From Candidatus Saccharimonadales bacterium (GTDB lineage Bacteria > Patescibacteriota > Saccharimonadia > UBA4664 > DATIHN01): a stretch of 64,000 nucleotides of DNA. Below the pieces are notes generated by a model. That model was not told where the DNA came from. It searched no databases and saw nothing but the letters and a program-made list of their open reading frames with translations. The DNA lies in assembly GCA_035480635.1 (NCBI GenBank), contig DATIHN010000016.1:76017-140016 (forward strand), read 5' to 3'. Of the stretch, positions 1 through 64,000 are shown piece after piece. A program made the translations under genes and the position numbers. Each line of letters opens with the position of its first letter. Positions within the stretch are counted from its first letter, which is position 1.

Positions 1-37
1 TACTTCACCTTATAAGAACGAATTTAGCGATTAAGAA

Positions 38-415
38 CTAAAGCTCTAAATCAGCTAGTTCTTCCAGCTCTTTTTTGGTTTGAGCCTTGATATCAGTTTC
101 GTCTTCAGCTGTTGGTTCAGGCTCTTCTTTAACGGCTTCAACCGCCTCAGTTCTTTCGCCTTCTCCCTCTGGTTCAACAATTTTTAGGTTGACTCGCGAA
201 TCGCTCTTGGCGCCCAAAACTCTCAGGAGTGTCCGGATACTTTTAGCCGTAGCGCCGGCCTTACCAATAACTTTGCCCATGTCGGCTGGATCAACCGTTA
301 GTTCTAGCAGCACACCCATGTCATCTACTGTTCTTTTAACCTGAACTGCATCGGGGTTAGCTACCAAGGCTTTTACAACATATTCAACAAAGGCTTGATC
401 AATTTCAGTTGCCAT
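38..415 (-). CDS. khpA: KH-domain RNA-binding protein (KhpA/YlqC-like) with an acidic C-terminal tail
   Basis: 125-aa ORF. N-terminal region ~VIGKAGATAKSIRTLLRVLG matches the KH-domain GxxG loop. Sits immediately downstream of rpsP, as in the conserved rpsP-khpA arrangement. Confidence 0.7.
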   Translation of the reverse strand: MATEIDQAFVEYVVKALVANPDAVQVKRTVDDMGVLLELTVDPADMGKVIGKAGATAKSIRTLLRVLGAKSDSRVNLKIVEPEGEGERTEAVEAVKEEPEPTAEDETDIKAQTKKELEELADLEL

Positions 416-468
416 GGTTCGTCCTCTGATTACATACTAATAATAGCGTATCATGGCAAAATGTCGAA

Positions 469-1026
469 CTAAGCGTCTGTTGGTTCAGGCTTGGCATCAG
501 CTTCGGTTGAAGCTACTTCAGCCGCTACCTCGCTAGTCGCTTTGGCCGCACTAACGTCTTCGGCCAGACTAGCGGCCGTTTCGGCCTGGTTGGTTGGTTC
601 GTCTTTTTCGGCCACAGCATCAGCGTGCTCACTGGCCACCTCTGTCACACTGGCAGCCGATTGGTCTGATTCATCGCTTGAGGCGGCGACTGCCTCGGTT
701 TCAGCAGCTTGATCATTGGCCGGAGCCGCTTCCACTGTTGGCTGTGACTTTTTGGCCGGTCGGTTGCGGGTTGTAAGTTGAACCCACTCCGGCACGACTA
801 TCTTCTCTTGCTGTAATAGTTTAATCACGGCGTTCGATGGTTGGGCCCCATTGTTAATAAATTTTGTGGTCTCGTCTTTTTTAATAACCAATTCTTTAGT
901 GTGGGGATTATAATGGCCCAAAATCATGACAAATTTACCGATGGCAGCCCGCCGGGAGTCGGCGGCCACAATTCGGTAAGTTGGATACTTCTTACGACCG
1001 GTTCTGGCTAAACGTATAACTAACAT
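469..1026 (-). CDS. rpsP: 30S ribosomal protein S16 with a long low-complexity Ala/Glu-rich C-terminal extension
   Basis: N-terminus MLVIRLARTGRKKYPTYRIVAADSRRAAIGKF is canonical S16. The 185-aa length comes from a C-terminal acidic/Ala-rich tail. Confidence 0.9.
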   Translation of the reverse strand: MLVIRLARTGRKKYPTYRIVAADSRRAAIGKFVMILGHYNPHTKELVIKKDETTKFINNGAQPSNAVIKLLQQEKIVVPEWVQLTTRNRPAKKSQPTVEAAPANDQAAETEAVAASSDESDQSAASVTEVASEHADAVAEKDEPTNQAETAASLAEDVSAAKATSEVAAEVASTEADAKPEPTDA

Positions 1027-1107
1027 AGAACTAAAGAATTCTAGCTGTAATCAGGGTAAAAGTCAATTATAAACGTTCGGGCCCCAGTTTTTGGCTGGGG
1101 CCCATGT

Positions 1108-1836
1108 CTAGCTGGCTGCGACCGAAACTAATGCCACTGGTCGTTGCTGCCGATAGCGCAAGTTATGAATAATTGCAATCACCCGGGGGTCGAACATCAG
1201 CGCCAAATGTCCCGATGCCAGCGGCAAGCTACGCACCAGTTGGACATCTAGCCCAGTTGGCAAGTCGCTAGGCAAGTGCCTGCCGAAATAGTAACGGCGA
1301 ACGTCGGTACCCTCAGGGAATTCCAGGTCGAGCGCTGAACTGTGCGGCCAGACCAAGCCATCGCTAGCCCCGGCAATCAGCCGCACTGGAATCTCGGGGT
1401 CCCACTCAGTGGCGATGCGCTGCCGCAAGTTCTGGATGACTTCGCTTTCGGGGTGCATTTGGTTAATAGCCGGCAAAGTCCGGTCAAAGACCCAGGCCAG
1501 CGGCGCCGGTATGAACCTGACCCACTTGGTGCCGCCCAACGGTCCACAGAGCGAAACCACGCCGCAGACGTCACTGGGATGGTCGAGCGCATACATGAAG
1601 GCGTGAATAGCACCCTGCGAGTGCCCCATCTTGACCACCGGGCCGAGCGGCTCGATCCAATTGGCTAGGTCATCGGACAAGGTTTGATTAGTCAGCGGCA
1701 TGCTGCCCATGCCGAATTCCGGGATGGCAAATGGCCTGGCATCCCCCTCCAACCGATGTACGAGGTATGCCGTGTTGGCCACCCAACCTTTGATTACCCC
1801 AGTACCGCAAATCGTTGCTAGCGGTGCCAAACTCAT
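1108..1836 (-). CDS. alpha/beta-hydrolase fold protein
   Basis: GHSQG nucleophile-elbow motif (MGHSQGAIHAF). 242 aa. Confidence 0.6.
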   Translation of the reverse strand: MSLAPLATICGTGVIKGWVANTAYLVHRLEGDARPFAIPEFGMGSMPLTNQTLSDDLANWIEPLGPVVKMGHSQGAIHAFMYALDHPSDVCGVVSLCGPLGGTKWVRFIPAPLAWVFDRTLPAINQMHPESEVIQNLRQRIATEWDPEIPVRLIAGASDGLVWPHSSALDLEFPEGTDVRRYYFGRHLPSDLPTGLDVQLVRSLPLASGHLALMFDPRVIAIIHNLRYRQQRPVALVSVAAS

Positions 1837-1905
1837 TTCAGCCCCCTATGTCAAGAGAACTAGACTACTCTTGTAATAGCACAAGCACTTTACTTGCACA
1901 ATAGT

Positions 1906-2595
1906 TTATTTTTTGGCGTAGTCGGCTAGAGCTTGTTCGGCCGCCATTTGTTGCGCGGCCTGTTTGCTGGATCCTGTCCCCTTGCCCAGCATTTTCTTGC
2001 CAACGTAGACACCGACCACGAAGGTTTTATCGTGATCGGGCCCGCTCTCATCTAGAACCTTATAAGCTGGCGTGATGCCGTCATGATCTTGGGCCATTTC
2101 CTGAAACTTGCTTTTGGCATCGACCCAAGTACCGGTTTTGAGAATCCCGGGCAACTGAGCAATCATGTTCTTAGCAATGAAGTCGGCGGCGGCATCGTAG
2201 CCTTGGTCAAGATAAATGGCTCCAATAATAGCTTCGGTGGCATTAGCCGAAATTAACATTCGACTGCGATCATTGCCCTTGGTTTCGCCGCGACTAAGCT
2301 TCATAAAGTTCATCACCCCCAACTCCTCGGCCACAGCCGCCAGCGACTCAGTTTTTACCAGAGCGCTGCGCCAGTTGGTTAGATCCCCTTCTGGATTTTC
2401 ATAATTACGATACAGATGGTCGGTAACGACTAATTCCAGCACGGCATCGCCCAAAAATTCCAAGCGTTCGTTGTGCTCTAAACCCAGTTTAGGGTGTTCA
2501 TTTAAATATGAGCGATGAATGAAGGCCCGTTCTAATAATTTGGGGTCATTGAACTTCAACCCTAAAACGGCTTCGAACTCAGACACATCAGTCAT
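1906..2595 (-). CDS. rnc: ribonuclease III
   Basis: RNase III signature ERLEFLGDAVLELVV. C-terminal dsRBD-like region with KKxAEQxAA. Confidence 0.9.
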   Translation of the reverse strand: MTDVSEFEAVLGLKFNDPKLLERAFIHRSYLNEHPKLGLEHNERLEFLGDAVLELVVTDHLYRNYENPEGDLTNWRSALVKTESLAAVAEELGVMNFMKLSRGETKGNDRSRMLISANATEAIIGAIYLDQGYDAAADFIAKNMIAQLPGILKTGTWVDAKSKFQEMAQDHDGITPAYKVLDESGPDHDKTFVVGVYVGKKMLGKGTGSSKQAAQQMAAEQALADYAKK

Positions 2596-3071
2596 GATTT
2601 TAATTTCTCCAATCCCATCCGAAAGAGCTTTTCGGTGTCCTTGTACTCAATTAGTTTTAGGGCTTCCTCAGACTTAAACCACTTAACGTCGATGATGCCT
2701 TCGCTATCGCCCATTTTAAGGTCATTTGTGTTTTTGGTGGCTTCAGTTAGAAATACGCTAGTGGTCATAAAGATCAGCTTACCGGCCCGACGGTAAAAAA
2801 AGTAGATGTTGTCTAGTTTGTGGCGAATTTTGAGGTGCTTTAAGCCGGTTTCTTCGCCGATTTCGCGCAAGGCCGTTTGCTCCAGCTTTTCGCCTTTTTC
2901 GACGTGGCCTTTCGGAATTGTCCAGCGGCCCTTGTGGTCTTGGATCATCAAAATCTCGAGCTCGCTACCGCGGCCACGATAAACCACCCCGCCGGCGGTG
3001 AATTCGCGCACCGCCCTACTTGGCTGGGTCTGAGTTGGCTGCTTTGGCTTGATGGTCTTCTTCTGGTTCAT
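2592..3071 (-). CDS. NUDIX hydrolase (start uncertain; the long ORF extends to 3287 but overlaps nusB)
   Basis: Nudix box [18 protein letters not shown] (GX5EX7REUXEEXGU). ATG at 3071 (MNQKKT...) chosen to limit overlap with nusB. A GTG at 3012 is an alternative start. Confidence 0.6.
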
Positions 3072-3498
3072 AGAAATCACTCTGGCGATAAATAGTACCG
3101 AGTACTCCGTTGACAAATTTGCTGGAATTTTCGCCCCCAAAGGCCTTGGCCAGCTCCACGGCCTCATTGATGGCCACTTTGGGCGGCACATCGCGCTTAA
3201 AGCACAATTCGTAAACTCCGATTCGCAAAACGATTTTATCGATTTTGGCAATTTGATCGACCGGCCACTCTGGTGCTGCCGGGCCAATCATGGCATCGAT
3301 GTTGTCTTGCTCTTTCAATACTCCCTGAACAATATCGTGGACGAAGTCTGTATCGTCGATGGCATTGGAAAATTCGCCCAGGTTGCGCTCTAGGATGGGG
3401 GCTAACACAACATCCTTTTCCTCGCTAGCGGCCCGAAAGTCATACTCGTAGAGTGTTTGCATCGCCACAATTCGGCCGAGATGACGATTGGATGCCAT
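3016..3498 (-). CDS. nusB: transcription antitermination factor NusB
   Basis: 160-aa ORF. NusB-like helical protein ([20 protein letters not shown]...) with typical length and position near rpmF/yceD. Confidence 0.8.
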
Positions 3499-3653
3499 TA
3501 TTTGTTCTTAAGAAGCCCCAATTTGGCGGCCCGCACCAGGCGATGCGGCAGGGCAACACCAGCCACCATCACAAGTTGCGGTTGCTTGAGTGCGTCGTGA
3601 CTGCGGCGTTGGCCCTTGGTACTATTGGTCGTTCGTTTCTTTGGAACTGCCAT
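3498..3653 (-). CDS. rpmF: 50S ribosomal protein L32
   Basis: Not in the ORF track because it is under 60 aa. Reverse-complement translation [51 protein letters not shown] is canonical L32. It sits directly downstream of yceD, as is typical. Confidence 0.85.
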
Positions 3654-4141
3654 TACGGTCCTTTCTTGATTCTTGGTCTATTCCCTAGTTCTTGAATTTC
3701 GTGTTTGTGGTCTTTGGTTTGGCGTTGACCACATTCGGTACACAAGCCGGCGCAATCAGTGCTACAAAGCTGCTGAATCGGGATACTTACCAAAGCCTCT
3801 TGGCGCAACAGCGGCGTTAGATCAATTTCGCCTCGGCGCGTTATCGGCCATTCATCCTCACCTGGATTTAAGTTAAAGAGCCCGGTCAAATTCACTTGAG
3901 CCTGATGCTCGTAGGTATCCAAACAACGGTAGCATTCCAATTTAAAGACCAAATCGGCGCTGCCTTTGAGCGCTAGCCCCTCATCCAATTTGGTCAAACT
4001 GAATTGGCCGCTAACCGGTTGTGAGAGTTCAAGATCTGGGATGTTAGGGTACTCCCCCTCAATCGTGAAATCGGTGCTGGCACCGACATCACCAGCCAAG
4101 ATGTGACTTACATTTATGTGCATGTGCACTCTTAGCGCCAA
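3653..4141 (-). CDS. yceD: YceD/DUF177 family protein (large-subunit rRNA accumulation protein)
   Basis: 162-aa ORF with CxxC...CxxC pairs (CYRCLD ... CAGLCTECGQ). Conserved yceD-rpmF gene order. Confidence 0.75.
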   Translation of the reverse strand: MALRVHMHINVSHILAGDVGASTDFTIEGEYPNIPDLELSQPVSGQFSLTKLDEGLALKGSADLVFKLECYRCLDTYEHQAQVNLTGLFNLNPGEDEWPITRRGEIDLTPLLRQEALVSIPIQQLCSTDCAGLCTECGQRQTKDHKHEIQELGNRPRIKKGP

Positions 4142-4231
4142 GTATAGCCTAATTTGGCAGTTTTGACAATTATTTGATCACAAAATTAACTAGTTTATGC
4201 GATACGACGATTGGTGCCAAACAATTTTTTC

Positions 4232-4678
4232 TCAGGAGACCTGACCTTCGTCTTCGGAGCCAACGGGTTTTCTGACTTGGGCTGGTGATCTTGGAGTTCT
4301 GGTGGACGCACCTTTCTCATAATCTAATACCTTCATACCACCTTCCACTGGTTTTACATTCTTGTCCTTCGAGGAATCATCTGTAAAATCAACGCCGAAC
4401 TTTGCTATATCACCAGATGCCTCGCCCATCTCCTTTTTAATTTGTTCAGCACTTTCTCCACGTTCGACCATTCTCTGCCCCACATTTTCTGCTAACTGGC
4501 TGGCTCTTTCGGCATAAGTTCCTGCCGCATTAGACCACTCAGCCATTTCTCGCCGTCTGGCTTCAGCCTCGGGACCACTGGCCTTTGCCACTTCTTCCAT
4601 AGCCTTGAACTTTGATTCATCAGGACTACCACTGGTAACCTCTTCTCCTTCAGGACCTGGCCCATCTTCTGCACCCAT
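4232..4678 (-). CDS. hypothetical acidic, low-complexity protein
   Basis: 148-aa ORF rich in E, G and A. No recognisable motif. Confidence 0.45.
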   Translation of the reverse strand: MGAEDGPGPEGEEVTSGSPDESKFKAMEEVAKASGPEAEARRREMAEWSNAAGTYAERASQLAENVGQRMVERGESAEQIKKEMGEASGDIAKFGVDFTDDSSKDKNVKPVEGGMKVLDYEKGASTRTPRSPAQVRKPVGSEDEGQVS

Positions 4679-4721
4679 GATTACCCCTCCTTAAGTTAAA
4701 AATCTAATATTAACTACAGGC

Positions 4722-7616
4722 TTACTTTATCACAAAGTTAACCAGTTTGCGGGGCACTACAATGGTTTTAGCGATTTGTTTGCCCTCAAGATGCCGAGCG
4801 ACGTTTTCAAGTTCGGCAGCGGCTTTTTTGAGGTCATCTTCATTTATTGCAGGATCAATCGTTAATGTAGCTCGGAGTTTACCATTAACTTGGACCGGGA
4901 CTTCGATTAATTCTAGGCGGACGTACTTTTCATCATACTTAGGCCAGGTGCTAACGTGCACGCTTTCGGTGCCGCCTAGCTGCTCCCATAATTCCTCGGC
5001 CACGAAGGGGGCGAAAGGTGCCAGCAGCTGCACCAAAGTGTTGAGAGCGGTGGCCCAGGCGTCATGGGCATCGGCAAACGGCAAATCAACTTTCAATTTA
5101 TAGAGTTCGTTGGTTAGCTCCATTAATGCTGCTACAGCCGTGTTGAAGCTAAAGCTGCCAATGTCGTCCGTAACTTTCTTGATGGTGCGATGGGTGGCCG
5201 ACTGCAAAGCCGTTTCTAGTTCGGTCTTTGAACTACCTGAACCTACCTTAATCTCATCAAATTCCTGTACCAGTGCCCAGACTCGTTTGATAAAGCGTTG
5301 CGCACCATCTATGCCATTAGGGTTCCAGTCGACATTTTGGTTATAGGGCCCAATAAATAACTCATAGATGCGTAAGGCATCGGCGCCGTAACCTTGCTCG
5401 GTAATATCATCAGGCGTCACTACATTACCGTAGCGCTTACCCATTTTTCGGCCGTCGGCCCCACCAATCAGACCCTGGTTGCGCAGCTGTTTGAACGGTT
5501 CCTGGAAATTGATCAGGCCTTCATCGGCTAGAACCTTGGTCCAGAACCTGGCATAGAGCAAGTGGGCCACGGCATGCTCGACCCCACCCACGTAGGTATC
5601 AACCGGCAGCCAGTAGTTAGCAAGCTCTGGTTCAAAAGGGGCTTTGTCGTTGTGGGGGTCAGCGAAGCGTAAAAAGTACCAGCTACTATCCACGAACGTA
5701 TCCATAGTGTCGGTTTCGCGTTTGGCTGGCCCAGCACATTTTGGACATTTGGTGTTAACAAATGATTCGACCTTGGCTAGTGGCGATTGACCGCTGCCGT
5801 CAGGCAAATAGTCTTTGACTTCCGGCAGAATAACTGGCAAATCAGCTTCTGGCACTGGCACCGTGCCGCAGTTGTCGCAATAGATAATTGGAATCGGTGC
5901 GCCCCAATAACGCTGGCGGCTGATGAGCCAATCGCGCATGCGGTAATTGGTGTTAGCTTCAGCCTGGTTTTGCTTAGCCAAGAACTCAGTAATGGCTGGC
6001 CTGGCTTCGGATGAGCTCAAACCATCAAATTCGCCGGAATTATACAGAATGCCATCGCCTGTCCAAGGTTTAGCCAGAACAAACTTATCGTAGGCATAAC
6101 GATGGAGGTCGTCATGAACCTTGCTACCAGCTTCTGCCACACTTAGCCATTCAACTTTGAACTTACCGTGCTCATCGGGCTCGAGTTTTTGACCACTTTG
6201 TTCGGTGTTCTCTAGTTCAAAATAGAAGGCAATGGCATCAATTGAACGGGCCACCTTTTTAGAGTGAGCAAAGTAGTTATGATGAATGGTTTCTGATTGG
6301 CTAATTAACTTCAAGTTCTTGTAGCCAGTCTCCTCGGCCACCTCGCGCCTGGCCGTTTGTTCGGGATCTTCATCCTCATCGATCCCCCCACCGACAAAGA
6401 GGTTGCCCCCACTACCGTCACCCCAGTTAATCGAGAGAAGTTTTTTGGTTTTAGGATCCCGCACCACTGCTACAATACTTCGGCGGTGTTCCGGGTTTTC
6501 CTGCGGCGTGCCTGTGACAGGCTCAATTGAAGTTTTTAATGGGATATCGTATTTGCTAGCAAACTCAACGTCTCGCTCATCATGACCGTCACCAAAAACC
6601 GCACCCGTACCATAGCCTGGCAAAACAAAATCGGCTAACCAAATTGGCAACTTCTCATTATTAACTGGGTTGATAGCGTAGCTGCCGGTAAAGACGCCGG
6701 TTTTTTCCCGATCGGTTTCCATGCGCTGAATGTCCGATTCAACGGCGGCTGCCTTCTGGTAAGACTCAACTGCCTTTTTCTGAGTCGGCGTGGTCAGTTT
6801 TTGAACCATTGGATGCTCGGGGGCTAAAACCAGGAACGTAGCACTGTAAATCGTATCAATCCTGGTGGTGAATACTTCGATTGCCTCTTTTGAGCTCTCA
6901 ACCTTAAACTTGACCTTCGCTCCATGACTGCGACCAATCCAGTTGACCTGCATGGCTTTGATATTTTCGGGCCAGTCAATGTTTGCAAGATCATCCAACA
7001 AGCGATCAGCATAATCGGTGATTTTGAAGAACCATTGATTCAAACGGCGCTTCTCGACCTCGTGCCCACAGCGTTCGCAGACGTTTTTGGTACCGTCTTT
7101 AATAACTTGCTCGTTGGCGAGCACAGTTTTATCCTGCGGACACCAATTAACGCTAGCTTCGGCCTTGTAGGCTAAATCTCGATGATAAAACTTCAGAAAC
7201 AGCCATTGAGTCCAGCGATAATAATCGGGTTGGGCAGTATTGATTTCGCGCGACCAGTCGTAGCTGATACCAACGGCCGAAATTTGCTGCTTGAATGCGG
7301 CGATGTTTTTGGCTGTTGATTCGGCCGGTGACGTACCGGTTTTAATCGCAAAGTTTTCGGCCGGCAGGCCAAAGGCATCCCAACCCATGGGGTGGAGAAC
7401 ATTGAATCCCTGCATGCGTTTAAAACGGGCGTGGGCATCGGAAATAACATAGTTTCGAACATGGCCAACGTGCATGGTCTCACCGGATGGGTAGGGAAAC
7501 ATTTCGAGCTCATAAAACTTAGCTTTGGCTGGATTTTGATCCGCCTGATAGAGCTTAGTATCATCCCAAACTTTGGCCCACTTGGCTTCAACTTCGGCTG
7601 GTATATACTGCTTCAT
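4722..7616 (-). CDS. leuS: leucyl-tRNA synthetase with an inserted NUDIX-hydrolase domain in the editing region
   Basis: HVGH class-I motif near the N-terminus and a KMGKR (KMSKS-like) motif. The CP1/editing region is recognisable (GTGAVFGDGHDERDVEFASKY ... YNSGEFDGL). An extra ~140-aa domain with a perfect Nudix box GGGIDEDEDPEQTARREVAEETGY lies between them. 964 aa in one uninterrupted frame. Confidence 0.92.
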   Translation of the reverse strand: MKQYIPAEVEAKWAKVWDDTKLYQADQNPAKAKFYELEMFPYPSGETMHVGHVRNYVISDAHARFKRMQGFNVLHPMGWDAFGLPAENFAIKTGTSPAESTAKNIAAFKQQISAVGISYDWSREINTAQPDYYRWTQWLFLKFYHRDLAYKAEASVNWCPQDKTVLANEQVIKDGTKNVCERCGHEVEKRRLNQWFFKITDYADRLLDDLANIDWPENIKAMQVNWIGRSHGAKVKFKVESSKEAIEVFTTRIDTIYSATFLVLAPEHPMVQKLTTPTQKKAVESYQKAAAVESDIQRMETDREKTGVFTGSYAINPVNNEKLPIWLADFVLPGYGTGAVFGDGHDERDVEFASKYDIPLKTSIEPVTGTPQENPEHRRSIVAVVRDPKTKKLLSINWGDGSGGNLFVGGGIDEDEDPEQTARREVAEETGYKNLKLISQSETIHHNYFAHSKKVARSIDAIAFYFELENTEQSGQKLEPDEHGKFKVEWLSVAEAGSKVHDDLHRYAYDKFVLAKPWTGDGILYNSGEFDGLSSSEARPAITEFLAKQNQAEANTNYRMRDWLISRQRYWGAPIPIIYCDNCGTVPVPEADLPVILPEVKDYLPDGSGQSPLAKVESFVNTKCPKCAGPAKRETDTMDTFVDSSWYFLRFADPHNDKAPFEPELANYWLPVDTYVGGVEHAVAHLLYARFWTKVLADEGLINFQEPFKQLRNQGLIGGADGRKMGKRYGNVVTPDDITEQGYGADALRIYELFIGPYNQNVDWNPNGIDGAQRFIKRVWALVQEFDEIKVGSGSSKTELETALQSATHRTIKKVTDDIGSFSFNTAVAALMELTNELYKLKVDLPFADAHDAWATALNTLVQLLAPFAPFVAEELWEQLGGTESVHVSTWPKYDEKYVRLELIEVPVQVNGKLRATLTIDPAINEDDLKKAAAELENVARHLEGKQIAKTIVVPRKLVNFVIK

Positions 7617-7706
7617 CTTTTATCAACTTTACCTGTCATTCTCTGGCTTGACCAGAGAATCTAATCACAGAGATCCTCGCATCACGTGCAAGGATGACAG
7701 CTATTA

Positions 7707-9017
7707 CTATTTTGCCGAGTCATAATCTTCGAATTGTTCCTTTTTGGTGGCCTGCCACTGGGCCGTCTGCCGGACTAATTTACTCCTGTCGGCGAGATTG
7801 CGCAAGACTTGGGCGGCAGCCTCTTCGCTAAAGACGCCGTTCTGGGAACCTTTAACCAAAATGGTATCGCCTGGCTGGATCAGGGGTTTCAAATATTTGC
7901 CGGCGGCGTAGGGCGACATGAATGATTTGATTTGACCCGCCTTAAGCCCCGCCTTAACGGCGGCTGGCACCAGGATGTCTTGGGCCTGGCGGCCAATGGT
8001 GATGAGTAGATCCAGCTGTCCGCAAGCTGCTCCAACTAATTCATGCCCCTCGCGAGCATAATCACCTAATTCATTCATCGAACCCAGTACGGCGATTTTG
8101 CGCCCGGTCGCAATTTTAGCAAGCGCCGCCAGAGCGGCTACCACGGCATCTGGGCTGGCATTGTAACTATCATCGATGATCAAGCTGTTATTCACCCCGT
8201 TTAGTAAATTCATCCGGCCGGCCACCGGTTTGAAATCAGCCAGGCCGCTAGCAATTTCAGTTTGACTTAGACCCAATTCTTGCCCAACAGCGGCTGCGGC
8301 CATCAAGGCATAGAGGCTGTGTTCGGCCACCACGTTGGTCTCGACATTGATCACTTTCTGACCCAAATCTAGTTGGCCGCTCAGAGTGTGGTTTTGGCTG
8401 ATTGATGTAAGAGTAAAATGGACGGCACCGGACTGGCCGTAGGTGATAACCTTTTGTTTGAGCTCGCTCTGGCGCATCTTTAGACCCTCATCATCGCCAT
8501 TGATTACGGCGACCTTGGAGCCGCGGGCCAAGCCAAATTCCTCATCGATAACGGCCTGCTTGGTTTTAAACTGGAGCATGTGTTCTGGAACCGTGGCAGT
8601 GACTACCCCAACATCGGGCTTGAGGAATTTCATGAAAGCCGGGATGTCACCGGGCTGATCGGTGCCCAATTCAACTAGGGCCACATCATAGTTGTAGTCT
8701 GTTCGCACAACTCTCCTGGCGGCTTTGAAGGTCGCTAGCCAAGCTAGGGGGTTATAAAGCGCTGGAACCTCTAACCCCAGAATTGAAAGTGGCACCGAAA
8801 TCGGATCATTATAATTGCCCTCGTGGTGATTAACGCGAAACTTTTGCTTTAATACGCTAGCAATCGCTAGTTTAGTTGAAGTTTTGCCAACGCTTCCGCC
8901 GACTGCCACCAATTTTAATTCTGGATTAGCTTGGCGCAATCGCCTAACATAGCCCTCGAGTACTGAAGCGAACAGTAATTTAAAAGAGCGTTTCATCGCC
9001 AGCCTCCATATGATCAA
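7707..9017 (-). CDS. murF: UDP-N-acetylmuramoyl-tripeptide--D-alanyl-D-alanine ligase (Mur ligase family; MurF-like)
   Basis: Mur-ligase P-loop VAVGGSVGKTSTK. C-terminal ILVKGSQ resembles MurF. The true start may be M8 (coordinate 8996). Confidence 0.75.
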   Translation of the reverse strand: MIIWRLAMKRSFKLLFASVLEGYVRRLRQANPELKLVAVGGSVGKTSTKLAIASVLKQKFRVNHHEGNYNDPISVPLSILGLEVPALYNPLAWLATFKAARRVVRTDYNYDVALVELGTDQPGDIPAFMKFLKPDVGVVTATVPEHMLQFKTKQAVIDEEFGLARGSKVAVINGDDEGLKMRQSELKQKVITYGQSGAVHFTLTSISQNHTLSGQLDLGQKVINVETNVVAEHSLYALMAAAAVGQELGLSQTEIASGLADFKPVAGRMNLLNGVNNSLIIDDSYNASPDAVVAALAALAKIATGRKIAVLGSMNELGDYAREGHELVGAACGQLDLLITIGRQAQDILVPAAVKAGLKAGQIKSFMSPYAAGKYLKPLIQPGDTILVKGSQNGVFSEEAAAQVLRNLADRSKLVRQTAQWQATKKEQFEDYDSAK

Positions 9018-9207
9018 CTGACTCTTTCGCAGCCTCAGAATCTAGCTGATTATTCCCAATTTCAACATCATTCAGGCCAGACCTTATGTCCTTAACATGT
9101 TTAAGTCTGCGTTCGCTACGAATAGCGTTAAGTTCCTCTGGCGTCGGCATACGATAGACGTCCCGGGCATCATCGGACGGTCGCTCGGTTGGAAGTTCTG
9201 CGCTCAT
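8980..9207 (-). CDS. small hypothetical protein (75 aa)
   Basis: ORF only. Its end overlaps the murF start by 17-38 nt. No motif. Confidence 0.3.
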   Translation of the reverse strand: MSAELPTERPSDDARDVYRMPTPEELNAIRSERRLKHVKDIRSGLNDVEIGNNQLDSEAAKESVDHMEAGDETLF

Positions 9208-10526
9208 ACTCCAGTACAGCTACTTGGCAGCTGCTCCCCGTTTTGGGCCTTGGTAAGCCAAGCCAGAGTGTCTTTATAGCTTTTTACCATAATGCTGTAA
9301 TGACTGGCATCGGGATAGGTTTGGATTTTGGCTGGCCCCGAACCGGCTCGACAAAGTAACGATAGGGCGTTGGTCTGCTGGTCGGGCAGGATAATATTAT
9401 CTTTTTGGCCCTGATTAATTAGTTTGGGCGTGGCCGTAGGTCCCGACCAGGACCGATTGGCCACCAAATCAGCCGCCAAATCGGGATAACTCGATGCTAG
9501 CGTAGAGGTTTTCAAAGCCGTTAAAAATTCCGGGGTGTAGACTTCTTCGGCTTTAGGCCAATATTTGACACTGTTGATGCAGTGTCCTAAGACGTCAGTT
9601 TTTAGAGTCGGGATCCACTTGGCTTGCAATATCGTATTAAGCGGAAAAGTCTGGTCGTAATAATCACTGTAGCTAACTAAAACATAGGGACCGAACCAAA
9701 CAATGTTTGCACCTCTGGCGATATCAGCCAAAGTTGTCGTAACATCGCTAACTGGCGCAAACGCCACCAGGCCTTTGATCTTTAGGTCTGGAGCATAAGA
9801 CGGTGCGATCTTATCAGCCCAAGCCACAGCCTGCCCACCCTGGGAATACCCAGCCAAGAACAGCCGGTTGCGGTCCAAATTTTTATAATCTCCCAGGTTG
9901 AAGGTTGCCCGAGCCGCATCCAAGACAGCTCGGCCCTCTAGTTCGCCCACCATGTAATGATGCAGCCGCGAACTATCGCGCATGCCTTCATAATCAGTAA
10001 TCACTACGGCATAGCCTTGGCCGGCATAAGCCGCCGCATGTGATTCATAGTTAGCCCAATTCGCTAAAGCTGGCACCTCTAGGCTGGCGGCGCATTCGTC
10101 GCCAATGCCGGTAGTTCCGGGTCCGAATGAGATTAGCGGGATTTTGCTAGATGTGTTGGTCCTTGGTAAATAGACCCGGGCGTAGAGGTCAATCTCCTGA
10201 CCTTGAGTATCAACACTGGTGTATTTTAGTAAGCGCTTGCTGATAGCGTTTTGAGCCGGCACGGTATCGGCACCGTAATTTTGTTTGGCCAGCGCATTCA
10301 CCTCCTCAACTGAATAATTCCGGATGACCTCCTGAGAAATTATTTTGCCGCCGGCGGGCTGATGAGAATGGCTAATTGGCAATATATCGCTAGGGGTTCT
10401 AAGAATCGAACGTTGTCCCAAGTAGACCCAGAGACCTAGTCCAATGACGATAATCAACAGTCCAGACAGCCAGTACTGGCGCTTGATGCGATTTCTGATT
10501 GATTTGAAAGTTATTTTTTTGCCCAT
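9204..10526 (-). CDS. membrane-anchored secreted alpha/beta hydrolase (secretory lipase-like)
   Basis: N-terminal TM/signal anchor. GYSQGG nucleophile elbow (LAGYSQGGQAVAWA). 440 aa. Confidence 0.6.
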   Translation of the reverse strand: MGKKITFKSIRNRIKRQYWLSGLLIIVIGLGLWVYLGQRSILRTPSDILPISHSHQPAGGKIISQEVIRNYSVEEVNALAKQNYGADTVPAQNAISKRLLKYTSVDTQGQEIDLYARVYLPRTNTSSKIPLISFGPGTTGIGDECAASLEVPALANWANYESHAAAYAGQGYAVVITDYEGMRDSSRLHHYMVGELEGRAVLDAARATFNLGDYKNLDRNRLFLAGYSQGGQAVAWADKIAPSYAPDLKIKGLVAFAPVSDVTTTLADIARGANIVWFGPYVLVSYSDYYDQTFPLNTILQAKWIPTLKTDVLGHCINSVKYWPKAEEVYTPEFLTALKTSTLASSYPDLAADLVANRSWSGPTATPKLINQGQKDNIILPDQQTNALSLLCRAGSGPAKIQTYPDASHYSIMVKSYKDTLAWLTKAQNGEQLPSSCTGV

Positions 10527-11011
10527 TGGTAACTCATTATTTTCATATCAACCCCATAGAGTTTATCGGTGCCTTCGAGTTTGAATCCATACTTGCGGTA
10601 ATAATCTTCATAATTGTGAGTTACCAAACTGATTCGCTCCATGCCTCGACTGCGCACAACCTCGACGAAACTATCCAGCAATTTAGTCCCGAGTTTGGCC
10701 CCACGCGCGTCTGGCCGAACGTAGAGCCAGTAGATTTTGGCGCTGGCATTACCGTTGGTAACGCCAATAATGTAGCCGACCAGTTCCCCGTTACGCCAAG
10801 CTCCCAGTAAGATTCGTGATGGTCTAAAAGCCGCTACCAGCAAACGGATCAGACTATTTTCGCGCAAGACCTGAGCTCGATAGGGTCCCGGAAAGTAGCT
10901 AAAGTCGCTCGCCACCGCCGATTGGAACAGGCGATGGAGCTGGCTAACCTGCCCAGGATTAATGCTTGCGATATGCGTATCTGTTTTCACCCTAAGCATT
11001 AGTGTGATCAA
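10511..11011 (-). CDS. GNAT family N-acetyltransferase
   Basis: 166-aa ORF. Acetyl-CoA-binding motif region ARGAKLGTKLL (Q/RxxGxG/A-like). Confidence 0.65.
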   Translation of the reverse strand: MITLMLRVKTDTHIASINPGQVSQLHRLFQSAVASDFSYFPGPYRAQVLRENSLIRLLVAAFRPSRILLGAWRNGELVGYIIGVTNGNASAKIYWLYVRPDARGAKLGTKLLDSFVEVVRSRGMERISLVTHNYEDYYRKYGFKLEGTDKLYGVDMKIMSYQWAKK

Positions 11012-11081
11012 AAAACTGATCTAATGCAACTAGGTTAAGGACGATAATTGCCTTTTGGCGCGGATTCGACTAGTGATCATT

Positions 11082-11157
<76 letters not shown>

Positions 11158-11266
11158 GTGTCCAAAATGTTACATTAACAGGTTTACCTAATTTGTTCAA
11201 ATAATCAACTTGACTTATTGAACCAAAACTCTTACCCTTTAATAAAGTTTAGGCTTCGAGCCAACT

Positions 11267-12994
11267 ATGCCAGCTTCAAGAACAAAAACCTCACACAAAA
11301 AAAGTCGATCGACCGCAAAAAAACAGTCTAATGCGGGCAAAGGTTATATTACGATCAAAGGTTTTGCACCGTTCAAAAAGCGCCGGGTTGGAATTTTTGC
11401 CGCCCTGTTTGCAGTTTTTGGCTTAGCCTGGCTGATTTTGGCTCATGCCATTGCCTCATTTAGTCTCGTCGGCACCCACCCCCAGGCCGCCCTGCAACCA
11501 ACTGCCACCGGTCAGACTATCCAGACCCTCAAGGCCTGGAACGGTAAACTCTATGCTGGTTATGGTGATTGGGCCCAGAATACCGGCCCCATCGACATCA
11601 ACCCGCTTGATCTGACTAGTAAGACTTTTGCCACCCAACCCCTACTAAGTGCCAATACTGATGCCATCATTTTATTCCGCAGCCTGAATGGCAAACTGTA
11701 TGCGCCCTCAACCGATCCGCGCAAAGATAAAACGACCGGACAAGAAGCCGATTTTGCCCTCGGCGATACCAGCACTGGCGTTGAAACTTGGACCAATCAC
11801 GTCAACCAAGCCGGCATGACTCATGTTTTCGACATGACGTCCTTTGGCGGCAATCTGTGGATGGCAGGCTCAAAAGGTTATAATGCCGTCGTTTACCGCA
11901 GCAGTGATGGCGGCGCCACCTGGACTCAATCCCTTAGTGAGCCCTCGCAAACCAGTTGCGGTATCGTTGCCGCTCGATATTACTTTATGGTCGTCTATAA
12001 TAATAAACTGTGGGTCCAGGCTGGGGATTTGGGCTGTAGTGTTCATCCCAATTCTATGGTCTTTGATGGCACTAGTTGGTCCAGTGGACCAGCCATTACC
12101 ACATCGCGCTCGGCCTATAATGCCAATACGTTTGCTGGTAAGGTCGTGATCCAAGATTGGCAATCGGTTTCGGCCAGCGCCCTGCGGACATTCAATGGCA
12201 CGACCAACTCGACGGTTCTGAGTTCTGTTTTTAACTACACTATCGCAAGCGATGGTTATTTATATGCTCTACAATCGAATGGCAATGTTAGTAAAAGTCT
12301 AGATTTAACCAATTGGACGGTGGTTGCCACTGCGCCAACCACCGCCCGAAGTATCGAAGTTATGAACGGTATTATCTATGTCGGTACAACTGATTCTAAA
12401 ATTTACGCGGCCGATACCGCCAGCCAGTCCGACACTACCGCCCCATCTGTCTCAATTAGTCAGCCATTGGCCGGCGCAAGTGTCAGCGGCACAACGACGC
12501 TCGCGGCTATAGCGAGCGATAATGTTGGGGTAACCAAGGTTGAATTCTACGTCAATGGGACTTTGGTTGGCAGCGACACCTCATCGCCCTATAATGCAAG
12601 CTGGAATACCGCTGGCTACGCCAATGGATCATATTCAATTTCGGCCATCGCCTATGACGCCGCCGGTAATACAAGGGTCTCTGTGGCTGTAGGAGTCACT
12701 GTCAACAACCTGGTAGTAACTGATACCACTCCGCCAGTTGTTACTATTACCAAGCCCACCGATGGTACCGTCGTCCACCGCAAAGTCTCGATAACTGTAA
12801 CTGCCACCGACAACGTCCAAGTTGCCCGGATCGAAGTCTACGGTGATTCAACCCTGTTAGGGACGGTCTACAATGCTTCGGCTACCATAAATTGGGATAC
12901 GCACGCCTTGGCCAGTGGTCCCCATAGCGTTACGGCCAGAGCTTACGATGCTGCCGGCAATTCTACCTCGACCAGTATCAACGTAATTAAATGA
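11267..12994 (+). CDS. large surface protein: N-terminal signal anchor, beta-propeller/BNR-like middle region and two C-terminal Ig-like (Big) repeats
   Basis: Lys-rich n-region plus TM. Two ~90-aa internal repeats (…SVSGTTTLAAIASDNVGVTKVEFYVNGTLVG… / …TVVHRKVSITVTATDNVQVARIEVYGDSTLLG…) typical of Ig-like domains. Confidence 0.6.
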   Translation: MPASRTKTSHKKSRSTAKKQSNAGKGYITIKGFAPFKKRRVGIFAALFAVFGLAWLILAHAIASFSLVGTHPQAALQPTATGQTIQTLKAWNGKLYAGYGDWAQNTGPIDINPLDLTSKTFATQPLLSANTDAIILFRSLNGKLYAPSTDPRKDKTTGQEADFALGDTSTGVETWTNHVNQAGMTHVFDMTSFGGNLWMAGSKGYNAVVYRSSDGGATWTQSLSEPSQTSCGIVAARYYFMVVYNNKLWVQAGDLGCSVHPNSMVFDGTSWSSGPAITTSRSAYNANTFAGKVVIQDWQSVSASALRTFNGTTNSTVLSSVFNYTIASDGYLYALQSNGNVSKSLDLTNWTVVATAPTTARSIEVMNGIIYVGTTDSKIYAADTASQSDTTAPSVSISQPLAGASVSGTTTLAAIASDNVGVTKVEFYVNGTLVGSDTSSPYNASWNTAGYANGSYSISAIAYDAAGNTRVSVAVGVTVNNLVVTDTTPPVVTITKPTDGTVVHRKVSITVTATDNVQVARIEVYGDSTLLGTVYNASATINWDTHALASGPHSVTARAYDAAGNSTSTSINVIK

Positions 12995-13013
12995 CTTCAG
13001 TTTAGTTGGATTG

Positions 13014-13181
13014 TTAAATAATTTTGAAGATTTTCAGGATCAAATAGCCTAATCCGCTAAGGATTGAGAGGCCGAGCAGCCACGCTACGAAAAAACCAAA
13101 ACCAAAGCGAAAGCCGTCGCTAAATCCAAAACCGTTTGGTGGCACGATATCGGTATTAGCACCAAGTAAATTCTTTTTCAT
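13014..13181 (-). CDS. small Gly/Phe-rich membrane peptide (hypothetical)
   Basis: 55 aa from M17 of a 71-aa ORF. GFGFxDGFRFGFGFF tract followed by a TM helix. Lies between the surface-protein and sortase genes. Confidence 0.3.
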   Translation of the reverse strand: MKKNLLGANTDIVPPNGFGFSDGFRFGFGFFVAWLLGLSILSGLGYLILKIFKII

Positions 13182-13203
13182 TGCTTGAATTGTACCATAA
13201 CCA

Positions 13204-13980
13204 TTAAGGTTGAGGCTTAGCAATAACAACTATCCGTTCAGTCTGACGTTTGTCGTAGCAGGTGTAGATCGTTAGCTGGCTATCGCTAGTTGGGTTTAAT
13301 ATGGCCGTATCGTTTTGGTTGATGCGTTTAGTTTCACTAACGCTATAGGCGAGGCGAGTGCCGTACCAATCAACATAGATGGTATCGCCAACCGCAACCT
13401 CGCCTAAGTTATACAGCGTCGAAGTATTTGGGGGCAGATATTTAAAACGGTGACCAGATAGCACCAAGTTGTCGCCAGCAATTTGACCACGTTGATGCCA
13501 GACTCCTTCGTGTTTTTTCAACACGTCCAGCGAGGCCCCCTCTAAGATAGTCGTATCAACCCCAATCTTGGGAATAATAACTCGATTATGGTTAGAGTCT
13601 GGAGCAGCAATGGCTTGGGTATCGCCAAAGCTGCCAATTTGTTTTTGAACCTGAAATTTAACACTAGGATAGAGTGGGTAGAGCACCAAAAAAACCCCGG
13701 CGATTAACAAGGCCGACAGAGTTGGCACAGCGATACCACGCTTCAAAGTCGGAACTAATTTGCGCCAATGGCTGGGTTTAGGTGCTGACTCAAAGCGAGC
13801 CGGACTGAAAGTAAAGAATCCCGAGGGCGCCGGATCGTCCCAATGTTTCGGCTGGCGATAGGCGATCTTTTGGGCATCGTCTATCTTATAGACCCATCGC
13901 CTAGTTATCAGTGTCCGGTTAGGTCTAAAGTTGGCGGGCTCTGGGATCAGCCGGCCGAGCTTATACTTGGTCGCGGCCAA
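13204..13980 (-). CDS. sortase (transpeptidase), likely class E
   Basis: N-terminal TM anchor. Catalytic His in LSGHRF and catalytic Cys in the TLxTC-like motif QLTIYTCY. Conserved Arg downstream. Confidence 0.75.
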   Translation of the reverse strand: MAATKYKLGRLIPEPANFRPNRTLITRRWVYKIDDAQKIAYRQPKHWDDPAPSGFFTFSPARFESAPKPSHWRKLVPTLKRGIAVPTLSALLIAGVFLVLYPLYPSVKFQVQKQIGSFGDTQAIAAPDSNHNRVIIPKIGVDTTILEGASLDVLKKHEGVWHQRGQIAGDNLVLSGHRFKYLPPNTSTLYNLGEVAVGDTIYVDWYGTRLAYSVSETKRINQNDTAILNPTSDSQLTIYTCYDKRQTERIVVIAKPQP

Positions 13981-15148
13981 TTTTGGTGACCAAGATTAGG
14001 CCAGTTGTTGCCCCAATCGCTAGCACCAACCCAAGCAAGGTTAAGATAGCGGTATTATCACCGGTTGGAGCAATTTGAGTGGTGGCTGGAGCGGCGGTGG
14101 CAGTATTGACGCTGATGGTGAAGGTCGAAGCCGTGCGATTCCCAGCCCCGTCAGCCACAGTGATAGTTACGGTGTGATCACCATTGGCCAGATCTTGGCT
14201 AATGCCGATGGTCCATTTACCGCTGGCATCAACGGTGGCGGTCCCGGTCTGGTTATCGGGAGCAATTGCTACTGAAACGGTAGCACCGACCTCAGCTGTA
14301 CCGGCGATGGTCGGGTGATTGTCTGTGGTCGAAAGGCTGGTTGCGCCTTTGGCAACGGTTTTTGACCCGACAGTTGTGATTTGGGCTGCCACTGGGGCGG
14401 TACTATCAATCATGAAATCAGCGACTGTTTCAGCGTTAGCGCCATAGGCCACCCAATCACTGGTGCTATCGCCCACGGCAAAGCGGGCCTGCCAATGGTA
14501 CGAACCGTCATGCAAATCAGTTACCGCCACCTTGGCTGCAATATTACCGCCGGTAGCAGTCAGGCTGCTGCCCTTATAGTTGGGCTGCCCGGTGAAGGCA
14601 GTTCCGACTGGTTGGACCTCAACTTGCGGCTCAACGCTACCACTGTTGGCCGAGGTCGTCATCGTAAAATCAAGTTCGAGTGGGTTTTTGGTCAGAGCAC
14701 CAGTAGCTAAAGTTTGAGTGCTAGCATCTTTTTGGGCTAAATCAGTTGGTGCCACTGCAGTGACCGGCACAGTTTGAGCTGGTTGTTGGCTGGTTTGATT
14801 GTGGGATGGCCGATAACTCTTGAAGTACCAATAGGTCCCACCACCGGCCAACAGCAGTACCAGTAGAATTATTAAACCAATGATGATTGGTCGATTATTG
14901 TGAGGTGATTTTGGAGCCGGCGGAGCCCCTGGTGGCGGAGGTGGTGTTGGTGGTACCGGCACTTCAGGTGGGGGAAGCGGCGATTGATCCTTTTTACTGG
15001 CCGGTTTTGTTGGCGCCGCCACCGCTGGTTGCACGATGGTTCCAGGATGTAAAAAGTCTACCCGAGTACTAGCATGAGACTCGTCCTCGTCCTTGAGGTG
15101 CTCGAGTAGGGGATTAACTTTTGGAGTTGTTTGAGTCGTTGGCTCCAC
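13961..15148 (-). CDS. sortase-substrate surface protein (Pro-rich region, Ig-like domain, C-terminal sorting signal)
   Basis: C-terminus QIAPTGDNTAILTLLGLVLAIGATTGLILVTKIGRDQV has an LAxTG-like IAPTG motif, a hydrophobic stretch and a basic tail. It overlaps the sortase gene by 20 nt. Confidence 0.7.
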   Translation of the reverse strand: MEPTTQTTPKVNPLLEHLKDEDESHASTRVDFLHPGTIVQPAVAAPTKPASKKDQSPLPPPEVPVPPTPPPPPGAPPAPKSPHNNRPIIIGLIILLVLLLAGGGTYWYFKSYRPSHNQTSQQPAQTVPVTAVAPTDLAQKDASTQTLATGALTKNPLELDFTMTTSANSGSVEPQVEVQPVGTAFTGQPNYKGSSLTATGGNIAAKVAVTDLHDGSYHWQARFAVGDSTSDWVAYGANAETVADFMIDSTAPVAAQITTVGSKTVAKGATSLSTTDNHPTIAGTAEVGATVSVAIAPDNQTGTATVDASGKWTIGISQDLANGDHTVTITVADGAGNRTASTFTISVNTATAAPATTQIAPTGDNTAILTLLGLVLAIGATTGLILVTKIGRDQV

Positions 15149-15221
15149 ACTTCGCCTCTCACTTAAGCAATATCATACTACTTAAGCTTGGGGTGGTGCA
15201 ATCTTTTCAAACTGATAATGT

Positions 15222-15527
15222 TTAGTAATTCGAGACGTCTTGATTCGATGCTGCTGGTTGCAGGTTGGGTTGGCCGGACTGATCTACGCCTTGGTTATTA
15301 GTGCTCGGATTAGATGTCTGTTGGGGGCTGGTGGTTGTGCTCTCAGATCCGTTGGTCGGTGCGACTTGAATATCCGGTTGAGTCGATGTGGATGCAGTTG
15401 ACTCGGTTTGGTCGGGATGGATTTGATTAGAAACAATTTGGCTAGTGCCAAAGATAACTAGGACACTCAATCCGGCTAGTAAAAATATGGTGAAAGTTTT
15501 TTTATCGATCAGTAATTGATTAGACAT
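15222..15527 (-). CDS. small secreted/anchored Ser/Thr/Gln-rich protein
   Basis: Start trimmed to the second Met (MSNQLLIDKKTF...) because the annotated upstream Met overlaps tRNA-Ala(CGC). TM helix followed by a low-complexity tail. Confidence 0.4.
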   Translation of the reverse strand: MSNQLLIDKKTFTIFLLAGLSVLVIFGTSQIVSNQIHPDQTESTASTSTQPDIQVAPTNGSESTTTSPQQTSNPSTNNQGVDQSGQPNLQPAASNQDVSNY

Positions 15528-15536
15528 AGTTTTCCT

Positions 15537-15612
15537 TGGTGGAGCCGGGGAGACTCGAACTCCCTGCCTCAGCAATGCGAATGCTGCGCTCTACCGGGTG
15601 AGCTACGGCCCC
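15537..15612 (-). tRNA. tRNA-Ala (anticodon CGC)
   Basis: Reverse complement GGGGCCGTAGCTCACCCGGTAGAGCGCAGCATTCGCATTGCTGAGGCAGGGAGTTCGAGTCTCCCCGGCTCCACCA. G3:U70 pair, anticodon loop UUCGCAU, encoded CCA. Confidence 0.9.
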
Positions 15613-15699
15613 GTGCCGCTGCCGGTACCTTAAAGGCCTAGACCGCTTGTAGCTTAACTGAGATTGGCTGGTTTGGCCAGTTTTTTGTTCGAGCAGCCT

Positions 15700-16953
15700 C
15701 TACCAAATGAGGTCTTTACCGGCAACTTCTACCCGATCGCCCGCCTTAAGTCCCTTCTGCTCTAACTTTTTAACAATGCCCAATTTAGTTAAAATATCTC
15801 GCAAACGGGCTAGGCTGTCAGGGTTGGCAAAATCAGTCCGTTTGGCAAAACGCTCTGGTTTTTGGCCACTGATGCGCCAACCGCTATCAAGTTTTTCAAT
15901 TTCCCAAGCCGCTTCAGGTAGTTTGGTGTTGGATAGATCATAGACGAAAGGCGTCTCGGATTCTGGTTGGCTGCGGTGTTGGCGCAAAATTTCGGCCACA
16001 GCTCTTAGTAACTCGGCAAGACCCTTGTGAGCCGGAGCAGAAATGGCATAAACGGGTCTTTTAGTGGCTTTTTTGAGTTGAGCAACGATCAGTTTTACCT
16101 TAGCTGGCTCAAGACCATCGATTTTAGTGAGGACCACGATCTGCTCTTTATTTATTAAGTCATGGCCGTAACTTTTGAGTTCTTGTTGAATCAGGCGGTA
16201 ATTAGTCACCACGTCCTGACTATGAGCATCAATCAAATGCAGCAAGATGCTAGTGCGTTCAATATGGCGCAGGAACTCATCGCCCAAGCCTTTACCTAAA
16301 CTAGCGCCCTCGATTAACCCCGGGATGTCGGCGGCCACGAAGCTGTCGTCATCGATTGCTACCACCCCAAGGTTCGGCACTAGGGTGGTAAATGCGTAGT
16401 CGGCAATTTCCGGCCGAGCATTAGAAATGACTGATAACAGGGTCGATTTACCAGCGTTGGGTAATCCAATCAGGCCAACATCGGCCACCAGCTTTAGTTC
16501 CAACCGCAGCTGCATTTCCTCACCGGCCTCGCCCAATTCGGCCACCCGAGGTGATTGGCGGGTTGAAGACACAAAATGAGCGTTACCAAAGCCACCGCGG
16601 CCGCCTTGGGCCATAACTTGGCTTTGGCCATCTTCGGCTAGATCGGCGATTTGTTTATCGCCCACATAAACCATGGTGCCAACGGGTACTTTGATGGTTA
16701 TGTCCTCGGCCGATTTGCCATGAGCCTTGTTTTTGCCACCCATTTCGCCGTCGCTAGCAGCGAGAGACTTGTGGTTACGAAAACTGGCTAGGGTATTTAG
16801 GTTGTGATCGACTAGAAAAATAATATCGCCGCCATGGCCGCCATCACCACCGTCGGGGCCACCTTTGGCCCGATATTTTTCGTGCAAAAAGCTGGTCCGG
16901 CCATCGCCGCCTTTGCCAGCTTTAACTTTTATTTCGACATTATCTGCAAACAT
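15700..16953 (-). CDS. obg: GTPase Obg
   Basis: N-terminal Obg fold MFADNVEIKVKAGKGGDGRTSFLHEKY. G-domain motifs GLPNAGKST and DIPGLIEGA. Confidence 0.92.
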   Translation of the reverse strand: MFADNVEIKVKAGKGGDGRTSFLHEKYRAKGGPDGGDGGHGGDIIFLVDHNLNTLASFRNHKSLAASDGEMGGKNKAHGKSAEDITIKVPVGTMVYVGDKQIADLAEDGQSQVMAQGGRGGFGNAHFVSSTRQSPRVAELGEAGEEMQLRLELKLVADVGLIGLPNAGKSTLLSVISNARPEIADYAFTTLVPNLGVVAIDDDSFVAADIPGLIEGASLGKGLGDEFLRHIERTSILLHLIDAHSQDVVTNYRLIQQELKSYGHDLINKEQIVVLTKIDGLEPAKVKLIVAQLKKATKRPVYAISAPAHKGLAELLRAVAEILRQHRSQPESETPFVYDLSNTKLPEAAWEIEKLDSGWRISGQKPERFAKRTDFANPDSLARLRDILTKLGIVKKLEQKGLKAGDRVEVAGKDLIW

Positions 16954-16969
16954 AGTTTTATTTTACCAA

Positions 16970-17010
16970 GTTTATTAAACCGACAACCCCCGGGTCCGAA
17001 GACCCGGGGG
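16970..17010 (-). terminator. Rho-independent terminator (CCCCCGGGUC-UUCG-GACCCGGGGG followed by UUGUCGGUUU)
   Basis: Perfect GC-rich hairpin with a UUCG tetraloop and a 3' U-rich tract on the minus strand, directly upstream of the obg start. Confidence 0.7.
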
Positions 17011-17649
17011 CAACTTTCCGCCAATGCGGTCGGAGGAAACTGGCGATCAGCTCGGTCTGACCAACTCAGTCTTGCACATTCTGGTGACACAGTCGCCACG
17101 AGGCAGATGGTCACCGGAACTCCGGAGTGCTTGCTCTATGCGCCCTTGCGGGATCACCGGGGTTGACCCGGGCCGAGATACGGATTCTTGATTAGGCAGT
17201 TCCGTAGAACCTTATCGGCATGGTGGACTCGCGTCCAACCACCACCTTACTCTGGTGAGCTGACTACTTGGGTCGGTGTGGCCGTCCCAGATGGTCCCAG
17301 AGTAGTGCCAATTTCAAGTGGAGTTTCCTCCGCGAGGTAGAGCTGACGGATCCGATGGCAGGGTAGCAATCGAACCGCCTCTCGTCACGTGGGTGTCTAA
17401 TCCGCGTGAGTCAGCCAGACCTCTCTTGACGCTTGGCACTGGCCCCGTCCTTTCACTGCCCGAAGGCAAGCGACAGTTTCGGGGCACCGACGCTTCGCTC
17501 CGCTCCGCTTGGTCGACCCGGTCAGGTCTTCCTTTTGGTGGTAGCTAGCATCGGTTCGACCGGCTGTGGCCGCGCTCGAGGCACGTTCCGCAAACCAGTG
17601 CGAATTGTCAATCTGTTCTCGTCCACTCTGCATTACGAAGACCAAACAG
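16975..17649 (-). ncRNA. candidate large structured non-coding RNA (~675 nt, class unknown) with its own promoter and an intrinsic terminator
   Basis: GC-rich in an otherwise AT-rich intergenic context. No plausible ORF on either strand (the only ORFs are low-complexity R/S/A-rich). Minus-strand promoter TTGATC-17-TATATT at 17656-17684. Perfect 10-bp stem with a UUCG loop followed by a U-rich tail at 16970-17010. An 11-bp perfect long-range helix (17001-17011 pairs with 17322-17332). Internal UUCG-capped hairpins. Confidence 0.5.
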
Positions 17650-17655
17650 GACCTA

Positions 17656-17684
17656 AATATAATCCTTTCAAAAACAACGATCAA
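17656..17684 (-). promoter_or_regulatory. sigma70-like promoter (-35 TTGATC, 17-nt spacer, -10 TATATT) driving the candidate ncRNA
   Basis: Hexamers and spacing read from the minus strand just downstream of the LysM-CHAP stop and a weak terminator hairpin. Confidence 0.45.
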
Positions 17685-17775
17685 GCATAAGCAATTTGAT
17701 TTTTACAGATTAGAAACATTAAAAACCAAAATTTTCTCAAAAAAGTTATCCACAGTTTTGGATGGCCGAGATAGC

Positions 17776-19020
17776 TTAATAAATGTAGCGGAACTCGCTG
17801 GCTGGTACCGTTCGCGACGAGATGTGGTTCCAACCGCCGTTGTAATTCATTTCCGAAACCGTCACCATGCCGCCCGAAACTCCCTCAACATAGGCCACAT
17901 GGCCGTAGTAACCACCGGAGGTCCAAGCGATGGCGCCGGCGGCCGGGGCTGAGCCCACGGCGTAACCGCTAGCTTTGGCATTGTAATACCAGGCAGCAGC
18001 ATTGCCCCAGTTACTGGGCACATAGCGGCGGCTAGCCACGTAGTAAGTGCAATAACCATAGGCGTAACCATTACCGCTGAAGGCCAACCGAGGCAAGAGG
18101 CGGCTGTTACGCCCGCTGGTAGCGATAGCAATGTTGGTGGCGGCCTTGGCAGCTGGAGCATCAGCTTTGACGCCATCGGGGATGATAATTTGTTGGCCAG
18201 GTGTTAGACCCTTAACCTCAGCATCATTAAAGCTCAGGATTTGAGCGGCATTCGATTGATATTTAGCCGCCAAACTATCGGCCGTATCGCCCCCTTGAAC
18301 GGTGTAGAGCAAGCCACTAATCGGCAAAATAGTTAGGGCTTGACCGGGCTTGATGTTATCAGAGTCAGTTAAATTATTAGCCCACTTAATGGTGGCGGTT
18401 GTGACATTAAATTTAGCCGCGATACCGGAAAGGGTATCGCCATCGGCCACGCTGTAATTAATAATAGTGTGCTGATCGGCCCCGCTGGTGGCAACGGCCT
18501 GTCGTTTATTCAAAAAGTCACTACTGGAAGTAGGTAGGGATATTTGCGCGCTCAAAGCCGAAGCGGTCTGATTAGCATCGGAAGCAATCGTCAAATTAGT
18601 TTTGGCTGCTACCACTGCTGCCACATTGGCAGCCGAAGCCTCATCCAAAACTGAACCCAGCCCAGCCGGAGAGTTAATTAAACTGGCTTGATGGCTCGAA
18701 GCCGAGCTCCCAGCCACAACCACGAGTGTAATTGCGCTGGCCACTGCCACGTGCAAACTAAGCCTTTTGGCAGTTGGTTGAGCCAGGACTGTGCGCACAT
18801 TCTTAACTTGGTTTTCAGTTGCTCGGGCTAGTTCGGCCGAGCGGTTTTTGGCGTCTGTTAAACGTGGGAGTTTTGTTTTAGAGATGGACTCGGCTGCTCC
18901 GGTTCCAAGCTGCCAGGTGGCAGGCGGGAACGATTCGAGGGAGCCGCTGAAGGCTTCTCTACTAATGTGATTTCTCCACCCCAAGCCGGTATTACTACCG
19001 ATTGGGAAACTAAGGGCCAC
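17776..19020 (-). CDS. peptidoglycan hydrolase: two LysM domains plus a C-terminal CHAP (NlpC/P60-like amidase/peptidase) domain
   Basis: LysM repeats (YTVQGGDTADSLAAKY…, YSVADGDTLSGIAAKF…). CHAP region CTYYVASRRY…GHVAYVEGV with the catalytic Cys/His. GTG start with an AAGGAAG RBS. Confidence 0.8.
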   Translation of the reverse strand: MALSFPIGSNTGLGWRNHISREAFSGSLESFPPATWQLGTGAAESISKTKLPRLTDAKNRSAELARATENQVKNVRTVLAQPTAKRLSLHVAVASAITLVVVAGSSASSHQASLINSPAGLGSVLDEASAANVAAVVAAKTNLTIASDANQTASALSAQISLPTSSSDFLNKRQAVATSGADQHTIINYSVADGDTLSGIAAKFNVTTATIKWANNLTDSDNIKPGQALTILPISGLLYTVQGGDTADSLAAKYQSNAAQILSFNDAEVKGLTPGQQIIIPDGVKADAPAAKAATNIAIATSGRNSRLLPRLAFSGNGYAYGYCTYYVASRRYVPSNWGNAAAWYYNAKASGYAVGSAPAAGAIAWTSGGYYGHVAYVEGVSGGMVTVSEMNYNGGWNHISSRTVPASEFRYIY

Positions 19021-19299
19021 GTCTTCCTTGCAAAATTGCGAGCAGAAGGACTTCGACCTTAGGTTAATACCTTCGTATCGACGTTGCCTCTAGGTAACCA
19101 ATGAGCAAAAACTATAGCCACAAGGCAATAAGCTAATGCTTATTAATGTACTTGTTAAGGATAACAAGGCCACTTTAACCTGTCAACCGTAGCTAAACCG
19201 CACAACTCACGTATGTCAAACATGACAATTCAGCTTGGAATATAAATGAAAACGGCGGCTCGAGATTGCTCTCAAGCCGCCGGGGTCTTGGCTGGCTAA

Positions 19300-20094
19300 C
19301 TAGCGAGCAAAGACGTTGCGGATGATCTCATCATCGCGTACCCATGCCAACCAACAGTCTGGATCGTGAACCCTAGCAGGAAGTGCCGTGGGTTCCACGT
19401 CACGTACTGGCCGATAGTTGGGACCCATGTTGGAGCCCAGGGTCGTGACTACATCCAGATAATGCTGCCCGACTGCGATCGGCTGGCCACAACCAGCACA
19501 ATTGGTCTGCAAACCTTCCGGAACTACCAGATAGGTTAACTGGAATGCTGAGTTGTCGTGGCCGTCGTATAGATCAGGGTGGGTAAATCGCGCCATAGCA
19601 AAGATGGCCCCATCACGATAGGCCTCCAAACGTGGTAACCCACAGTTTGTCATAACCCCGAAGAATCCGCTGCCGGTTCCAAGATTCGCTTGACCTAAGA
19701 CTGCCTCGCAAGCTTGGTTGAGGTCCATGCCCTGCCGCAACAGTTCGGTTATGGCTGGTGGTACCAGCATCGATGGAGTGGCACCCCAACCCAGCCGACC
19801 TCCGCGGTCAACAATTGCGATCCAGCCGCACTCCATAATCGAGCCACTTTCACTCCACAACCCACCCTCCATACCCACACCGAAATCGGCTGTAGATTGG
19901 GTCATGGCATTTCCAGCTCGAGTCAGCGCACCCAAACGAGCAGTTGCCATCGTCATTGGTTGATCTGGAACCCCAGAATCGACGCTTCGGCCGAAGACAT
20001 CCCAGTGTTTTTCAGGCCAAACTTTCGTGAAAGCCTGCAGGGTCGCCGCAATTTTGACTGGGTTGGTTGTGCCAACACATACGCTTGGCATCAT
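19300..20094 (-). CDS. yjjX: inosine/xanthosine triphosphatase (YjjX family) with a ~90-aa C-terminal extension
   Basis: N-terminal ~175 aa align with YjjX (TTNPVKIAATLQAF…VDSGVPDQP…GFFGVMTNCGLPRLEAY). The extra C-terminal region contains CAGC…DPDC. Locally higher GC than neighbours. A Rho-independent terminator follows at ~19265-19300. Confidence 0.65.
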   Translation of the reverse strand: MMPSVCVGTTNPVKIAATLQAFTKVWPEKHWDVFGRSVDSGVPDQPMTMATARLGALTRAGNAMTQSTADFGVGMEGGLWSESGSIMECGWIAIVDRGGRLGWGATPSMLVPPAITELLRQGMDLNQACEAVLGQANLGTGSGFFGVMTNCGLPRLEAYRDGAIFAMARFTHPDLYDGHDNSAFQLTYLVVPEGLQTNCAGCGQPIAVGQHYLDVVTTLGSNMGPNYRPVRDVEPTALPARVHDPDCWLAWVRDDEIIRNVFAR

Positions 20095-20310
20095 GCCTCC
20101 AATTCGAACGTCAAAGAACTGACTAATTGTTAAATAAAATTGGGGCTATTTCAAGCCTGAGCGTGATATTGTTTTTTGAGTTTTAGTCTAAGGATCCAAT
20201 GCGCATTAGATGTTTCGACAAGCTCAACATGACAGGCTATGAGATTGCCGCGTCGTTTTACTCCCTCGCAATGACAATTGAAAATTGATACTTGGGAATT
20301 GACAACTCTA

Positions 20311-21306
20311 CTACAAATATTTGGCCACGTTGGCCTGGTGTTCAGCAAAGGTGCGGGCAAAATGGGTATTGCCGTCTTTGTCGGCCACGAAGTAGAGGTA
20401 ATCGGTGCTAGCCGGGTTAATAACGGCGTTGATGGCGCCTAAGCCGGGGTTAGCGATTGGGCCAGGCGGCAAGCCGGGGTGCAGGTAGGTGTTGTAGGGC
20501 GAAATTATTGATCGGATATTGGTGACGTTGGTTTGCCCATTGAGCTGGGCACCGTAAAGAGCCGTTACGTCGCTTTCGAGCGCCATACCAATCCGCAGAC
20601 GCTTCAAGAAAACTTGGGCCACAATCGGCCGATCAGCCGCATGAGCCACTTCACGTTCGATGATGGAGGCCATAGTAATACACTGGTGCAGGTTCAGGCC
20701 CTGTTTGGCGCAACCTGCGACCGTTTCAGACGTGATTTTAGTGCCAAAGTTATTCAACATGGCTTGAACGAGTTGATGAGGAGTGGTGCTAGGCGAAATT
20801 TCGTAAGTATCAGGAAAGAGATAGCCCTCGAGGCTGGCACCAGCTGGGCGGTCAATCAAAAAACTACCATTGTACGTATCGTGTTCAATGGCTGCCGGCA
20901 AATCACCGCCACGCAACCATTGGCTAAGAGCCGCGGCTTCAATTTGCTGGGTAGTTTCGCCCTCGCGGACCAAAAAGGCTTTGTTTACCACAATGCCACG
21001 AGCAATAATTTTGGCGTTGGTGGCTGCCGTGTCAGCTGGGGAGAGTTCATAGTAGCCGGCTTGGATCTTGCGACGCAAGCCGTGCAAAGTGACGTAAACA
21101 TTAAAAGCCCAGCGGCTGCGGATAATGCCAGCTTGTTGCAACTTGGCCGAAATAGCGTTGACCTTTTGGCCGGGGTCAATGCCAAAGGCGATGGGTTCTG
21201 CGAGCTTGGTGTTAGCCGGCCGCAGTTCATAGCGATAGCTAGCGTAGGCCGCCACAATTAGCAGCCCCGCGACTACACCAGCCCCAATCAGCCACCAGCG
21301 CTTCAA
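20311..21306 (-). CDS. mltG: endolytic murein transglycosylase MltG (YceG family)
   Basis: N-terminal TM followed by the YceG-like domain (…GYYELSPADT…, …LYFVADKDGNTHFARTFAEH). Confidence 0.8.
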   Translation of the reverse strand: MKRWWLIGAGVVAGLLIVAAYASYRYELRPANTKLAEPIAFGIDPGQKVNAISAKLQQAGIIRSRWAFNVYVTLHGLRRKIQAGYYELSPADTAATNAKIIARGIVVNKAFLVREGETTQQIEAAALSQWLRGGDLPAAIEHDTYNGSFLIDRPAGASLEGYLFPDTYEISPSTTPHQLVQAMLNNFGTKITSETVAGCAKQGLNLHQCITMASIIEREVAHAADRPIVAQVFLKRLRIGMALESDVTALYGAQLNGQTNVTNIRSIISPYNTYLHPGLPPGPIANPGLGAINAVINPASTDYLYFVADKDGNTHFARTFAEHQANVAKYL

Positions 21307-21677
21307 TGATTCTCCAAATAATCTTGTAGGATTTGGGCGGCCGCGGCATCGTCAACGGCTTGACCACTAGATGGTAGATTTTGGCTAGTGAGCGCCTCAT
21401 CCTGCAGTGTCACTGGCAAACCTAAACGTTCTAAATCTTGAGCAAACTGGCGCACCTCAGCCGTTTGGGCTGTGTCGTCGCCATCAAGGTTACGGGGCAA
21501 GCCAAGGACGATATCGGTAATGCCCTCCGAAGTAATCAGTGAACGCAGTGTGTCCACCAAGGGCAGATGGTCGCGTTCAATTATCCGCCAAGGCCTGGCC
21601 ACTTTGATGGCATCGTCGGCAATGGCTAGCCCAACGCGCTTAGCGCCATAATCTACCCCCAAAAAACGCCTAGCCAC
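21303..21677 (-). CDS. ruvX: Holliday-junction resolvase-like RuvX/YqgF
   Basis: LGVDYGAKRVGLAIAD N-terminus and the DExx core characteristic of YqgF. 124 aa. 4-nt overlap with mltG. Confidence 0.85.
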   Translation of the reverse strand: MARRFLGVDYGAKRVGLAIADDAIKVARPWRIIERDHLPLVDTLRSLITSEGITDIVLGLPRNLDGDDTAQTAEVRQFAQDLERLGLPVTLQDEALTSQNLPSSGQAVDDAAAAQILQDYLENH

Positions 21678-23361
21678 TAGTAGTTGCTACCTTAATTTCA
21701 ATCTTGATTTTGCTGGCCCGGCGCGGTAGTTTGGTATCCCAGCTCGGCCAGAGCGTAATCTCGGAATGATCAACACCGGGGGTCTTGTTGATAATATCCA
21801 TGGCATCCCCCAGCTTTTTGCCCTTAATCTGCTTGGCCAAGGCCGCAGTATCGATTTTGGGCCCAGCTGAGGCCTCGGCTGCAACATGAATATTTTGACT
21901 ACCACCCGTGTTCTTTTTAATGACTTGGAATTGGGCGCTAGCCGCTCCGTTATCGTAAATTTGGTTGCCCGGGCCAATCTGTTTAGTAATGTTTTGATCG
22001 AGCAGAGCGTTCAAGTCATCATTGCTAATGGCCAGAGCATCATAGTTGGCGGTGACTTTAACGGTGACATTGGCGGCTTCGGCGCCGACGGCCGGGATGC
22101 CGGAAACATTGCTAGGGGTTTGGGTCATAGTCTCGTTCATCATGCGGTAACCATCGGTAACTTTTTTGACCAAATCGGCCTGAGCACCGTCTTTGTCTTT
22201 GCTGAGCAAATCAGCTACGGCCCCATCGATGTCACTCTGCTGCACTACTGTGACAGTTTTAGTTGTACCCCCGCCCATTTGACCGCCCTGGAATTTGACG
22301 TTGAAGGCACCCGAACTGGGGATTGAGCCGACTGTGTAGCTAGTCGGGGCTAAGTTGTACGAATCACCGTTTTCGGCCGCCGTTACACCGACCGAAGCCG
22401 TCGTTGGGTGGCAGACACCACCGGAGATCGTGGCATCGGGTACAGCGATGGCTGAGTTACCCAAGAATCTGTGGCCATCGGCTGCCGTATAAACTGTCCC
22501 GGCCGCAATAGTACCGGGATTGTAGCAGTTATTGGTAATGGTGATGGTGCCGGTAGCTTTGGTGCCGGCGTCTTTTTTACCGGTGGCGGTCACCTGCTCG
22601 CTGAGGTCTTTGCTCGATTGGACTTCCTGAGCTTTGACGGTGCCGGCACTTATATTTGAGCTGGGTGCACTAGGGTCGGCTGTAAAAGTCGCTTCAGCCG
22701 GGACTTTGCTACCTTTAGCAAAAACCGTTACATTAGCGCGCTCTAGGAAAAAGTTCGCAAATAACAGGCCAAAAACGATGACCAGTGCCAACGCCCCCCA
22801 AAAGACGCGTTTTTGCATGGCGTTAAAGTCTGGCACCCGAGCCATCTTTTTGCTTTCAGCTGGCGAGTCACTGATAGGCTTCTTGGTCATGGTCGGTTTA
22901 TCGTCACTGGTGTCAGGTTTTTTGGTGTCTGTAGCTGGTGGCACAGCCTCGTCTTTGGCAGCAGCGGCTTTGGCCGCGGTTGCCCCAGCCGCCACACCCG
23001 CCATGGCCGCGGCCGTCTCTGGTCTGCCAGTTTCTTCGGTGCCGCCATCAATGACTTCGGTGGTGGGATCGGGTTCCTTGACGTTAGCTTCGGGCACACT
23101 GGCTTCGGCCCCCAATTTATCGGCGACGGCCAGCCCGACCCGACCGGCCAAATGACTGCTCAATCGATCAGTCGTAACCAGCACCAATTCTTTCTTGCTT
23201 TCGTCGGCGGCTTTTTTGAGCAATTTCAAGTTGATCATGCTCTGCAATAGCGTCGATCGCTTGGGTACCACAATCGAAACGTCGCCGGCCTGGCTGGCCT
23301 TTAGTTTTTCGACGGCGGAAGTAATGTCTTCGTCGTTTTCCAGATATAAAACGTCGCTCAT
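21670..23361 (-). CDS. bitopic membrane protein: ~190-aa cytoplasmic N-domain, one TM and a large Thr/Gly/Ala-rich extracytoplasmic domain (hypothetical; possible divisome-associated protein)
   Basis: TM helix VFWGALALVIVFGLLFANFFL. No FtsZ GTP-binding motif. Overlaps ftsA (4 nt) and ruvX (8 nt), so probably co-transcribed with ftsA. Confidence 0.55.
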   Translation of the reverse strand: MSDVLYLENDEDITSAVEKLKASQAGDVSIVVPKRSTLLQSMINLKLLKKAADESKKELVLVTTDRLSSHLAGRVGLAVADKLGAEASVPEANVKEPDPTTEVIDGGTEETGRPETAAAMAGVAAGATAAKAAAAKDEAVPPATDTKKPDTSDDKPTMTKKPISDSPAESKKMARVPDFNAMQKRVFWGALALVIVFGLLFANFFLERANVTVFAKGSKVPAEATFTADPSAPSSNISAGTVKAQEVQSSKDLSEQVTATGKKDAGTKATGTITITNNCYNPGTIAAGTVYTAADGHRFLGNSAIAVPDATISGGVCHPTTASVGVTAAENGDSYNLAPTSYTVGSIPSSGAFNVKFQGGQMGGGTTKTVTVVQQSDIDGAVADLLSKDKDGAQADLVKKVTDGYRMMNETMTQTPSNVSGIPAVGAEAANVTVKVTANYDALAISNDDLNALLDQNITKQIGPGNQIYDNGAASAQFQVIKKNTGGSQNIHVAAEASAGPKIDTAALAKQIKGKKLGDAMDIINKTPGVDHSEITLWPSWDTKLPRRASKIKIEIKVATTSG

Positions 23362-24620
23362 GCCTGAATCGCCTTGGTTAGTTTTTGGACCAGTCCCTCT
23401 GTAATACTACCAGTGTTTACGGCATCGAGCCCAAGGTTAGCTAGCCCCATTGGGGTAATGTCGGCATAGCTAGTTAGCTTGCCGGTGGTATCGTGAACTC
23501 GCGTGACTTCTGATGGCGAAATGTGACTGACGGTTGGCTTGCGAGCAAAAGGCAGGCTTTTATACCAAGTGCTGCCTTTGAGCGCTTGAACGATTTCAGG
23601 CAAACCAGTGCCACCACCGCAGAGCAAAATCTTGGAAGGCAAATGATCAACCTTATTAAACTCAGCTAGTGAAAGCTCGACGCCCGAGAGCCAAACCTCA
23701 ATATCGCCGGCCAAAGCTTCCTCCACTACTTTGCTATCAGCTTGATTTAGTTTGCCGCTAGCATAATCAAGTTTCATTTGTTCGGCACGCTCAAAACTGC
23801 TGCCCTTGGCTTGAGCGATGCGCTTGGTAAAACTGCGGCCGCCAATGGCAAACATTTTGGTGCCTTCAACACCACCATTATTAACAAGCGCAATATCGGT
23901 CGTTCCACCGCCGATATCGATGAAGATGGCACTAAATTCGGCCGAATCCTGTTCGCCGACCGATTTGGCCACCGCAAAGGGCTCGGCCGCAATGTTTATT
24001 AAGTTCAAATCCAAGTGGTTAGCCACGGCTTGGAGTGCGCCCAAATGAACCATGGGAGCGAAGGCGTTAAAGAGTTGGATACTAACGTCCCGGCCCTGGA
24101 AGCCGATCGGGTTTGTGACGCGGTAGCCATCGATTTGAACATCAACGATAGCAGTATTAACCAGCTTAACGTCAATTTCTTGGTAGCCGGTTTCCCAACT
24201 GAGCTGTTCCCGGGCCCGCTCAAAGGCTCGGTATTGGACCTTGTCCAAAATCTTTTTCAACTCTCCCATATCGATCGGGACTTGAGGGTTGGTTCGCTTA
24301 TATTTAATAGTGGTAGAGGCACCTTTGACCAGTTCGCCGGCAATACCAATGACGGCGTCTTTGGCCACCAGCCCACTCATATTTTCAGCTACTTTGAGAG
24401 CCGCATCGCAGTTTTCGACCACGCCGGCAATATCGGTCACGGCCCCAGACTGCATATCGGTCAAACGCTGGCGTTGGCGGCCAACGCCGACAATATCAAT
24501 ATGATTACCCTCGACTTTTCCAATCAGAGCTTTCACAAATTCAGTGCCAATATCGAGGGCCACCAAATACCTGGGCCCCGCCGGCCGTTTGGATAATTTC
24601 TGGAGTAATTTTAAAGCCAT
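23358..24620 (-). CDS. ftsA: cell-division protein FtsA (actin-like ATPase)
   Basis: YLVALDIGTEFVKALIG…IVGVG phosphate-1 motif. IFIDIGGGTTDIALV phosphate-2 motif. C-terminal amphipathic helix. 420 aa. Confidence 0.8.
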   Translation of the reverse strand: MALKLLQKLSKRPAGPRYLVALDIGTEFVKALIGKVEGNHIDIVGVGRQRQRLTDMQSGAVTDIAGVVENCDAALKVAENMSGLVAKDAVIGIAGELVKGASTTIKYKRTNPQVPIDMGELKKILDKVQYRAFERAREQLSWETGYQEIDVKLVNTAIVDVQIDGYRVTNPIGFQGRDVSIQLFNAFAPMVHLGALQAVANHLDLNLINIAAEPFAVAKSVGEQDSAEFSAIFIDIGGGTTDIALVNNGGVEGTKMFAIGGRSFTKRIAQAKGSSFERAEQMKLDYASGKLNQADSKVVEEALAGDIEVWLSGVELSLAEFNKVDHLPSKILLCGGGTGLPEIVQALKGSTWYKSLPFARKPTVSHISPSEVTRVHDTTGKLTSYADITPMGLANLGLDAVNTGSITEGLVQKLTKAIQA

Positions 24621-24681
24621 GGCTCCTTATAATTGTAACGCTTAGAGGGTGTTTTGGCTAACTTCCTAATAATTTTAACTA

Positions 24682-25158
24682 TTAAGCCCTATCTATTAAA
24701 TAACGGCTAAACGCAGCCATGTCTTCTTGGTAGGCTGTCAATTGTTCGGCTGTGACTTCGTCCGGAGTAGAACCTGGTTGCACTTTAAACGCACCGTAGA
24801 TACCTCTTTCTTGCAACCCAAGTCTGTGATTTGGGTCACGGTGTTGATTAAACTCAACCAATATCGGCTCAAACCGGGCACGTTGTTGTAGGTTTCGCTC
24901 GCGCCATTGCGCCTGCAGAACGGGATTATCCCTCCAACCCTCTGGCTCATCGGTTTCGATGTCAACATAGGGCAATGGAAATCCATCCAAATGCCCCTCA
25001 CATGAACCGCTAGTTTCGAAACCATTGAGCTTCAGGGCTACTACCGTCTCTTTAATGCGATCATCGATGGGTGTACCTAGTTTATCGGCAATTTGATCAA
25101 CTTCAGCACGGATGACATCGATGTCTTTTGGTTCATGGTCTGAAAGTTCTTCGGGCAT
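24682..25158 (-). CDS. hypothetical protein (158 aa from the internal Met, MPEELSDHEPKD…)
   Basis: The longer ORF (to 25269) would overlap the alaS 3' end. An internal ATG sits 2 nt after the alaS stop. Confidence 0.45.
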   Translation of the reverse strand: MPEELSDHEPKDIDVIRAEVDQIADKLGTPIDDRIKETVVALKLNGFETSGSCEGHLDGFPLPYVDIETDEPEGWRDNPVLQAQWRERNLQQRARFEPILVEFNQHRDPNHRLGLQERGIYGAFKVQPGSTPDEVTAEQLTAYQEDMAAFSRYLIDRA

Positions 25159-25160
25159 GC

Positions 25161-27086
25161 TTATTCTAAGATAGCTTTGATCCGCCGCACCCCGGCCGAG
25201 CTGGCTTCTTCTTTGATGATTTTGAAGTGGCCCAAAACGCCAGTGTGTTCCACGTGCGGGCCGCCGCAAAGTTCCATACTATAAGGTTTGGCTGGGTCGC
25301 CGATAGTGTAGACCTTGACGGTGTCACCGTACTTTTCGCCAAAGTGCCCGCGAGCTCCCATATCCAGAGCTTCTTTGGTTGGCATCTCCTTGAACGTCAC
25401 CGGCAGGTCAGCTTTGATAGCGTCATTAACGATCTTTTCGACCTCGCGCTGTTGCTCGGGCGTGACTTTACCGTGGTGGCTAAAGTCAAAACGCGTCCGC
25501 TCGGGCGTGATGTTACTCCCTCGCTGCTCCACATCATCACCCAAAACTGTTCGCAAAGCCTTGTACAGCATGTGGGTGGCAGTGTGGTATTTGATGGTTT
25601 TATCAGATTGGTCGGTTAACCCACCCTTGAACACACCCTTGGTGGCGGTGCGCGACCGCTCGCGCTGTTCGGTCATCAACTGATCAAAGTTTTCGCGCCA
25701 GTCATCTGCAAGTTGAATGTCCCTTTTCCCTGCCTCTTCAGCTGACAGTTCGGGTGGGAATCCATAGGTGTCAAAAAGCTTAAATATTAGCTCCCCCGTT
25801 AAGAGCAACGGACCCTCCACTTCGCTCCCATCCTTCTCGGATCCATAATGCAAGAATTCGAGCCTCAGTTTATCAAACTCTCGTAATCCTTTTCTTAGCG
25901 TTTGGCGGAAGACTTTTTCTTCGTGCTCCAGAATTCGGATAACTTTGTCTTCATGCTTAATTACTTCGGGGTAGGCGTCGCGATAAAGATTAGCCACCAC
26001 CGGTGCTACCTCGCGGATCAGGCCCTGCTCAATGCCTAGTTCGTGGCCGCGGCGAATGGCCCGGCGCAGTAACCGCCTCAGCACATAGCCCTGACCGGTG
26101 TTACTCGGCATGACGCCGTCGCAAGCCATAAAGACCGCACTGCGCATATGGTCGGCTATGATGCGTTTGGCTTCTACGTGATCTTGATACTTCTTGCCGC
26201 TAATTTGCTCCAGCTTCTCGATAATCGGCCACATCAGGCTGATCTTAAAGACATCCGAATTATCTAGCGCCGCCGCCGCAATCCGCTCTAGTCCGCCACC
26301 AAAATCAACGTTCTTGTGTGGCAGATCGACTAAACCGTCATCCTTAGTTTTGACATACTGCATAAAGACCGAGTTAGCGATCTCCAAGAAACGGCCGCAA
26401 TCGCAATTGGGATGGCAATGCATGCCCCACTTGGCGTCGTGTTCGATACCGTCAAACAAGTAGAAAACCTCGGCACTAGGGCCACAAGGATCCCCCACGG
26501 GGGTAGTTCGCGGGCCTTTTTCGCCCCGATTCCACCAGTTCTTCTTTACGTCATAGAGAAATATGCGTTCGTCTGGCTTGATTCCGCGATTGTAGCTGTC
26601 CGCTTCGGAACCCATTTCGGCCACCTTCGGGTCGATGCCTTTGTCTTTGAAAAGTTTGGTCCAAGTCTCCACGGATTCGGTATCGCGTGGGATTTTGTAT
26701 GTATCATCACCAATTAAAGCCGTGACGTAGAGTTTTGTTGGATCAAGTCCAACCACATCAGTCAAAAACTCAAACAGCCAGGGCAGCTGCTCGGCTTTAA
26801 AGTACTCACCCAAGCTCCAGTTGCCAAGCATCTCAAAAAAGGTGGTGTGGCGATTGTCGCCGACTTCGTCGATGTCTTCAGCACGAAAGCATGTTTGTGA
26901 ATTGACCAAACGGGTGCCGGACGGATGTTTCTGCCCCAACAAATACGGCAGCAGTGGCTGCATGCCGCTGCCAGTAAAGAGCGTAGTCGGGTCGTCTTGC
27001 GGCACCAAGTTAGCCCGCGGAATAATCGTGTGGTCTTTGGCTTTAAAGAAATCTAAGTATTTCTGGCGAATTTCGGAAGCGTTCAT
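25161..27086 (-). CDS. alaS: alanyl-tRNA synthetase, short form (catalytic and editing domains, no C-Ala domain)
   Basis: N-terminus MNASEIRQKYLDFFKAKDHTIIP. Editing-domain HxxxH (HTATHMLYKAL). 641 aa versus ~875 aa for the full-length enzyme. Confidence 0.9.
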   Translation of the reverse strand: MNASEIRQKYLDFFKAKDHTIIPRANLVPQDDPTTLFTGSGMQPLLPYLLGQKHPSGTRLVNSQTCFRAEDIDEVGDNRHTTFFEMLGNWSLGEYFKAEQLPWLFEFLTDVVGLDPTKLYVTALIGDDTYKIPRDTESVETWTKLFKDKGIDPKVAEMGSEADSYNRGIKPDERIFLYDVKKNWWNRGEKGPRTTPVGDPCGPSAEVFYLFDGIEHDAKWGMHCHPNCDCGRFLEIANSVFMQYVKTKDDGLVDLPHKNVDFGGGLERIAAAALDNSDVFKISLMWPIIEKLEQISGKKYQDHVEAKRIIADHMRSAVFMACDGVMPSNTGQGYVLRRLLRRAIRRGHELGIEQGLIREVAPVVANLYRDAYPEVIKHEDKVIRILEHEEKVFRQTLRKGLREFDKLRLEFLHYGSEKDGSEVEGPLLLTGELIFKLFDTYGFPPELSAEEAGKRDIQLADDWRENFDQLMTEQRERSRTATKGVFKGGLTDQSDKTIKYHTATHMLYKALRTVLGDDVEQRGSNITPERTRFDFSHHGKVTPEQQREVEKIVNDAIKADLPVTFKEMPTKEALDMGARGHFGEKYGDTVKVYTIGDPAKPYSMELCGGPHVEHTGVLGHFKIIKEEASSAGVRRIKAILE

Positions 27087-27101
27087 TGGTCTAATTGTAG
27101 C

Positions 27102-28169
27102 CTACCTGTTATGAGTGGCCAATGCCGGTTTAGCACTGGAGATGATGCCGCTACCAACTACGCGGTCGCCATCGTAGATTACGGCCGATTGTCCAGGTGT
27201 AACGGCCCGCTCACTGCGATCCATTTTGATGACGTAAATTCCACCCGACTTTGAGATGGTGCAGTCAATCAAGTTGCCCATATGCCGCGTCAGCACCTGA
27301 TACCGTTTACCAGTTTCAATATCATCAAATAGGTGTGGATTCTCAATCTCGAATTCATCACTAAATAGTTCCATGCCACGCGGTTCATCGGTCACATAAA
27401 CGGTGTTGGTCGTCATATCTTTACTGGTGACATAATATGGCTTGCCACCACCCACACCCAAACCTTTGCGTTGACCCAAGGTGTAGAAAATGGCGCCCTC
27501 GTGTTGGCCAATTTTCGTGCCGTCGAGTAGCTTAATGGGGCCAGGCTCAGCTTGGACGTACTGGCTCAAAAAATCTTTAACACCAATCTCCCCCACAAAA
27601 CAGATGCCTTGCGAGTCGGGCTTTTTGGCTGTTGGGAGCCCAAATTTAGCTGCTAATTTACGAACCTCGGCCTTGTGATACTCCCCAATCGGCATCAAAA
27701 CCTTACCCAGCGACTCGGCTGGCATACGGCAGAGGAAGTAGCTTTGGTCCTTGCCCGGATCAAGGCCTTTGAGCAACTGACCATCCTTGATTCGGGCATA
27801 ATGCCCCGTCGCAATCAAATCGGCGCCGTCAGCTAAAGCTGCCTTTAAAAACAAGGCGAACTTGACCTCCTGGTTACACATAATGTCAGGGTTGGGCGTG
27901 CGGCCGGCCTGGTATTCTGCAATCATGTAATCGACCACCAAATGCTTGTATTGGTCCTGAAAATCAAACACCTTGAACGCAATATCAAGCTTGGCCGCCA
28001 CCGCTCGGGCGTCAGCTAGGTCTTGCTGCCACGGGCAAATGTTCCCGGCCACATCCTGGGTCCAGTTTTTCATATATACGCCAACCACCCGGTAACTTTG
28101 CTGCTTCAAAAGCGCAGCTGTGACCGAGCTATCGACTCCCCCACTCAAACCAACATAAACCGTTTTCAT
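27102..28169 (-). CDS. mnmA: tRNA-specific 2-thiouridylase MnmA
   Basis: PP-loop VGLSGGVDSSV. Conserved catalytic Cys residues. 355 aa. Confidence 0.9.
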   Translation of the reverse strand: MKTVYVGLSGGVDSSVTAALLKQQSYRVVGVYMKNWTQDVAGNICPWQQDLADARAVAAKLDIAFKVFDFQDQYKHLVVDYMIAEYQAGRTPNPDIMCNQEVKFALFLKAALADGADLIATGHYARIKDGQLLKGLDPGKDQSYFLCRMPAESLGKVLMPIGEYHKAEVRKLAAKFGLPTAKKPDSQGICFVGEIGVKDFLSQYVQAEPGPIKLLDGTKIGQHEGAIFYTLGQRKGLGVGGGKPYYVTSKDMTTNTVYVTDEPRGMELFSDEFEIENPHLFDDIETGKRYQVLTRHMGNLIDCTISKSGGIYVIKMDRSERAVTPGQSAVIYDGDRVVGSGIISSAKPALATHNR

Positions 28170-28215
28170 AAGGAGTATTATATAAGAAAAGGGTTCTTTA
28201 GTCTATGAAGTGTTA

Positions 28216-28244
28216 TTGACAAATGTCAATATTTATACTAGAAT
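28216..28244 (+). promoter_or_regulatory. near-consensus sigma70 promoter (TTGACA-17-TAGAAT)
   Basis: Exact -35 consensus, 17-nt spacer and a -10 matching 5 of 6 consensus positions, upstream of the 28283 CDS. Confidence 0.6.
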
Positions 28245-28282
28245 CACATAAGTTTTTCCGCACCCCGACAAATGAGGCATCG

Positions 28283-28729
28283 ATGGAATCGACCCAAAAT
28301 CACAGCCCCAAGACTAGAAGCTGGCTTTGGATAGACTGGCTCTTCTTGATAGTCGCTGGTCTTAGCGTTATTGCCATTGCCCTAAACGTGGCGTTCTTGA
28401 TTGATGCGAAAAAGTTCGACGACGCATTCAACCCAACGCGGATCAGGGAGCGAGCAAGGACCGAACTGGTACATCACCTAGAGCACGTCGGGGTAGAGGT
28501 TGTGGCATCAAAGACCCAATACTTGGTACTCAAACTGAGCGCCAAGTGTCCGCACTTTCCCGTAAAGCTTGGGTATGAGTTCGTCGACATGACCCACTAT
28601 GACGCTTATTTGGTGGTGGACCCCAGTGGTGCGGCCATGCAAATTCAGCGTTCGGATGACTTCGCCTACATCTACCCGCAGTGCTACGACCGAATTCCTC
28701 CCTATCCATGGGGTACCGGGAGAAGCTAA
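28283..28729 (+). CDS. hypothetical membrane protein
   Basis: Start moved to MESTQNH because the ORF-track ATG at 28223 lies inside the promoter hexamers. One TM helix. A hairpin terminator follows at ~28745-28775. Confidence 0.5.
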   Translation: MESTQNHSPKTRSWLWIDWLFLIVAGLSVIAIALNVAFLIDAKKFDDAFNPTRIRERARTELVHHLEHVGVEVVASKTQYLVLKLSAKCPHFPVKLGYEFVDMTHYDAYLVVDPSGAAMQIQRSDDFAYIYPQCYDRIPPYPWGTGRS

Positions 28730-28781
28730 ACCCCGCAAGGGACCTCGTTAAATCGAGGCGCCCGGCGGGGCGTTTCGTTTA

Positions 28782-28809
28782 TTGACTAATTTCAAATTAC
28801 TCCTATAAT
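28782..28809 (+). promoter_or_regulatory. near-consensus sigma70 promoter (TTGACT-16-TATAAT)
   Basis: Hexamers and spacing read directly. GAGGAG RBS before the ATG at 28848. Confidence 0.6.
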
Positions 28810-28847
28810 TATGCCATCTCGCACCTTGAACTGAGTGAGGAGACCAG

Positions 28848-29306
28848 ATGATACTCTGGCACTACCACTTCGACTGGGACAGCCTTCTAGTAGTGCTCTG
28901 CATGGTAATTGTCGTCATGATTCTTCTAGGATTTCACTTGCGTAACAAGACGGATCTTTTGGCGACTTTCTTGGTAGCTGTCTTGATGTTCGTCGTACTA
29001 GGCGGGGCAATGTTGACCATGGCTGGCCACGTCTACTATCAAGATCAAGCCAAAAAGGAAGACAAACGAGCCAGGGCAGAGCTTATCGACCAACATTTCG
29101 AAGTCATTTGGGTCGACACCCTAAATCACAAAGCCAAAGTGGGTGTGCCCAACTACCGGCCGGTTAATGGCTACCCGACATGCCAAATCGAAGCCGGCCT
29201 CCGGGAAATCAAGAAGACCTGGAGGGTGATGTTCCCTCTGGATCAAATGAACGGCCCTCTGGCGCCACAACAATTGCGCTTTATCTGCGATCAGCGGATC
29301 AAGTGA
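28848..29306 (+). CDS. hypothetical membrane protein (two TM helices)
   Basis: 152-aa ORF with a strong RBS GAGTGAGGAGACCAG-ATG. A UUCG-loop terminator hairpin follows at 29311-29335. Confidence 0.55.
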   Translation: MILWHYHFDWDSLLVVLCMVIVVMILLGFHLRNKTDLLATFLVAVLMFVVLGGAMLTMAGHVYYQDQAKKEDKRARAELIDQHFEVIWVDTLNHKAKVGVPNYRPVNGYPTCQIEAGLREIKKTWRVMFPLDQMNGPLAPQQLRFICDQRIK

Positions 29307-29340
29307 AACAGCCCTCGACTTCGGTCGGGGGCGTTGCTCT

Positions 29341-29517
29341 TTAATAGGGCGAATTAGTGGTGGTACTTGAGTTGTTGTTGTGATTATGGACGTAGTAGTA
29401 GGCCACGCCAGCGTAAATGACGCCGCCGATGATGACATAGATTAGAATCCACTGCCATAGCGGCCGTTTGCCATAACCCTTTTTATACTCCGATTTGGGT
29501 TGATTTTCGTCTGCCAC
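29341..29517 (-). CDS. small TM peptide (58 aa, GTG start)
   Basis: AGGAGG-5nt-GTG on the minus strand. Translation VADENQPKSEYKKGYGKRPLWQWILIYVIIGGVIYAGVAYYYVHNHNNNSSTTTNSPY. Not in the ORF track. The overlapping 105-aa ORF 29121..29438 is judged spurious. Confidence 0.4.
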   Translation of the reverse strand: MADENQPKSEYKKGYGKRPLWQWILIYVIIGGVIYAGVAYYYVHNHNNNSSTTTNSPY

Positions 29518-29557
29518 AAAAGCCTCCTTTATTAGTCTTACTATACGCTGGCTGGGC

Positions 29558-30526
29558 TTAATCCGTAAAATCTTGGGTAATCATCAAGCCGTAGCGCCCC
29601 CCATCAATTATGCCGATGCCAACGCTCGCGTAATCCGAATCCAAAATATTGGCGCGATGACCCGGTGAATTCATCAGACCCTGGTGAGCGAGAGGAAGGG
29701 TTGGGGCAAGAGCTAGGTTTTCGCCCGCTGCCAAAAAAGTTACGCCACCTTGGTGCATGCGCTCAAAAGGATCCAAGCCCTCGGGCGTAATGTGCGAAAA
29801 GTAGCCACGAGCAAACATATCGCGGCTGTGATCGCGAGCCACCTGCTGAGCCTTTACGTTGATTGTAAGTGGGGCTAATCCTTGGCTGGTTCGTTCTTGA
29901 TTGACCAGTTCCAGCATGCGATTCTCTAGGTCCGGGCGAACAGTGCCATTGGTGACTTTGAACCCAAGAGCAATCGATTCATTGTCGGTTTTAGGTTCAA
30001 CCGTGACAAAGTTGAAAGTCGAGAGATTTTGGTTGATAAAGTGGTTAACCTCGGACTGCAATTGATTGGTCGAAGCAAGCATAGTTGAGCTGATGCGGCT
30101 AGCGGCTAGAGCATTCTTCAGACCGGCTGGCAGCGGTAGACCAACCAAAACAATCAGGGTTAGAGCCACTAGCACCAAATATGATAGGGCGCTCAAAGTG
30201 GCGGCGGCGGCTTTAGAAATGCTCATTCCCAATGATGAGCGCTGGTGCCGGAGCGGCCAAAACTTCCAAAGGGCCAAGTAAAGACCTTCGACCAATGTCC
30301 AGGCTAGAACGAAAGCCAAAATCGGGGTGATGGTTGGTGGCAAGCCAATGTGATGGGCCAGCCAAGAACTCAAATGTTGATAGGCCACAAGCCCGGCCAA
30401 AGTTGCAAGCAACAGTCCGCCCACATCAAATAGCACCCGCACCAGCCCAGTTTCGGCGCCGCGCATAATGGCTCGAATCAGGCCGGCGACGATGGCTAGA
30501 TCGATTAACCAACCCGCTAGCGTCAT
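29558..30526 (-). CDS. CvpA-family membrane protein fused to a C-terminal CAP/SCP domain
   Basis: N-terminal multi-TM CvpA-like region. C-terminal CAP-domain motifs (GYFSHITPEG…, HQGLMNSPGHRANIL). Confidence 0.6.
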   Translation of the reverse strand: MTLAGWLIDLAIVAGLIRAIMRGAETGLVRVLFDVGGLLLATLAGLVAYQHLSSWLAHHIGLPPTITPILAFVLAWTLVEGLYLALWKFWPLRHQRSSLGMSISKAAAATLSALSYLVLVALTLIVLVGLPLPAGLKNALAASRISSTMLASTNQLQSEVNHFINQNLSTFNFVTVEPKTDNESIALGFKVTNGTVRPDLENRMLELVNQERTSQGLAPLTINVKAQQVARDHSRDMFARGYFSHITPEGLDPFERMHQGGVTFLAAGENLALAPTLPLAHQGLMNSPGHRANILDSDYASVGIGIIDGGRYGLMITQDFTD

Positions 30527-30527
30527 A

Positions 30528-31118
30528 CTACTTACTCCCGGTCACCATCAAAAAGACGGTTTTTTGCAATTCAGACAGCGTTAGACCGTAAGCATAGGGG
30601 TTGGCCCACCAGCGCGACCGCCGCCAGGATTGATCGGGCGCCGAGTGATTGATAATTTTGACGTCCGGTCCCAGCGCCCGTGAAAAGCTAATGGCTGCTC
30701 GACGTTGGTGATAGGGCGACGTCACCAAAATGATGCTATGGATGGCGTGGTTGTGAGCAATCGAAGCCACCGCCTCGGCATTCTGAGCTGTGTTGGATGA
30801 GGCCTCGTCGATAATGATGGCATCGGGTTCAATGCCGGCCTCAATGGCCAATCGCTCCATAGCTCGGGCGTTGGAAGGGCCGCTTGAATCTTGAGCCGCG
30901 CCAGAAAATATTAGCGTCGGGGCATATTGGTCGCGATAGAGCTTGATGGCTTCTCTAGCCCGAGCGTCGGTTTCGCCGCCGCTAATAGCCACGATGGCAT
31001 CGGCATGAGCCAGTTGACTCTGGGGCGCCAAAAAGTAGCCTATGCCGAAGACTAACCCGATAACCAGTCCGCCTAAGCCGACCGCCACAACTATCAACCA
31101 CACCACTGCCCTTTTCAT
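30528..31118 (-). CDS. SanA/YdcF (DUF218) family protein
   Basis: N-terminal TM. DUF218-like core (IVAISGGETDARAREAI…LIFSG). Confidence 0.55.
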   Translation of the reverse strand: MKRAVVWLIVVAVGLGGLVIGLVFGIGYFLAPQSQLAHADAIVAISGGETDARAREAIKLYRDQYAPTLIFSGAAQDSSGPSNARAMERLAIEAGIEPDAIIIDEASSNTAQNAEAVASIAHNHAIHSIILVTSPYHQRRAAISFSRALGPDVKIINHSAPDQSWRRSRWWANPYAYGLTLSELQKTVFLMVTGSK

Positions 31119-31138
31119 ACCACCTATTGTACCAATCT

Positions 31139-32290
31139 TTAGGCTTTGATCAGGCTCCTTAAGGTTTGTATAAACTGATCTAATTCGGTTTGAGTCGTCG
31201 ATCGCCCTAACGTCAAGCGCAATGACGAATTGGCTTGATCTAGAGTTAAGCCAATCGCTAACAGCACATGTGAGGGCTGATTGTTCGAAGCCCCGCAGGC
31301 GGCGCCGGTGGCCACGGCAAAACCAGCCGCATCGAGCTTGTAAACCAAATCCTCACCGTTTTGCTTATCAATACGAAAATTAATAATGCTAGGCAGGCTG
31401 TGTTGGGGATTGTTGATTGTGAGCCCCGGTATTTTCGTCAGTTCTGATTTTAAGAATCGGTTCAGCTCACCGTAGCGCCGCTCGTCTGCCTGCCGGCGCT
31501 GTTCGGCCAATTCCAAGGCCGTGGCAAAACCCGTCGACTGCACCAGCGATTCACTACCGCTGCGCAGTCCCTTCTCCTGCCCACCGCCGTAGATCAGTGG
31601 CTCTAATTTGGTGCCAGTGCGAACGTAAAGCGCGCCTGCACCCTTTGGTCCATAAATCTTGGCGCCGTTTAGAGCCATCAAGTCCACGCCCAGCCGGCTG
31701 ACTTGCAGGCTGAGGTGACCGGTGGCTTGGGCGCCGTCGCTAAATAAATAAATCGGCAGATCAATGCCGCGTTTTTTGCGGTCGGCGCCAGTGCTAGCGA
31801 TTAGTTGAGCAATTTCGGCCATTGGTTGAATGGTGCCTAGCTCGCTATTCGCCAAACCGATACAGAGCAAGACAACATTATCAGCTATTAGCTTTTCCAG
31901 CTGGTCGCGGTTGATCCGGCCGTTCTTTTTAACTGGAATCAACCCACCCCTATCACCCAGTTTTTCAATAATGGCCAAAACGGCCTGATGCTCAGTCGCC
32001 AGCGCCAGCACTCTACCCTGTGGATAACTTTTGCTGACGCCCTGAATGGCAAAGTTGACTGCCTCGGTCCCACCGGCGGTAAAGATAATTTCGCTCGGTT
32101 TGGCGCCCAAAACCATGGCCACCTGCTTGCGGGCAGCCTCCAATGCTAACTTAGCCGCCCGCCCTTCGGCATATAGGCTTGAGGGATTAGCAAACTCACC
32201 AGCCAAATACGGCTCCATAGACGCTTTGACGGCTGGGTCGAGCGGCGTGGCTGCCGCATAATCTAAATAAACCCTCTTTTCAGCTTTCAT
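31139..32290 (-). CDS. cysteine desulfurase (class-V aminotransferase, IscS/NifS-like)
   Basis: MKAEKRVYLDYAATTPLDP N-terminus. PLP-Lys region (SDGAQATGH). 383 aa. Confidence 0.8.
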   Translation of the reverse strand: MKAEKRVYLDYAAATPLDPAVKASMEPYLAGEFANPSSLYAEGRAAKLALEAARKQVAMVLGAKPSEIIFTAGGTEAVNFAIQGVSKSYPQGRVLALATEHQAVLAIIEKLGDRGGLIPVKKNGRINRDQLEKLIADNVVLLCIGLANSELGTIQPMAEIAQLIASTGADRKKRGIDLPIYLFSDGAQATGHLSLQVSRLGVDLMALNGAKIYGPKGAGALYVRTGTKLEPLIYGGGQEKGLRSGSESLVQSTGFATALELAEQRRQADERRYGELNRFLKSELTKIPGLTINNPQHSLPSIINFRIDKQNGEDLVYKLDAAGFAVATGAACGASNNQPSHVLLAIGLTLDQANSSLRLTLGRSTTQTELDQFIQTLRSLIKA

Positions 32291-32324
32291 AGGCGCAAAT
32301 TATACAATGAAAGTCTAAGATGGT

Positions 32325-32822
32325 CTACTTGCGTAGTGTAGCAATGAGTCTCTGTTGATCAATAAATAAATCAAGGGCGTCATTTATTGTCGGTACAACA
32401 ATATCTGAGCTCAATAGTGTTTGAACATGTACTCCCTCGGCTTGTAGGGTCACGATTCGAAGTTTTACGATCTTCATTAGCTCCAGGTCGATTAAGCCAT
32501 TGCCAATTGCGGCACATGCTTTTGGATCCAACTTAGCAGCCTGGTGACTTTTTTCAATTCCGTCCTTGGCTAAGCTCCAATCAATACCCAAGTCCCTAGC
32601 AACATCATCTGCATCACCACGTGTATTACCAGTAAAAAAGATCAGTTTAAATCCTTGGTCTTTCAGTTTGGCAAGCCGCTCCATTACGCCCTCGGGAATT
32701 TTCCCCCCGACAGTCAAAGTGCCGTTTAGGTCTAGGATGATTGTATTTATTTCAAATGAATTTTCACCTGGGATTTCATATATCATGCAACCATCATAGC
32801 AAACCGAATAATGCTTCAGCAT
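32325..32822 (-). CDS. HAD-superfamily phosphatase (KdsC/YrbI-like subfamily)
   Basis: Motif I DLNGT. KLIFFTGNTRGDADDVARDLGI… IGNGLIDLELMK. Confidence 0.55.
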   Translation of the reverse strand: MLKHYSVCYDGCMIYEIPGENSFEINTIILDLNGTLTVGGKIPEGVMERLAKLKDQGFKLIFFTGNTRGDADDVARDLGIDWSLAKDGIEKSHQAAKLDPKACAAIGNGLIDLELMKIVKLRIVTLQAEGVHVQTLLSSDIVVPTINDALDLFIDQQRLIATLRK

Positions 32823-33552
32823 TCTTGGTGGTAGCGACTGATAGCTCTTCGGCCGACTCCCCGCGCAAGTTGGCTAGGAACTCGGCGATGATTTTGGTGT
32901 GGGCTGGCTCGTTGCACTGACCGCGGTGGGGTGCCGGGGTTAGATAAGGACAGTCGGTTTCTAACAACATTCGATCAAGCGGGCAGGCTTTGGCTGCGGC
33001 CAACTGATATTGGTATTTAGTAAAGGTCATAATACCGTTATAACCTACGTAAAAACCCTGGTCCAAAACTTTATTCAACGTCGCCTCGTCTCCTGTAAAA
33101 CAGTGCACCACACCGCGAACACCTTTATAGTTCTCCAGCACCCGGAAAAAGTCGTCAAAGGCCTCGCGGACATGAAAAACTAGGGGTTTATCCACAGCCT
33201 GAGCAATGTCGATCTGGGCCTGAAAAGCCTTTATTTGATCCCTTTTAGGTGAGTGTTCATAGTAATAATCCAACCCACATTCGCCAATGGCTACGACTTT
33301 GGGGTTGGTGGCCAGGTCTTTAATAGCTTCAAGGGTTTTTTGGCTGAGTTTGGCATCATGCGGATGCAAGCCGACCGTGGCCCAAACGCTGTCATGACTA
33401 TTTGCTAGGTCGATAGCTAGTTTACTGTCATTATCGTCTACACCAATAGCGATGATTTTAGTCACGCCGGCCTCGACTGCCCTGGCCATGACCTCGTCGC
33501 GATCACTATCATAGACGTCCTGGTGAATATGGGCGTGGGTGTCGATGAGCAT
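32794..33552 (-). CDS. tatD: TatD-family metal-dependent DNase/hydrolase
   Basis: Canonical N-terminus MLIDTHAHI at M37 of the longer ORF, which uses a GTG at 33660. The upstream extension is low-complexity. Confidence 0.8.
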   Translation of the reverse strand: MLIDTHAHIHQDVYDSDRDEVMARAVEAGVTKIIAIGVDDNDSKLAIDLANSHDSVWATVGLHPHDAKLSQKTLEAIKDLATNPKVVAIGECGLDYYYEHSPKRDQIKAFQAQIDIAQAVDKPLVFHVREAFDDFFRVLENYKGVRGVVHCFTGDEATLNKVLDQGFYVGYNGIMTFTKYQYQLAAAKACPLDRMLLETDCPYLTPAPHRGQCNEPAHTKIIAEFLANLRGESAEELSVATTKNAEALFGLL

Positions 33553-33553
33553 G

Positions 33554-33934
33554 TTAGTTAAGGTTAAAATTCCACCACTTATATTTAACACCAGTTCTCT
33601 TAAGAGCTTTCTTCCATTTTCTGTATTCAAAGCCAAATCCACCTGCGTTTTTGCCTCCACCGCCTAAGTATTTTGGGTCAGTCAAAGAGACTACGAAGTT
33701 ATCGCTGGGAGTACGAAAGGTAAACCCCGAGGTAACAGAATTGGGACTAATAGTGATTTCTCTAGCTTTCAACTCAAACAGGAGCTTGCCATCATCAGAC
33801 AGCTGAATGATGCTGTTAGGCTGTATAGTCAATTGACCGGCTCTAAAGTGCCCTGCATACTGTGTGCCTGTTTCTGAACTTGGGGTTGACCCCCGAACCC
33901 ACCACACTGACGCTGATAATACGTTTTCAGGCAT
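33554..33934 (-). CDS. hypothetical 126-aa basic protein wedged between metG and tatD
   Basis: Its ATG overlaps the metG stop (ATGCCTGA). Its stop abuts the tatD ATG. Gly-rich and Lys/Trp-rich C-terminus (…GGGGKNAGGFGFEYRKWKKALKRTGVKYKWWNF). Confidence 0.45.
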   Translation of the reverse strand: MPENVLSASVWWVRGSTPSSETGTQYAGHFRAGQLTIQPNSIIQLSDDGKLLFELKAREITISPNSVTSGFTFRTPSDNFVVSLTDPKYLGGGGKNAGGFGFEYRKWKKALKRTGVKYKWWNFNLN

Positions 33935-35363
33935 TTGATTCCACTTTGGGGAAGAGAATCCCAACCGAGGTATCAACAGTTGAGCCACCAAGAGTTTTTT
34001 GGATTTTTTCGGCCGTGGTTGGCAAAAACGGTGCTAGCAAGCCAGTGATTTGAAGCAGATCAGAGATGATATGCTTTAAGACTTTTTCCAGCTGGTCTTT
34101 ATCGGTTTTTGCCAGCACCCAAGGTTTTTCCTCGTCAACCATCTGGTTGAGCCCGCGGATTTTGACCCAAATGTCTTTCAATGCCGCCTCAAAATGATAG
34201 TTTTCAATCGAATCTTCAATATCTTTGACGTCATGGGTGTGGGGTGGGTTGGCGCCAATCTGGCCGTCTAAATATTGCACTGCCATTTTGGCCACCCGTT
34301 GAACTAGGTTTCCGAGCTCGTTAGCCAAATTACTCTGGTAAACTTTGGACAGGCGGTCTTGGCTAAAGTTGCCGTCGGCACCAAAGGGGAATTCTGAGAG
34401 CAAATAGTAGCGTAAAGCATCGACCCCGTAAGTTTCGGAAATATCCAGTGGGTTAATGCCATTACCAAGTGATTTGGAAATTTTTTCGCCATCGACGGTA
34501 AAGAAGCCATGTGCCACCACCCGTTTGGGCAATTCCAACCCAGCACTTAAAAGCATGGCTGGCCAAATGATGCAATGAAACTTGATAATGTCTTTGCCGA
34601 TAACATGCAGATCCGCCGGCCACCAATCTTTGTAATCCGCTTTGGGATAGCCGACGCCAGTTAGATAGTTAATTAGAGCATCAACCCAAACGTAAACGAC
34701 TTGCGAGGGATCAAACGGCAGCTTGATACCAAGGGTTTGATTGGCCCGGCTGATGCTGATGTCTTCCAGACCGCGATCGATAAAGGCCAGCACCTCGTTG
34801 CGCCGGCTTTCAGGTTGGATGAAATCCGGGTGCTGATCGATGTGTTTTTTGAGCGCGTCTTGATATTTCGACAATTTGAAGAAGTAGTTTTCCTCCTTGA
34901 TGAATTCCGGCGGGGTTTTGTGAACCGGGCAGAGCCCCTCGATCAATTCGTCTTCTTTGTAAAACATTTCACATTTGTAGCAGTACAACCCCTCATAGAT
35001 GCCTTTGGTTATATCGCCGGCGGTGTGAATCTTGGTTACCACATCGCGCACGGCTGCCTCGTGGTCCGGCTCCGAAGTCCGGATGAAGCGATTGTAGCTA
35101 ATCCCTAGAGCATCCCAGGTGCTCTGCCACTGTTTGGCCATGGTGTTGGTGTAGGCTTCGATCTCTTGGCCAACCTCTTTGGCCGATTCGACGGTTTTTT
35201 TGGAGTTTTCGTCGGTGCCAGTTAAGAACCAAACCTTGTCTTTACCTAATTTAGCGCGCCAGTAGCGGGCCAAGACATCGGCTGCAATGGTATCGTAGGC
35301 ATGACCGATGTGCGGCTTGTCGTTGATATAAAAAATGGTGGTTGTAATGTAGTACTTAGTCAT
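33927..35363 (-). CDS. metG: methionyl-tRNA synthetase (short form)
   Basis: HIGH motif (KPHIGHAYDTI), KMSKS-like KISKSLGN and a Zn-knuckle CxxC. 478 aa. Confidence 0.9.
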   Translation of the reverse strand: MTKYYITTTIFYINDKPHIGHAYDTIAADVLARYWRAKLGKDKVWFLTGTDENSKKTVESAKEVGQEIEAYTNTMAKQWQSTWDALGISYNRFIRTSEPDHEAAVRDVVTKIHTAGDITKGIYEGLYCYKCEMFYKEDELIEGLCPVHKTPPEFIKEENYFFKLSKYQDALKKHIDQHPDFIQPESRRNEVLAFIDRGLEDISISRANQTLGIKLPFDPSQVVYVWVDALINYLTGVGYPKADYKDWWPADLHVIGKDIIKFHCIIWPAMLLSAGLELPKRVVAHGFFTVDGEKISKSLGNGINPLDISETYGVDALRYYLLSEFPFGADGNFSQDRLSKVYQSNLANELGNLVQRVAKMAVQYLDGQIGANPPHTHDVKDIEDSIENYHFEAALKDIWVKIRGLNQMVDEEKPWVLAKTDKDQLEKVLKHIISDLLQITGLLAPFLPTTAEKIQKTLGGSTVDTSVGILFPKVESNA

Positions 35364-37236
35364 GATCTTGTCGCTTAATTCCGGGGAGTCGGTGCGGCCG
35401 TAATCTTACCATAATAAGATAAGCCAAACCAAGTACGGCGCCAAGGGTGATGAGGCCGAGCGGCCAGTGGACAACCGAAACCGTTGCCTGGGCCATGACC
35501 AAACTGACAGCACCAGAGCTGCCCGTTAGTTGGGCAGTTTGGCTTTGATCGTGACCTAGGTCAAAACGAAAACGTCGAATGGTTTGACCGGGTGCCAAGT
35601 TACCGAAACCGACTTTATGATTTCCAACACTAACGCTATTGGCCGAGATGACCTGCTGGCTGGCATTACTCACACTGATCCGTTCCAGATTAATAAATGG
35701 CAAAATGCTATAGCGACTGAGGTGAAGCGAAACGGTTGCCAGCGTTTGTGGAGCCGCTTCGGCGTAGGTCAGGGTGGTTTGTTCGTATTGATAGCCAGTA
35801 TCCTGGCCGCCGGCCATCACCGGTACTGGCAGTTGATCGTTCCCACCCCAAACGGCAAAGGCAAAATGATCCAGATCGCTTTGACCAAATAGATCAAACT
35901 TTTCGCCCCACGTTGGATCCAGCGTCATCCAGCCAATGCCCGGCACGTAAGCCTCGACCCACGAATGCAAAGAATCGACTACGCTATCGGAAGCCTTTAA
36001 ATTGCCGCTGTAACCATAGCCAACTGGCATCCGAGCCGGAATGCCTTGGGCTCTAAGCAGCGCCACCAACAGATCCGAATATTCCAGACAAACCGCATTA
36101 GTCGGATTGGCTAAAGCTTTGGCTGCACCTTGGCGAATGTTGAATTTAATCTTGTCGGGGTTATAAGTTAAGTGATCAACCACATATTGGTAAGAGGCCC
36201 GAACGTTGTCGATGACCGGCGCATTAGGTTGGTTTATTTGTTTTGCTGCGGCCGCCACACTGCCATCGGTTTGCCAATACTTGGTACCCGCAGTATAAGT
36301 TTTGACCAAATCCGATGGGATATCGCTCTGCTTCCCGGAAGCCGCTAAGTTGTAATCTAGGTATTTGACCTCTCCCGTCACAAGCGTTTTGACAACCAAA
36401 TGGGTGCGGGCCGGCACGCGGTAGTCAGCCAAAATGTTGCCATCGGTATCCAATCGGGTACCAGCGGGCTTAGGATCAAGCGATTCAATTGTGATGTGTT
36501 GATTATTGAGGTTGGGTGGCAAGGTAATGGTCATGGTTTTGGCCAGTCTAGAATCATTATGAAGGGGGAAGTTAAAGTTGGCCTGATAGATCGTGGCATT
36601 GCCAAAACTAAGCGCTAGCGACTGGTTGGAAAGCGTTGATTGGTTAAAGTCGAAGTAGAGTCGGCCCGGCGAGGCTCCTGAGGCCGCCGGTTGAGCACCG
36701 CGAAAGTGGGGGGCGCCGAAGTCCTGTGGCACGTCGACTCTGGCAGTGTAGGCGCCAATACTAGCATCTTGGGCAATGGCCGGGACAAAGACGGTATGAG
36801 CACCACCATGGCTTTCGATTAAACCTGTGGCAGAATAACTCACCACAAAAGTCCAAGTTTTGCCGGAGCCAAAGTTCTGGCGAGGGAAGGCCAGCGTCAG
36901 TTGCTGGTAATTGTAAGGCACTCCGCTCTGGTTACTTTGGCTAGCTGCACTGGTTAAAGGGATATTGCCGCCATCGCTATAGTGAGCCTCGAGGCCGGAG
37001 ATAGTATCGACCGGTGTGGTTAGTTTGACTTGAGTTAAAAATTCCCGAGCCGTTTGGTTGGTAACGGTGTAAGTTTCCGTTACGGCCGTGGTAGTTGCAT
37101 TCTCCACCCGGTAAGTAATATGAGCGTTGAAGTTAAAGCTAGCCGCACTCGAAGTCCCGTGAGGCAAGATCGACGTAACCAACAAGGCCAAAGCTATTAG
37201 AACCGTAAATCGCCGAATCTGGGCTAGGACTTTCAC
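35356..37236 (-). CDS. secreted transglutaminase-like cysteine-protease-family protein with a C-terminal TM anchor
   Basis: Signal peptide. Transglutaminase-core region NAVCLEYSDLLVALLRAQGIPARMPVGYGY. C-terminal TM followed by a basic tail. Confidence 0.65.
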   Translation of the reverse strand: MKVLAQIRRFTVLIALALLVTSILPHGTSSAASFNFNAHITYRVENATTTAVTETYTVTNQTAREFLTQVKLTTPVDTISGLEAHYSDGGNIPLTSAASQSNQSGVPYNYQQLTLAFPRQNFGSGKTWTFVVSYSATGLIESHGGAHTVFVPAIAQDASIGAYTARVDVPQDFGAPHFRGAQPAASGASPGRLYFDFNQSTLSNQSLALSFGNATIYQANFNFPLHNDSRLAKTMTITLPPNLNNQHITIESLDPKPAGTRLDTDGNILADYRVPARTHLVVKTLVTGEVKYLDYNLAASGKQSDIPSDLVKTYTAGTKYWQTDGSVAAAAKQINQPNAPVIDNVRASYQYVVDHLTYNPDKIKFNIRQGAAKALANPTNAVCLEYSDLLVALLRAQGIPARMPVGYGYSGNLKASDSVVDSLHSWVEAYVPGIGWMTLDPTWGEKFDLFGQSDLDHFAFAVWGGNDQLPVPVMAGGQDTGYQYEQTTLTYAEAAPQTLATVSLHLSRYSILPFINLERISVSNASQQVISANSVSVGNHKVGFGNLAPGQTIRRFRFDLGHDQSQTAQLTGSSGAVSLVMAQATVSVVHWPLGLITLGAVLGLAYLIMVRLRPHRLPGIKRQDHD

Positions 37237-37322
37237 CTTATTATTCTATCAAACTGCTTGCGCTTTGCTTGACATTACGAAATCTGGAGTCATAATAAAG
37301 CATAAGAATTAAAAGAAACATT

Positions 37323-37910
37323 ATGCCAAAAACTAAAACCAAACCAAACGGATTCAATCTCGCGCGAAAGTTAAACTTTAGTAAGAGCCAGCTGGCCGCT
37401 ATCATTGCAGCCGGTGTGGCTATCGGCGGCTTTGTGGCTTATCAAACTTTTGCCGCCACAGTACCACCGTCAAATCTAAGGCAAACCATATCTGGTGGCG
37501 CTGGCGGAGGCGGTGTGACAACTATTAGCACATGGGTTATTAACACAGTTTCGGCCACTCCTTATGGGGCAGCCACACCAGCTCTTAACATGAAAAATTC
37601 TGATCCTCACTACTGGCAAACAGGCAATTGGAATTTTTCTACGGGGTTCAATAAAACATCCGACTACTTGAAGTCGCTAACAAGCGATGGGTGGCCCAAG
37701 TCAAACACGTTTCTTTGTGGTAATTCAAATAGCTACTTCTATGGCATGGGGCCACTGCAAACCCCCTACGGACCATTGTACTTTGGCCAAGTCTACCGGC
37801 TCTACAACAACAAGTGGCAAGTCAAATGGGCCAATTACAGCACTGTTACCAAAGGTTGTTCGACATCAACGAATTGGATGGACGTAACTCCTGGACCCGG
37901 GAACCTGTAA
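37323..37910 (+). CDS. secreted hypothetical protein, paralog A (conserved MPKTKTK leader)
   Basis: The N-terminal 45 aa are shared with the downstream gene at both protein and DNA level (first 22 nt identical). The C-terminus is Asn/Tyr/Trp-rich. Confidence 0.6.
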   Translation: MPKTKTKPNGFNLARKLNFSKSQLAAIIAAGVAIGGFVAYQTFAATVPPSNLRQTISGGAGGGGVTTISTWVINTVSATPYGAATPALNMKNSDPHYWQTGNWNFSTGFNKTSDYLKSLTSDGWPKSNTFLCGNSNSYFYGMGPLQTPYGPLYFGQVYRLYNNKWQVKWANYSTVTKGCSTSTNWMDVTPGPGNL

Positions 37911-37945
37911 TTCGATAATCCAGAAATAAGGAGGTTATTTACCTT

Positions 37946-38473
37946 ATGCCAAAAACTAAAACCAAATCGAACGGGTTAAATCTTACCAAGCGCTTAAACT
38001 TCAATAAGGGGCAGCTGATCGCTATCATTGTGGCTGGTGTGGTCATTGGCGGCTACGTGGCCTACAAAACCTTTGCGGCCGGTCCGGCCACAGTTACGGG
38101 CTGTAAAACTCGAGTTAATGACCCAACTTATGGGCCACTAATATATGTCCACTTTACGGTTCGAAAATATGACCCAGATATGAATATCGCAGTCGCTTAT
38201 AAAGCCGATAAGATTAAGACCTACAGTAACGGCTACGTTATTGATCGCTCGGGCAACTGGTCGATTATTCAGCAGAGCGGTTTTAACAGTAATAATCGAG
38301 CCTATATGAACGGTGTTGATGGCAGTGTTGTCGACGACCCCTACTGGGAAGTCGATCTATTTAAGCCTGGGTGGCATTGGGGGTCTTACGCTCACCATGT
38401 AAGTTGGTTACCGTTTTGCGGTACCAGTGGCTCGCCGAGGAACATCTACATCGACTGGGGTCATTCGACCTAG
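37946..38473 (+). CDS. secreted hypothetical protein, paralog B (conserved MPKTKTK leader)
   Basis: Same leader plus TM. Unrelated C-terminal domain. RBS AAGGAGG before the ATG. Confidence 0.6.
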   Translation: MPKTKTKSNGLNLTKRLNFNKGQLIAIIVAGVVIGGYVAYKTFAAGPATVTGCKTRVNDPTYGPLIYVHFTVRKYDPDMNIAVAYKADKIKTYSNGYVIDRSGNWSIIQQSGFNSNNRAYMNGVDGSVVDDPYWEVDLFKPGWHWGSYAHHVSWLPFCGTSGSPRNIYIDWGHST

Positions 38474-39384
38474 TCTTTTTTGCGAACTAGGCTAGGTAGG
38501 GGCGTGCGTTTTTCGCCCCCTTCCTTTTCGCCTTTATGAACATGGCCGCCCCATTTAGGCAGCAAGCTAGCGGCAAAGAGCAGGGCGCCAACAGCCGCCA
38601 ATCCGATCATGGTAAATAGTAAGCGCTGAGCTACACCGGCGGCCGATAGAGCCACCAGATTATTGACCGAAGTTGTCAGCGGGTTGCCGCTGCCAGCCTT
38701 GGCCAGCTGATGCGAGGCTAGGTTGGGTATCATTCTAAGCAGAAAGTAATAAGCGCCCAGCCAAGCTAGGGAGTAGATACAGCCGCGGCCCAGTGAGCGC
38801 CAGCGGTTGTGAGTAGCTGTTAAAACGACTAGAGCTGCCAGCACCAGGCTAGCCAGCGCCAGCAGCCATTTGCTCTGGGCGACGCGGCTAAGCCAGGGAC
38901 TGACGGTGGGATTGCGACTGGAGGCAGTTGAAGCTGGCGTTTGGTTGGAGCTAGAACCGTTGGTCGAATCTTGTTGAGCACCAGGTTGGATCATTAGCTT
39001 CTGACTCAGGCTAGCGGCTTGTTCGGCTGAAAGGTGAACTCCCAAAGATTCGACTTGCAGCACGATGCCGGATAGATCCAAGGTTGGCACCGTTCCACCC
39101 TGGCGATAGGTCTGCTCCAGTGCATGCAAATACTGATCAATATTGGTGCGCAGATATTGGGCCGTTACAACCTTAGTTAAGGCGGCTTGCAAAGTGGGGT
39201 CGCTCTGATTATCGGCGATGGCTTTGGGTAGTTGCTGGGCCAGAGTGTCATAAACCCCCGATTTATCGGCTTGAGCGGCCACAAAATCAGCCTTCAAAAT
39301 GGTTGAATCAAGGCAAAAGGCCATGATGGCACCAGACAAGCTGACAGCAAACAAGGCGATGAAAAATTTATTCAAGAAATTCAT
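38470..39384 (-). CDS. hypothetical polytopic membrane protein
   Basis: Start placed at MNFLNKFF, whose ATG overlaps the ksgA stop (ATGA coupling). Multiple TM helices. Confidence 0.55.
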   Translation of the reverse strand: MNFLNKFFIALFAVSLSGAIMAFCLDSTILKADFVAAQADKSGVYDTLAQQLPKAIADNQSDPTLQAALTKVVTAQYLRTNIDQYLHALEQTYRQGGTVPTLDLSGIVLQVESLGVHLSAEQAASLSQKLMIQPGAQQDSTNGSSSNQTPASTASSRNPTVSPWLSRVAQSKWLLALASLVLAALVVLTATHNRWRSLGRGCIYSLAWLGAYYFLLRMIPNLASHQLAKAGSGNPLTTSVNNLVALSAAGVAQRLLFTMIGLAAVGALLFAASLLPKWGGHVHKGEKEGGEKRTPLPSLVRKKD

Positions 39385-40220
39385 ACGAGGTTGTGGGCGG
39401 TGGCGGCTTGGTAGAGCCGGTGCCAATCGGCCAGAGCTAATTCTTGGGCCCGCTGAGTTGGGCTAACTTTGGCCTGACGTAAAACAGCCAGGATGACGCT
39501 AGAATCGGCGTTTAGTCCTCCGGCCAGGGCGTTTTTGAGTTGTTTGCGGCGCTCACCAAAACCGGCTTTTATCAAACGAAAGAGGCGAGTTGGTTCAGCC
39601 GGGAAAGCCTGTTGCGGGCGGCGATTTAAGCTCAGTACGGCCGAATCAACTTTGGGAGCCGGCCAAAACTTGTGCCTCTCAATCACCCCCACCATTTTAG
39701 CATAAGCGTAATATTGAACACTCAAAGCTAGGATCGACATTTGCCCGGGACTGGCCACGATCCGTTCGGCCACTTCTTTTTGGACCAAGATCGACATAGC
39801 AGCCGGTGGATTTGGGCTTTCTAATAACAACCGTAGTAATTTGGAGGTTAAATAGTAGGGGATGTTCGCCACCACTTTATAATCAGTTGGAAGCGTCTGG
39901 AGATTAAAAACCATGATGTCTCCTGAGACAATTGTTAGATTAGCGGGCGGTTGTTGACCCAGAATTTGGACCAAATCGGGATCGGCCTCAACGCAAGTCA
40001 CGGCCTTGGCCAGGGCACATATTTTAGAGGTTAAAAAGCCAATCCCCGGCCCGATTTCTAGGATCGTATCGCTGGTTTTGATGGTGGCAGCTGCCACAAC
40101 CATATCCAGGCTCGGTTCATCAATTAAAAAATTTTGACCCAAACTTTTTTTGGGGTGAATATTGGCCAAGCGAACAGCTAGTTCGGTGTTGTGATTTGAC
40201 GATAGGGGAGGCGGCTTCAT
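39381..40220 (-). CDS. rsmA: 16S rRNA (adenine1518/1519-N6)-dimethyltransferase RsmA/KsgA
   Basis: LGQNFLIDEPSLDMVV N-terminus. SAM-binding motif EIGPGIGFLT. NIPY motif. Confidence 0.9.
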   Translation of the reverse strand: MKPPPLSSNHNTELAVRLANIHPKKSLGQNFLIDEPSLDMVVAAATIKTSDTILEIGPGIGFLTSKICALAKAVTCVEADPDLVQILGQQPPANLTIVSGDIMVFNLQTLPTDYKVVANIPYYLTSKLLRLLLESPNPPAAMSILVQKEVAERIVASPGQMSILALSVQYYAYAKMVGVIERHKFWPAPKVDSAVLSLNRRPQQAFPAEPTRLFRLIKAGFGERRKQLKNALAGGLNADSSVILAVLRQAKVSPTQRAQELALADWHRLYQAATAHNLV

Positions 40221-40295
40221 CTCCCCTACTCTACCCTATTTAGGGTCTTTTAATAAGTTAAAGGCGGCTCCGTAGAGCCGCCGGTTGGTCGCTTT

Positions 40296-40604
40296 TCAGG
40301 CGACTTCTGGGCTGAGTTGGTTTTGCCGATGGTTATCGGCGATGGCTTCGCGCATCAGTCGACGACCCTCACAAGTCATGCGGAAACAGAGACCGTCGCC
40401 TTCTTCTAGGAACCCATTGATGACCAGTTCCCGAAGCACCTCTGGGGTGATGCCTCTGATCTCGGCCGCGTAGACACAGTGGTCGTCAAAGACCAGTATC
40501 CCGCCTCTGTCAGGCTTACACCATTGCAGCCAACCGTCACCCGGTTGGATGTAAAAGATCTCCAGCGCGGTTTGTTGGATCAATTCCTCGGTCAGTGCCA
40601 TCAT
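40296..40604 (-). CDS. small winged-helix-like protein (102 aa), paralog of the ORF at 40838-41161
   Basis: Start MMALTEEL overlaps the stop of an upstream 33-aa peptide (ATGATG/TGA). C-terminal GFLEEGDGLCFRMTCEGRRLMREAI resembles a wHTH wing (Y/FRxT..G..L). A Rho-independent terminator follows at 40264-40284. Confidence 0.45.
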   Translation of the reverse strand: MMALTEELIQQTALEIFYIQPGDGWLQWCKPDRGGILVFDDHCVYAAEIRGITPEVLRELVINGFLEEGDGLCFRMTCEGRRLMREAIADNHRQNQLSPEVA

Positions 40605-40702
40605 CGAACCGCCATGACGCGCTTGAAGCTGGCAACGGCGTAGATGGCCGAAATTGCCAGGGCTGATGCAGTACCTGCGACTGTCCACTTGACCACCTTC
40701 AT
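40601..40702 (-). CDS. putative 33-aa hydrophobic peptide MKVVKWTVAGTASALAISAIYAVASFKRVMAVR
   Basis: Strong RBS AGGGGGAAAC-ATG. Stop overlaps the next start. Confidence 0.3.
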   Translation of the reverse strand: MKVVKWTVAGTASALAISAIYAVASFKRVMAVR

Positions 40703-40712
40703 GTTTCCCCCT

Positions 40713-40823
40713 TCACTTGTGGAGTAAGCGCGGAAATCGCGGCTGATCGTTATCGAAGAAATCGATGATTGGTCCCAAAACCAATCCGACCGTCATAACC
40801 GCAGCCAGTGCCGCTACCGACAT
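40713..40823 (-). CDS. putative 36-aa hydrophobic peptide MSVAALAAVMTVGLVLGPIIDFFDNDQPRFPRLLHK
   Basis: GAGAGG RBS 10 nt upstream. Reading frame read manually. Below the ORF-track size cutoff. Confidence 0.3.
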   Translation of the reverse strand: MSVAALAAVMTVGLVLGPIIDFFDNDQPRFPRLLHK

Positions 40824-40837
40824 CACCAATTTGCCTC

Positions 40838-41161
40838 TCACGATCGCGCCTTAGAACGAACCGCCCTCTTGTGAGCTGCTTTGGTCATACGGTAATGGCA
40901 GTCCGGTTTGGCCTCCAAAACGCCGGCTTGTATCAGGTGAACGACAGGCCGCATTGTCATACTCAGCAGTAGTTCAGAACCGTCGTAGAAACCAGGGCCC
41001 TGCGGGCCGCTGTATATATAGCGGATGAGGGTGCCAGCAGGATGAGATGAGAAAAGTTGGATGATTTGACGTTCGGCGCCCTCGTCGCGCGGATCCTGGC
41101 TGGAATCAACCCCCGCATCACTCCACTCCACGCCGTCGTAATAGAAGCCCGAGGCCGTCAT
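40838..41161 (-). CDS. small winged-helix-like protein (107 aa), paralog of 40296-40604
   Basis: C-terminal …GVLEAKPDCHYRMTKAAHKRAVRS aligns with …GFLEEGDGLCFRMTCEGRRLMREA of the paralog. Confidence 0.45.
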   Translation of the reverse strand: MTASGFYYDGVEWSDAGVDSSQDPRDEGAERQIIQLFSSHPAGTLIRYIYSGPQGPGFYDGSELLLSMTMRPVVHLIQAGVLEAKPDCHYRMTKAAHKRAVRSKARS

Positions 41162-41164
41162 TGA

Positions 41165-41290
41165 TCAGCCCCTTCCTGAGTCATAGGCCGCCAGCGCATT
41201 CAAGAGCATGGCACTGGCGATCGAGCCAGCACCAACCAGGGCCAAACCGAAGATGCACGTTCGGGTAGTGATGATAAAGCCCTTCTTCAC
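41165..41290 (-). CDS. putative 41-aa hydrophobic peptide (GTG start) VKKGFIITTRTCIFGLALVGAGSIASAMLLNALAAYDSGRG
   Basis: GGGGGTAAAAA-GTG RBS. Stop TGA sits 4 nt before the ATG of the 107-aa gene (GGAAGGGGCTGATCAATG). Confidence 0.3.
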   Translation of the reverse strand: MKKGFIITTRTCIFGLALVGAGSIASAMLLNALAAYDSGRG

Positions 41291-41400
41291 TTTTTACCCC
41301 CATGCTACCGAATGGTATGCCAGCCATTGTGCAACTTTACAAATAAATAATCAAGACTTTTCGGATCCGAGAGCTTACCCTCGGATCCTAGTCACCACCC

Positions 41401-41721
41401 TTAAGCAGTGACGAAGCTGGCGGCCGGCACGTCGTAGGTCGAATGGTTGATCATCACTCGCCCCAAGTAGCGGTGGTACGGGCTGTAGCGACCAGGTTCG
41501 CGGGTGTGTTCAATCAGCAGACCATTCAGTCGGTAACCATCCGGCGCCACTAGCAATTGATCACAGTTGGCAACCAACTGGTCCGCGGTCCCAGCAATTT
41601 GGACTAAGAACTCATCCCCAGGCAACAGCCGAACTACGTCGACTGCCACTCTGACTGTTCCGAGCTTTGGCATGATCCGCCGACAGGCCGGCTCACTGCC
41701 CTTAACTAGAACTTGGGTCAC
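41401..41721 (-). CDS. hypothetical protein (106 aa)
   Basis: ORF only. Relatively high GC. No motif recognised. Confidence 0.45.
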   Translation of the reverse strand: MTQVLVKGSEPACRRIMPKLGTVRVAVDVVRLLPGDEFLVQIAGTADQLVANCDQLLVAPDGYRLNGLLIEHTREPGRYSPYHRYLGRVMINHSTYDVPAASFVTA

Positions 41722-41847
41722 TCTATCCCCTTTTGTTGGTACGAACTTAGATAAGTTACTTTGATTATATTCGGTTTTTGTTCGGTTTGTAAAGAGTTTT
41801 TCTCAAATAAATTTCCCTCACTCGGGAAGGCATTCTAACTTCTCTCC

Positions 41848-41925
41848 CCACCAATTTTTTATGTAAGCTCTTATTTCTTACCCCTGTAATACTTTGTATG
41901 GCCGTCGATACAAAAAAATTGGTGG
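41848..41925 (+). repeat. H1 hairpin repeat, copy a (forward)
   Basis: ccaccaattttttatgtaagc…[~40-nt loop]…cgatacaaaaaaattggtgg. A 13-14-bp stem including a 6-7-bp A:T run. Confidence 0.7.
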
Positions 41926-41951
41926 GGCTTGTTTCTTTTCTAGATCATCTT

Positions 41952-42004
41952 GAGCAGATTGCTCAGTCTATATCTCCCCTTACTTAGTTCTTCGCAATCT
42001 GCTG
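41952..42004 (+). repeat. H2 hairpin repeat, copy a (forward)
   Basis: gagcagattgc…[31-nt loop containing ctcccc]…gcaatctgctg. A 10-bp stem. Confidence 0.7.
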
Positions 42005-42055
42005 TTTGGATTTAATAAATACACTCTTCTAGCTGAGGTCTGAATTACTCCATTT

Positions 42056-42108
42056 AGCAGGTTGTGAGGGGTTTGGTAGTGGGAGAAAGTAAGCGAACAA
42101 CCTGCTCC
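42056..42108 (+). repeat. H2 hairpin repeat, variant copy b (reverse orientation, compensatory stem changes)
   Basis: cagcaggttg…gtagtgggagaaag…caacctgctc. A-to-G and T-to-C changes on opposite arms keep the stem paired. Confidence 0.65.
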
Positions 42109-42130
42109 TATTGATCCAAAAGATAAACTC

Positions 42131-42213
42131 CCCAGCCCATTTTTTTGTATCGACTAAGTTAGTAGTCGTAATGGGAGTATGAAGAGTCAGCTTACACAAA
42201 AAATGGGCTGGGG
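42131..42213 (+). repeat. H1 hairpin repeat, copy b (reverse orientation); it ends 20 nt downstream of the rpf stop
   Basis: cccagcccatttttttgtatcgac…gcttacacaaaaaatgggctgg. The ~100-nt block 42113-42215 is nearly identical to 50150-50252. Confidence 0.7.
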
Positions 42214-42232
42214 GGAGAAGTTAGTACCTGGT

Positions 42233-43387
42233 TTAAATAAGCCCGAGCTTGACGGAGCAGACCGGCCAGGGCGACCAGCCACGGCGGGCCTGAACGACTT
42301 TGGCAATCGCATCTTGAGTCGCGGGATCAGCGTCGCTTGGCAAACCGGTGCCGCCGTTTGATTGCCAGGTACCCAGATCGAACTGGTAGGCGCCATAATA
42401 ACCATTGCCGCTGTTACGGGTATAATTATTACCTGTTTCACAAACCCGCAAACGATACCAAACATCATCCCGAATCTTGGTACCGACATGAATCACTCGA
42501 TTGACGGGATTCACCAGATTGGCCACATTCAAAACTTGGCGCTGAACCTCAATGCCATCGTGATAATTAATTTTATAGGTCACATCGCGGCCGCCAACGC
42601 TACCTGCTTCGACCACTCGGCTCTCGCCCTGGTACATCGAATCATCACGAACGGTCTGAATATGATTAGCTAGATCCTCATGTTTAGTTACAACGACTTC
42701 CGTCACCCGAGTGATGGTAATGTTTTCGCCCGGCACAATTTGATTGCTCAATGGCACCGAGGTCGTATCTTGCTCCCCCATCGGTATGTGCTTTTCTTGC
42801 AATAAGCCAGCCACCGTAGTGGCTTGGGTCCGCAGTTGTCTAGTGGCGCCGTCAACGCTCAAGACCACTGGTTTGGCCCGTTTGACTACGACCTTTTCGC
42901 CCACCGTCCCATCGCCAACGAAGTTGGTCACGAAAGCATCGCTAAATTGGTCCTCGGGGTAGGTGTTAATCCCGGCATCCCCCGTGATCAAGCGCGGACT
43001 GCCATGCGGAGAATCAACCATCTTTTCGGTCGTGCCGTCTTGAACTAAAACTGGTCGGGCTCGGTACACGTTGATATTAAAGAAGCCAGTTGGAATTTGA
43101 GTGTTAGCAGCCGGCTCTACCAGATCGTGCGGTCCCAGTTTGGAATTTGTTCGCGCCAAAACTTCGCCCACGGTACTAGCGTCGGTCGTAAAGATGCGCT
43201 TTTGGCCATCCGCAAAGTAGCTAACCACCTTGGCCGAGTCGGCGTAGGCGCGACCCGTGGTGGGTAGTTTTCCGGCTAAGATTGCGTAAGTAACGATAAT
43301 GATGAGAATGCCGACCAAACCGTAGATGCGTGGTGCTGTCGGCACCCGGCCCCGGTGGGACCGATTGGTGTTGCCTAAAATCGACAA
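42233..43387 (-). CDS. resuscitation-promoting factor, RpfB-like (TM anchor, DUF348-like repeats, G5 domain, C-terminal Rpf transglycosylase-like domain)
   Basis: C-terminal WYRLRVCETGNNYTRNSGNGYYGAYQFDLGTW is the Rpf lysozyme-like signature with the catalytic Glu. TTG start. Confidence 0.75.
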   Translation of the reverse strand: MSILGNTNRSHRGRVPTAPRIYGLVGILIIIVTYAILAGKLPTTGRAYADSAKVVSYFADGQKRIFTTDASTVGEVLARTNSKLGPHDLVEPAANTQIPTGFFNINVYRARPVLVQDGTTEKMVDSPHGSPRLITGDAGINTYPEDQFSDAFVTNFVGDGTVGEKVVVKRAKPVVLSVDGATRQLRTQATTVAGLLQEKHIPMGEQDTTSVPLSNQIVPGENITITRVTEVVVTKHEDLANHIQTVRDDSMYQGESRVVEAGSVGGRDVTYKINYHDGIEVQRQVLNVANLVNPVNRVIHVGTKIRDDVWYRLRVCETGNNYTRNSGNGYYGAYQFDLGTWQSNGGTGLPSDADPATQDAIAKVVQARRGWSPWPVCSVKLGLI

Positions 43388-43528
43388 GCCTCTTAGTTAA
43401 ATCCAAGAGCTTTTGTTTCCACCTTTTTGTTTCTGTTAGTATCCTAGCAAAACCGCTCAGGCTGTCAACGCTTATCCACATGTTTTGACGATAATCAATA
43501 CTTTTAGTCAATATCTGATTGTAGGTAA

Positions 43529-43557
43529 TTGACTACATCTGGCTATTATGCTAAAGT
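43529..43557 (+). promoter_or_regulatory. sigma70-like promoter (TTGACT-17-TAAAGT)
   Basis: The ORF-track TTG start at 43529 coincides with the -35 hexamer, so the CDS start was moved downstream. Confidence 0.4.
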
Positions 43558-43594
43558 AATGCCAAGTCGCAAAGTCCAATTTCGATCAAGGGGA

Positions 43595-43960
43595 ATGAAG
43601 TTGACTGATGCAACCGAAGCCGTCGAAATCATCGAGGGTCGTGGCCCAGAAGAGATTGAACGTGTCATCGACAAGCACCTAGGTACAGCGCCACCGCTCT
43701 ACTACTGCAATGATCAGATCAGTGTCTTAGTTGTGGCTCGTACCAGTCAACCTGATGACGGACGCACGTGGCACCCAGCCAAAACATCCCGATCCGATGA
43801 GAAGACACAGTCGGCGAGGGTTGCCTCTGCCATCATCTCTGAGTTCAGAGCCCAACCAGAGGAATTTTTCTTCGAAGCCAAGGCCGAGGAAGTAGCTGGG
43901 AGTCCAGCACTCTGTTTTACCCGTCGGAACGTCGCAAAAGATCTGCGGGTCGTTGAATAA
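43595..43960 (+). CDS. small hypothetical protein, paralog 1 (121 aa from MKLTDATEAV)
   Basis: Shares …GTAPPLYYCNDQISVLVVARTSQPDDGRTWH with the downstream gene (…RTAPLRFAIDRELGVLVTEAAGNEAPDDSRQWV). Confidence 0.5.
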   Translation: MKLTDATEAVEIIEGRGPEEIERVIDKHLGTAPPLYYCNDQISVLVVARTSQPDDGRTWHPAKTSRSDEKTQSARVASAIISEFRAQPEEFFFEAKAEEVAGSPALCFTRRNVAKDLRVVE

Positions 43961-44009
43961 CCCGCTTACCACGAGGAATCCGCCTCGGCGGTAGGCGGGT
44001 TTCTCATTT
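43961..44009 (+). terminator. intrinsic terminator, copy 1 of a duplicated 49-nt sequence
   Basis: cccgcttacc…ggtaggcggg stem followed by tttctcattt. Nearly identical sequence (one mismatch) at 44786-44835. Confidence 0.6.
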
Positions 44010-44010
44010 G

Positions 44011-44038
44011 TTGACAAAACTCGTGTTTATGATAGAAT
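44011..44038 (+). promoter_or_regulatory. strong sigma70 promoter (TTGACA-16-TGaTAGAAT, extended -10)
   Basis: Consensus -35, TG motif and a -10 matching 5 of 6 consensus positions. AAGGAGG RBS then GTG at 44085. Confidence 0.6.
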
Positions 44039-44084
44039 CGGGTCCTAGTCGCATACCCTATTCGACTCGCACAAGGAGGCCACT

Positions 44085-44498
44085 GTGGCCGAAGCCATCT
44101 TCATCAAATTGCGCGGCAGTACCGACGTTGTCGAAGAAGGTCGTGAACGTATCCAGGCAATTTTGGAGTACCAATTTCGCACTGCACCACTGCGGTTCGC
44201 CATAGACCGCGAACTCGGTGTGCTGGTGACCGAGGCGGCAGGTAATGAGGCGCCGGACGATAGCCGCCAATGGGTCGACATTCATGACATGTCGGAATGG
44301 GACTTCCCCGTTTCTCATGCCAGGCAGCTTTCTGAGGTCATAGACACTTGGCTGAAAGACCTCAGTGATTCCCAAAGAAAGGACCTGTGTCGAGCCCAGC
44401 CTTTCGAGGTTCACGGCCTGCAACTGATCGGCTTCCAGGCGAGAACACGGCGGATCGGCGAAACCAGGGTGCTGGCATTCGTCCCGGCTTGGGTCTGA
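44085..44498 (+). CDS. small hypothetical protein, paralog 2 (137 aa, GTG start)
   Basis: Paralogous to 43595-43960. Stop overlaps the next gene (TGATCATG). Confidence 0.5.
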   Translation: MAEAIFIKLRGSTDVVEEGRERIQAILEYQFRTAPLRFAIDRELGVLVTEAAGNEAPDDSRQWVDIHDMSEWDFPVSHARQLSEVIDTWLKDLSDSQRKDLCRAQPFEVHGLQLIGFQARTRRIGETRVLAFVPAWV

Positions 44499-44500
44499 TC

Positions 44501-44785
44501 ATGACCGATGCGCCCAGCGATGACGACCTGACGACACAAGAACGCGAGCTGCTAGCCGCCCTGCTCTACGGCTCAACCGAAGAGAAAGCTCTGGCCTTAA
44601 GAGCACTCGGCGTCATCCCGGCCGAGGAACTATTAGATGAGTTCGGCAAGCTGACAGACGAGCAAAAGGCTGTCGTCATTGACAGAGCAATTTTCTTGCG
44701 CTACGGCCCGACCGGCATGAACGATGCGGAGGCCATCGTCGCTGCCATGCAAGAGTGGCACGATGGCAAGCTCAAGCTCCCCTAA
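44501..44785 (+). CDS. small acidic helical protein (94 aa, MTDAPSDDDL…)
   Basis: Start placed at the ATG immediately after the upstream stop. The longer ORF-track version (from 44387) would overlap the preceding gene in another frame. Confidence 0.45.
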   Translation: MTDAPSDDDLTTQERELLAALLYGSTEEKALALRALGVIPAEELLDEFGKLTDEQKAVVIDRAIFLRYGPTGMNDAEAIVAAMQEWHDGKLKLP

Positions 44786-44835
44786 CCCGCTTACCACGAG
44801 GAATCCGCCTCGCCGGTAGGCGGGTTTCTCATTTT
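44786..44835 (+). terminator. intrinsic terminator, copy 2 of the duplicated sequence
   Basis: Same hairpin plus T-tract as at 43961-44009. Confidence 0.6.
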
Positions 44836-45394
44836 ATGACAACAGAAACTTTTTGATGAACCCGATCTTGAACGTCAAAGTATAGGCGATTGAAAAAGCA
44901 TGCCCTCTGGTTCTAACCCGCAAATCAGCTGCGCCAGGGACGGTGGCAACGCTTGGATCAACGGTATTATCGCTGAGTGGCCTAATGGTCAGTAATTTTT
45001 TGGCTAAATTTTCATCTTCACTTAGATACTGATCGGCTATTTTGGCAGCCGTTAGAAAGGCCGGACTGCGCTTTTGCATGGTAACTGGGTTGAGATAATT
45101 GCTGTCCAGTACACCACAAATGCTGACGATCCGTTGTGTTAATTCTGGATTCCTGGCCGCTAGAATGATAGTCGCACTAGCCCCGGCACTGGCACCTACT
45201 ACACCAATCAGGTTCCGGCAGCCCTCCGCCGCAGCCAGCAATTTTTGATACTTGGGTTCAAAATCTCCGCCATCCTCCCAGGCTAATTCGCACACATGCA
45301 GCCGCACTCCGTACAATCGCCAGAGTGGCCTAAGCCAGATGTAGAGACGTTCGTTGTTGGTGCCGAGGCCAGGGATGAGGATAACGTCGCGCAT
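44834..45394 (-). CDS. alpha/beta hydrolase (esterase/thioesterase-like)
   Basis: GASAG nucleophile elbow (IGVVGASAGASATI). 186 aa. Start abuts the pcrA stop. Confidence 0.55.
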   Translation of the reverse strand: MRDVILIPGLGTNNERLYIWLRPLWRLYGVRLHVCELAWEDGGDFEPKYQKLLAAAEGCRNLIGVVGASAGASATIILAARNPELTQRIVSICGVLDSNYLNPVTMQKRSPAFLTAAKIADQYLSEDENLAKKLLTIRPLSDNTVDPSVATVPGAADLRVRTRGHAFSIAYTLTFKIGFIKKFLLS

Positions 45395-47506
45395 CTAGAC
45401 TTTGGTAATCGGAGCGAAGCTCAGGCTTAGTTTTTTGACACCCAAATGAGCAAAGGCGGCTGTCAGCTCATCACCATCGACGCTGACCACGATGCCCTCA
45501 CCAAATTTGTTGTGGCGGATTTTATCGCCGGCCTGAAAGGATTTGTGAACTGGTTCGAGTTTAGGCACTTCAACTTCTTGGGCCGTTTGGGAGCGAGTCA
45601 GCTCCGGTGGAATATCGAGCAAAAAGCGCGACGGCGGGTTGTGGCTGGTGTTGCCATAAAGCAAGCGCGAATTGGCATGAATCAAATAAAGCCGCTCGCG
45701 AGCCCTCGTCATGCCGACGTAGCAAAGCCGGCGTTCCTCCTCCAGCTCGGCTAAATCAATTTGGCTGCGGCTATGGGGGAAAACGTTTTCTTCCATGCCG
45801 GTCATGAAAACGATGGGAAATTCCAGCCCTTTAGCGGCATGCAGCGTCATCAACGTCACGGCATTGGTATCGCTAGAATAATTATCAAGATCCGAGATTA
45901 GCGCGATCTCTTCCAAAAAGCCTTCCAGGCCAATATCGTCGTAGGTTTGAGCCACACTGATTAATTCTTTGACGTTTTCGACCCGCTCCGCGGCTTGAAT
46001 GGTGCCATCGTCCAGCCATTCCAGGTAGCCACTGCGTTTGATGACGAGCTCCAAAAACTGGCTGGTCAGCATGCCTTCACTGGGCTCCTGCAAACCCCGA
46101 ATCAACAAGGCAAATTGCTTGAAGGCTTGGACCGCCCTTGGCGTCAGCCCGGTGATTTGATCAGCACTTTCCAGGGCCTCGAGCAAAGGTAGCCCGCTGC
46201 TATTCTTGAAAGCAATCAATCGTTCCAAACTTTTATCACCCAACCCCCTGGGTGGTAAATTAACGATGCGGTTGAAGTTGATCAGATCCTCGGGTTGATA
46301 AATGAAGCGCAAATAGCCCATGACGTCCTTGATCTCACGGCGCTCGTAGAACCGAGTACCGCCGACGATTTTGTAGGGCAAGTTGTTGCGTAAAAAAGCT
46401 TCCTCCAGTGAACGCGATTGAGCATTGGTCCGATAAAGCACCGCAAAATCGGCCAGCTCGCGCTTTTCTTCGATAATCAGCCGATTGACCTGCAGCACGA
46501 TGGCCTCGCCCTCTTGAGCCTCGTTGTAAACTTGCTCGATGACTACGCCGTGGCCGCGATCGTTTTCGGTCCAAAGCTCTTTATGGGAACGTTGTTGGTT
46601 TTTGGTAATGATGGCGTGCGCTGCATCCAGAATGTTTTTGGACGAGCGATAATTCTGCTCGAGTTTAATGACGGCAGCTTCGGGATAATCTTTTTCGAAA
46701 TCGAGAATGTTTTGAAAGTTGGCCCCCCGCCAAGAATAAATTGATTGCCAATCATCCCCCACTACGCAGATATTGCGGTGGGTCGCGGCTAGGAGCTTAG
46801 CAAAAATATATTGGGCCCGATTGGTGTCTTGATACTCATCAATCAGGATGTATTTGAACTGATCCTGATATTTTTTGAGCAGTTCGGAATTGTGGCGAAA
46901 GGCCTTAACGACTTCAAAGATTAGATCGTCAAAGTCCAACGCGCCGGCATCGCGCAACAGCTTTTGATAAACTGTGTAGACGCGTGCGGCCGTGGTTTGG
47001 GCCGGCCCGTAGGCCACGGCTTTGTAGGCGGCCGCATCAATTAGTTCGTTTTTGGCACTCGAAATCAAACCGGCAATCATCGGCGGTGCAAACTGCTTTT
47101 CGCTAATGCCCAGGCTGCGCATGGCAGCTTTAGTGGCAGCTAGCGCATCTTGTTGGTCGTAGATGATGAAGCTGGCTGAGAGCCCCAGATCTTTGGCTTC
47201 TCGGCGCAGAATCCGTACGCAAATCGAATGAAAGGTGCCCATAAACGGCAGATAGTTGCGATTATCGGGGTGCTTGCCTAGTAGCTCCAACACGCGCTTA
47301 CGCATCTCCCCGGCCGCTTTGTTCGTAAAAGTCACGGCCAAAATATTCAGCGGGCTGATGTGACAATCGGCCACCAAATAGGCGATCCGGTGGGTCAGGG
47401 CCTTGGTTTTGCCGCTCCCCGCCCCGGCCAACATCAAAACTGGGCCTTCCGTTGTTTGAACGGCCTGGCGTTGGGGTGGGTTTAGGTCTGTTAGTAAATC
47501 TGGCAC
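45395..47506 (-). CDS. pcrA: ATP-dependent DNA helicase PcrA/UvrD
   Basis: LNPPQRQAV…GPVLMLAGAGSGKT (Q motif plus Walker A). UvrD motifs throughout. 703 aa. GTG start. Confidence 0.9.
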   Translation of the reverse strand: MPDLLTDLNPPQRQAVQTTEGPVLMLAGAGSGKTKALTHRIAYLVADCHISPLNILAVTFTNKAAGEMRKRVLELLGKHPDNRNYLPFMGTFHSICVRILRREAKDLGLSASFIIYDQQDALAATKAAMRSLGISEKQFAPPMIAGLISSAKNELIDAAAYKAVAYGPAQTTAARVYTVYQKLLRDAGALDFDDLIFEVVKAFRHNSELLKKYQDQFKYILIDEYQDTNRAQYIFAKLLAATHRNICVVGDDWQSIYSWRGANFQNILDFEKDYPEAAVIKLEQNYRSSKNILDAAHAIITKNQQRSHKELWTENDRGHGVVIEQVYNEAQEGEAIVLQVNRLIIEEKRELADFAVLYRTNAQSRSLEEAFLRNNLPYKIVGGTRFYERREIKDVMGYLRFIYQPEDLINFNRIVNLPPRGLGDKSLERLIAFKNSSGLPLLEALESADQITGLTPRAVQAFKQFALLIRGLQEPSEGMLTSQFLELVIKRSGYLEWLDDGTIQAAERVENVKELISVAQTYDDIGLEGFLEEIALISDLDNYSSDTNAVTLMTLHAAKGLEFPIVFMTGMEENVFPHSRSQIDLAELEEERRLCYVGMTRARERLYLIHANSRLLYGNTSHNPPSRFLLDIPPELTRSQTAQEVEVPKLEPVHKSFQAGDKIRHNKFGEGIVVSVDGDELTAAFAHLGVKKLSLSFAPITKV

Positions 47507-47542
47507 TCCCCTATTTTACCAGTTCCCTACCCTATAAAACTA

Positions 47543-47571
47543 TTGACTTATTCAAGTGTTAGTAGTATAAT
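47543..47571 (+). promoter_or_regulatory. consensus sigma70 promoter (TTGACT-17-TATAAT)
   Basis: Read directly. Lies between the divergent pcrA start and the 47595 ORF. Confidence 0.6.
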
Positions 47572-47594
47572 GGTGTTTAGTTCTTGTTCACTCC

Positions 47595-47942
47595 TTGAAA
47601 GGACCTCCTTTGCTTACTTACCCCATATTTACTGTCATCGGCGTAATAGTCGCTTCAACTTCCGCATTCCTGTGCTCCGCTGCGTTCTATCGCTGGCGGG
47701 CCAAGGATGCCCGTCGCCGCATGGAGGAGCTAGTTCAACTGCGCACAGACATGTGGCGCCGTGGTGTCGATCCCGACGACGAAACGGCGGCGTCTCTCGA
47801 CCGCTTCTTCAGACTCGTCAATGACTTGGACCAACTCGATGCAGAAACCGACACTAACTGCGGAGTCATTCGCTCCGCGCTGGTGCACAAACTCGCAAAG
47901 GGTTTAAAGAGAGAACACGACAAGCACGCCGTCGCGGCGTGA
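47595..47942 (+). CDS. small membrane protein (N-terminal TM plus charged helical tail; TTG start, uncertain)
   Basis: 115-aa ORF. Very short leader after the consensus promoter. Confidence 0.4.
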   Translation: MKGPPLLTYPIFTVIGVIVASTSAFLCSAAFYRWRAKDARRRMEELVQLRTDMWRRGVDPDDETAASLDRFFRLVNDLDQLDAETDTNCGVIRSALVHKLAKGLKREHDKHAVAA

Positions 47943-47996
47943 ACGGCTCCGACTAGGAGAGGTTATCCGACCTCCCCGGTCGGAGCCTCTTCTTTT

Positions 47997-48380
47997 TTAC
48001 TCTTTGGGCTCTTCCCAGGGTGTGGCTAATTGAAAGTAGTTGCCATCGGGATCGGCCAAGCAAGCTAGCATGGTCTTTTGATCGGTGGTGTCCCCACTGG
48101 GATGAGCGGGCTCACTAACCACTTCGGCGCCCAAACCTTTGATGCGGTCAAACTCACCTTTGACGTCGGTGGTCTCAAAGAAAAAGATCAGCCGACCGGG
48201 CGTATCGTTCTTACCATGAACCTCACTATGTGGCCCAACCATGATGCCACAGCTTCCGACGCTCCAACCCGTAAAGGGCTTCATATCCCAGGTAGGTTTG
48301 CCTAGTACCTTGGTGTAAAACTCGACCAGTTTTTCGGGGTTTTCCGAAGAAATCATTAAGCTATTTAAATTCAAACTCAT
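47997..48380 (-). CDS. glyoxalase/bleomycin-resistance (VOC) family protein
   Basis: 127 aa with a betaalphabetabetabeta-like pattern. Conserved His/Glu positions (…HSEVHG…, …GAEVV). Confidence 0.55.
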   Translation of the reverse strand: MSLNLNSLMISSENPEKLVEFYTKVLGKPTWDMKPFTGWSVGSCGIMVGPHSEVHGKNDTPGRLIFFFETTDVKGEFDRIKGLGAEVVSEPAHPSGDTTDQKTMLACLADPDGNYFQLATPWEEPKE

Positions 48381-48513
48381 AATACCTCCTCTTTTATAAA
48401 TTAAGACCTGACTTCAATTGTAATTGGCGACTTGGGGCTTTGCCAAGCTCAAGAATAAAGAAATGACCCGAACTGTTGGGTTCGGGTCGAGCGGTTTGGG
48501 CAGATCACAGGCC

Positions 48514-48810
48514 TCAGGCTGGCTTATAGGCCGTATGTCTGGCGGCGTATCTTCGTCCTCGAGCGGTCAGGCAATAGGCGTTCGACATGTACTTGATGTC
48601 ACGGATGACCTTTTGATCGTGCCAATCCCCGGCCCGAATATGAAGGCGCAGCTCTAGGGTCGTGATCCAGCAGCGAGCGCGGAACCTAGAGATGCTGAAC
48701 TCCTTTCGCAGTTCGCTGGCTGTCCAATGCTGATCTTCGCTACTCCACTGCTGCAGCTGCCGATAAAGGTTGATCCGCTGGGCTGTCGTCATTATTGAAC
48801 CCCTTTTCAA
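48514..48810 (-). CDS. hypothetical small basic protein
   Basis: ORF only (98 aa). A possible internal start MTTAQRINLY. Confidence 0.35.
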   Translation of the reverse strand: MKRGSIMTTAQRINLYRQLQQWSSEDQHWTASELRKEFSISRFRARCWITTLELRLHIRAGDWHDQKVIRDIKYMSNAYCLTARGRRYAARHTAYKPA

Positions 48811-48914
48811 GCGAATGCATCGATGGTTCTACCCACCCAGAACGCCAACATGATGCGCTCATGCTAATAAATTTGCAAGACTTTCAGACGGCAACCAACC
48901 TAAGCCATTTTCCC

Positions 48915-48993
48915 TAGCCCATTTTTTATGTAAGCTCTCATTTCCTACTACCATAACCATTCGTGCTTATGTCGATACAAAAAAATGGGCTAG
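48915..48993 (+). repeat. H1 hairpin repeat, copy c (forward)
   Basis: tagcccattttttatgtaagc…gtcgatacaaaaaaatgggcta. The outer stem covaries relative to copy a (ccaccaa/ttggtgg becomes agcccat/atgggct). Confidence 0.7.
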
Positions 48994-49017
48994 GGTGTAT
49001 ATCTTTTAGATCATCTG

Positions 49018-49070
49018 GAGCAGATTGCTCAGTTTATTTCTCCCCTTACCTAATCCTTCGCAATCTGCTG
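49018..49070 (+). repeat. H2 hairpin repeat, copy c (forward); it ends 30 nt downstream of the tpiA stop
   Basis: gagcagattgctcagtttatttctccccttacctaatccttcgcaatctgctg. Confidence 0.7.
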
Positions 49071-49100
49071 TCTGGATAATTGAAGATGGAGAGTAGCGAA

Positions 49101-49847
49101 TTAGTGCTGGGCGGCTTCGACGATCCGAGCAAATTTGCTAGCGTTCACGCTAGCCCCACCCACCAGCAAACCATCGACCTCCCCCAGGCTCAGAAAGGCC
49201 GCAGCATTATCACCATCAACGCTGCCGCCATAGAGCAAGCGAATTTGGGCGGCTGATTCGCCGAATAGTTCAGTGATGGTTTGATGAATCAATCTGGCTA
49301 CCGGAATAACATCGTCCGGCCGGGCAAAATTACCGGTGCCAATTGCCCAAATCGGTTCGTAAGCCACTACGACTTGATCTAAATCTTCTTTGCTGACAAA
49401 GTGCAAACCGACCGTCAACTGATCCACGACAACCCGGCTGGTTAGCTCCTCACTACGTTCCAGCAACGTTTCGCCAACGCACAAAATTGGTTGGATGCGA
49501 TTGCGCAAGGCCGCCGCCACTTTTTTGGCCACCAATAAATTATCCTCGCCAAAAACCTGACGCCGCTCGGAGTGGCCGATGATGGCATAATCGACCAGGC
49601 CCTTGAGCATGGCGGCCGAGGTTTCGCCGGTGAAGGCGCCATTGTCCTCGAAATAAAGATTTTGCGCGCCCAGTTTGAATTTTTTGTCATCGAGCTCACG
49701 CGACACCGGGTAAACATCGAGCATGGGTGGGCACAGCACGACTTCGGCCTGGCCGGCATGGACCATTTTGGCCAGTTTTTGGTAATAAGTACTAGCCGCC
49801 CCTGGGCTAAAGTGTTCCTTCCAATTGCCAACAATCAGTTTTTTCAT
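49101..49847 (-). CDS. tpiA: triosephosphate isomerase
   Basis: MKKLIVGNWKEHF N-terminus. Catalytic-His region IIGHSERR. YGGS near the C-terminus. Confidence 0.92.
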   Translation of the reverse strand: MKKLIVGNWKEHFSPGAASTYYQKLAKMVHAGQAEVVLCPPMLDVYPVSRELDDKKFKLGAQNLYFEDNGAFTGETSAAMLKGLVDYAIIGHSERRQVFGEDNLLVAKKVAAALRNRIQPILCVGETLLERSEELTSRVVVDQLTVGLHFVSKEDLDQVVVAYEPIWAIGTGNFARPDDVIPVARLIHQTITELFGESAAQIRLLYGGSVDGDNAAAFLSLGEVDGLLVGGASVNASKFARIVEAAQH

Positions 49848-49925
49848 ATCACCTCGATTGTTTGTATCATAAGCGTTTTGGGCTGAAGTATCAATTTCCC
49901 AATCACTCGTGGTCAGATTTCATGA

Positions 49926-49985
49926 TTTCTCTCCCCACCCAGCTTCATCCGCTCCCACCCTATCTCCTCCTATCCTATCTGCCCT
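49926..49985 (+). repeat. pyrimidine-rich (C/T) tract preceding M3
   Basis: ttctctccccacccagcttcatccgctcccaccctatctcctcctatcctatctgccc. Similar C/T-rich tracts occur at 63750-63800 and 41812-41850. Confidence 0.5.
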
Positions 49986-49994
49986 GCGTCTTTT

Positions 49995-50070
49995 ACCGTT
50001 CGGCCTTAAGACTGGCTCGCGAGTTATCGTCGCTCGCTAATAGGACGAACAGTCTTTCGGCTCGAACGGT
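49995..50070 (+). repeat. M3 hairpin repeat, copy a
   Basis: accgttcggccttaagactg…[loop with the palindrome gctcgcgag]…cagtctttcggctcgaacggt. Outer 8-bp stem and inner 7-bp stem. Identical apart from a few substitutions to 63818-63893. Confidence 0.7.
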
Positions 50071-50094
50071 GTATTTTCTCATTAAAATCCATAT

Positions 50095-50156
50095 AGCAGA
50101 TTGCGAAGATGTAAGTAATGGGAGAGATTGACTGAGCAATCTGCTCAATTTGAACC
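50095..50156 (+). repeat. H2 hairpin repeat, copy d (reverse orientation)
   Basis: cagcagattgcgaagatgtaagtaatgggagagattgactgagcaatctgctc. Confidence 0.7.
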
Positions 50157-50169
50157 AAAAGATAAACTA

Positions 50170-50250
50170 CCCAGCCCATTTTTTTGTATCGACTAAGTTA
50201 GTAATCGTAATGGGAGTAGGAAGAGAGAGCTTACACAAAAAATGGGCTGG
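50170..50250 (+). repeat. H1 hairpin repeat, copy d (reverse orientation); it ends 10 nt downstream of the pgk stop
   Basis: cccagcccatttttttgtatcgac…gcttacacaaaaaatgggctgg. Confidence 0.7.
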
Positions 50251-50259
50251 AAGAAGAGC

Positions 50260-51423
50260 CTACTTTTTGATTAGCGGCTCCAAGCCGGGTAATTTATTAC
50301 CAGCCATTAATTCTAGTCCAGCTCCACCACCAGTGGAAACAAAGCTAAAATCATCGGCCATATGAATTTTATCCAGGAATGCCGCCGTATCGCCACCGCC
50401 AATAATGCTGGTGGCCGAAGTTGCCGCAATAGCCCGGGCCAGTTTTTTGGAACTTTTGGCAAACTGGTTAAATTCAGCCACACCGACCGGGCCATTCCAG
50501 ATAATAGTGCCGGCTGACTTGATAGCTTGAGTGGCTTTGGCTGTAGTGGCCGGACCGATATCGGCAATGATGTCGCCAGTTGATACTTCGTCCAAGTTTT
50601 TAACGGTAGCCTTAGCGCGCGGTCCTAGTGAGCTCGCTACTACCACGTCTACTGGCAAAATTAGGCTGACTTTGCGCTTCGTGGCTTCGGCGCTAATATC
50701 ACGCGTCAACTGCATCTGGTCCTTTTCATAGAGACTCTTACCGACTTCCCCGCCGTCGGCCGCAATGAAAGTGTTGGCCATAGCACCGCCGATTAACATG
50801 CCGTCAACTTTTTTGAGCAGGTTTTCAATCAAGGGAATTTTAGTTGAAATTTTGGCTCCACCAACGATGGCAAATAGTGGTCGTTTGGGATTATCCAGAG
50901 CCGAAGTGATAGCCTCGACTTCCTTTTGGACTAAAAAACCAGCGGCCGCGGGTAGCAGTTTGGGTAAACCGACGACTGAAGCGTGAGAGCGATGCATAAC
51001 GGTAAAATCATCATCAACATAAGCGTCACCTAAAGCTGCCAGGGACTTAGCAAACTTAGCATCATTGGCTTCCTCGCCCTTTTTCAGGCGCAAGTTTTCG
51101 AGCATGATGACATGACCTGGTTCCATATCGGCAATAGTTTGCTCGACTGCGGGTCCGGTTGAATCCGGCACAAAAGCCACGGCTCGTTTGAGCAAGCGCG
51201 ACAGCACTGGCGCAACCGGAGCCAAACTTTCCCCCTCCTTACTCAAATGACTAATTAAAACGACTTTGGCTTGGTGTTTAATTAAATATTGAATGGTTGG
51301 CAGAGCGGCTCGCAGGCGCTGGGTGTCTTTGACTTTGCGCTTTTCGATTGGGACGTTCAAAGCCGCTCTGAGCAAGACCACCCGGCCCCGGACATCTAGA
51401 TCTTCAACCGATTTAAGCCGCAT
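50260..51423 (-). CDS. pgk: phosphoglycerate kinase
   Basis: VLLRAALNVP region and nucleotide-binding motifs (…GGGDTAAF…). 387 aa. Confidence 0.92.
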   Translation of the reverse strand: MRLKSVEDLDVRGRVVLLRAALNVPIEKRKVKDTQRLRAALPTIQYLIKHQAKVVLISHLSKEGESLAPVAPVLSRLLKRAVAFVPDSTGPAVEQTIADMEPGHVIMLENLRLKKGEEANDAKFAKSLAALGDAYVDDDFTVMHRSHASVVGLPKLLPAAAGFLVQKEVEAITSALDNPKRPLFAIVGGAKISTKIPLIENLLKKVDGMLIGGAMANTFIAADGGEVGKSLYEKDQMQLTRDISAEATKRKVSLILPVDVVVASSLGPRAKATVKNLDEVSTGDIIADIGPATTAKATQAIKSAGTIIWNGPVGVAEFNQFAKSSKKLARAIAATSATSIIGGGDTAAFLDKIHMADDFSFVSTGGGAGLELMAGNKLPGLEPLIKK

Positions 51424-51524
51424 GGCTCACCTCATTCATACTTCTATTGTAAACCCTTGAGCTTAAACGGAGCAAAGTCGAAAGGTCGAGCGCCCCGAGC
51501 TCATTTGAACTCAGGGCGCTAAGA

Positions 51525-52412
51525 TTAGGCCGGTTTGATCAGATCGCTCTCGCGCTTTTCGCGCGGAACTCCGCGCAATTCACGCACAATGCCGATCTTG
51601 GCCAGCAACCAGAGGGTGTAGAAAGTGGTGTCGTACTCCCACCAATAGAACCCCTGCCGGGCCGAATACATGTAGTGGTGATGGTTGTTGTGCCAACCTT
51701 CGCCGCCGGTAAAGAGCGCCAGGAACCAGTTGTTGCGACTGGTGTCGCTGGTGGCGTAGCGGCGCCGGCCCCAAACGTGCGCCAGCGAATTGATGGTGAA
51801 GGTGCCATGCCAGAGCAGCACGGTCGAAGCAAAGAAGCCGATGAACAGCCCGGGCAGGCCGGCGTAGAGGAAGCTGAAGATGGCCAGCGCCCACGGGCCG
51901 ATCATGTTCCACTTGTTGACCCAGACCAACTCGGGGTATTTGGCTAGATCCGGGATGCGATCCCATTCGGTGTCGCCGTATTTATCGCACAGGATCCAAC
52001 CGACGTGGCTCCACCAAAAGCCCAGCTTGGGCGAATGGACGTCGCCATCGGCATCAGAGAAGCGGTGGTGATTGCGATGATGCGCCGCCCACCACAGCGG
52101 ACCTTTTTGGGCAGCCGTGGTCCCAGCGAAGGCGAAGACGAACTGCGAAAATCGGTTCAGCTTGTAGCTCTTGTGCGAGAAGTAGCGGTGGTAGCCGCCA
52201 GTCAGGAAGAACATCCGCACGAAGAACGAGACCGCTAGTAGCACCCAGGCCTTGCGGTTGTCCCACCACATCAGGACGCCAAACAGAGCCAGTCCGTGGA
52301 GGGCCAGAAACGGGATCGAGCTGATCCAGTTAACGTGCATGTCGGGCGTTTTGGCCAGCTTGGCCTCGGCGCGTTCTGGTGTTGCTAGGCCGATGGCCAT
52401 GCTTACTCCCAA
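51525..52412 (-). CDS. acyl-CoA (Delta-9-type) fatty-acid desaturase, membrane-bound
   Basis: Three His boxes (HRYFSH, HHRNHH, HNNHH). High local GC produces several overlapping spurious ORFs in other frames. Confidence 0.8.
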   Translation of the reverse strand: MGVSMAIGLATPERAEAKLAKTPDMHVNWISSIPFLALHGLALFGVLMWWDNRKAWVLLAVSFFVRMFFLTGGYHRYFSHKSYKLNRFSQFVFAFAGTTAAQKGPLWWAAHHRNHHRFSDADGDVHSPKLGFWWSHVGWILCDKYGDTEWDRIPDLAKYPELVWVNKWNMIGPWALAIFSFLYAGLPGLFIGFFASTVLLWHGTFTINSLAHVWGRRRYATSDTSRNNWFLALFTGGEGWHNNHHHYMYSARQGFYWWEYDTTFYTLWLLAKIGIVRELRGVPREKRESDLIKPA

Positions 52413-52477
52413 CTGTTGTGAACGTGCAGTGAGATTAGTATAAAACGCTTACGGCTGAAGCGCGATACGAAATTTAT

Positions 52478-53170
52478 TTAGGCAACTTGAATTTGATTTC
52501 GTTTGATGTAGTCTCGGACCATTTTGGCCTTTTCCAGCTCGATGCGTTTGGTCTCAACGTAGTGATCAAGCAATTCATCGAGTGTGAAAATAGAATGAAA
52601 CCCGACACCCTGGGACGTCAAATATTCCATGGCTCCTTGCTGCCTATCAACTACTGTTAGAATGTCGTTTACTACCAAACCGGCTTTTTCGGCTGCATTT
52701 TTAAATAGCGATTTATTGTAACCACCTGAAGTATGATCCTCGACTACCATCAAAACGTGACCTTTTTGGTAATCGCCCTTGATTGGCCCAACAAAGACTC
52801 TTCGACCGTCGGCTTCTTCTTTACCAAACTCTAGTAACTTATTTTCCCCGTCAGGCTCAAGTTTGGCCAGCTCTTCAGCAACCGGCTGAGCGCCCTTAGG
52901 TACTGCCGCCATTCGGTCGTATTCCAAACCTTTTTCGCTGATTAGATCGCTAAAGAGTCCGGCTGCCAAAACGTATATTCTTGGCAGTAACTCGGTCCCA
53001 GCTTCCCCCGGTTTGGGGTAGTGTAAATAAATTGGCGAAAGTTCCAAATCTGGATTAGCTTCATGAGCTGCTAGTTTAAAGGCCCCGAATTTAACGGTGT
53101 CGCTATCAAAATATAAGTCCGCTAACTCTTTTTGTTTCAAATTCAGTACATGCTGACTTGGTTTCGCCAT
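52478..53170 (-). CDS. pyrE: phosphoribosyltransferase, orotate-PRTase-like (within the pyr cluster)
   Basis: PRPP-binding motif HVLMVVEDHTSGG. Adjacent to and co-oriented with pyrF. 230 aa. Confidence 0.55.
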   Translation of the reverse strand: MAKPSQHVLNLKQKELADLYFDSDTVKFGAFKLAAHEANPDLELSPIYLHYPKPGEAGTELLPRIYVLAAGLFSDLISEKGLEYDRMAAVPKGAQPVAEELAKLEPDGENKLLEFGKEEADGRRVFVGPIKGDYQKGHVLMVVEDHTSGGYNKSLFKNAAEKAGLVVNDILTVVDRQQGAMEYLTSQGVGFHSIFTLDELLDHYVETKRIELEKAKMVRDYIKRNQIQVA

Positions 53171-53171
53171 A

Positions 53172-53993
53172 CTACCTCCTCAATTTATTAATATCATCGC
53201 GTAATTTCTGGGTTTCACTGCGTGCGGCTTTAGCAAAATCAGCTCCCGAGCTAGCAAAGATGATGCCGCGGGACGAACTAATGATTAGTCCGGCTTTGTC
53301 TTTACGCAAGCCATTATTGAGCGTGGCCTCTAAATCACCGCCCTGAGCGCCGATACCGGGCACCAGAAACCACATCTCCGGCGCCATGGCTCGGATCTCG
53401 GCCATTTCTTTGGGATAGGTGGCGCCAACCACCATCAGGCAGTCGCCTTGTTTGCTCCAGTCATCTACGACGTGTTTGGCTACAATTTGATAGAGCGGCC
53501 GGCCATCGATGGTTAAGTCTTGGAATTCGCCAGCGCCGGGGTTGGAGGTTCGACAAAGAATGATCAGGCCCTTTTGATCTTGAGCCAAGAAGGCCGTTAG
53601 CGATTCTTTGCCCAAATATGGGTGCAGCGTCAAAGCATCGACCCCCAGGTAATCAAAAACGTATTCAATGTAGCCGTCGTTGGTTGAGCCGATATCGCCG
53701 CGTTTGGCATCAAGAATGATGGGAATATCGGGGTGTTGAGTACGTAAATAATCGCAGGTGGCTTTTAGCGCCGCCACACCATCGGCGCCCAGAGCCTCAT
53801 AAAAAGCGGCCTGAGGTTTGTAGGCCAAGACCAAATCGGCGGTGGCATCGATAATGGCTTTGTTAAAGATAAATTGCGAAAGTTTTTGACCCTTGAATTG
53901 GGTGGGTAATTTACGATGGTCTGGATCCAAGCCGACGCAAGCTAGAGAATTACGAGCTTTGGCCGAGGCATTTAATTTATCGCTAAATTTCAC
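53172..53993 (-). CDS. pyrF: orotidine-5'-phosphate decarboxylase (type 2)
   Basis: Catalytic motif ILDAKRGDIGSTN. Start moved to a GTG with a GGGAGG RBS (VKFSDKLNASAKARNSLACVGLDPD…), because the longer ATG ORF (to 54173) overlaps pyrD on the opposite strand. Confidence 0.8.
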   Translation of the reverse strand: MKFSDKLNASAKARNSLACVGLDPDHRKLPTQFKGQKLSQFIFNKAIIDATADLVLAYKPQAAFYEALGADGVAALKATCDYLRTQHPDIPIILDAKRGDIGSTNDGYIEYVFDYLGVDALTLHPYLGKESLTAFLAQDQKGLIILCRTSNPGAGEFQDLTIDGRPLYQIVAKHVVDDWSKQGDCLMVVGATYPKEMAEIRAMAPEMWFLVPGIGAQGGDLEATLNNGLRKDKAGLIISSSRGIIFASSGADFAKAARSETQKLRDDINKLRR

Positions 53994-54026
53994 AGAAGCC
54001 TCCCGTGTGTTATCTTTTAAGCTAGC

Positions 54027-55118
54027 ATGGCAGCTAAACTCAAGCAACCAATCTACGATCCAGCCAAGACCTACGACGATAACTTTGACCAAGGTCCCTT
54101 TTGGGACAAAGTTGATGGGATCGTGGCCAGCCAAGGCGATCCGGCCCATCGTTTTTTGGGCCAGCCGATTCATTCGCGCTTTGGCATCCCAGCGGGTCCC
54201 TTACTGAACAGCAATTATATTAAGCGAGCCTTTGAACATGGCTACGATGTGTTGGTCTATAAAACTCAACGCAGTCGGCCTTTCGGTGTCAATGAATTTC
54301 CCAATGTTTTGTTTTTGGATGTGGATGGTGATTTGACGCTAGAAAAGGCCGCCCAGCCCCAACTGGGTAAAGCCGATACCAAAAAGGCCGCTCACGAATT
54401 TTCCATCACCAACTCCTTTGGTAACCCATCGCGCGGACCGGAATATTGGGTGGATGATTTGAAGAAAGCCATTAGTTACCAGGGCCCGGGACAGCTATTA
54501 CTAATGAGCGTTTGCGGCACGATTGAGGGGGATCAATCGAGCGCTGATTATTTTGGTGATTTTGCGAACGCCGCTAAACTGGCCGCCGATGCCGGAGTAA
54601 GCGCGATCGAACTAAACCTCTCCTGCCCCAATGTGGCTAACGAAGGCGTTATTTGCTACACGCCCGAGGCCGTTATTGAAATCGGCCGCCGAACCAAAGA
54701 GCTGGTGGGTAATGTTCCTCTGGTAGCCAAGTTTGGCTACTTTGCGCCCGACCAGCAGGATTTGCTGGAGCGAATCATCAAGGACAGTTCGCCTTATTAT
54801 TCGGCCTACTCGGTTATAAACACCATCGCCGCTCCGGTGGTTGATGAGGCCGGCGAACAAGCCTTGCCTGGGCCGAACCGTTTGAAGAGCGGCGTCTGCG
54901 GCGCTAGTATTCGCTGGGCGGGGTTGGATATGGTCCAGCGCCTGGCCGCTTTACGCCAAAAGCTGGGTCTAGATTATGAAATTATTGGGGTTGGTGGCGT
55001 CATGAACGCTGATCATTTTAACGATTACCGCTCAGCCGGCGCCGATGTGGTCCAATCGGCCACCGGAGCCATGTGGAATCCGTTGCTGGCTAGTGAAATC
55101 AAGCTCGATCAAGCCTAA
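54027..55118 (+). CDS. pyrD: dihydroorotate dehydrogenase (class-1-like) with an N-terminal extension
   Basis: LNLSCPNV active-site motif. FMN-binding Gly-rich C-terminal region (IGVGGV). 363 aa. Confidence 0.8.
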   Translation: MAAKLKQPIYDPAKTYDDNFDQGPFWDKVDGIVASQGDPAHRFLGQPIHSRFGIPAGPLLNSNYIKRAFEHGYDVLVYKTQRSRPFGVNEFPNVLFLDVDGDLTLEKAAQPQLGKADTKKAAHEFSITNSFGNPSRGPEYWVDDLKKAISYQGPGQLLLMSVCGTIEGDQSSADYFGDFANAAKLAADAGVSAIELNLSCPNVANEGVICYTPEAVIEIGRRTKELVGNVPLVAKFGYFAPDQQDLLERIIKDSSPYYSAYSVINTIAAPVVDEAGEQALPGPNRLKSGVCGASIRWAGLDMVQRLAALRQKLGLDYEIIGVGGVMNADHFNDYRSAGADVVQSATGAMWNPLLASEIKLDQA

Positions 55119-55185
55119 GCTTGCGATTATAAAAATATTGTGATATAAATGAGCCACTTTTCTGGAACCTAGACCTGGAGGGGTC

Positions 55186-55548
55186 ATGTCGATGAAACGA
55201 GCGCAAGTTCATGTTGTCGGTAAACCGAAAGATCTTTGGGTCTACAGCCACTACGGCGCCGACACAGTTGCCGAAGATGTCGGAAAGGCTTTGAAAAAGG
55301 TCCTCGATTTCGCTGGGGTTCAAGGCTGGCGAGATGCCAGCCTGGTACTGCCCCACATCATTCACCAAATGATGTCAACCGAAGACCGAAGCGTACGAGT
55401 CGTGGTCAAACCACCAGCGGGTTTTGATTTTGACCTCGTCGTAGACTGTTTGGCTCTTGAGGTACGCCCAACTACGGCCATGGGCAGAATGATTGTCAGT
55501 TTCGAGTCGTTCATCGAGATGGTCGCTCCAGCCTCAGCCACAGCCTGA
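55186..55548 (+). CDS. hypothetical protein (120 aa)
   Basis: ORF followed by a strong bidirectional hairpin terminator (gggcccacggtg-aaca-ccgtgggcc) at 55566-55592. Confidence 0.45.
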   Translation: MSMKRAQVHVVGKPKDLWVYSHYGADTVAEDVGKALKKVLDFAGVQGWRDASLVLPHIIHQMMSTEDRSVRVVVKPPAGFDFDLVVDCLALEVRPTTAMGRMIVSFESFIEMVAPASATA

Positions 55549-55597
55549 CGAAAGTCCGAACCTCGGGCCCACGGTGAACACCGTGGGCCTGAATTCT

Positions 55598-56641
55598 TTA
55601 TAAAATCCGGCCGCTGCCAGGTTTAGCCATCACTTCATCATTCTCAAAAACCGTTTGGCCGCGCAAAATCACTTTTTGAACCCGCCCGAAAGCCGTTTGG
55701 CCGGCAAAGGGGCTCCAACCGCACTTGGTTTTAAGATCCTCGTTCTTGATGACGAACTCCCCGGCGCTGACCTCGACGTGGCTGGTCGGATCAGCCTTCA
55801 GGCCAATAATTTTACGCGGGTTGGTGGAGCATTTAGCGATGATAGCTTCGCGGCTAATTTTACCCTCACGCTCAGCCTGCAAAAGTAGCGGCAGGGTTGT
55901 TTCCAACCCCGGCACCCCAAAGGCGCCTTCGTCTTTTTCGCTTCGCGTGTGCGGAGCATGATCGCTTTCGATGGCGTCAACTTGGTCGAGGTTTGACCAC
56001 AGATAATCAACGTCAGCTTGGGGTTTGAGTGATGGCTTCATCATGCCATAATTACCCAAACGCTTTTCGTCGCTGGCGTTCAAAAACAAATGGTGGGGCG
56101 TGATGCCGCAACTAACCGGCAAGCCGGCTTTTTTGGCCTCAAGAATTGGCAGTAACTCAGCCCGACTGGAAACGTGGCAAACGTGGGTGGCTTGGCCGGT
56201 TTTGGCCGTCACTTTCAGCGCTGTTTTGATGACGTCCGCCTCAGCGTGCAGCAGAATTGGTTTAGGGCTACTCCAAGCCCTAAAGATTTTTTCGAGGTGG
56301 GCTGGGTCGAGCAAATAATTGCCGGTGGTGACGTTTAGATACAGCTTCAGACCCGACGTTAATTTCATGGCTCCAGCGAACTGGTCCAAATTATCGCCTA
56401 GCGATCCAAAGTGAAAACCAACGTCGGCTACGATCTGACGCCTAGCCGAGGCGATTTTAGCTTTTAACAGCTTGACGGTGGTAATAGCTTCGGCATTATT
56501 AGGCATATCGTAGACGGCAGTATAGCCACCGGCTAAGGCGGCTTGGGTGCCGGTGTAGAAATCCTCTTTTTGGGTTTGGCCGGGATCGCGCAAGTGGACA
56601 TGCAAATCAACTAGGCCGGGGAGCTTGATAATTTCAGTCAT
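55598..56641 (-). CDS. pyrC: dihydroorotase
   Basis: Metal-binding HVHLRDPG and DLHVH motifs. Start set at MTEIIKLPG, which overlaps the pyrB stop (ATGACTGA). The longer N-terminal extension is low-complexity and overlaps pyrB. Confidence 0.85.
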   Translation of the reverse strand: MTEIIKLPGLVDLHVHLRDPGQTQKEDFYTGTQAALAGGYTAVYDMPNNAEAITTVKLLKAKIASARRQIVADVGFHFGSLGDNLDQFAGAMKLTSGLKLYLNVTTGNYLLDPAHLEKIFRAWSSPKPILLHAEADVIKTALKVTAKTGQATHVCHVSSRAELLPILEAKKAGLPVSCGITPHHLFLNASDEKRLGNYGMMKPSLKPQADVDYLWSNLDQVDAIESDHAPHTRSEKDEGAFGVPGLETTLPLLLQAEREGKISREAIIAKCSTNPRKIIGLKADPTSHVEVSAGEFVIKNEDLKTKCGWSPFAGQTAFGRVQKVILRGQTVFENDEVMAKPGSGRIL

Positions 56642-57557
56642 GATTTTTCTCCAACACCCATTCCAAAAGTGCCATGCGAATAAACATACCATTGCCAGCC
56701 TGGCGAAAGTAGGCCGCTCTGGGGTCACTATCAACGGCCGGGGTGATTTCATCAACTCTAGGCAAGGGGTGCATGAGGATGGCGTCTTTTTTGAGTAAGA
56801 TCATATCTTTCGCATCAATCACGAAGGTTTGAGCCAGTTTGGAGCTATCAAAGCGTTCTTTTTGGACTCTGGTCCAGTAGACCACATCGGCCAACTTTAA
56901 GGCTGATTCGATATCACTGGTTTCATTAAACTTGGTGCCCTGTTTTGTTAAATGATCGGTGATGTCGCGGCCGATCTCCAAGCCAGGCGGCGCCAAAAAA
57001 GTAATTTGATTGGCCTTGAACTTGGCTAGCAGATAGGCCAGCGACCGGGCCGTGCGGCCGTGAGCTAGATCGCCGCCGATAACGACATGCAAATTATCGC
57101 TGCGGCCCAGCTCCTTTTGGATGGTGTAGAGATCAAGCAGGGCCTGGGTCGGGTGCTGGCCCATGCCGTCGCCGGCATTAATGATTGGCACGCTGCTTAT
57201 GGCAGCGGCTCGCTCAGCGGCCCCGGTTTCGTTGTGACGCAACACAATCACATCGGGGCGATATTGGCACAGCGTTTTGATAGTGTCCTCGAGGGTTTCA
57301 CCCTTGGCGGCTGATGAGAATTCGCGGGCGTTTTCGGTGCTGACGACTTGCATGCCCAGGTGTTGGGCGGCCGCGTTGAATGAGACTCTAGTCCTAGTCG
57401 AAGGTTCGTAAAAAATCGTAAACATCATATTACCCTCGAGTAACCTAATTTGCTGGCCGTTCTTTTGATCAATCAAGTGCTCCAACTCAGCAGTCCGGGC
57501 AAATAGAGTCTCAATAAAACGTCGATCAAATTGTTGGGCTTCTAGGACATGTCGCAT
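56634..57557 (-). CDS. pyrB: aspartate carbamoyltransferase catalytic subunit
   Basis: STRTR carbamoyl-phosphate motif and the HPLP motif. 307 aa. Confidence 0.9.
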   Translation of the reverse strand: MRHVLEAQQFDRRFIETLFARTAELEHLIDQKNGQQIRLLEGNMMFTIFYEPSTRTRVSFNAAAQHLGMQVVSTENAREFSSAAKGETLEDTIKTLCQYRPDVIVLRHNETGAAERAAAISSVPIINAGDGMGQHPTQALLDLYTIQKELGRSDNLHVVIGGDLAHGRTARSLAYLLAKFKANQITFLAPPGLEIGRDITDHLTKQGTKFNETSDIESALKLADVVYWTRVQKERFDSSKLAQTFVIDAKDMILLKKDAILMHPLPRVDEITPAVDSDPRAAYFRQAGNGMFIRMALLEWVLEKNHD

Positions 57558-57650
57558 ACCCGCATTATAGGGTAGAGTTTGGTCTTAACCAATAAAGCCT
57601 TGTAAAAGCGGCGCCAACCTACGTATACTGGACTCGTAAGGTAGGGAGTT

Positions 57651-57821
57651 ATGGGAAGAATCGAAGAACTGATCATTGTTTTCCTGATCATCCTTTTGCT
57701 CTTCGGTGCCAAGCGGATTCCGCAACTGGCCCGGAGCATTGGTCAATCGATCAATGAGGTCAAGAAGGGTGTCGCAGAGGGGAGCCCCAAAGACGACGAT
57801 CAAGACAAAAAGTCGTCATAG
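57651..57821 (+). CDS. tatA: twin-arginine translocase subunit TatA/E
   Basis: Not in the ORF track (56 aa). MGRIEELIIVFLIILLLFGAKRIPQLARSIGQSINEVKKG… is the canonical TatA TM plus amphipathic helix. AGGGAG RBS. A hairpin terminator follows. Confidence 0.8.
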   Translation: MGRIEELIIVFLIILLLFGAKRIPQLARSIGQSINEVKKGVAEGSPKDDDQDKKSS

Positions 57822-57949
57822 TTCCTAGTTAGATAAAGCGGCCCGTTGAATTTTAACTCAGCGGCCGTTTTGATATTGATTTACATATAAACCCGCGGAG
57901 AAGACTGCGCGCCTCGAAAATACTTACGCCTAAATGGTATGATTGCCGT

Positions 57950-58819
57950 ATGAATGTCATTTCGGTCCAGGATGTTACTAAAGATTTTGGCTCAACCAAG
58001 GCTTTGCGGGGTATCAACTTGACGGTCGAATCAGGTCAGGTCTTCGGCTTTCTGGGTCCCAATGGCGCCGGTAAGACCACCATGATTCGAGCCATGATGG
58101 ACTTCATCCGCCCGACCAGTGGCAGTATTCGAATCTTTGGGGCTGATTCCCAATCCGCCAGCGCGGACTTGAAGCAAAAAATTGGCTTTCTGTCAGCCGA
58201 TAACGCCCTCTACCCCCATTGGACTGGCCGTACCCATATTGATTTCGCTGCTCGCCTGTCCGGCAAGGGCCAATACGTTGACGAAATAGTTCGCCGGCTC
58301 GATTTGAACTTGAGCGCCAAGGCCGGCCAGCTTTCAAGTGGCAATAAGCAAAAATTAGCTCTGGCTTTGGCTGTAGTCGGTGATCCTGAGCTTTTGATTA
58401 TGGACGAGCCGACGAGGGGATTGGATCCGCTACTTCAAAATGAGCTCTACTCCACCTTGGGTGAATTCAAAGCTAAGGGCGGTACCATTTTTCTTTCGAG
58501 TCATAACCTGGGCGAAGTCCAACGTATTTGCGACACTGTCGCAGTTATTAATCGGGGAAAGTTAGTGGCCGAAAAATCTATGAACGACTTCCGTGATATG
58601 CATGTTCATATGGTTAGTGTGGTGGTAGCCAAAACCGTTGACCCTAAGCAATTTAATTTGAAAAACGTCGATGTTGTCTCCAGTCAAGGATCATCTCTAA
58701 CCCTAAAAGTCCGCGGCGATATCAACCCAATATTATCCCAACTAAGCCAATTGGATGTTAAAGACCTAGAGGTTAGCCACTTAAGTTTAGAAGAAGTCTT
58801 TATGGAGCTGTATAAGTGA
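57950..58819 (+). CDS. ABC transporter ATP-binding protein
   Basis: Walker A GPNGAGKTT. ABC signature LSSGNKQKLALA. Walker B LLIMDEPT. Confidence 0.9.
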   Translation: MNVISVQDVTKDFGSTKALRGINLTVESGQVFGFLGPNGAGKTTMIRAMMDFIRPTSGSIRIFGADSQSASADLKQKIGFLSADNALYPHWTGRTHIDFAARLSGKGQYVDEIVRRLDLNLSAKAGQLSSGNKQKLALALAVVGDPELLIMDEPTRGLDPLLQNELYSTLGEFKAKGGTIFLSSHNLGEVQRICDTVAVINRGKLVAEKSMNDFRDMHVHMVSVVVAKTVDPKQFNLKNVDVVSSQGSSLTLKVRGDINPILSQLSQLDVKDLEVSHLSLEEVFMELYK

Positions 58820-59628
58820 ATCGGGTCTGGGTCATCATTCGCCGCGATCAAGCTGATCGCAAGGTTTCATTGATTATCTATTGCGCCGTTATTCTAGCCT
58901 TCATCACTCTCTATTCCTCGCTCTACCCTTCGATTCACAGCCAGGCCGCTAATTTGAATCAGCTTTTGAAATCCTACCCCAAAAGCCTGGCCAGCGCCTT
59001 TAACCTCGAAGACCTATCATTTGATACCCTGGAAAAATACATTGCGGCTGAAATCTTTAGTTTTTCCTGGTTGATTCTGACCATTATATTAATGTTATCG
59101 CGGGCGGCCAACGCTCTAGCGGGCGAAGTCGAACGCGGCACTATGAGCTTTCTATTATCGCAGCCGATTAAGCGCCTACAACTTTTTGCCGCTAGGTACT
59201 TATCCAACTTGATTACGCTACTAATCTTTACGGTTGTTTCAGTTCTCGGCATCATCCCAATCGCTAGCGCCTTCGGCAATCACCCCATGGCCGGGCGTTT
59301 TGTAGAGCTGCTTTGGCCAACCTTGATGTTTGGTTGGACGATAATGGCTCTCGGCATGATGCTCTCAAGCTTCTTTAATGAGCGCTCTCGAGTCTATTTT
59401 GTAGCCGGCGGTATGCTTATGATCATGTATGTTCTAAATATCGTAGCCGGCCTCAAGGATAGTCTGAAGTGGGTGGGTAAAATTTCGGTTTTTCACTACT
59501 TCAATCCGCAGCAAGTCTTGGTTCACGGCCACCAAAACAGCGCTCTGTTTTTGGTTTTTAGCTTGAGTATTGGGGCTACTACCAGCATCGGAGCTTGGTG
59601 GTTCAACCGTCGGGACCTGTCGGTTTAA
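58816..59628 (+). CDS. ABC-2 type transporter permease
   Basis: Six predicted TM segments. Overlaps the ATPase gene by 4 nt. Confidence 0.7.
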   Translation: MNRVWVIIRRDQADRKVSLIIYCAVILAFITLYSSLYPSIHSQAANLNQLLKSYPKSLASAFNLEDLSFDTLEKYIAAEIFSFSWLILTIILMLSRAANALAGEVERGTMSFLLSQPIKRLQLFAARYLSNLITLLIFTVVSVLGIIPIASAFGNHPMAGRFVELLWPTLMFGWTIMALGMMLSSFFNERSRVYFVAGGMLMIMYVLNIVAGLKDSLKWVGKISVFHYFNPQQVLVHGHQNSALFLVFSLSIGATTSIGAWWFNRRDLSV

Positions 59629-59637
59629 GAGCCGGTT

Positions 59638-60321
59638 ATGAAGCAGGGTATGGTCAAAACATTTACCGACCGCTTTCCCTTCGTCGGCCCAATATTTTGG
59701 ATGGTCAGCTTCCAGTACTATTTGGCCCAACTGATTGTGGCAGCGGCTTGGACCATTCCGTATAGCATAACCATCAACACCATCAGCGACCTAGGCAATA
59801 CGGTCTGCGGGATCTACAACGGCCGTTACGTCTGCTCGCCCCGCCATGCCCTCATGAATGTTTCGTTCGTGACTCTGGGTATTACCATGATGATTGGCGC
59901 AGTTTTGATCTACCAGGAATTCCGAGAGAACTTGGGCGGGCTAATTGGTTTTAGTTTTATGGGTCTGGCCGGGTTGGGCACCATTTTGGTCGGGCTATTT
60001 CCCGAAAACGTTAACGCCACTTGGCACCAGCTTGGCGCTGCCTTGCCATTCTTTGTCGGCAATTTAAGTATGATTATCCTGGGGCTTAGCCTTGACATTC
60101 CCAGGCCTTTGAAAATTTACACCCTTTTCTCTGGTTTCATTTCTCTAACTGCGGCGGTACTATTTACCAGCCATCATTTCTTGAGTTTGGGTGGTGGTGG
60201 GATGGAAAGAATCGCCGCCTACCCGCAGACTATGTGGATAATAGTATTTGGTCTCTATATCTCAACCAACCACCTGAAGGCTGCTAATCAAGCCGATTTG
60301 AGCGCCAACATTAAATCATAG
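59638..60321 (+). CDS. DUF998-like polytopic membrane protein
   Basis: Six to seven TM helices. Follows the ABC genes. Confidence 0.5.
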   Translation: MKQGMVKTFTDRFPFVGPIFWMVSFQYYLAQLIVAAAWTIPYSITINTISDLGNTVCGIYNGRYVCSPRHALMNVSFVTLGITMMIGAVLIYQEFRENLGGLIGFSFMGLAGLGTILVGLFPENVNATWHQLGAALPFFVGNLSMIILGLSLDIPRPLKIYTLFSGFISLTAAVLFTSHHFLSLGGGGMERIAAYPQTMWIIVFGLYISTNHLKAANQADLSANIKS

Positions 60322-60848
60322 ATCTTGCACACAGTGTTGGAGTTGCGAGCCGTCATCTGTTTATGCAATTTGGTGCCAACTAGTTTAACCATTTTGCTTT
60401 CGATAACCTTACCACGATCAATTCGCCAGACCACGGCACCGGGGAAATACTTAACGTCTTCAATTTCTGGATCGTTTGGTAATTGCTCCACAATGTTTGG
60501 ATCATCAATCTCGGGCCACAAAAACAAAACATCGCATTTCATATTTGTGTCATTGACCCACGAATTTGGAATGGCTTCGACCAGCTTTTCCACTTGATCA
60601 ATATTTCTGAGTAACACTTTGACGCTGAAGCCAAAATCGTGCTCAATGGCAGCTTCGATCTGAGCCGTCAGTTGTTGCTGATCACGAGACTCAGTTAAAA
60701 ATATGACATTACCGGAATTGATATAAGTTTTCACAGCACTTAAGCCCAGTCGCTCAAAAGTCACTTTGAGTTTGGCCATCTCGACCTTGCCCGTCCCCCC
60801 AACATTGATACCTCTAAGTAATGCTGCGTAGATCATAATTATTACCAA
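60288..60848 (-). CDS. DUF1697 family protein
   Basis: MIYAALLRGINVGG N-terminal motif characteristic of DUF1697. The real start is probably M5 at 60836. Confidence 0.6.
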   Translation of the reverse strand: MVIIMIYAALLRGINVGGTGKVEMAKLKVTFERLGLSAVKTYINSGNVIFLTESRDQQQLTAQIEAAIEHDFGFSVKVLLRNIDQVEKLVEAIPNSWVNDTNMKCDVLFLWPEIDDPNIVEQLPNDPEIEDVKYFPGAVVWRIDRGKVIESKMVKLVGTKLHKQMTARNSNTVCKIYDLMLALKSA

Positions 60849-60853
60849 TAAAT

Positions 60854-60872
60854 TGGTGACCCCAGCGGGATA
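60854..60872. repeat. 19-nt direct repeat of the tRNA-Glu 3' end (attggtgaccccagcggga; also at 60983-61001 inside and abutting the tRNA)
   Basis: Exact 19-mer match seen by eye. The spacer between the copies holds a bidirectional terminator hairpin (caggcaagcctg flanked by A-run and T-run). Confidence 0.6.
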
Positions 60873-60984
60873 CGGGCTTGGCTGGTGCCAACCCTAGCTG
60901 TCTCGCTGTGCTCGACTAGTCGAACTGAAATGTTCGAATCTCGCACCCCAATAAAAAAATTCAGGCAAGCCTGCTATTTTTTAT

Positions 60985-61060
60985 TGGTGACCCCAGCGGG
61001 ATTCGAACCCGCGTTGCCACATTGAAAGCGTGGAGTCCTGAACCACTAGACGATGGGGCC
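60985..61060 (-). tRNA. tRNA-Glu (anticodon TTC)
   Basis: Reverse complement GGCCCCATCGTCTAGTGGTTCAGGACTCCACGCTTTCAATGTGGCAACGCGGGTTCGAATCCCGCTGGGGTCACCA. Anticodon loop CUUUCAA. T-arm GCGGG-TTCGAAT-CCCGC. Encoded CCA. Confidence 0.85.
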
Positions 61061-61225
61061 ACGTCGCAGCGGCACTTACGGCTGACGTCCGACCTTGGGC
61101 GGACTCTAGCCTTCACATCGCTGCTCCTTACCGCATTGTAAACGGCTTACGCCTGGTTTCCAATGCGGTTATTCAAAGACAGATTCATACAATAACAGCT
61201 TTTCTTAATTATATCAATTAGTGCC

Positions 61226-61594
61226 TTACTGGAGGGCGGCGACGACTTTTTCGACCACCTGCTTGGGACTGTAGTCGCTTTTGACCATGACACTCTTGGC
61301 TCCCAGCTTCATAGCCTCTTTGGATCTGGTCTCATCACTTAAATTGGTCAAAATAATAACCGGGATAGGTTTGGTCAGTTCATCGGCTTGCAAGCGACGC
61401 ATCACCTCAATACCGTCCATATCTGGCATCATAATATCTAGCAAAATAAGATCGGGTTTAACTTGACTGGCTTTTTGCAACCCGTCACCCGGGAGTAAGG
61501 CCGAAACTACCTCAATATCGGAAAAACTAAAAATTCGTTCATACATCCGTACAATTAATGGATCGTCGTCGATTAAGAGAATTTTTTTGGCCAT
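61226..61594 (-). CDS. stand-alone response-regulator receiver (CheY-like, no output domain)
   Basis: KILLIDDDPLI…DLILLDIMMPDMDG…ILTNL. Conserved Asp pocket and the phospho-acceptor Asp. 122 aa. Confidence 0.85.
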   Translation of the reverse strand: MAKKILLIDDDPLIVRMYERIFSFSDIEVVSALLPGDGLQKASQVKPDLILLDIMMPDMDGIEVMRRLQADELTKPIPVIILTNLSDETRSKEAMKLGAKSVMVKSDYSPKQVVEKVVAALQ

Positions 61595-61595
61595 A

Positions 61596-63689
61596 TTACT
61601 CTCCTTTCTTCAGTTTAGAGGGTTTTGCCGCCGGCAACGTTAGACTAAAGGTCGTGCCCTTCCCCGGCTCTGATGACTCCAGGCGAATTAATCCGCCCAT
61701 CCCTTCCATCAGCATTTTGGAAATATAGAGGCCGAGACCGGTCCCATGAGTCGTGTCCCTGGCACTCCCAGGCTTGAGACTCCCCGGCGTCGCTCGCGAG
61801 AGAATGTTTTCTTCGGCCTGCTGAAACTTTTTAAACAGCAGATTGTGTCTCTCTGGCGGAATGCCTTCGCCGGTATCGGTCACAAAAATGCGAACGTAGT
61901 CAGGATGCGATTCCAGCCGCATAGTAATGCTACCGCTGTGGGTAAAGGTTACAGCATTTGAGAGCAAATTAATCAAAACTTGTCGCAGCTTGATTTGATC
62001 AGCCCTGGCCACAATTTTACCTCGACCATCCAGAATCTCCAATTTCAGTTCAAGACCTTGTTGACCAACAGTATGCTGATATTCCTTAACCAACCCTTGT
62101 AGCAGTTCTGGCAAATCAACCGCCGTGAGCTCAAATTTAATGCGATTTTGCTCTAGTCTCGAGGTATCTAGGAAATCGTTGACCATTTGGATCAGGCGTC
62201 GGCTAGAATCATAAATGTCTTTGGTCATACCGGCTAGCTCCGGATTTTTAACTTTCGGAATGACGTGCTCAGCGATCATGGCGGCGTTGCCCATGATGAC
62301 AGTTAGCGGCGTTCTAAGTTCGTGCGAGGCGATCGAAAAGAACTCATCCCGAGCTCGCTTCAGGCTGCGTTCAAGAGTGATGTCTTCGAATAAAATGATA
62401 CTCCCAATCACCGGCGCTTGACCCGGTGATTCAGTCACCGGTGCCACATAGATCCGCAAGAATTTCTCTAATAGTGGGACCTCGCCCAAACTATGGCTGG
62501 TGATGGTGTTAATAGCATTGCTGATGGTTTGCTCCAACTTAATTTTGGGCATGAGTCGTTCGAGCTCGGCTAGTTTTACCTCCTTGGCTCGTTTCGGGTC
62601 GGCAAATAGAATTCGTCTGGCGGCGTCATTAACCATGGTGATATTTAGGTTGGCATCGGTCATGATGAAACCGATGTTAAAAGCATTAATGGAAGCTCTC
62701 AGCCTGGTATGGGCTTCTTCTAATTGCTGCCGGTTTTGGCGGAAGTATTGGCTAAGCAGTAGGGCAATCTGGCCAAACTCGCTGGTACTGGTGCCGAGTT
62801 CTTCGAGATTATTAGGGTCCTTAGTAGCAAGCGTTCGAGATATTTTATTCAAAGGGTTAGTCACGTAGCGAGTCAAAAACCAGAGTAGGGCTAGTAGTAC
62901 CGGGATAACGATGATAACGAAGTTTTTCACGCGCTGGGAATTCTGGGTATAGAGTTCACGAATGCTTGGAGCATCAGCTGTAGCCTGTAAGCGGGCGATG
63001 GTTTGGCCATTCATATCGCCTAGAGTCTTGTCGATGACGACCTGGCCCGTGCTCGGATCAGGCATGGTTGGGTTATCGTTGCCGCTCAGTAAATTGACGT
63101 TACTTTTTGAATCGTTACCCAGGCGTTGGCGAAATTCAGCGTTGTAGAGCCGGCCGACAAAGAAGTAGCCTTGGGGCACGGTTTGTCGGTTCGGGTCATT
63201 AGATGGGTGGATGGTGGCAGCTCGGATCTCGACGATGCCTGAAGATGTCCGCACAAAAAAGTGGGCTAGGCGCTGTTTAGTAAACACTTGAGCGATTTCG
63301 GCTTTCGATAACGGCAAGTCGATGGCCGAGACATTCGAACCATTATTCTGATAAACCTTGGTGCCATCGGTCCGAAAGACCCAAATAGCATCGACCTGAT
63401 AGGTGCTAAGAGCAGTATCCAGGTTGTCTTGAGCAAATTTTTTGGTGGGTTTTTTGACGAAAGCCACCATATCATCCCAATAGGTGTAGTCGGTTGCCAA
63501 GTTGGCCTGGGGTTCACCATCCAAGCGGTAAACGGCCGAAAACAGCCGTTGGCGTTCATCGACGACGTCTTGGTATAGAGTCTCGGTGTGGCGCTTTTCA
63601 CTCTGTGATAAGACGAATAGACCGATGGCTGCGGCAGCTAGCAGAGCAAGCATCAGCAGTATGACGCGATATTGGGTTTTGATTTTCAC
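61596..63689 (-). CDS. sensor histidine kinase with a large extracytoplasmic sensor domain
   Basis: N-terminal TM, ~250-aa periplasmic domain and a second TM. HisKA H-box SHELRTPLT. HATPase_c G-boxes (DTGEGI, GTGLGL). Confidence 0.85.
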   Translation of the reverse strand: MKIKTQYRVILLMLALLAAAAIGLFVLSQSEKRHTETLYQDVVDERQRLFSAVYRLDGEPQANLATDYTYWDDMVAFVKKPTKKFAQDNLDTALSTYQVDAIWVFRTDGTKVYQNNGSNVSAIDLPLSKAEIAQVFTKQRLAHFFVRTSSGIVEIRAATIHPSNDPNRQTVPQGYFFVGRLYNAEFRQRLGNDSKSNVNLLSGNDNPTMPDPSTGQVVIDKTLGDMNGQTIARLQATADAPSIRELYTQNSQRVKNFVIIVIPVLLALLWFLTRYVTNPLNKISRTLATKDPNNLEELGTSTSEFGQIALLLSQYFRQNRQQLEEAHTRLRASINAFNIGFIMTDANLNITMVNDAARRILFADPKRAKEVKLAELERLMPKIKLEQTISNAINTITSHSLGEVPLLEKFLRIYVAPVTESPGQAPVIGSIILFEDITLERSLKRARDEFFSIASHELRTPLTVIMGNAAMIAEHVIPKVKNPELAGMTKDIYDSSRRLIQMVNDFLDTSRLEQNRIKFELTAVDLPELLQGLVKEYQHTVGQQGLELKLEILDGRGKIVARADQIKLRQVLINLLSNAVTFTHSGSITMRLESHPDYVRIFVTDTGEGIPPERHNLLFKKFQQAEENILSRATPGSLKPGSARDTTHGTGLGLYISKMLMEGMGGLIRLESSEPGKGTTFSLTLPAAKPSKLKKGE

Positions 63690-63749
63690 CTCGCGCTCAC
63701 CATAAGCATTATAAATAGTTTACCACCTGGACGGCCTGATACGGAACTT

Positions 63750-63800
63750 CTTACCCCCCAGCACTATTCTCCCGCTCCCACTCAATCTACCCCCACGCCT
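63750..63800 (+). repeat. pyrimidine-rich tract (cluster 4)
   Basis: cttaccccccagcactattctcccgctcccactcaatctacccccacgcc. Confidence 0.45.
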
Positions 63801-63817
63801 TTTGCCCAGCGTCTTTT

Positions 63818-63893
63818 ACCGTTCGGCCTTAAGACTGGCTCGCGAGTTATCGTCGCTCGCTAATAGGACGTACAGTCTTTCGGCTCGAACGGT
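63818..63893 (+). repeat. M3 hairpin repeat, copy b
   Basis: Matches 49995-50070 apart from a few substitutions. Confidence 0.7.
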
Positions 63894-63914
63894 TATATTT
63901 ATTAAACATTCATA

Positions 63915-63966
63915 CAGCAGATTGCGAAGAACAAAGTAGGGGGAGATATTAACTGAGCAATCTGCT
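63915..63966 (+). repeat. H2 hairpin repeat, copy e (reverse orientation)
   Basis: cagcagattgcgaagaacaaagtagggggagatattaactgagcaatctgctc. It is followed by tagatgatctag and the start of an H1 arm (…cccaccaa) truncated by the window edge. Confidence 0.65.
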
Positions 63967-64000
63967 CTAGATGATCTAGAAAAAGACACCCACCCACCAA

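What the first reader, a model, noticed from the sequence alone, without database searches (positions are those of the whole stretch)
40285..41760. Accessory micro-operons: tiny hydrophobic peptides translationally coupled to paralogous ~100-aa winged-helix-like proteins
Downstream of core ksgA and separated from it by a terminator, the minus strand carries a higher-GC block. The 102-aa and 107-aa proteins are paralogs, with shared C-terminal motif [IL]xxGxLEE..D..C.[FY]RMT…R reminiscent of a wHTH wing. Each is immediately preceded by one or two very short hydrophobic single-TM peptides of 33, 36 and 41 aa. Each peptide has a strong SD and overlapping stop/start junctions (ATGATG/TGA, TGATCAATG). 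The architecture resembles small membrane-toxin/regulator (type-I/II TA-like) or bacteriocin-immunity modules. The peptides fall below standard ORF cut-offs, so they are easily missed.
Basis: inference. Interest (0 to 1): 0.6.

Follow-up and report, generated by a model that had tools for sequence, protein, structure and literature searches.

The report
Orphan small-membrane-peptide operon upstream of ksgA
A Saccharimonadales (TM7) bacterium carries, between a cell-wall hydrolase gene and ksgA, a tightly packed operon of three tiny membrane peptides and three ~100-residue proteins that match nothing in public databases, so the genes look real but their function remains a guess.

Summary
The ORFs, stop/start junctions, Shine-Dalgarno sites, raised GC and terminator are all present, and together they exceed chance.

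**What is there**
- The minus strand reads: promoter-like site, A (106 aa), a hairpin, then p41(TM)-B(107 aa)-p42/p36(TM)-p33(TM)-C(102 aa) with gaps of 10 nt or less, then a terminator and ksgA.
- GenBank already annotates two of the peptides, and another assembly annotates the third.

**Homology**
- A, B and C are orphans. They have no relatives among 5.8 billion proteins. A full HMMER scan of 1.84 billion representatives (C only) found none. Pfam, PHROGs, NCBIfam, PADLOC, PDB and the phage, plasmid and viral collections also gave nothing.
- B/C paralogy is not established: the local alignment is at chance level and the global alignment gives p=0.03.
- The winged-helix idea has only weak support: low-confidence AlphaFold models and non-significant Foldseek lists dominated by wHTH proteins.

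**Relatives**
- Relatives with 50-59% KsgA identity lack the block.
- The closest relative (68%) has, at the same site, three different TM peptides, a coupled acidic 102-aa protein and the same terminator with compensatory stem changes. No protein similarity is detectable.

**Verdict**
This is a clade-specific, hypervariable small-protein cassette, probably membrane-associated. The toxin-antitoxin and bacteriocin readings are unsupported. Interest is modest.

The parts
41764..41793 (-). Sigma-70-like promoter candidate (TTTACA-18-TATAAT, 11 of 12 matches), 43 nt upstream of gene A
   Evidence: This is a consensus match only; the total number of such sites in the region is not above the shuffle expectation.
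41401..41721 (-). Gene A: a 106-aa soluble orphan protein with a GTG start and an AAGGGG SD
   Evidence: Searches give the ORF. It has the best in-frame codon score of the block, 0.255 nats per codon. SD energy is -7.1. Its only database match is itself, VLE72_02360. Residues 20-56 give a weak, non-significant match to the N-terminus of cohesin 1aoh (E=0.68).
41363..41388 (-). Stable stem-loop (GGATCCGAGgg-taag-ctCTCGGATCC), 12 nt after the stop of A, with no clear U-tract. It could be a partial terminator, an mRNA-stability hairpin or an operator-like palindrome.
   Evidence: One search gives the sequence. folds the A-p41 spacer at -35.3 kcal/mol (z=-3.4).
41165..41290 (-). p41: a 41-aa single-pass membrane peptide (MKKGFIITTR followed by a 24-residue hydrophobic stretch). 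It is in the same frame as B, separated only by TGA-TCA.
   Evidence: Searches give the ORF. KD19 is 2.11 and SD energy is -9.8. It is annotated as HSX14729.1 / VLE72_02355. The frame relation is visible.
40838..41161 (-). Gene B: a 107-aa soluble orphan protein. Its C-terminal motif LIQAGVLEAKPDCHYRMT is predicted as helix, beta-hairpin, helix.
   Evidence: Searches give the ORF. Its only database match is itself. Codon score is 0.161. The AlphaFold model has pLDDT 46. The Foldseek list is wHTH-rich but non-significant.
40713..40841 (-). p42: a single-pass membrane peptide. It is 42 aa from the GTG that overlaps the stop of B (GTGA), or 36 aa from ATG 40823.
   Evidence: Searches give the ORF. 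KD19 is 2.36. SD energy for the ATG start is -5.8. PGAP annotates the 42-aa form as HSX14727.1 / VLE72_02345.
40601..40702 (-). p33: a 33-aa cationic (+5) single-pass membrane peptide. Its stop overlaps the start of C (ATGA).
   Evidence: Searches give the ORF. KD19 is 1.67. SD energy is -10.1, in the top 0.9%. Its reading frame beats the alternative upstream extension of C by 0.61 nats per codon. It is called as a gene in GCA_964637125.1.
40296..40604 (-). Gene C: a 102-aa acidic (net -8) soluble orphan protein. Its motif LVINGFLEEGDGLCFRMT is predicted as helix, beta-hairpin, long helix.
   Evidence: Searches give the ORF. Its only match among 5.8 billion proteins is itself. In 1.84 billion representatives it finds itself plus two repeat-inflated false hits. 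The AlphaFold model has pLDDT 52, rising to 63-71 over residues 50-95.
40263..40282 (-). Intrinsic-terminator-like hairpin (GGCGGCTC-tacg-GAGCCGCC followed by TTTAAC) that ends the operon before the ksgA leader
   Evidence: It is conserved in L086 with two compensatory base-pair changes.

Best explanation
**What it is.** A real, clade-specific and very fast-evolving small-protein operon. It sits in a variable slot between the rpfB/yabE-like cell-wall hydrolase gene and ksgA in one Saccharimonadales lineage.

**Layout.** A promoter-like site precedes A, a 106-aa soluble protein. After a stable hairpin comes a translationally coupled array: p41 (TM), B (107 aa), p42 (TM), p33 (TM) and C (102 aa, acidic). 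An intrinsic terminator closes the unit.

**Proposed products.** The three peptides insert as single-pass membrane proteins, N-terminus inside. B and C are soluble proteins whose C-terminal thirds resemble the recognition helix and wing of a winged helix.

**Proposed mechanism.** Overlapping stop/start codons enforce co-production. I therefore infer that each soluble protein acts together with its preceding membrane peptide as a membrane-associated complex. The most likely form is a small membrane partner that tethers or sequesters a small winged-helix-type regulator or adaptor, which feeds back on the operon. The biological role is probably at the cell envelope or host interface, and probably under diversifying selection.

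**Shown:**
- the ORFs, SD sites and coupling;
- the hydrophobicity of the peptides;
- a coding-like codon bias;
- the accessory status;
- a positional analogue with the same architecture in the closest relative;
- the conserved terminator.

**Inferred:** translation, complex formation, nucleic-acid binding, regulation and the biological role.
For: **Coding signal**
- Three same-strand ORFs of at least 100 aa occur in 0.8% of shuffles.
- The in-frame codon log-likelihood is positive for A, B and C.

**Translation signals**
- SD strengths for p33, p41, B and A fall in the top 1-6% of start-codon sites.
- Every junction in the p41-to-C array is 10 nt or less, or overlapping.

**Membrane peptides**
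- The KD19 scores are 1.67-2.36, a level reached by 7.9% of short ORFs in the window.
- Three of the five non-genic TM-plus-SD small ORFs in the window are in this block, and one of the other two is the genuine gene TatA.

**Independent gene calls**
- Independent annotation pipelines call all six genes.

**Evolution**
- rpf abuts ksgA directly in L006 and L007.
- The closest relative, L086 (KsgA 68% identical), has in the same slot three TM proteins with SD energies of -8.4 to -11.8. They are followed by a GTGA-coupled acidic 102-aa protein and the same terminator with two compensatory stem changes.
- The cassette has higher GC than its flanks in both genomes.

**Fold hints**
- The AlphaFold secondary-structure elements of B and C match at an offset of +16 to +20 residues.
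- The Foldseek top lists for both models are dominated by winged-helix proteins.
- The L086 protein qC gives a weak HemN_C match, which by my own knowledge belongs to the HTH clan (E=0.15).
Against: - There is no expression or proteomic evidence.
- There is no homologue for A, B or C anywhere.
- No sequence polymorphism is available, because all public contigs are 100% identical to the window. Purifying selection therefore cannot be tested.
- C and its positional analogue qC show no sequence similarity (z about 0). The two cassettes could be independent insertions rather than diverged orthologues.
- The winged-helix evidence is entirely sub-significant, and the models have mean pLDDT of only 46-52.
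- C's codon score barely beats one antisense frame (0.04 nats per codon).
- The peptides are too short for codon statistics.
- The promoter scan as a whole is not enriched over shuffles.
Confidence: 0.45

Rival explanations
1. Toxin-antitoxin or bacteriocin-immunity module. The hydrophobic peptides would be membrane-damaging toxins or secreted antimicrobial peptides. B and C would be the cognate DNA-binding antitoxins, regulators or immunity proteins.
For: - The peptides are small, hydrophobic and cationic (net charge +2 to +5) and are coupled to small soluble proteins.
- The cassette is hypervariable at a fixed locus, as expected for conflict systems.
- It is tightly operonic and has its own terminator.
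Against: - PADLOC, Pfam, PHROGs and NCBIfam give no match for any of the six products.
- No plus-strand promoter-like site lies within the block, so there is no candidate type I antisense RNA.
- The peptides have very strong SDs, and three occur in tandem, which is unlike tightly repressed toxins.
- The peptides have no double-glycine leader.
- No C39 or ABC exporter gene is among the neighbours.
- The gene order, peptide before soluble partner, is not the usual type II order (my own knowledge).
Confidence: 0.15
2. Gene fission or decay. B, and perhaps C, would be the soluble domain of a formerly membrane-anchored protein whose gene was split by a nonsense mutation. The 'peptides' would be orphaned N-terminal anchors, and the block would be partly pseudogenised.
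For: - p41 and B are in the same frame, separated only by TGA-TCA.
- p42 and C are also in one frame, with a single TGA between p42 and the open upstream extension of C.
- L086 carries what looks like a frameshifted relic of a fourth TM peptide (MKK...VLVLLGGIVAVLLAGRA, about 4245-4320).
- TGA is a genuine stop codon in this genome, used by 9 of 39 long ORFs.
Against: - A strong SD and an ATG sit exactly at the start of B (-7.7), and p33 has the strongest SD of all.
- The linker between p42 and C is better explained as p33 coding sequence in another frame (0.61 nats per codon).
- Being in frame has a 1-in-3 chance for each pair.
- Five independent assemblies give identical sequence, so assembly error is not the explanation.
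- In L086 the pairs are in different frames.
Confidence: 0.15
3. No function. The block would be recently acquired or fast-drifting spacer DNA in a recombination-prone slot, and its ORFs would be fortuitous or proto-genes.
For: - A, B and C are complete orphans.
- There is no detectable conservation with the L086 cassette.
- The AlphaFold confidence is low.
- GC-rich DNA produces long ORFs easily: 80% of shuffles contain at least one ORF of 100 aa or more.
Against: - Three such ORFs on one strand occur in only 0.8% of shuffles.
- The frame-specific codon bias matches the host genes.
- SD motifs sit at the correct spacing before five of the six starts.
- The hydrophobic peptides exactly fill the gaps between the larger ORFs.
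- The same architecture recurs in L086 together with a conserved terminator.
Confidence: 0.1

Closest known systems
Small winged-helix regulators of about 100-120 aa (PadR-s2, ArsR/SmtB and MarR-type recognition helix plus wing)
   Same: - The size is about 100 aa.
- The C-terminal motif L-x3-G-[FVL]-[LV]-E followed by a short hairpin and [FY]-R-M-T resembles the recognition-helix-to-wing segment (my own knowledge).
- The predicted helix, beta-hairpin, helix order fits.
- The weak Foldseek lists are dominated by these families.
   Different: - There is no significant sequence or structure match.
- The N-terminal halves are predicted as beta or coil rather than as helices H1-H2.
- C is strongly acidic (net -8), which is unusual for a DNA binder.
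Small single-pass membrane proteins that modulate larger partners (for example MgrB, AcrZ, KdpF, MgtS; named from my own knowledge)
   Same: They are 30-50 aa long, with one TM helix, a basic N-terminus and strong translation signals. They are frequently under-annotated.
   Different: The known examples are usually solitary genes or sit in operons with their target transporter or kinase. Here three occur in tandem, coupled to small soluble orphans, and no obvious membrane target is encoded nearby.
Type I and type V toxin-antitoxin systems with small membrane toxins (Hok/Sok, TisB/IstR, GhoT/GhoS; named from my own knowledge)
   Same: A small hydrophobic peptide lies next to a ~100-aa partner (GhoS is 98 aa). 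Translational coupling is also known for hok/mok.
   Different: There is no antisense-RNA signal, no PADLOC or Pfam hit, strong constitutive-looking SDs, three peptides rather than one, and the gene order differs.
The conserved yabE/rpfB-ksgA neighbourhood of Firmicutes and Actinobacteria (B. subtilis metS-yabD-yabE-rnmV-ksgA; M. tuberculosis rpfB-ksgA-ispE; from my own knowledge)
   Same: The window has MetRS, TatD, a DUF348-G5-transglycosylase protein and KsgA in the same neighbourhood. The slot between the hydrolase gene and ksgA is also occupied by an extra gene in Bacillus.
   Different: The occupant here is an orphan small-protein cassette, not rnmV. It is found only in the window genome and, in a different sequence form, in L086.

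Membership tests
Winged helix-turn-helix DNA-binding superfamily (Pfam HTH clan) | Significant match to an HTH-clan profile or to a solved wHTH protein by sequence | tested here: not met
   Pfam gives no family for B or C at E<=10. PDB phmmer finds no wHTH protein at E<=10.
Winged helix-turn-helix DNA-binding superfamily (Pfam HTH clan) | Three-helix bundle followed by a beta-hairpin wing in the structure | tested here: inconclusive
   The AlphaFold single-sequence models have pLDDT 52 (C) and 46 (B), and each shows helix, hairpin, helix at the motif. The best Foldseek E-values are 0.055 and 1.7, yet the lists are dominated by MarR, PadR, GntR, IdeR and eS19. Helices H1-H2 are not predicted.
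Winged helix-turn-helix DNA-binding superfamily (Pfam HTH clan) | Sequence-specific nucleic-acid binding | not testable with these tools
   This needs EMSA or ChIP. Candidate sites are the palindrome at 41388..41363 and the promoter region at 41793..41764.
B and C as paralogues of one family | Pairwise similarity above chance | tested here: inconclusive
   BLASTP gives E=2.6. Smith-Waterman gives z=0.24, p=0.37. The global alignment gives z=2.08, p=0.029, and the secondary-structure elements match at an offset of +16 to +20.
Type I toxin-antitoxin | Small hydrophobic toxin ORF of fewer than 60 aa | tested here: met
   p41, p42 and p33 have KD19 scores of 2.11, 2.36 and 1.67.
Type I toxin-antitoxin | Overlapping or adjacent antisense RNA gene with its own promoter, and restrained toxin translation | tested here: not met
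   No plus-strand promoter-like site lies inside 40285-41760. No Rfam hit was found there. The toxin candidates have the strongest SDs in the block.
Type II toxin-antitoxin and other known defence systems | Match of either partner to a known toxin, antitoxin or defence protein family | tested here: not met
   PADLOC, Pfam and NCBIfam give no hits for any of the six products.
Class II bacteriocin with immunity protein | Double-glycine leader (or a leaderless amphipathic cationic peptide), a dedicated exporter nearby, and a known immunity family | tested here: not met
   The peptides have no GG leader (one search lists the sequences). The neighbours are PGK, TIM, UvrD, Rpf, KsgA, a transglutaminase-core protein and MetRS, with no ABC or C39 gene. 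No immunity Pfam family matched.
Phage holin or lysis cassette | Match to phage protein families, or phage context | tested here: not met
   PHROGs gives nothing below E=0.05. There are no relatives in IMG/VR. There is no DNA match in phage or plasmid records.

The most novel reading that the evidence does not exclude
The slot between rpfB and ksgA in this Saccharimonadales clade may hold a previously undescribed type of small-protein system. It would consist of tandem single-pass membrane peptides, each translationally coupled to a ~100-aa winged-helix-like soluble partner.

The architecture would be maintained: the number of peptides, the coupled acidic 102-aa last gene and the terminator. 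The sequences would turn over so fast that orthologues at 68% KsgA identity are unrecognisable. That pattern would point to diversifying selection on a host-interaction, self/non-self or phage-exclusion function in an episymbiotic CPR bacterium.
Probability: 0.15. Interest if true: 0.6.

Novelty: new variant of a known kind. Interest (0 to 1): 0.3.

Why it matters
If the products are made, this is a compact example of the small-protein 'dark matter' of CPR/Saccharibacteria genomes. It encodes three membrane micro-proteins and three orphan ~100-aa proteins in about 1.5 kb.

The closest relative has a positional analogue with the same architecture but no sequence similarity. That makes the locus a tractable place to ask two questions:
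- Are such cassettes fast-evolving conflict or host-interface modules, or decaying insertions?
- Do small winged-helix-like proteins get controlled by micro-membrane partners?

As it stands, this is an uncharacterised orphan operon, not a demonstrated new mechanism.

Tried and rejected
1. **Homology searches, all empty.**
   - The search for homologous proteins for C, B and A returned only the query itself.
   - Full HMMER of C against 1.84 billion representatives returned itself plus two false positives. One is a 939-aa tandem-repeat protein and the other a fish immunoglobulin-repeat protein, and their scores are sums over repeats.
   - Pfam, PHROGs, NCBIfam and PADLOC gave nothing.
   - PDB sequence searches gave only a nanobody at E=0.21 for C, nothing for B, and cohesin at E=0.68 for A.
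   - IMG/VR scans were empty.
   - blastn of the 2-kb block against phage and plasmid records found nothing.
   - tblastn against 160 related loci and the rest of the window gave a best hit of E=0.035 in L033. That hit lies inside an unrelated 460-aa protein, and the L081 hit is not in an ORF.
2. **Population variation.** All five public contigs are 100% identical to the window, so no dN/dS estimate is possible.
3. **Bridging C to the L086 protein qC.** Smith-Waterman, global alignment and hydropathy-profile correlation were all at chance level. MAFFT alignments of B, C and qC were not credible, so I did not use them as profiles.
5. **Genome-wide UGA recoding** as an explanation for p41-TGA-B. 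Rejected, because TGA ends 9 of 39 long ORFs.
6. **Type IV prepilin leader** for p41 (MKKGF...). Rejected: there is no G-F-T-L-I-E-type motif in p41 or anywhere else in the window.
7. **The 130-aa extension of C from GTG 40688.** Rejected in favour of p33, on codon statistics (0.61 nats per codon) and on both public gene calls.
8. **Literature searches.** No described system with this architecture turned up.
Full report
**Anatomy**

On the minus strand of 40263-41793 the sequence reads as follows.

1. A sigma-70-like site, TTTACA-18-TATAAT, at 41793..41764.
2. Gene A: 106 aa, GTG start at 41721, ending at 41401.
3. An 11-bp stem-loop at 41388..41363, which starts 12 nt after the stop of A. The spacer folds at -35.3 kcal/mol (z=-3.4).
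4. A five-ORF array with almost no spacing:
   - p41 (41 aa, 41290..41165);
   - B (107 aa, 41161..40838), which starts 3 nt after the p41 stop (TGATCAATG);
   - p42 (40841..40713), whose GTG overlaps the stop of B as GTGA, or a 36-aa form from ATG 40823;
   - p33 (40702..40601), 10 nt further on;
   - C (102 aa, 40604..40296), whose ATG overlaps the p33 stop as ATGA.
5. A terminator-like hairpin, GGCGGCTC-tacg-GAGCCGCC followed by TTTAAC, at 40282..40263.
6. ksgA, starting at 40220.

The block, however, lies upstream of ksgA in the direction of transcription. The order is rpf-like gene (43387..42233), block, ksgA. A third ~100-aa gene, A, lies inside the stated coordinates but was not described.

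The organism is a Candidatus Saccharimonadales MAG (VLE72_ locus tags; also GCA_964637125.1).

**Is it more than chance?**

- Three non-overlapping same-strand ORFs of at least 100 aa occur in 0.8% of dinucleotide shuffles of the block. The opposite strand has no ORF above 67 aa.
- A codon model trained on 30 long ORFs of the window favours the annotated frame for A (0.255 nats per codon over the best alternative), B (0.161) and, weakly, C (0.041). The peptides are too short to decide.
- In the segment where p33 overlaps the possible upstream extension of C, the p33 frame wins by 0.61 nats per codon.
- Anti-SD duplex energies are -10.1 (p33), -9.8 (p41), -7.7 (B) and -7.1 (A). These fall in the top 0.9-5.6% of all 3,428 ATG/GTG sites. 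p36 (-5.8) and C (-6.0) are ordinary, and C relies on the ATGA overlap.
- Each peptide has a 19-residue Kyte-Doolittle maximum of at least 1.6 (2.11, 2.36 and 1.67), a level reached by 7.9% of the 419 short ORFs in the window.
- A window-wide screen for non-genic small ORFs with both a TM segment and an SD returns only p41, p36, a 58-aa ORF at 29341..29517 and TatA at 57651..57821. p33 was masked in that screen by the extended C ORF. The criteria therefore pick out a known real gene, and the block holds three of the five such ORFs.
- Block GC is 0.547 against 0.505 +/- 0.021 for window tiles, the 99.4th percentile.
- The peptides are not unannotated. PGAP calls p41 (HSX14729.1) and p42 (HSX14727.1), and the other assembly calls p33.

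**Orphan status**

- C, B and A each retrieve only themselves from 5.8 billion proteins.
- A full HMMER scan of C against 1.84 billion cluster representatives returns C itself and two long repeat proteins. One is a 939-aa tandem-repeat protein and the other a fish immunoglobulin-repeat protein. Their scores are sums over repeats, so they are not homologues.
- Pfam, PHROGs, NCBIfam and PADLOC give nothing for any of the six products.
- The PDB sequence searches give nothing meaningful.
- IMG/VR has no relatives, and phage and plasmid records have no DNA match.
- All five public contigs that carry the block are 100% identical to the window over up to 4.2 kb, so selection cannot be measured.

**Evolutionary context**

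I used KsgA as an anchor to fetch relatives.

| Locus | KsgA identity | Between rpf and ksgA |
|---|---|---|
| L006 | 59% | 43 nt, no terminator |
| L007 | 55% | 91 nt, no terminator |
| L008 | 50% | one antisense 91-aa membrane-protein gene (my reading: GlsB/YeaQ-like) |
| L086 (JGI Ga0265338_10000744) | 68% | a 1.37-kb cassette with the same architecture |

The L086 cassette consists of:
- q77: TM, SD -10.5;
- q75: TM, TAATG overlap, SD -11.8;
- an apparent frameshifted relic of a further TM peptide;
- q71: TM, SD -8.4;
- qC: exactly 102 aa, net charge -6, with a GTGA overlap onto q71.

Independent gene callers recorded exactly these products.

DNA homology between the two genomes stops inside rpf, at window 42504 / L086 3280. 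It resumes only at the terminator and the ksgA leader. The terminator stems differ by two compensatory base pairs (GGCGGCTC/GAGCCGCC against GGCGGTCC/GGACCGCC).

Despite this, C and qC, and the two sets of peptides, show no similarity above chance (Smith-Waterman z=-0.39, global z=0.39). The cassette GC exceeds the flanks in both genomes (0.547 against 0.505, and 0.576 against 0.540).

The slot and its terminator are therefore a shared derived feature of this small clade. Its content has either diverged beyond recognition or been replaced by something built the same way.

**Paralogy and fold of B and C**

Its score is at chance level (BLASTP E=2.6; Smith-Waterman z=0.24, p=0.37).
- A global alignment is marginal (z=2.08, p=0.029).
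- The single-sequence AlphaFold models are poor (mean pLDDT 52 for C, with 63-71 over residues 50-95, and 46 for B).
- Both models nevertheless place a helix, a beta-hairpin and a helix over the motif, with elements matching at an offset of +16 to +20 residues.
- Foldseek against the PDB finds nothing at E<=0.001. The top of both lists is dominated by winged-helix proteins:
  - for C: PecS, MftR, MarR, OhrR, MosR, LmrR, GntR-type regulators, Sso10a, MotA and eS10;
  - for B: IdeR/DtxR, MarR, HucR, GntR-type regulators, eS19 and the DnrK N-terminal domain, with 30-35 aligned columns at about 1.4 A.
- qC has a sub-threshold HemN_C match at its equivalent segment (E=0.15). By my own knowledge, HemN_C belongs to the HTH clan.

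I read this as weak and consistent but non-significant support for a winged-helix-like C-terminal element. Membership of any HTH family was tested and not met.

**The peptides**

- All three have a basic N-terminus (MKKGFIITTR, MRGK, MKVVK) followed by 20-25 hydrophobic residues and a short tail. By the positive-inside rule this suggests N-terminus-in single-pass insertion; this is an inference.
- p41 and B share a reading frame, separated by TGA-TCA.
- p42 and C also share a frame, with a single TGA between them. The stretch between p42 and C is better explained as p33 coding sequence.
- TGA is a genuine stop codon here.
- This keeps a gene-fission or decay scenario alive for p41-B. The strong SD and ATG exactly at the start of B argue for two products.

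**Mechanism**

The best-supported reading has four parts.
- The genes are real.
- They form one or two transcription units bounded by a promoter-like site and a conserved terminator.
- Their products are three micro-membrane proteins and three small soluble proteins.
- The stop/start overlaps (p33/C here, q71/qC in L086) enforce co-production, as is usual for proteins that work as complexes.

I therefore favour membrane-associated peptide-protein pairs, in which a small membrane partner tethers or controls a small winged-helix-like protein that may autoregulate the operon. The position next to a cell-wall hydrolase gene, and the hypervariability, suggest a role at the cell envelope or host interface. 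Everything beyond the ORFs, signals, hydrophobicity and synteny is inference (overall confidence 0.45).

Rival explanations:
- **Toxin-antitoxin or bacteriocin-immunity (0.15).** No family hits, no antisense promoter, strong SDs, no leader peptide and no exporter gene.
- **Gene fission or pseudogenisation (0.15).** Supported by the in-frame TGA arrangements and the relic in L086.
- **Non-functional ORFs (0.1).** Argued against by the combined statistics and the recurring architecture.

**Comparison with known systems, and novelty**

The block resembles, without belonging to, three known kinds of system:
- small wHTH regulators;
- small membrane-protein modulators;
- membrane-toxin TA pairs.

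The neighbourhood (MetRS, TatD, a DUF348-G5 hydrolase and KsgA) mirrors the Bacillus metS-yabD-yabE-rnmV-ksgA and mycobacterial rpfB-ksgA arrangements (my own knowledge). The occupant of the slot is unique. The literature searches found no described counterpart.

I classify it as a new variant of a known general kind, namely small-protein operons that pair micro-membrane proteins with small soluble partners. I do so with low confidence, because no function has been demonstrated.

Interest is modest (0.3). Orphan small genes are common in CPR genomes, but the conservation of architecture without sequence conservation at a fixed locus is a worthwhile lead.

Noticed in passing
window 41845-41928, 42130-42213, 48912-48995, 50169-50252: A family of oriented hairpin repeats, about 85-110 nt long, lies in intergenic DNA. 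The arms are CCCCAGCCCATTTTTTnTGTA / TACAnAAAAAATGGGCTGGGG with about 45 nt between them, followed by a GT-TTATCTTTT-GAT tail.
- There are four copies in the window, against 0.59 arm matches expected by chance.
- Folding z-scores range from -4.1 to -7.1.
- Of 21 predicted pairs, 4 show compensatory double changes and none is broken.
- Two inverted copies sit in the AT-rich 460-nt spacer between rpf and gene A. The other two flank tpiA.
- Rfam has no match. The element is absent from 164 other loci and from IMG/VR.
- It could be a REP/MITE-like element or a long-stem terminator.
   Followed up: partly
window 42233-42504 (3' end of the rpf-like gene), compared with L086:3280-3611: The catalytic domain of the DUF348-G5 hydrolase differs among close relatives. 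The window and L008 carry an Rpf-type Transglycosylas domain (PF06737, 70 and 57 bits). L086, L006 and L007 carry an SLT-like domain (PF01464, 20-25 bits). DNA homology with L086 ends at the junction between G5 and the catalytic domain. The variable segment therefore spans the catalytic domain as well as the cassette.
   Followed up: partly
window 41929-42129: The 200-nt AT-rich stretch between the two inverted hairpin repeats contains further palindromes, for example AGCAGGTTGT...ACAACCTGCT and GAGCAGATTGCTC. It has no convincing ORF and no Rfam match at E<=1.
   Followed up: no
window 41161-41290 and 40296-40841: p41 and B are in one reading frame, separated only by TGA-TCA. p42 and C are also in one frame, with a single TGA between p42 and the open upstream extension of C. 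This could be chance (one in three for each pair) or a trace of gene fission.
   Followed up: partly
L086:4245-4320: An ATG after an A-run is followed, in a shifted frame, by ...RVLVLLGGIVAVLLAGRA-stop. This looks like a frameshifted relic, or an assembly error, of a fourth small TM peptide in the relative's cassette.
   Followed up: no
window 41401-41721 (gene A): Residues 20-56 (LGTVRVAVDVVRLLPGDEFLVQIAGTADQLVANCDQL) align with the first strands of the cohesin domain 1aoh, but the match is not significant (E=0.68). The 294- and 328-aa proteins upstream in L008 look cohesin-like by eye; I did not test this.
   Followed up: no
window 29341-29517 (-): A 58-aa ORF (MADENQPKSEYKKGYGKRPLWQWILIYVIIGGVIYAGVAYYYVHNH...) has one TM segment and a very strong SD (-10.9 kcal/mol). 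It lies outside any long ORF and is probably a real small membrane protein.
   Followed up: no
window 41869 (contig ends of L002-L004): Three independent Logan assemblies of SRR9179560-62 break at the same base, inside hairpin repeat copy 1. This is consistent with the repeat being multi-copy in the genome.
   Followed up: no
window 32794-43387: MetRS, TatD, the DUF348-G5 hydrolase and KsgA lie in one neighbourhood. This recalls the Bacillus metS-yabD-yabE-rnmV-ksgA and mycobacterial rpfB-ksgA-ispE arrangements. The gene content is; the comparison is from my own knowledge.
   Followed up: no

Follow-up and report, generated by a model that had tools for sequence, protein, structure and literature searches.

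Four intergenic loci in the window, by which we mean the whole 64,000-nt stretch of DNA that was analyzed, from an uncultured Saccharimonadales (TM7/CPR) bacterium, carry a non-coding, hairpin-forming repeat family that was previously undescribed. The genes around these loci are ordinary and include an rpfB-like gene (DUF348-G5-transglycosylase), pgk, tpiA, a glyoxalase gene, pcrA/uvrD and histidine kinase genes, among which pgk, tpiA, the rpfB-like gene and the histidine kinase gene are syntenic in relatives. No transposase, RAYT, Y1_Tnp, recombinase, integrase, invertase or reverse transcriptase was found in the Pfam tables, which cover the window plus about 14 kb on its flanks. An earlier note made from the sequence had described four clusters composed of three modules, H1, H2 and M3, and all of them were found where it had placed them, with several corrections to extent and organization that are given below.

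Modules, Copies and Clusters

The repeating unit, U, is approximately 180 nt long and colinear in its five copies, each consisting of a terminal motif, the hairpin H1, a T-rich linker containing GTTTATCTTTTAGATCA, the hairpin H2 and a short A/T-rich extension. H1 and H2 had been taken as free modules; they are never apart, and the conserved linker joins them in every U copy (n=5), so that the unit is H1-linker-H2. The second module, M, is present in two copies and combines the terminal motif found in U with a C/T-rich tract and the nested hairpin M3. The window holds five U and two M in four clusters of 190–390 bp, in both orientations and in three architectures. Modules are joined tail to tail with the terminal motifs pointing outward, and inverted copies of this motif (about 15 nt, approximately ACTTCTCYCCCCASC) bound each cluster; three cluster ends are clean, with 0–1 mismatch, and the remaining ends are degenerate. 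The element termini, the H2 loop and the C/T tract of M all contain a recurring TCTCCCC box. Alignment of M with inverted U is convincing over the terminal ~16 nt only, the full-length score of 34–35 being marginal (shuffle mean 24, sd 4; 4–7 of 200 shuffles scored equally high). There is no open reading frame common to the copies, and the modules have no conserved coding potential.

Cluster 1 (41835..42224, formerly given as 41812–42215) contains U1a in forward orientation, a spacer of about 32 nt and U1b in reverse orientation. H1 of U1a lies at 41846..41927 on the plus strand, with a bulged A at 41861, and is followed by its H2 at 41953..42003; on the minus strand, H2 of U1b occupies 42057..42106 and H1 of U1b 42130..42213. 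Cluster 2 (48905..49096, plus strand) is a single U with H1 at 48912–48995 and H2 at 49019–49069, and a degenerate inverted terminal motif at 49085–49096 is a remnant of the opposite terminus. Clusters 3 and 4 both have the architecture M plus inverted U. The M of cluster 3 (49925..50083, plus strand) comprises the terminal motif, the C/T tract (49925–49985) and the M3 nested hairpin (49995–50070), and is joined to U3 (50084..50258, minus strand; H2 50095–50145, H1 50170–50251). The M of cluster 4 (63750..63904, plus strand) has its M3 hairpin at 63818–63893 and is joined to U4 (63905..64000, minus strand), whose H2 is at 63917–63966 and whose H1, starting at 63989, is cut by the window end. 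Rather than ending at 64000, as had been supposed, cluster 4 continues for 81 nt past the window's end, and the complete U4 is found in contig L010 at 9609–9790.

Detection of the copies was specific. A 31-base H2 pattern matched all five copies but gave no match in 100 shuffles, and the copies scored E<=1e-44 with nhmmer and with a covariance model. That model, which the earlier note had proposed to build from the copies, recovered the known ones only; neither method returned further copies in the window or in another 14 kb or so of flanking sequence. All observed copies thus far span less than 22 kb, which we counted against a reading of the family as a mobile repeat.

Hairpin Structure and Covariation

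The H1 stem, put at 13–14 bp in the earlier note, was measured at 19 bp: nine G+C-rich pairs, six T:A pairs, a purine bulge of 1 nt and four further base pairs, closed by a loop of 43 nt. Folded as RNA or as single-stranded DNA, it has z scores of −4 to −7. H2 has a 10-bp stem and a 31-nt loop, the M3 nested hairpin folds at about −37 kcal/mol, and cluster 1 in its entirety can fold back on itself (−168.7 kcal/mol, z −15).

The paired compensatory changes quoted in the earlier note are present. In a five-copy alignment of 29 stem pairs, standard pairs occupy 99.3% of the 145 pair cells; seven of the 29 pairs are changed on both sides, and a one-sided change is seen in one pair, the terminal one. 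Every internal stem substitution is therefore compensated, and the values for pairing and double changes were reached by none of 500 shuffles, in agreement with the proposal that the helices are under constraint. As a control, the partner strand was slid by 1–3 columns, and pairing fell to 39–50% with zero or one double change. Two of the compensated changes are carried by the variant H2 of U1b (A:T to G:C and C:G to T:A). Identity between copies is 84–92% in the stems and 65–73% in the loops and linker. The H1 and H2 hairpins, including the extrahelical purine, are thus shown to be kept intact by paired changes; the loops drift.

Drift in the loops spares particular motifs. Those beside the stem in the H1 loop, GTAAGCT and GTCGATAC, are conserved, and TCTCCC-NN-TAC is invariant in the H2 loop of all five copies. 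H1 occurs as two subtypes, CCACCAA/TTGGTGG in U1a and U4 and CAGCCCA/TGGGCTG in U1b, U2 and U3. The arms of each H1 covary with their own partner and not across the outer ends of cluster 1, which belong to different subtypes; what is conserved is therefore each local hairpin, and not terminal repeats paired at the level of the cluster. It follows that cluster 1 is two units tail to tail, and the earlier description of it as having MITE-like inverted ends about 365 nt apart does not hold. All compensatory changes replace one Watson-Crick pair by another and internal G.U pairs number zero in the 145 cells, so that covariation does not distinguish an RNA hairpin from a DNA hairpin.

Could the stems be kept palindromic by mutation without any selection, in what would otherwise be a segmental duplication or decaying junk? 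Template-switch repair can alter both arms together, and quasi-palindrome template switching could give the double changes seen here, with gene conversion as a possible source of the identity between M3 copies; three of the seven double changes trace to the split into two H1 subtypes. At least four independent double changes fall outside that split, however, and the flanks of the copies are unrelated. Template switching would also erase the bulge, yet the unpaired purine is kept in five of five H1 stems, which argues against a simple "perfecting" of palindromes, and the specific loop motifs are invariant where adjacent loop bases drift. We consider a purely mutational origin of the pattern very improbable.

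M3 is known from two near-identical copies, and the covariation figures given above cover H1 and H2. Its core is identical at 84 of 85 positions between clusters 3 and 4, and its surroundings are less alike at 45–55% (the adjoining C/T tract at 38 of 69 positions, the 3′ flank at 9 of 20). It contains a perfect 8-bp palindrome, CTCGCGAG. This contrast between core and flank could reflect a sequence-level function or a recent conversion, and is not predicted by a purely selfish model.

Placement of the Clusters

Each of the four clusters, and not three as the earlier note had it, lies directly 3′ of a minus-strand gene, 0–8 nt after the stop codon. Cluster 1 begins 8 nt after the stop codon of the rpfB-like gene (42233–42235), the tpiA stop codon (49101–49103) is 4 nt from the end of cluster 2, the pgk stop codon (50260–50262) is 1 nt from the end of U3, and U4 abuts the histidine kinase stop codon at 0 nt in contig L010. 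At the other side, each cluster stops short of the next gene's promoter-like site; such a site at 41793..41764 adjoins cluster 1, which lies upstream of it. The flanks of the four clusters, read directly, display no visible common target sequence. Nor is there a shared direct repeat that would mark target-site duplication at the four clusters, the one offset candidate being CCGTA at cluster 4 only.

This placement invites the reading that the repeats are cis-acting 3′UTR RNA elements selected by the host, serving as terminators or insulators after the stop codon, protecting mRNA 3′ ends, or providing RNase III cleavage that uncouples pgk, tpiA and their neighbours, and persisting through that function by whatever means they spread. 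Besides the position of every cluster between a stop codon and a promoter-like site, the stop-proximal units of three of the four clusters (U1b, U3 and U4) read in one direction with respect to the upstream gene: stop codon first, then H1, then the T-rich linker. Every copy (n=5) has, in its linker, at least 5 T in an 8-nt window beginning 0–2 nt past the stem. RNA folds of H1, whose base is G+C-rich, lie between −25 and −41 kcal/mol, and on the opposite strand a T-rich stretch comes after M3. The genome has a gene for RNase III, and perfect pairing has been retained in copies that are 17–25% diverged. Against these points, U2 in cluster 2 is turned the other way, which reverses the order, and U1a is the unit farther from its stop codon. 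The G+C-rich stem base of H1 and the T-rich linker after it (five of five copies) recall rho-independent terminators, yet its 43-nt loop (vs 3–8 nt) and the T:A run in its stem are unlike canonical terminators, which are in use in this genome (the D6 repeat), and it was not called by a terminator scan. The lack of any internal G.U pair would be unusual for selection at the RNA level, and in relatives these gene pairs do without an element of this kind. On balance, a host-selected 3′UTR element is a possible but doubtful explanation.

A related proposal is that of a small regulatory RNA family, possibly derived from 3′UTRs, in which the UCCC/UCUCCC of the U loops would pair with Shine-Dalgarno sequences and the other strand of M would read as a CU-rich leader, M3 and a U tail. 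Small RNAs of the Rsa/RoxS type in Firmicutes pair with Shine-Dalgarno sequences through C-rich, UCCC-type loops. The H2 loop motif is invariant in the present family despite changes in the stem and in other loop bases, the H1 loops are pyrimidine-rich with CTCCC in three of five (U1b, U3 and U4), the C/T tract of M contains CTCCTCC, and the near-invariance of M3 suggests a sequence-specific role. However, clusters 1 and 4 have no promoter-like site inside or at the start of the element, and the plus-strand promoter candidates near cluster 3 are weak (9/12). With respect to the neighbouring genes, elements lie in either direction; truncated forms and inverted dimers are unusual for RNA genes, no similarity to Rfam families was found, and the loop motif is also found at the element termini, where it would equally fit a protein-binding site. 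A small RNA family is, in our view, improbable.

Comparison with Relatives and Assembly Check

In related Saccharimonadales contigs the pgk-tpiA spacer measures 44 nt (L003), 54 nt (L017) and 37 nt (L030/L031), compared with 412 nt here; in a fourth relative (L018) this spacer holds an unrelated GIY-YIG open reading frame. The spacer after tpiA is 290 nt here and 83–87 nt in relatives. The −10 region of tpiA, CAAAA(A)CNCTTATGAT, and its ribosome-binding site are conserved in all of these relatives, and in the window they are located just beyond the insert. Neither nhmmer nor the covariance model detected modules in the four related contigs. Judged from these spacers, the copies are shown to be insertions into short intervals between housekeeping genes.

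An assembly artefact was ruled out: the window is 99.97–100% identical to contigs of the metagenome-assembled genome (MAG) GCA_964637125.1 and to Logan assemblies of SRR9179559-63, the independent MAG is identical across all clusters, and every cluster has the same orientation in the MAG and in the window. No empty-site, inverted or moved-copy alleles were observed in the Logan contigs of the five runs, which break 30 nt into the repeats.

The breaks themselves are informative. Where Logan contigs (k=31) run into M3 from unique sequence, they end exactly 30 nt inside the segment common to both M3 copies, and since this segment is an exact repeat, contig ends can be read as repeat boundaries. 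Three more contig ends fall in H1, at 41869 and 42193 (three samples each) and at 50221 (one contig). The terminal 30-mers at these positions are unique in the 78 kb available, and so closer copies of U1a, U1b and U3 would have to reside elsewhere. From these contig ends we infer that such additional copies likely exist, in the genome or in co-occurring strains.

Searches for Homologues and Known Families

The view that the repeats belong to no described family was borne out. The Rfam search called for in the earlier note was run with Rfam 15 and returned no match to the clusters either at the gathering threshold or at E<=10. Rfam hits in the window were three tRNAs only, permissive scans of the clusters gave miRNA-hairpin noise at E>=0.8, and membership in a known RNA family was ruled out on the basis of both kinds of scan. 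Nothing was found in five public collections. Degenerate H2, H1 and M3 patterns had no matches in viral contigs, the H2 and H1 patterns had none in JGI metagenomes, and blastn of cluster 3 had none in plasmids and phages. A concatenated six-frame translation of the modules had no match among 5.8 billion proteins. The H2 pattern was likewise without a match in the GTDB species representatives, a set that excludes the source genome and whose closest member, an uncultured Saccharimonadales, has a PGK that is only 69% identical, so that absence there says little on close relatives. As these collections hold no close relative of the organism, "orphan" means confined to the lineage as sampled so far. 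Among the papers searched, none dealt with repeats of Saccharibacteria or other CPR that are REP-, BOX- or MITE-like.

Discussion

Several bacterial repeat systems invite comparison, and the closest functional analogue is the REP/REPIN/BIME system with RAYT of Pseudomonas and E. coli. Like the family described here, those are non-coding extragenic repeats, in which a hairpin of two inverted arms with a less conserved spacer forms the replicative unit (in REPIN), and which build mosaic clusters of alternating unit orientation. They occupy 3′UTRs and operon spacers with secondary effects on mRNA, and in the REPIN system a HUH transposase acts on folded single-stranded DNA and makes no target duplications. 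Compensatory changes in REPIN hairpins were reported to be "common" (PMC3116915). The differences are also evident. REP has a GTAG-type head; the arms here, CCCCASCCMA-T6-R-TGTA, have no such head and place a T:A run in the stem, and no single H1 arm is itself palindromic, unlike the 20–40-nt imperfect palindrome of REP. The loop is far longer (43 nt) and has conserved asymmetric motifs, H2 and M3 belong to the unit as constant components, the bacterium that carries it is a member of the CPR, and the Pfam tables of the window and ~14 kb flanks contain no RAYT or Y1_Tnp match. As the arms are not REP-like, membership in the REPIN/REP-BIME system is not established.

The BOX element of Streptococcus pneumoniae is modular (boxA-boxB(n)-boxC), has strong predicted structure, is intergenic near genes and has no known transposase. 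The present repeats resemble it in combining few sub-elements in variable ways, in their strong predicted structure and in their intergenic location, a likeness of modular organization only, with no kinship in sequence expected; BOX follows the order A-B-C, whereas here the modules are set tail to tail and bear terminal motifs that are inverted. The Correia (CREE) and ERIC/IRU MITEs, found in Neisseria and enterobacteria, are 100–400 bp long, have inverted ends, form long hairpins when co-transcribed and occur as internal deletion variants, and they can be RNase III targets, terminators or mRNA stabilizers. The terminal inverted repeats of Correia elements measure 26 bp, and their target duplication is TA. 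The present family differs from them in lacking the duplication and in that covariation is inside each H1 and not between the ends of the element.

How far the family can be called a MITE depends on the definition. Among the three suggestions of the earlier note, the lineage-specific MITE gains most, from the lack of modules in the spacers of four relatives, the occurrence of both orientations and several combinations, and the contig breaks. The elements are short (<~500 bp), non-coding and multi-copy, as DDE-derived MITEs are. A consistent target-site duplication is missing from the four clusters, and a parent insertion sequence with the same ends and a transposase is absent from the Pfam tables of the window and ~14 kb flanks. 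With no target duplications and with ambiguous ends, the classical definition of a MITE fails.

Integron attC sites are also hairpins of conserved structure and variable sequence with extrahelical base(s) and a variable loop, located immediately 3′ of an open reading frame. The attC core sites R″ RYYYAAC and R′ GTTRRRY are absent from all five H1 and H2 stems, the flanks are syntenic housekeeping genes and there is no integrase nearby; an integron cassette reading was thereby ruled out. More broadly, the repeats might be DNA sites for a recombinase or other DNA-binding protein, whether attC-like sites, invertible segments or operator arrays, with the GGGGAGA/TCTCCCC boxes and the CTCGCGAG palindrome as putative binding sites. 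Such a role would suit the attC-like form of the H1 hairpin and its position, the inverted terminal motifs at the bounds of every cluster, the recurrence of the TCTCCCC box at termini, H2 loop and C/T tract, and the sequence invariance of M3 around its palindrome. It is quite improbable in light of the missing attC core in the H1 arms, neighbours that are not cassettes, Pfam tables (window and ~14 kb flanks) without an integrase or invertase, and cluster orientations that are identical in the MAG and the window.

We lean, with some reserve, towards the view that the family is a lineage-specific, non-autonomous hairpin repeat, probably mobile or recently so, in which the conserved unit is the hairpin and not a pair of terminal repeats. 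Its traits taken together are those of bacterial interspersed hairpin repeats: short, non-coding, dispersed, modular, in both orientations, insertional when set against related genomes, limited to tolerated intergenic sites and with hairpins preserved through paired changes. In the mechanism we propose, an enzyme that recognizes the folded hairpin in single-stranded DNA would copy the elements, much as RAYT or IS200/IS605-type HUH transposases act on REP/REPIN, and copying through a folded single-stranded hairpin would account for the missing target duplications. Only element lineages with intact hairpins would go on being copied, and this limitation would produce the compensatory pattern. Insertions in the interval from a stop codon to the next promoter would be tolerated, which is why surviving copies would be found there. 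When transcribed as part of a 3′UTR, the hairpins would probably have secondary effects, H1 with its U-rich linker giving weak termination or insulation and the long stems being cut by RNase III; such RNA effects are likely by-products.

Adjacency to the stop codon and the invariance of M3 are the features least well explained by a purely selfish model. A further reading is a functional RNA or DNA hairpin system that is not selfish, either a regulatory 3′UTR RNA family with anti-Shine-Dalgarno-like UCUCCC loops and M3 as a module that binds protein or RNA sequence-specifically, or a hairpin-recognizing mobile class that targets post-stop nucleotides through an enzyme unrelated to RAYT or IS200/IS605. 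We regard such a system as unlikely.

In summary, the non-autonomous hairpin repeat appears to be a clean and first example in a Saccharimonadales genome, apparently with no new principle on present evidence. The genomes of Saccharimonadales and other CPR bacteria are very small and gene-dense. The repeat adds 190–390 nt to spacers that are 37–90 nt long in relatives; small CPR genomes would thus still host proliferating non-coding DNA, and the repeat accounts for recurrent breaks in short-read contigs of this organism. With its placement at stop codons, its compensated stems and its near-invariant M3, the family offers a compact test case for maintenance at the DNA versus the RNA level. If a mobilizing enzyme were found, hairpin-dependent transposition would be extended to the CPR.

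Conservation and copies of the repeat modules

The two copies of the M3 core in the window (49986-50070 and 63809-63893), each holding the 8-bp perfect palindrome CTCGCGAG, are identical at 84 of 85 positions, whereas the adjoining sequence has diverged, with 38 of 69 positions identical in the C/T tract and 9 of 20 in the 3' flank. Such a difference between the core and its surroundings could reflect either constraint at the level of the sequence or recent gene conversion.

Short-read assemblies (Logan contigs, k=31, SRR9179559-63) were found to break inside the repeats. Contigs end within H1 at 41869 (L037-39), 42193 (L033-35) and 50221 (L002), and the first two of these ends were each found again in three samples. 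The terminal 30-mers at all three positions occur only once in the 78 kb made up of the window and about 14 kb of flanks, which implies unseen, closer copies, located either in other parts of this genome or in strains that occur alongside it. The contig ends on the M3 side fall exactly 30 nt into a known exact repeat.

Other repeats and local variation

A 60-nt repeat is present on the forward strand in two copies that are 95% identical (43958-44017 and 44783-44842). The TAA stop codons of two separate small forward-strand genes (43595-43960 and 44501-44785) mark the exact starts of these copies. Both copies have the fold of a canonical intrinsic terminator, in which UUUCUCAUUU comes after a 17-bp hairpin (-29 to -32 kcal/mol). 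The repeat is a further hairpin abutting stop codons, copied inside the 22-kb zone that holds all observed clusters of the U (H1, linker and H2) and M (C/T tract and M3) modules.

Two paralogous ORFs in tandem (37323-37910 and 37946-38473), neither of which has a Pfam match, are marked at their 5' ends by a 43-nt direct repeat whose copies (37318-37360 and 37941-37983) are 88% identical. Over the 21 kb compared with the MAG GCA_964637125.1, the sole differences are six SNPs, all within 52 nt (47363-47414) at the 5' end of pcrA/uvrD, which is a 703-aa ORF in the window and a 679-aa gene call in the MAG.

Sites occupied by clusters 3 and 4

Cluster 4, which is completed beyond the window end by contig L010, lies between the second and third of three consecutive sensor histidine kinase genes (window 61596-63689 and L010 5215-9608), two of the HisKA_7TM/GAF type and one of the CHASE4 type with a response regulator after it. 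Cluster 3 lies between pgk and tpiA. In the contig L018, from a Saccharimonadales relative whose TIM is 74% identical, the same spacer carries a GIY-YIG ORF of 126 aa on the opposite strand (L018 9580-9960), an insertion independent of cluster 3. With two independent arrivals, the pgk-tpiA spacer seems to be a landing site that is used recurrently.

Follow-up and report, generated by a model that had tools for sequence, protein, structure and literature searches.

A probable lineage-specific family of self-contained gene cassettes at the rpf-pcrA locus of Saccharimonadales

Phage 'morons', in the concept associated with Hendrix and Juhala, are autonomous units of a promoter, a gene and a terminator. 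The locus described here, which lies in a 64,000-nt stretch of a Candidatus Saccharimonadales genome (candidate phyla radiation; contig DATIHN010000016.1; 'the window'), resembles them in that a sigma-70-type promoter and a hairpin terminator enclose one or two small uncharacterised genes. These cassettes, however, lie outside any prophage, with no PHROG match and no phage genes within 10 kb, and are evidently inherited at a chromosomal housekeeping locus. Integron attC cassettes and CALIN arrays likewise consist of small ORFans, each followed by a similar imperfect hairpin that is more conserved than the gene. In contrast to these, the genes within 10 kb of our locus include no integrase Pfam family, the repeat is flanked by GAATAAC or CCCTAAC and by GTTTCTC, outside the RYYYAAC/GTTRRRY consensus, and the units number only two, both of which bring a promoter of their own and a terminator-like U-rich tail. 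As in tandem multigene families under concerted evolution, the terminators are more alike within than between genomes and a promoter stub follows the last unit, but in the present case homogenisation appears to be limited to a non-coding hairpin of about 60 nt, while the coding regions have escaped. Finally, polymorphic toxin-immunity and orphan-immunity arrays share with this locus small acidic cytoplasmic proteins, local paralogs and extreme divergence between relatives, yet no toxin or secretion-system gene is adjacent here and no immunity family is matched. As it stands, the locus presents a family that is new and uncharacterised but whose regulatory parts are ordinary, and not a new mechanism.

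We propose, and consider reasonably likely, that the cassettes belong to a lineage-specific family of autonomous transcription units that duplicate locally, diverge fast and are inherited vertically. Each unit would be composed of an extended -10 sigma-70-type promoter, a leader of 30-50 nt marked by AGTCGCA, a Shine-Dalgarno site and a gene for an acidic cytoplasmic protein of 110-140 aa, to which some units would add a second gene for a small, helical and likewise acidic partner. The stop codon would be followed within 5 nt by a long hairpin, rich in GC and ending in a U-rich tail. The two units of the window are laid out in Table 1. An initial annotation of this DNA had described them as self-contained, which proved correct, in that a promoter, a Shine-Dalgarno site and a hairpin terminator belong to each of them; the positions it gave for all the features it described were borne out as well.

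Table 1. Features of the two cassettes and of the adjoining convergent gene (window positions)
Feature	Position	Strand	Description
Promoter-like site, cassette A	43529..43557	+	TTGACT-17-TGcTAAAGT, 9/12, extended -10 TG
Leader of A	43565..43594	+	starts AGTCGCA; Shine-Dalgarno AAGGGG 43588-43593
Gene A	43595..43960	+	121 aa, pI 5.1, acidic; ORFan paralog of B
Repeat copy 1 (T1)	43958..44017	+	TAA of A, hairpin 43961-44005, U-rich tail TTTCTCATTT, TGACAA
Promoter, cassette B-C	44011..44038	+	TTGACA-16-TGaTAGAAT, 11/12, extended -10 TG
Leader of B	44046..44084	+	AGTCGCA, 13 nt, TCGCAC; AAGGAGG 44073-44079
Gene B	44085..44498	+	137 aa, pI 5.1, acidic ORFan, predicted alpha/beta; motif LVTEAAGNEAPDDSRQW
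Gene C	44501..44785	+	94 aa, pI 4.3; ATG 2 nt past TGA of B
Repeat copy 2 (T2)	44783..44842	+	TAA of C, hairpin 44786-44830, U-rich tail
Alpha/beta-hydrolase-like gene	44834..45394	-	convergent; synteny anchor, 62% identical in L015

The proteins encoded by A and B are true but distant paralogs, judging by their alignment. BLASTP aligns them at E=4e-8 with 37 of 131 residues identical (28%), which upholds the paralogy first noticed by eye, and phmmer gives E ~1e-3 among 13,543 ORFs. Their coding sequences are 45% identical, and 22 of the 37 shared residues are written with different codons; protein similarity has thus been kept despite heavy divergence at synonymous sites, and the duplication that gave rise to the pair would be old. 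In the annotated frames GC content runs GC1 > GC3 > GC2, the pattern of coding sequence. A has no signal peptide and could alternatively start at a TTG at 43601, which has the better Shine-Dalgarno spacing. The acidic 94-aa gene that had been described as coupled to B was confirmed. Its product is predicted to fold as a five-helix bundle, a model for which no structural neighbours were found, and it may speculatively, and probably, be a binding partner of B; the structure model of B itself (pLDDT 45) is unusable. Two small ORFs of 130 aa and 107 aa in the interval from ksgA to rpf show no detectable paralogy to one another.

Searches with A, B and C among 5.8 billion proteins returned only the three proteins themselves, and a profile built from A and B and run against 1.84 billion representative proteins returned only A and B, so that the profile searches suggested for the paralogs led to no wider family. 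Pfam, PHROGs, PADLOC, NCBIfam and PDB gave no match to A, B or C at meaningful E-values, and tblastn against 50,697 phage records gave none. A few weak domain hints (E-values 0.015-0.12) were not significant, namely Phage_tail_S for A, DUF494 for C, a PADLOC 2TM effector for P127, a protein of the relative introduced below, and ANTAR for its protein Y (E=0.12), the last being absent from C. A 718-aa ORF on a viral contig (L005) contains EAPDDSRQW, identical to B; we rejected it as a chance match, since the locus had been picked by that very peptide pattern, the remainder of the protein is unalignable and A barely matches. In the literature, we found no description of such cassettes in Saccharibacteria.

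Both promoter sites combine recognisable hexamers with a spacer of 16-18 nt and are presumably active, as are the terminators. The initial annotation had called both promoters strong and near-consensus, a description that suits the B promoter, whereas that of A is moderate. Sites matching at least 11 of 12 positions number seven in the window, the B promoter included, against 0.72 expected (~10-fold enrichment). The AAGGAGG of B stands 5 nt upstream of its GTG start. The leaders of A and B are only ~40-60% identical, though their alignment beats that of shuffled sequences (z=3.8). AGTCG and CGACT in the B leader could pair as a 5-bp stem at the 5' end, and such a 5' stem-loop is predicted in four of the five leaders known from the window and its relative; it stays a suggestion, because a single leader, that of P144, folds clearly better than shuffled versions (z=-2.5) and the changes across the five stems are, by eye, wobble changes only. 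No other leader copy occurs in ~77 kb of this genome or in the relative, and two matches to the leader motif in viral scans lacked the promoter layout and were taken as chance.

A near-identical terminator had been reported at the end of each unit. This was confirmed, but the direct repeat extends over 60 nt rather than 49, beginning with the TAA stop codon and ending in a TGACAA past the U-rich tail, with 57 of 60 positions identical. In its first copy, TGACAA forms most of the -35 box of the B promoter; in its second, the last 9 nt are the last two codons and stop of the convergent hydrolase gene, whose product ends in LLS* here versus LTEQAA* in the relative. When up to 3 mismatches are allowed, the window yields two matches to the 49-nt core and 100 shuffles yield none. 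The hairpins have folding energies of -32.3 and -29.4 kcal/mol (z ~-6) and a GC-rich stem directly after the TAA; in the tail (UUUCUCAUUU) 7 of 10 bases are U, but the tract is interrupted. Both sites were listed as terminator-like by a terminator scan, and we take them to be putative intrinsic (Rho-independent) terminators. We found no further copy of the core or hairpin in the 64-kb window and 13 kb beyond its ends (together ~77 kb) or elsewhere in the 1.26 Mb of compared DNA, the relative included; a metagenome scan and viral scans gave no match, and Rfam, with E-values as high as 1 allowed, had no family between 41500 and 45000. Nine matches to the hairpin stem in a genome collection that lacks the source genome came from unrelated bacteria, about the number estimated to arise by chance.

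The comparison that carries our proposal is with L015, a metagenome contig from a close relative (PcrA 81%, KsgA 68%, hydrolase 62% and Rpf 53% identical). The gene order ksgA, rpf, cassette, hydrolase, pcrA is kept there, and L015 holds three cassettes at this same locus: X-Y between rpf and the hydrolase gene, and P144 and P127 between the hydrolase gene and pcrA. Y, the second gene of X-Y, matches C at E=2e-5, and P127 and P144 are paralogs of each other (E ~1e-24). Similarity of the first-gene proteins to A and B appears marginal. With a profile of A and B, P144 is the best non-self match among the 13,543 ORFs (E=0.029); hhalign places A+B collinear with P127+P144 over 98 columns (P=0.0065); X matches P144 over the N-terminal halves (E=0.035) and has no significant similarity to A or B. 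Four other contigs with the locus are 99.97-100% identical and add no comparative information.

The non-coding parts are more readily aligned across the two genomes. All five leaders can be aligned and share the AGTCGCA motif, with the variants AGTCGtt in P144 and GGTCGCA in X, although from one genome to the other the leaders are only marginally homologous, with E=0.063 when searched one way and no match the opposite way. All five terminators are alignable as well; when an HMM built from the L015 terminators alone is run over the 1.26 Mb, its best matches apart from its own sequences are T2 (E=2e-4) and T1 (E=0.059), and of the 18 pairs that RNAalifold predicts, 5 show compensatory changes. 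The homologous hairpins of L015 follow all three cassettes in the layout seen in the window and occur nowhere else in the 22-kb locus.

These observations bear on two earlier suggestions. That of cassette-like duplication or recombination is strengthened by the leader alignment and by the three homologous cassettes at the same locus. That of a horizontally acquired island has to be given up, as L015 carries homologous cassettes in the same place, with Y resembling C. Base composition is mildly off: GC is 0.53-0.58, and 0.52 in 40285-44800, against 0.505 in the window, GC3 lies between -0.5 and +2.4 sd relative to the mean of long genes, and the codon-usage index is 1-3 sd low. Synteny is kept, no integrase, tRNA, phage or other mobility gene lies within 10 kb, and the closest tRNAs map to 15.5 kb and 61 kb (window coordinates). 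Since such units stand at the same locus in a close relative, the family has evidently been inherited vertically and not imported.

Cassette copy number and position nevertheless differ between the two genomes, and units may have multiplied and changed place locally when their homologous flanks recombined unequally. Behind the terminator of the last unit, the stub of a further promoter is still present in either genome. The terminator hairpins are far more alike than the genes they follow: T1 and T2 are 96% identical and those of P127 and P144 83%, against 56-64% between genomes, while the coding nucleotides are 53% identical for P127 and P144 and 32-39% between genomes, and protein identity has fallen to 28-39%. 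From this excess of likeness within genomes we infer gene conversion; with one informative relative, phylogeny cannot separate it from independent recent duplication or from a strong constraint on the hairpin sequence. Conversion would be confined to the hairpin, as the sole remaining stretch of homology, and would keep the terminators near-identical.

An alternative is that A and B arose by a recent tandem duplication, of the age that the 96-98% identity of the terminators suggests, and that their coding regions then diverged at extreme speed under diversifying selection or targeted hypermutation. The near-identical terminators would fit such a history, as would homology that runs into the start of the next promoter, as at the junction of a tandem duplication, and the whole family does evolve much faster than its neighbours. 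Against it stand the low nucleotide identity of A and B, the many indels between them and the differing codons at conserved residues, as well as leaders whose own divergence points to general, old decay with no targeted pattern. The only coding-region repeat is the distant paralogy of A and B itself, and within 10 kb there is neither a template repeat nor the reverse transcriptase gene that marks a diversity-generating retroelement. We therefore regard a recent duplication as unlikely.

The flanks could also be recombination or homology arms of an integron-like exchange, or the hairpin a cis-acting RNA that co-evolves with a genome-specific factor. Flanks more conserved than ORFs both within and between genomes speak for this, together with the varying number and position of cassettes and with ACGAG, which is invariant in all five hairpins, yet pairs differently in single-sequence folds. 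Neither integrase nor recombinase was found within 10 kb, however, attC core sites are absent from the repeat by eye, Rfam is silent, and the ANTAR hint in Y is neither significant nor shared by C; we hold such an explanation to be improbable. In its boldest form, to which we give an equally small chance, the locus would be an integrase-independent cassette system with the flanks as homology arms or as a cis-acting RNA or DNA element and with fast-evolving conflict proteins as cargo. Saccharimonadales would then duplicate, move and swap conflict proteins at a fixed locus, and a factor specific to each genome would read the hairpin, so that its sequence is kept the same within that genome.

Still less is to be said for B and C as a toxin-antitoxin or toxin-immunity pair, with A a lone paralog of the toxin or of the immunity protein. 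In favour of it, the two small genes lie in tight coupling, the second product is very acidic, the layout recurs in L015 as X-Y, and the family evolves fast and duplicates locally. B is itself acidic, though, and not toxin-like, no DNA-binding antitoxin domain or other recognisable toxin-antitoxin or defence domain emerged from PADLOC, Pfam, NCBIfam or PDB, and A, P127 and P144 lack a partner gene, all of which makes this pairing very improbable. Least likely of all is an origin of the 60-nt repeat as a mobile element or dispersed hairpin of the REP, BIME or MITE kind, inserted after two unrelated genes: it is a stable hairpin with sharp boundaries, a different intergenic repeat family is indeed dispersed in the window in at least five copies, of which two stand next to rpf, and our count covers ~77 kb of a genome that in Saccharimonadales measures ~1 Mb, but instead of many copies independent of gene family those ~77 kb contain two, both right after the stop codons of family cassettes, the L015 hairpins, within the 22-kb locus, follow family cassettes only, and the sequence is unrelated to the dispersed family, so that the element is not the ubiquitous REP-like repeat that it might have been.

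The vertically inherited, locally duplicating family thus remains our preferred reading. The locus offers a clean small example of concerted evolution restricted to a non-coding hairpin, and it illustrates that synteny and homologous flanks can give a place even to an 'ORFan without homologs'. The housekeeping genes nearby diverge far more slowly than these proteins, which may, speculatively, play a role in molecular conflict (immunity, anti-defence or host interaction) or else be under weak constraint. In Saccharibacteria, which live on other bacteria and whose genomes are tiny, a multi-copy family with its own promoters and terminators whose members have become unrecognisable from one close relative to the next is a candidate for a part in host interaction or in defence.

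Genes A and B, two small paralogs, and C, which follows B and encodes an acidic protein of 94 aa, lie where the initial annotation placed them. The paralogy proposed for A and B also held up: 28% of 131 aligned positions are identical (E=4e-8), and there is a reciprocal match at E about 1e-3 among 13,543 ORFs. GC1 > GC3 > GC2 holds in the annotated frames, matching the window's long genes, and this pattern is absent in shifted frames. In a codon alignment, A and B share 45% of their nucleotides, and different codons encode 22 of the 37 identical residues, so it is the protein that has kept the similarity, and the duplication appears old. The matching database proteins (VLE72_02370, 02375 and 02380) are hypothetical and come from a 'Candidatus Saccharimonadales bacterium' MAG. 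Searched against 5.8 billion proteins, A, B and C each retrieved only itself, and a profile of A and B retrieved these two alone from 1.84 billion cluster representatives; nothing meaningful emerged from Pfam, PHROGs, PADLOC, NCBIfam, PDB sequences or 50,697 phage records. C is modelled as a bundle of five helices (pLDDT 81), for which PDB and BFVD hold no structural neighbour; the model of B was unusable (pLDDT 45). The locus recurs at 99.97-100% identity on four further contigs, which derive from a second MAG and three sequencing runs and hold no comparative information on it. All six differences from the second MAG (GCA_964637125.1) cluster within 52 nt in the 5' part of pcrA, the remaining 20.4 kb being identical, a pattern suggestive of either a short recombination tract or a mosaic assembly.

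Coordinates and properties of features in the window and in L015, a metagenome contig of a close relative
Feature	Sequence	Position	Strand	Remarks
Gene A	window	43595-43960		pI 5.1, no signal peptide
Gene B	window	44085-44498		pI 5.1, no signal peptide
Gene C	window	44501-44785		pI 4.3, more acidic than A and B, no signal peptide
Terminator T1 (after A)	window	43958-44017		from TAA stop codon to TGACAA after U-rich tail
Terminator T2 (after C)	window	44783-44842		as T1
Inverted repeat in T1	window	43971-43982, 43996-44007
Inverted repeat in T2	window	44796-44807, 44821-44832
Hydrolase gene end	window	44834-44842		last two codons and stop, within T2
Peptide ORF with ORFan	window	41165-41290 with 40838-41161	minus
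Peptide ORF with ORFan	window	40713-40841 with 40296-40688	minus
Dispersed repeat copies	window	41845-42021, 42043-42213, 48911-49081, 49949-50250, 63772-64000
Differences from second MAG	window	47363-47414
428-aa ORFan	L015	12152-13438
P144 leader	L015	14436-14482	minus
Membrane-peptide ORFs	L015	17395-17628, 17628-17855

A strong promoter had been proposed for both window units. This is accurate for B, where TTGACA-16-TGaTAGAAT matches 11 of 12 consensus positions, but the A promoter matches only 9 of 12. Seven promoter-like TTGACA/TATAAT sites reach 11/12 or better in the whole window, against 0.72 expected from shuffles, and that of B is the only one with the extended -10 TG; we take consensus sigma-70-type promoters to be genuinely present in this candidate-phyla-radiation genome. 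The terminators are a near-identical pair as described, but span 60 nt (57/60 identical) rather than 49. At <=3 mismatches the window contains two occurrences of the 49-nt core, against none in 100 shuffles, and each copy folds as a long hairpin with interruptions (-32.3 and -29.4 kcal/mol, z about -6). Each hairpin contains an imperfect inverted repeat, ACGAGGAATCCG with tail CGGGTTTCTCAT, so that a second, mutually exclusive hairpin is possible; its register is the fold of the terminator of P144, a unit of L015.

L015 was found in a metagenome scan with PcrA (81% identical to the window's; next-best locus 53%) and maintains the gene order of the window, with KsgA, hydrolase and Rpf 68%, 62% and 53% identical. 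More distant loci gave no hydrolase match and no full-length Rpf match. Between rpf and the hydrolase gene L015 carries one unit, X-Y, on the same strand as A, B and C, comprising TTGACA with an extended -10, a leader, AAGGAGG, X (annotated here as 112 aa), Y (65 aa) and a hairpin whose U-rich tail adjoins the hydrolase stop codon. Y and C can be aligned (E=2e-5; e.g. AMREYRNGDL / AMQEWHDGKL). Two further units, P144 and P127, occupy the hydrolase-pcrA interval and are clear paralogs (E about 1e-24, 39% identity). A 428-aa ORFan between pcrA and the cassettes of L015 has no match in Pfam, PADLOC or NCBIfam and no counterpart in the window, where pcrA and the hydrolase gene adjoin.

The cassette idea is upheld by homologous leaders and terminators at an equivalent locus. 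All five leaders are alignable and have AGTCG just downstream of the -10, with longer forms in A, B and P127 (AGTCGCA) and X (GGTCGCA); B, X and P127 also have a second TCGCAC ahead of the Shine-Dalgarno site. In the P144 leader alone, TCGTT replaces TCGCA in both copies, a paired change in direct repeats that could reflect a dimeric operator or a duplication within the leader. The five terminators align through CCCG, ACGAG, a distal GGGTT and the T-run of the tail, and RNAalifold predicts 18 consensus pairs, 5 with compensatory changes. For an HMM built from the three L015 terminators only, the best non-self matches in 1.26 Mb were T2 (E=2e-4) and T1 (E=0.059). The reverse test with leaders was weak: a window-only HMM matched the X leader at E=0.063, and an L015-only HMM had no match in the window. 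Among the proteins, an A+B HMM ranked P144 first of 13,543 ORFs (E=0.029), the A+B and P127+P144 profiles were collinear over 98 columns (P=0.0065), and X matched P144 in the N-terminal half only (E=0.035) and neither A nor B. These cross-genome links are marginal singly; considered alongside flank homology, position and orientation, they point to a single family, its proteins diverging much faster than their neighbours.

T1 and T2 are 96% identical, against 45% for the A and B coding sequences; the corresponding values are 83% and 53% for P127 versus P144, and 56-64% and 32-39% between genomes. Higher terminator identity within than between genomes, over a short segment with sharp edges, reads as the signature of concerted evolution, from which we infer that gene conversion or unequal crossing-over acts on the hairpin alone. 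The last terminator of either genome is followed by a stub like the start of the next promoter (TATGACAA in the window, similar to GTTGACAA; TTATAAG downstream of the P127 and P144 terminators), as would be expected to remain after unequal recombination within a tandem array. The window stub forms the last hydrolase codons, and the C-terminus, LLS*, differs from the LTEQAA* of L015 and is shorter, as if the repeat overwrote the gene's end. It is less likely that A/B duplicated recently and that the coding part was then hypermutated, since the divergence is general: it involves many indels and extends to the leaders.

The proposed horizontally acquired island (40285-44800) is rejected, the family being present at the equivalent locus of L015. 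GC content is 0.53-0.58 (0.505 in the window overall), and the codon-usage index lies 1-3 sd below that of long genes; no integrase, phage gene or tRNA was found near the cassettes. The ksgA-rpf interval is likewise variable between the two genomes, which makes the region a rapidly evolving stretch of chromosome rather than an import. Its minus strand in the window holds two successive pairs, each a ~41-aa transmembrane peptide ORF followed by a 107-130-aa ORFan, without homologs in L015 by tblastn; the corresponding L015 interval has two small membrane-peptide ORFs. The hairpin was also considered as a dispersed repeat and rejected: hairpin and leader HMMs gave no further matches in the window, the 13 kb flanking it, L015 or the other loci, and a metagenome scan for the hairpin gave no matches. 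A separate intergenic repeat family is dispersed in the window (at least 5 copies of ~100-300 nt, 77-88% identical, two forming an inverted pair beside rpf); it has no Rfam match, is absent from L015 and is unrelated to the hairpin.

Each unit would act as an independent operon of one or two genes, with a recognizable promoter, Shine-Dalgarno site and stop codon adjoining the hairpin. A small 5' leader stem (AGTCG/CGACT), predicted in four of five leaders without statistical support, is possible. The proteins are probably soluble as well as acidic; the tight coupling and conserved pairing make C or Y a likely partner of the upstream protein. That the family functions in conflict or host interaction is a guess prompted by divergence rate, duplication and autonomous expression. 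The cassettes represent a new family, fast-evolving and uncharacterised, whose regulatory parts are ordinary, and they offer an instructive example of concerted evolution limited to a hairpin.
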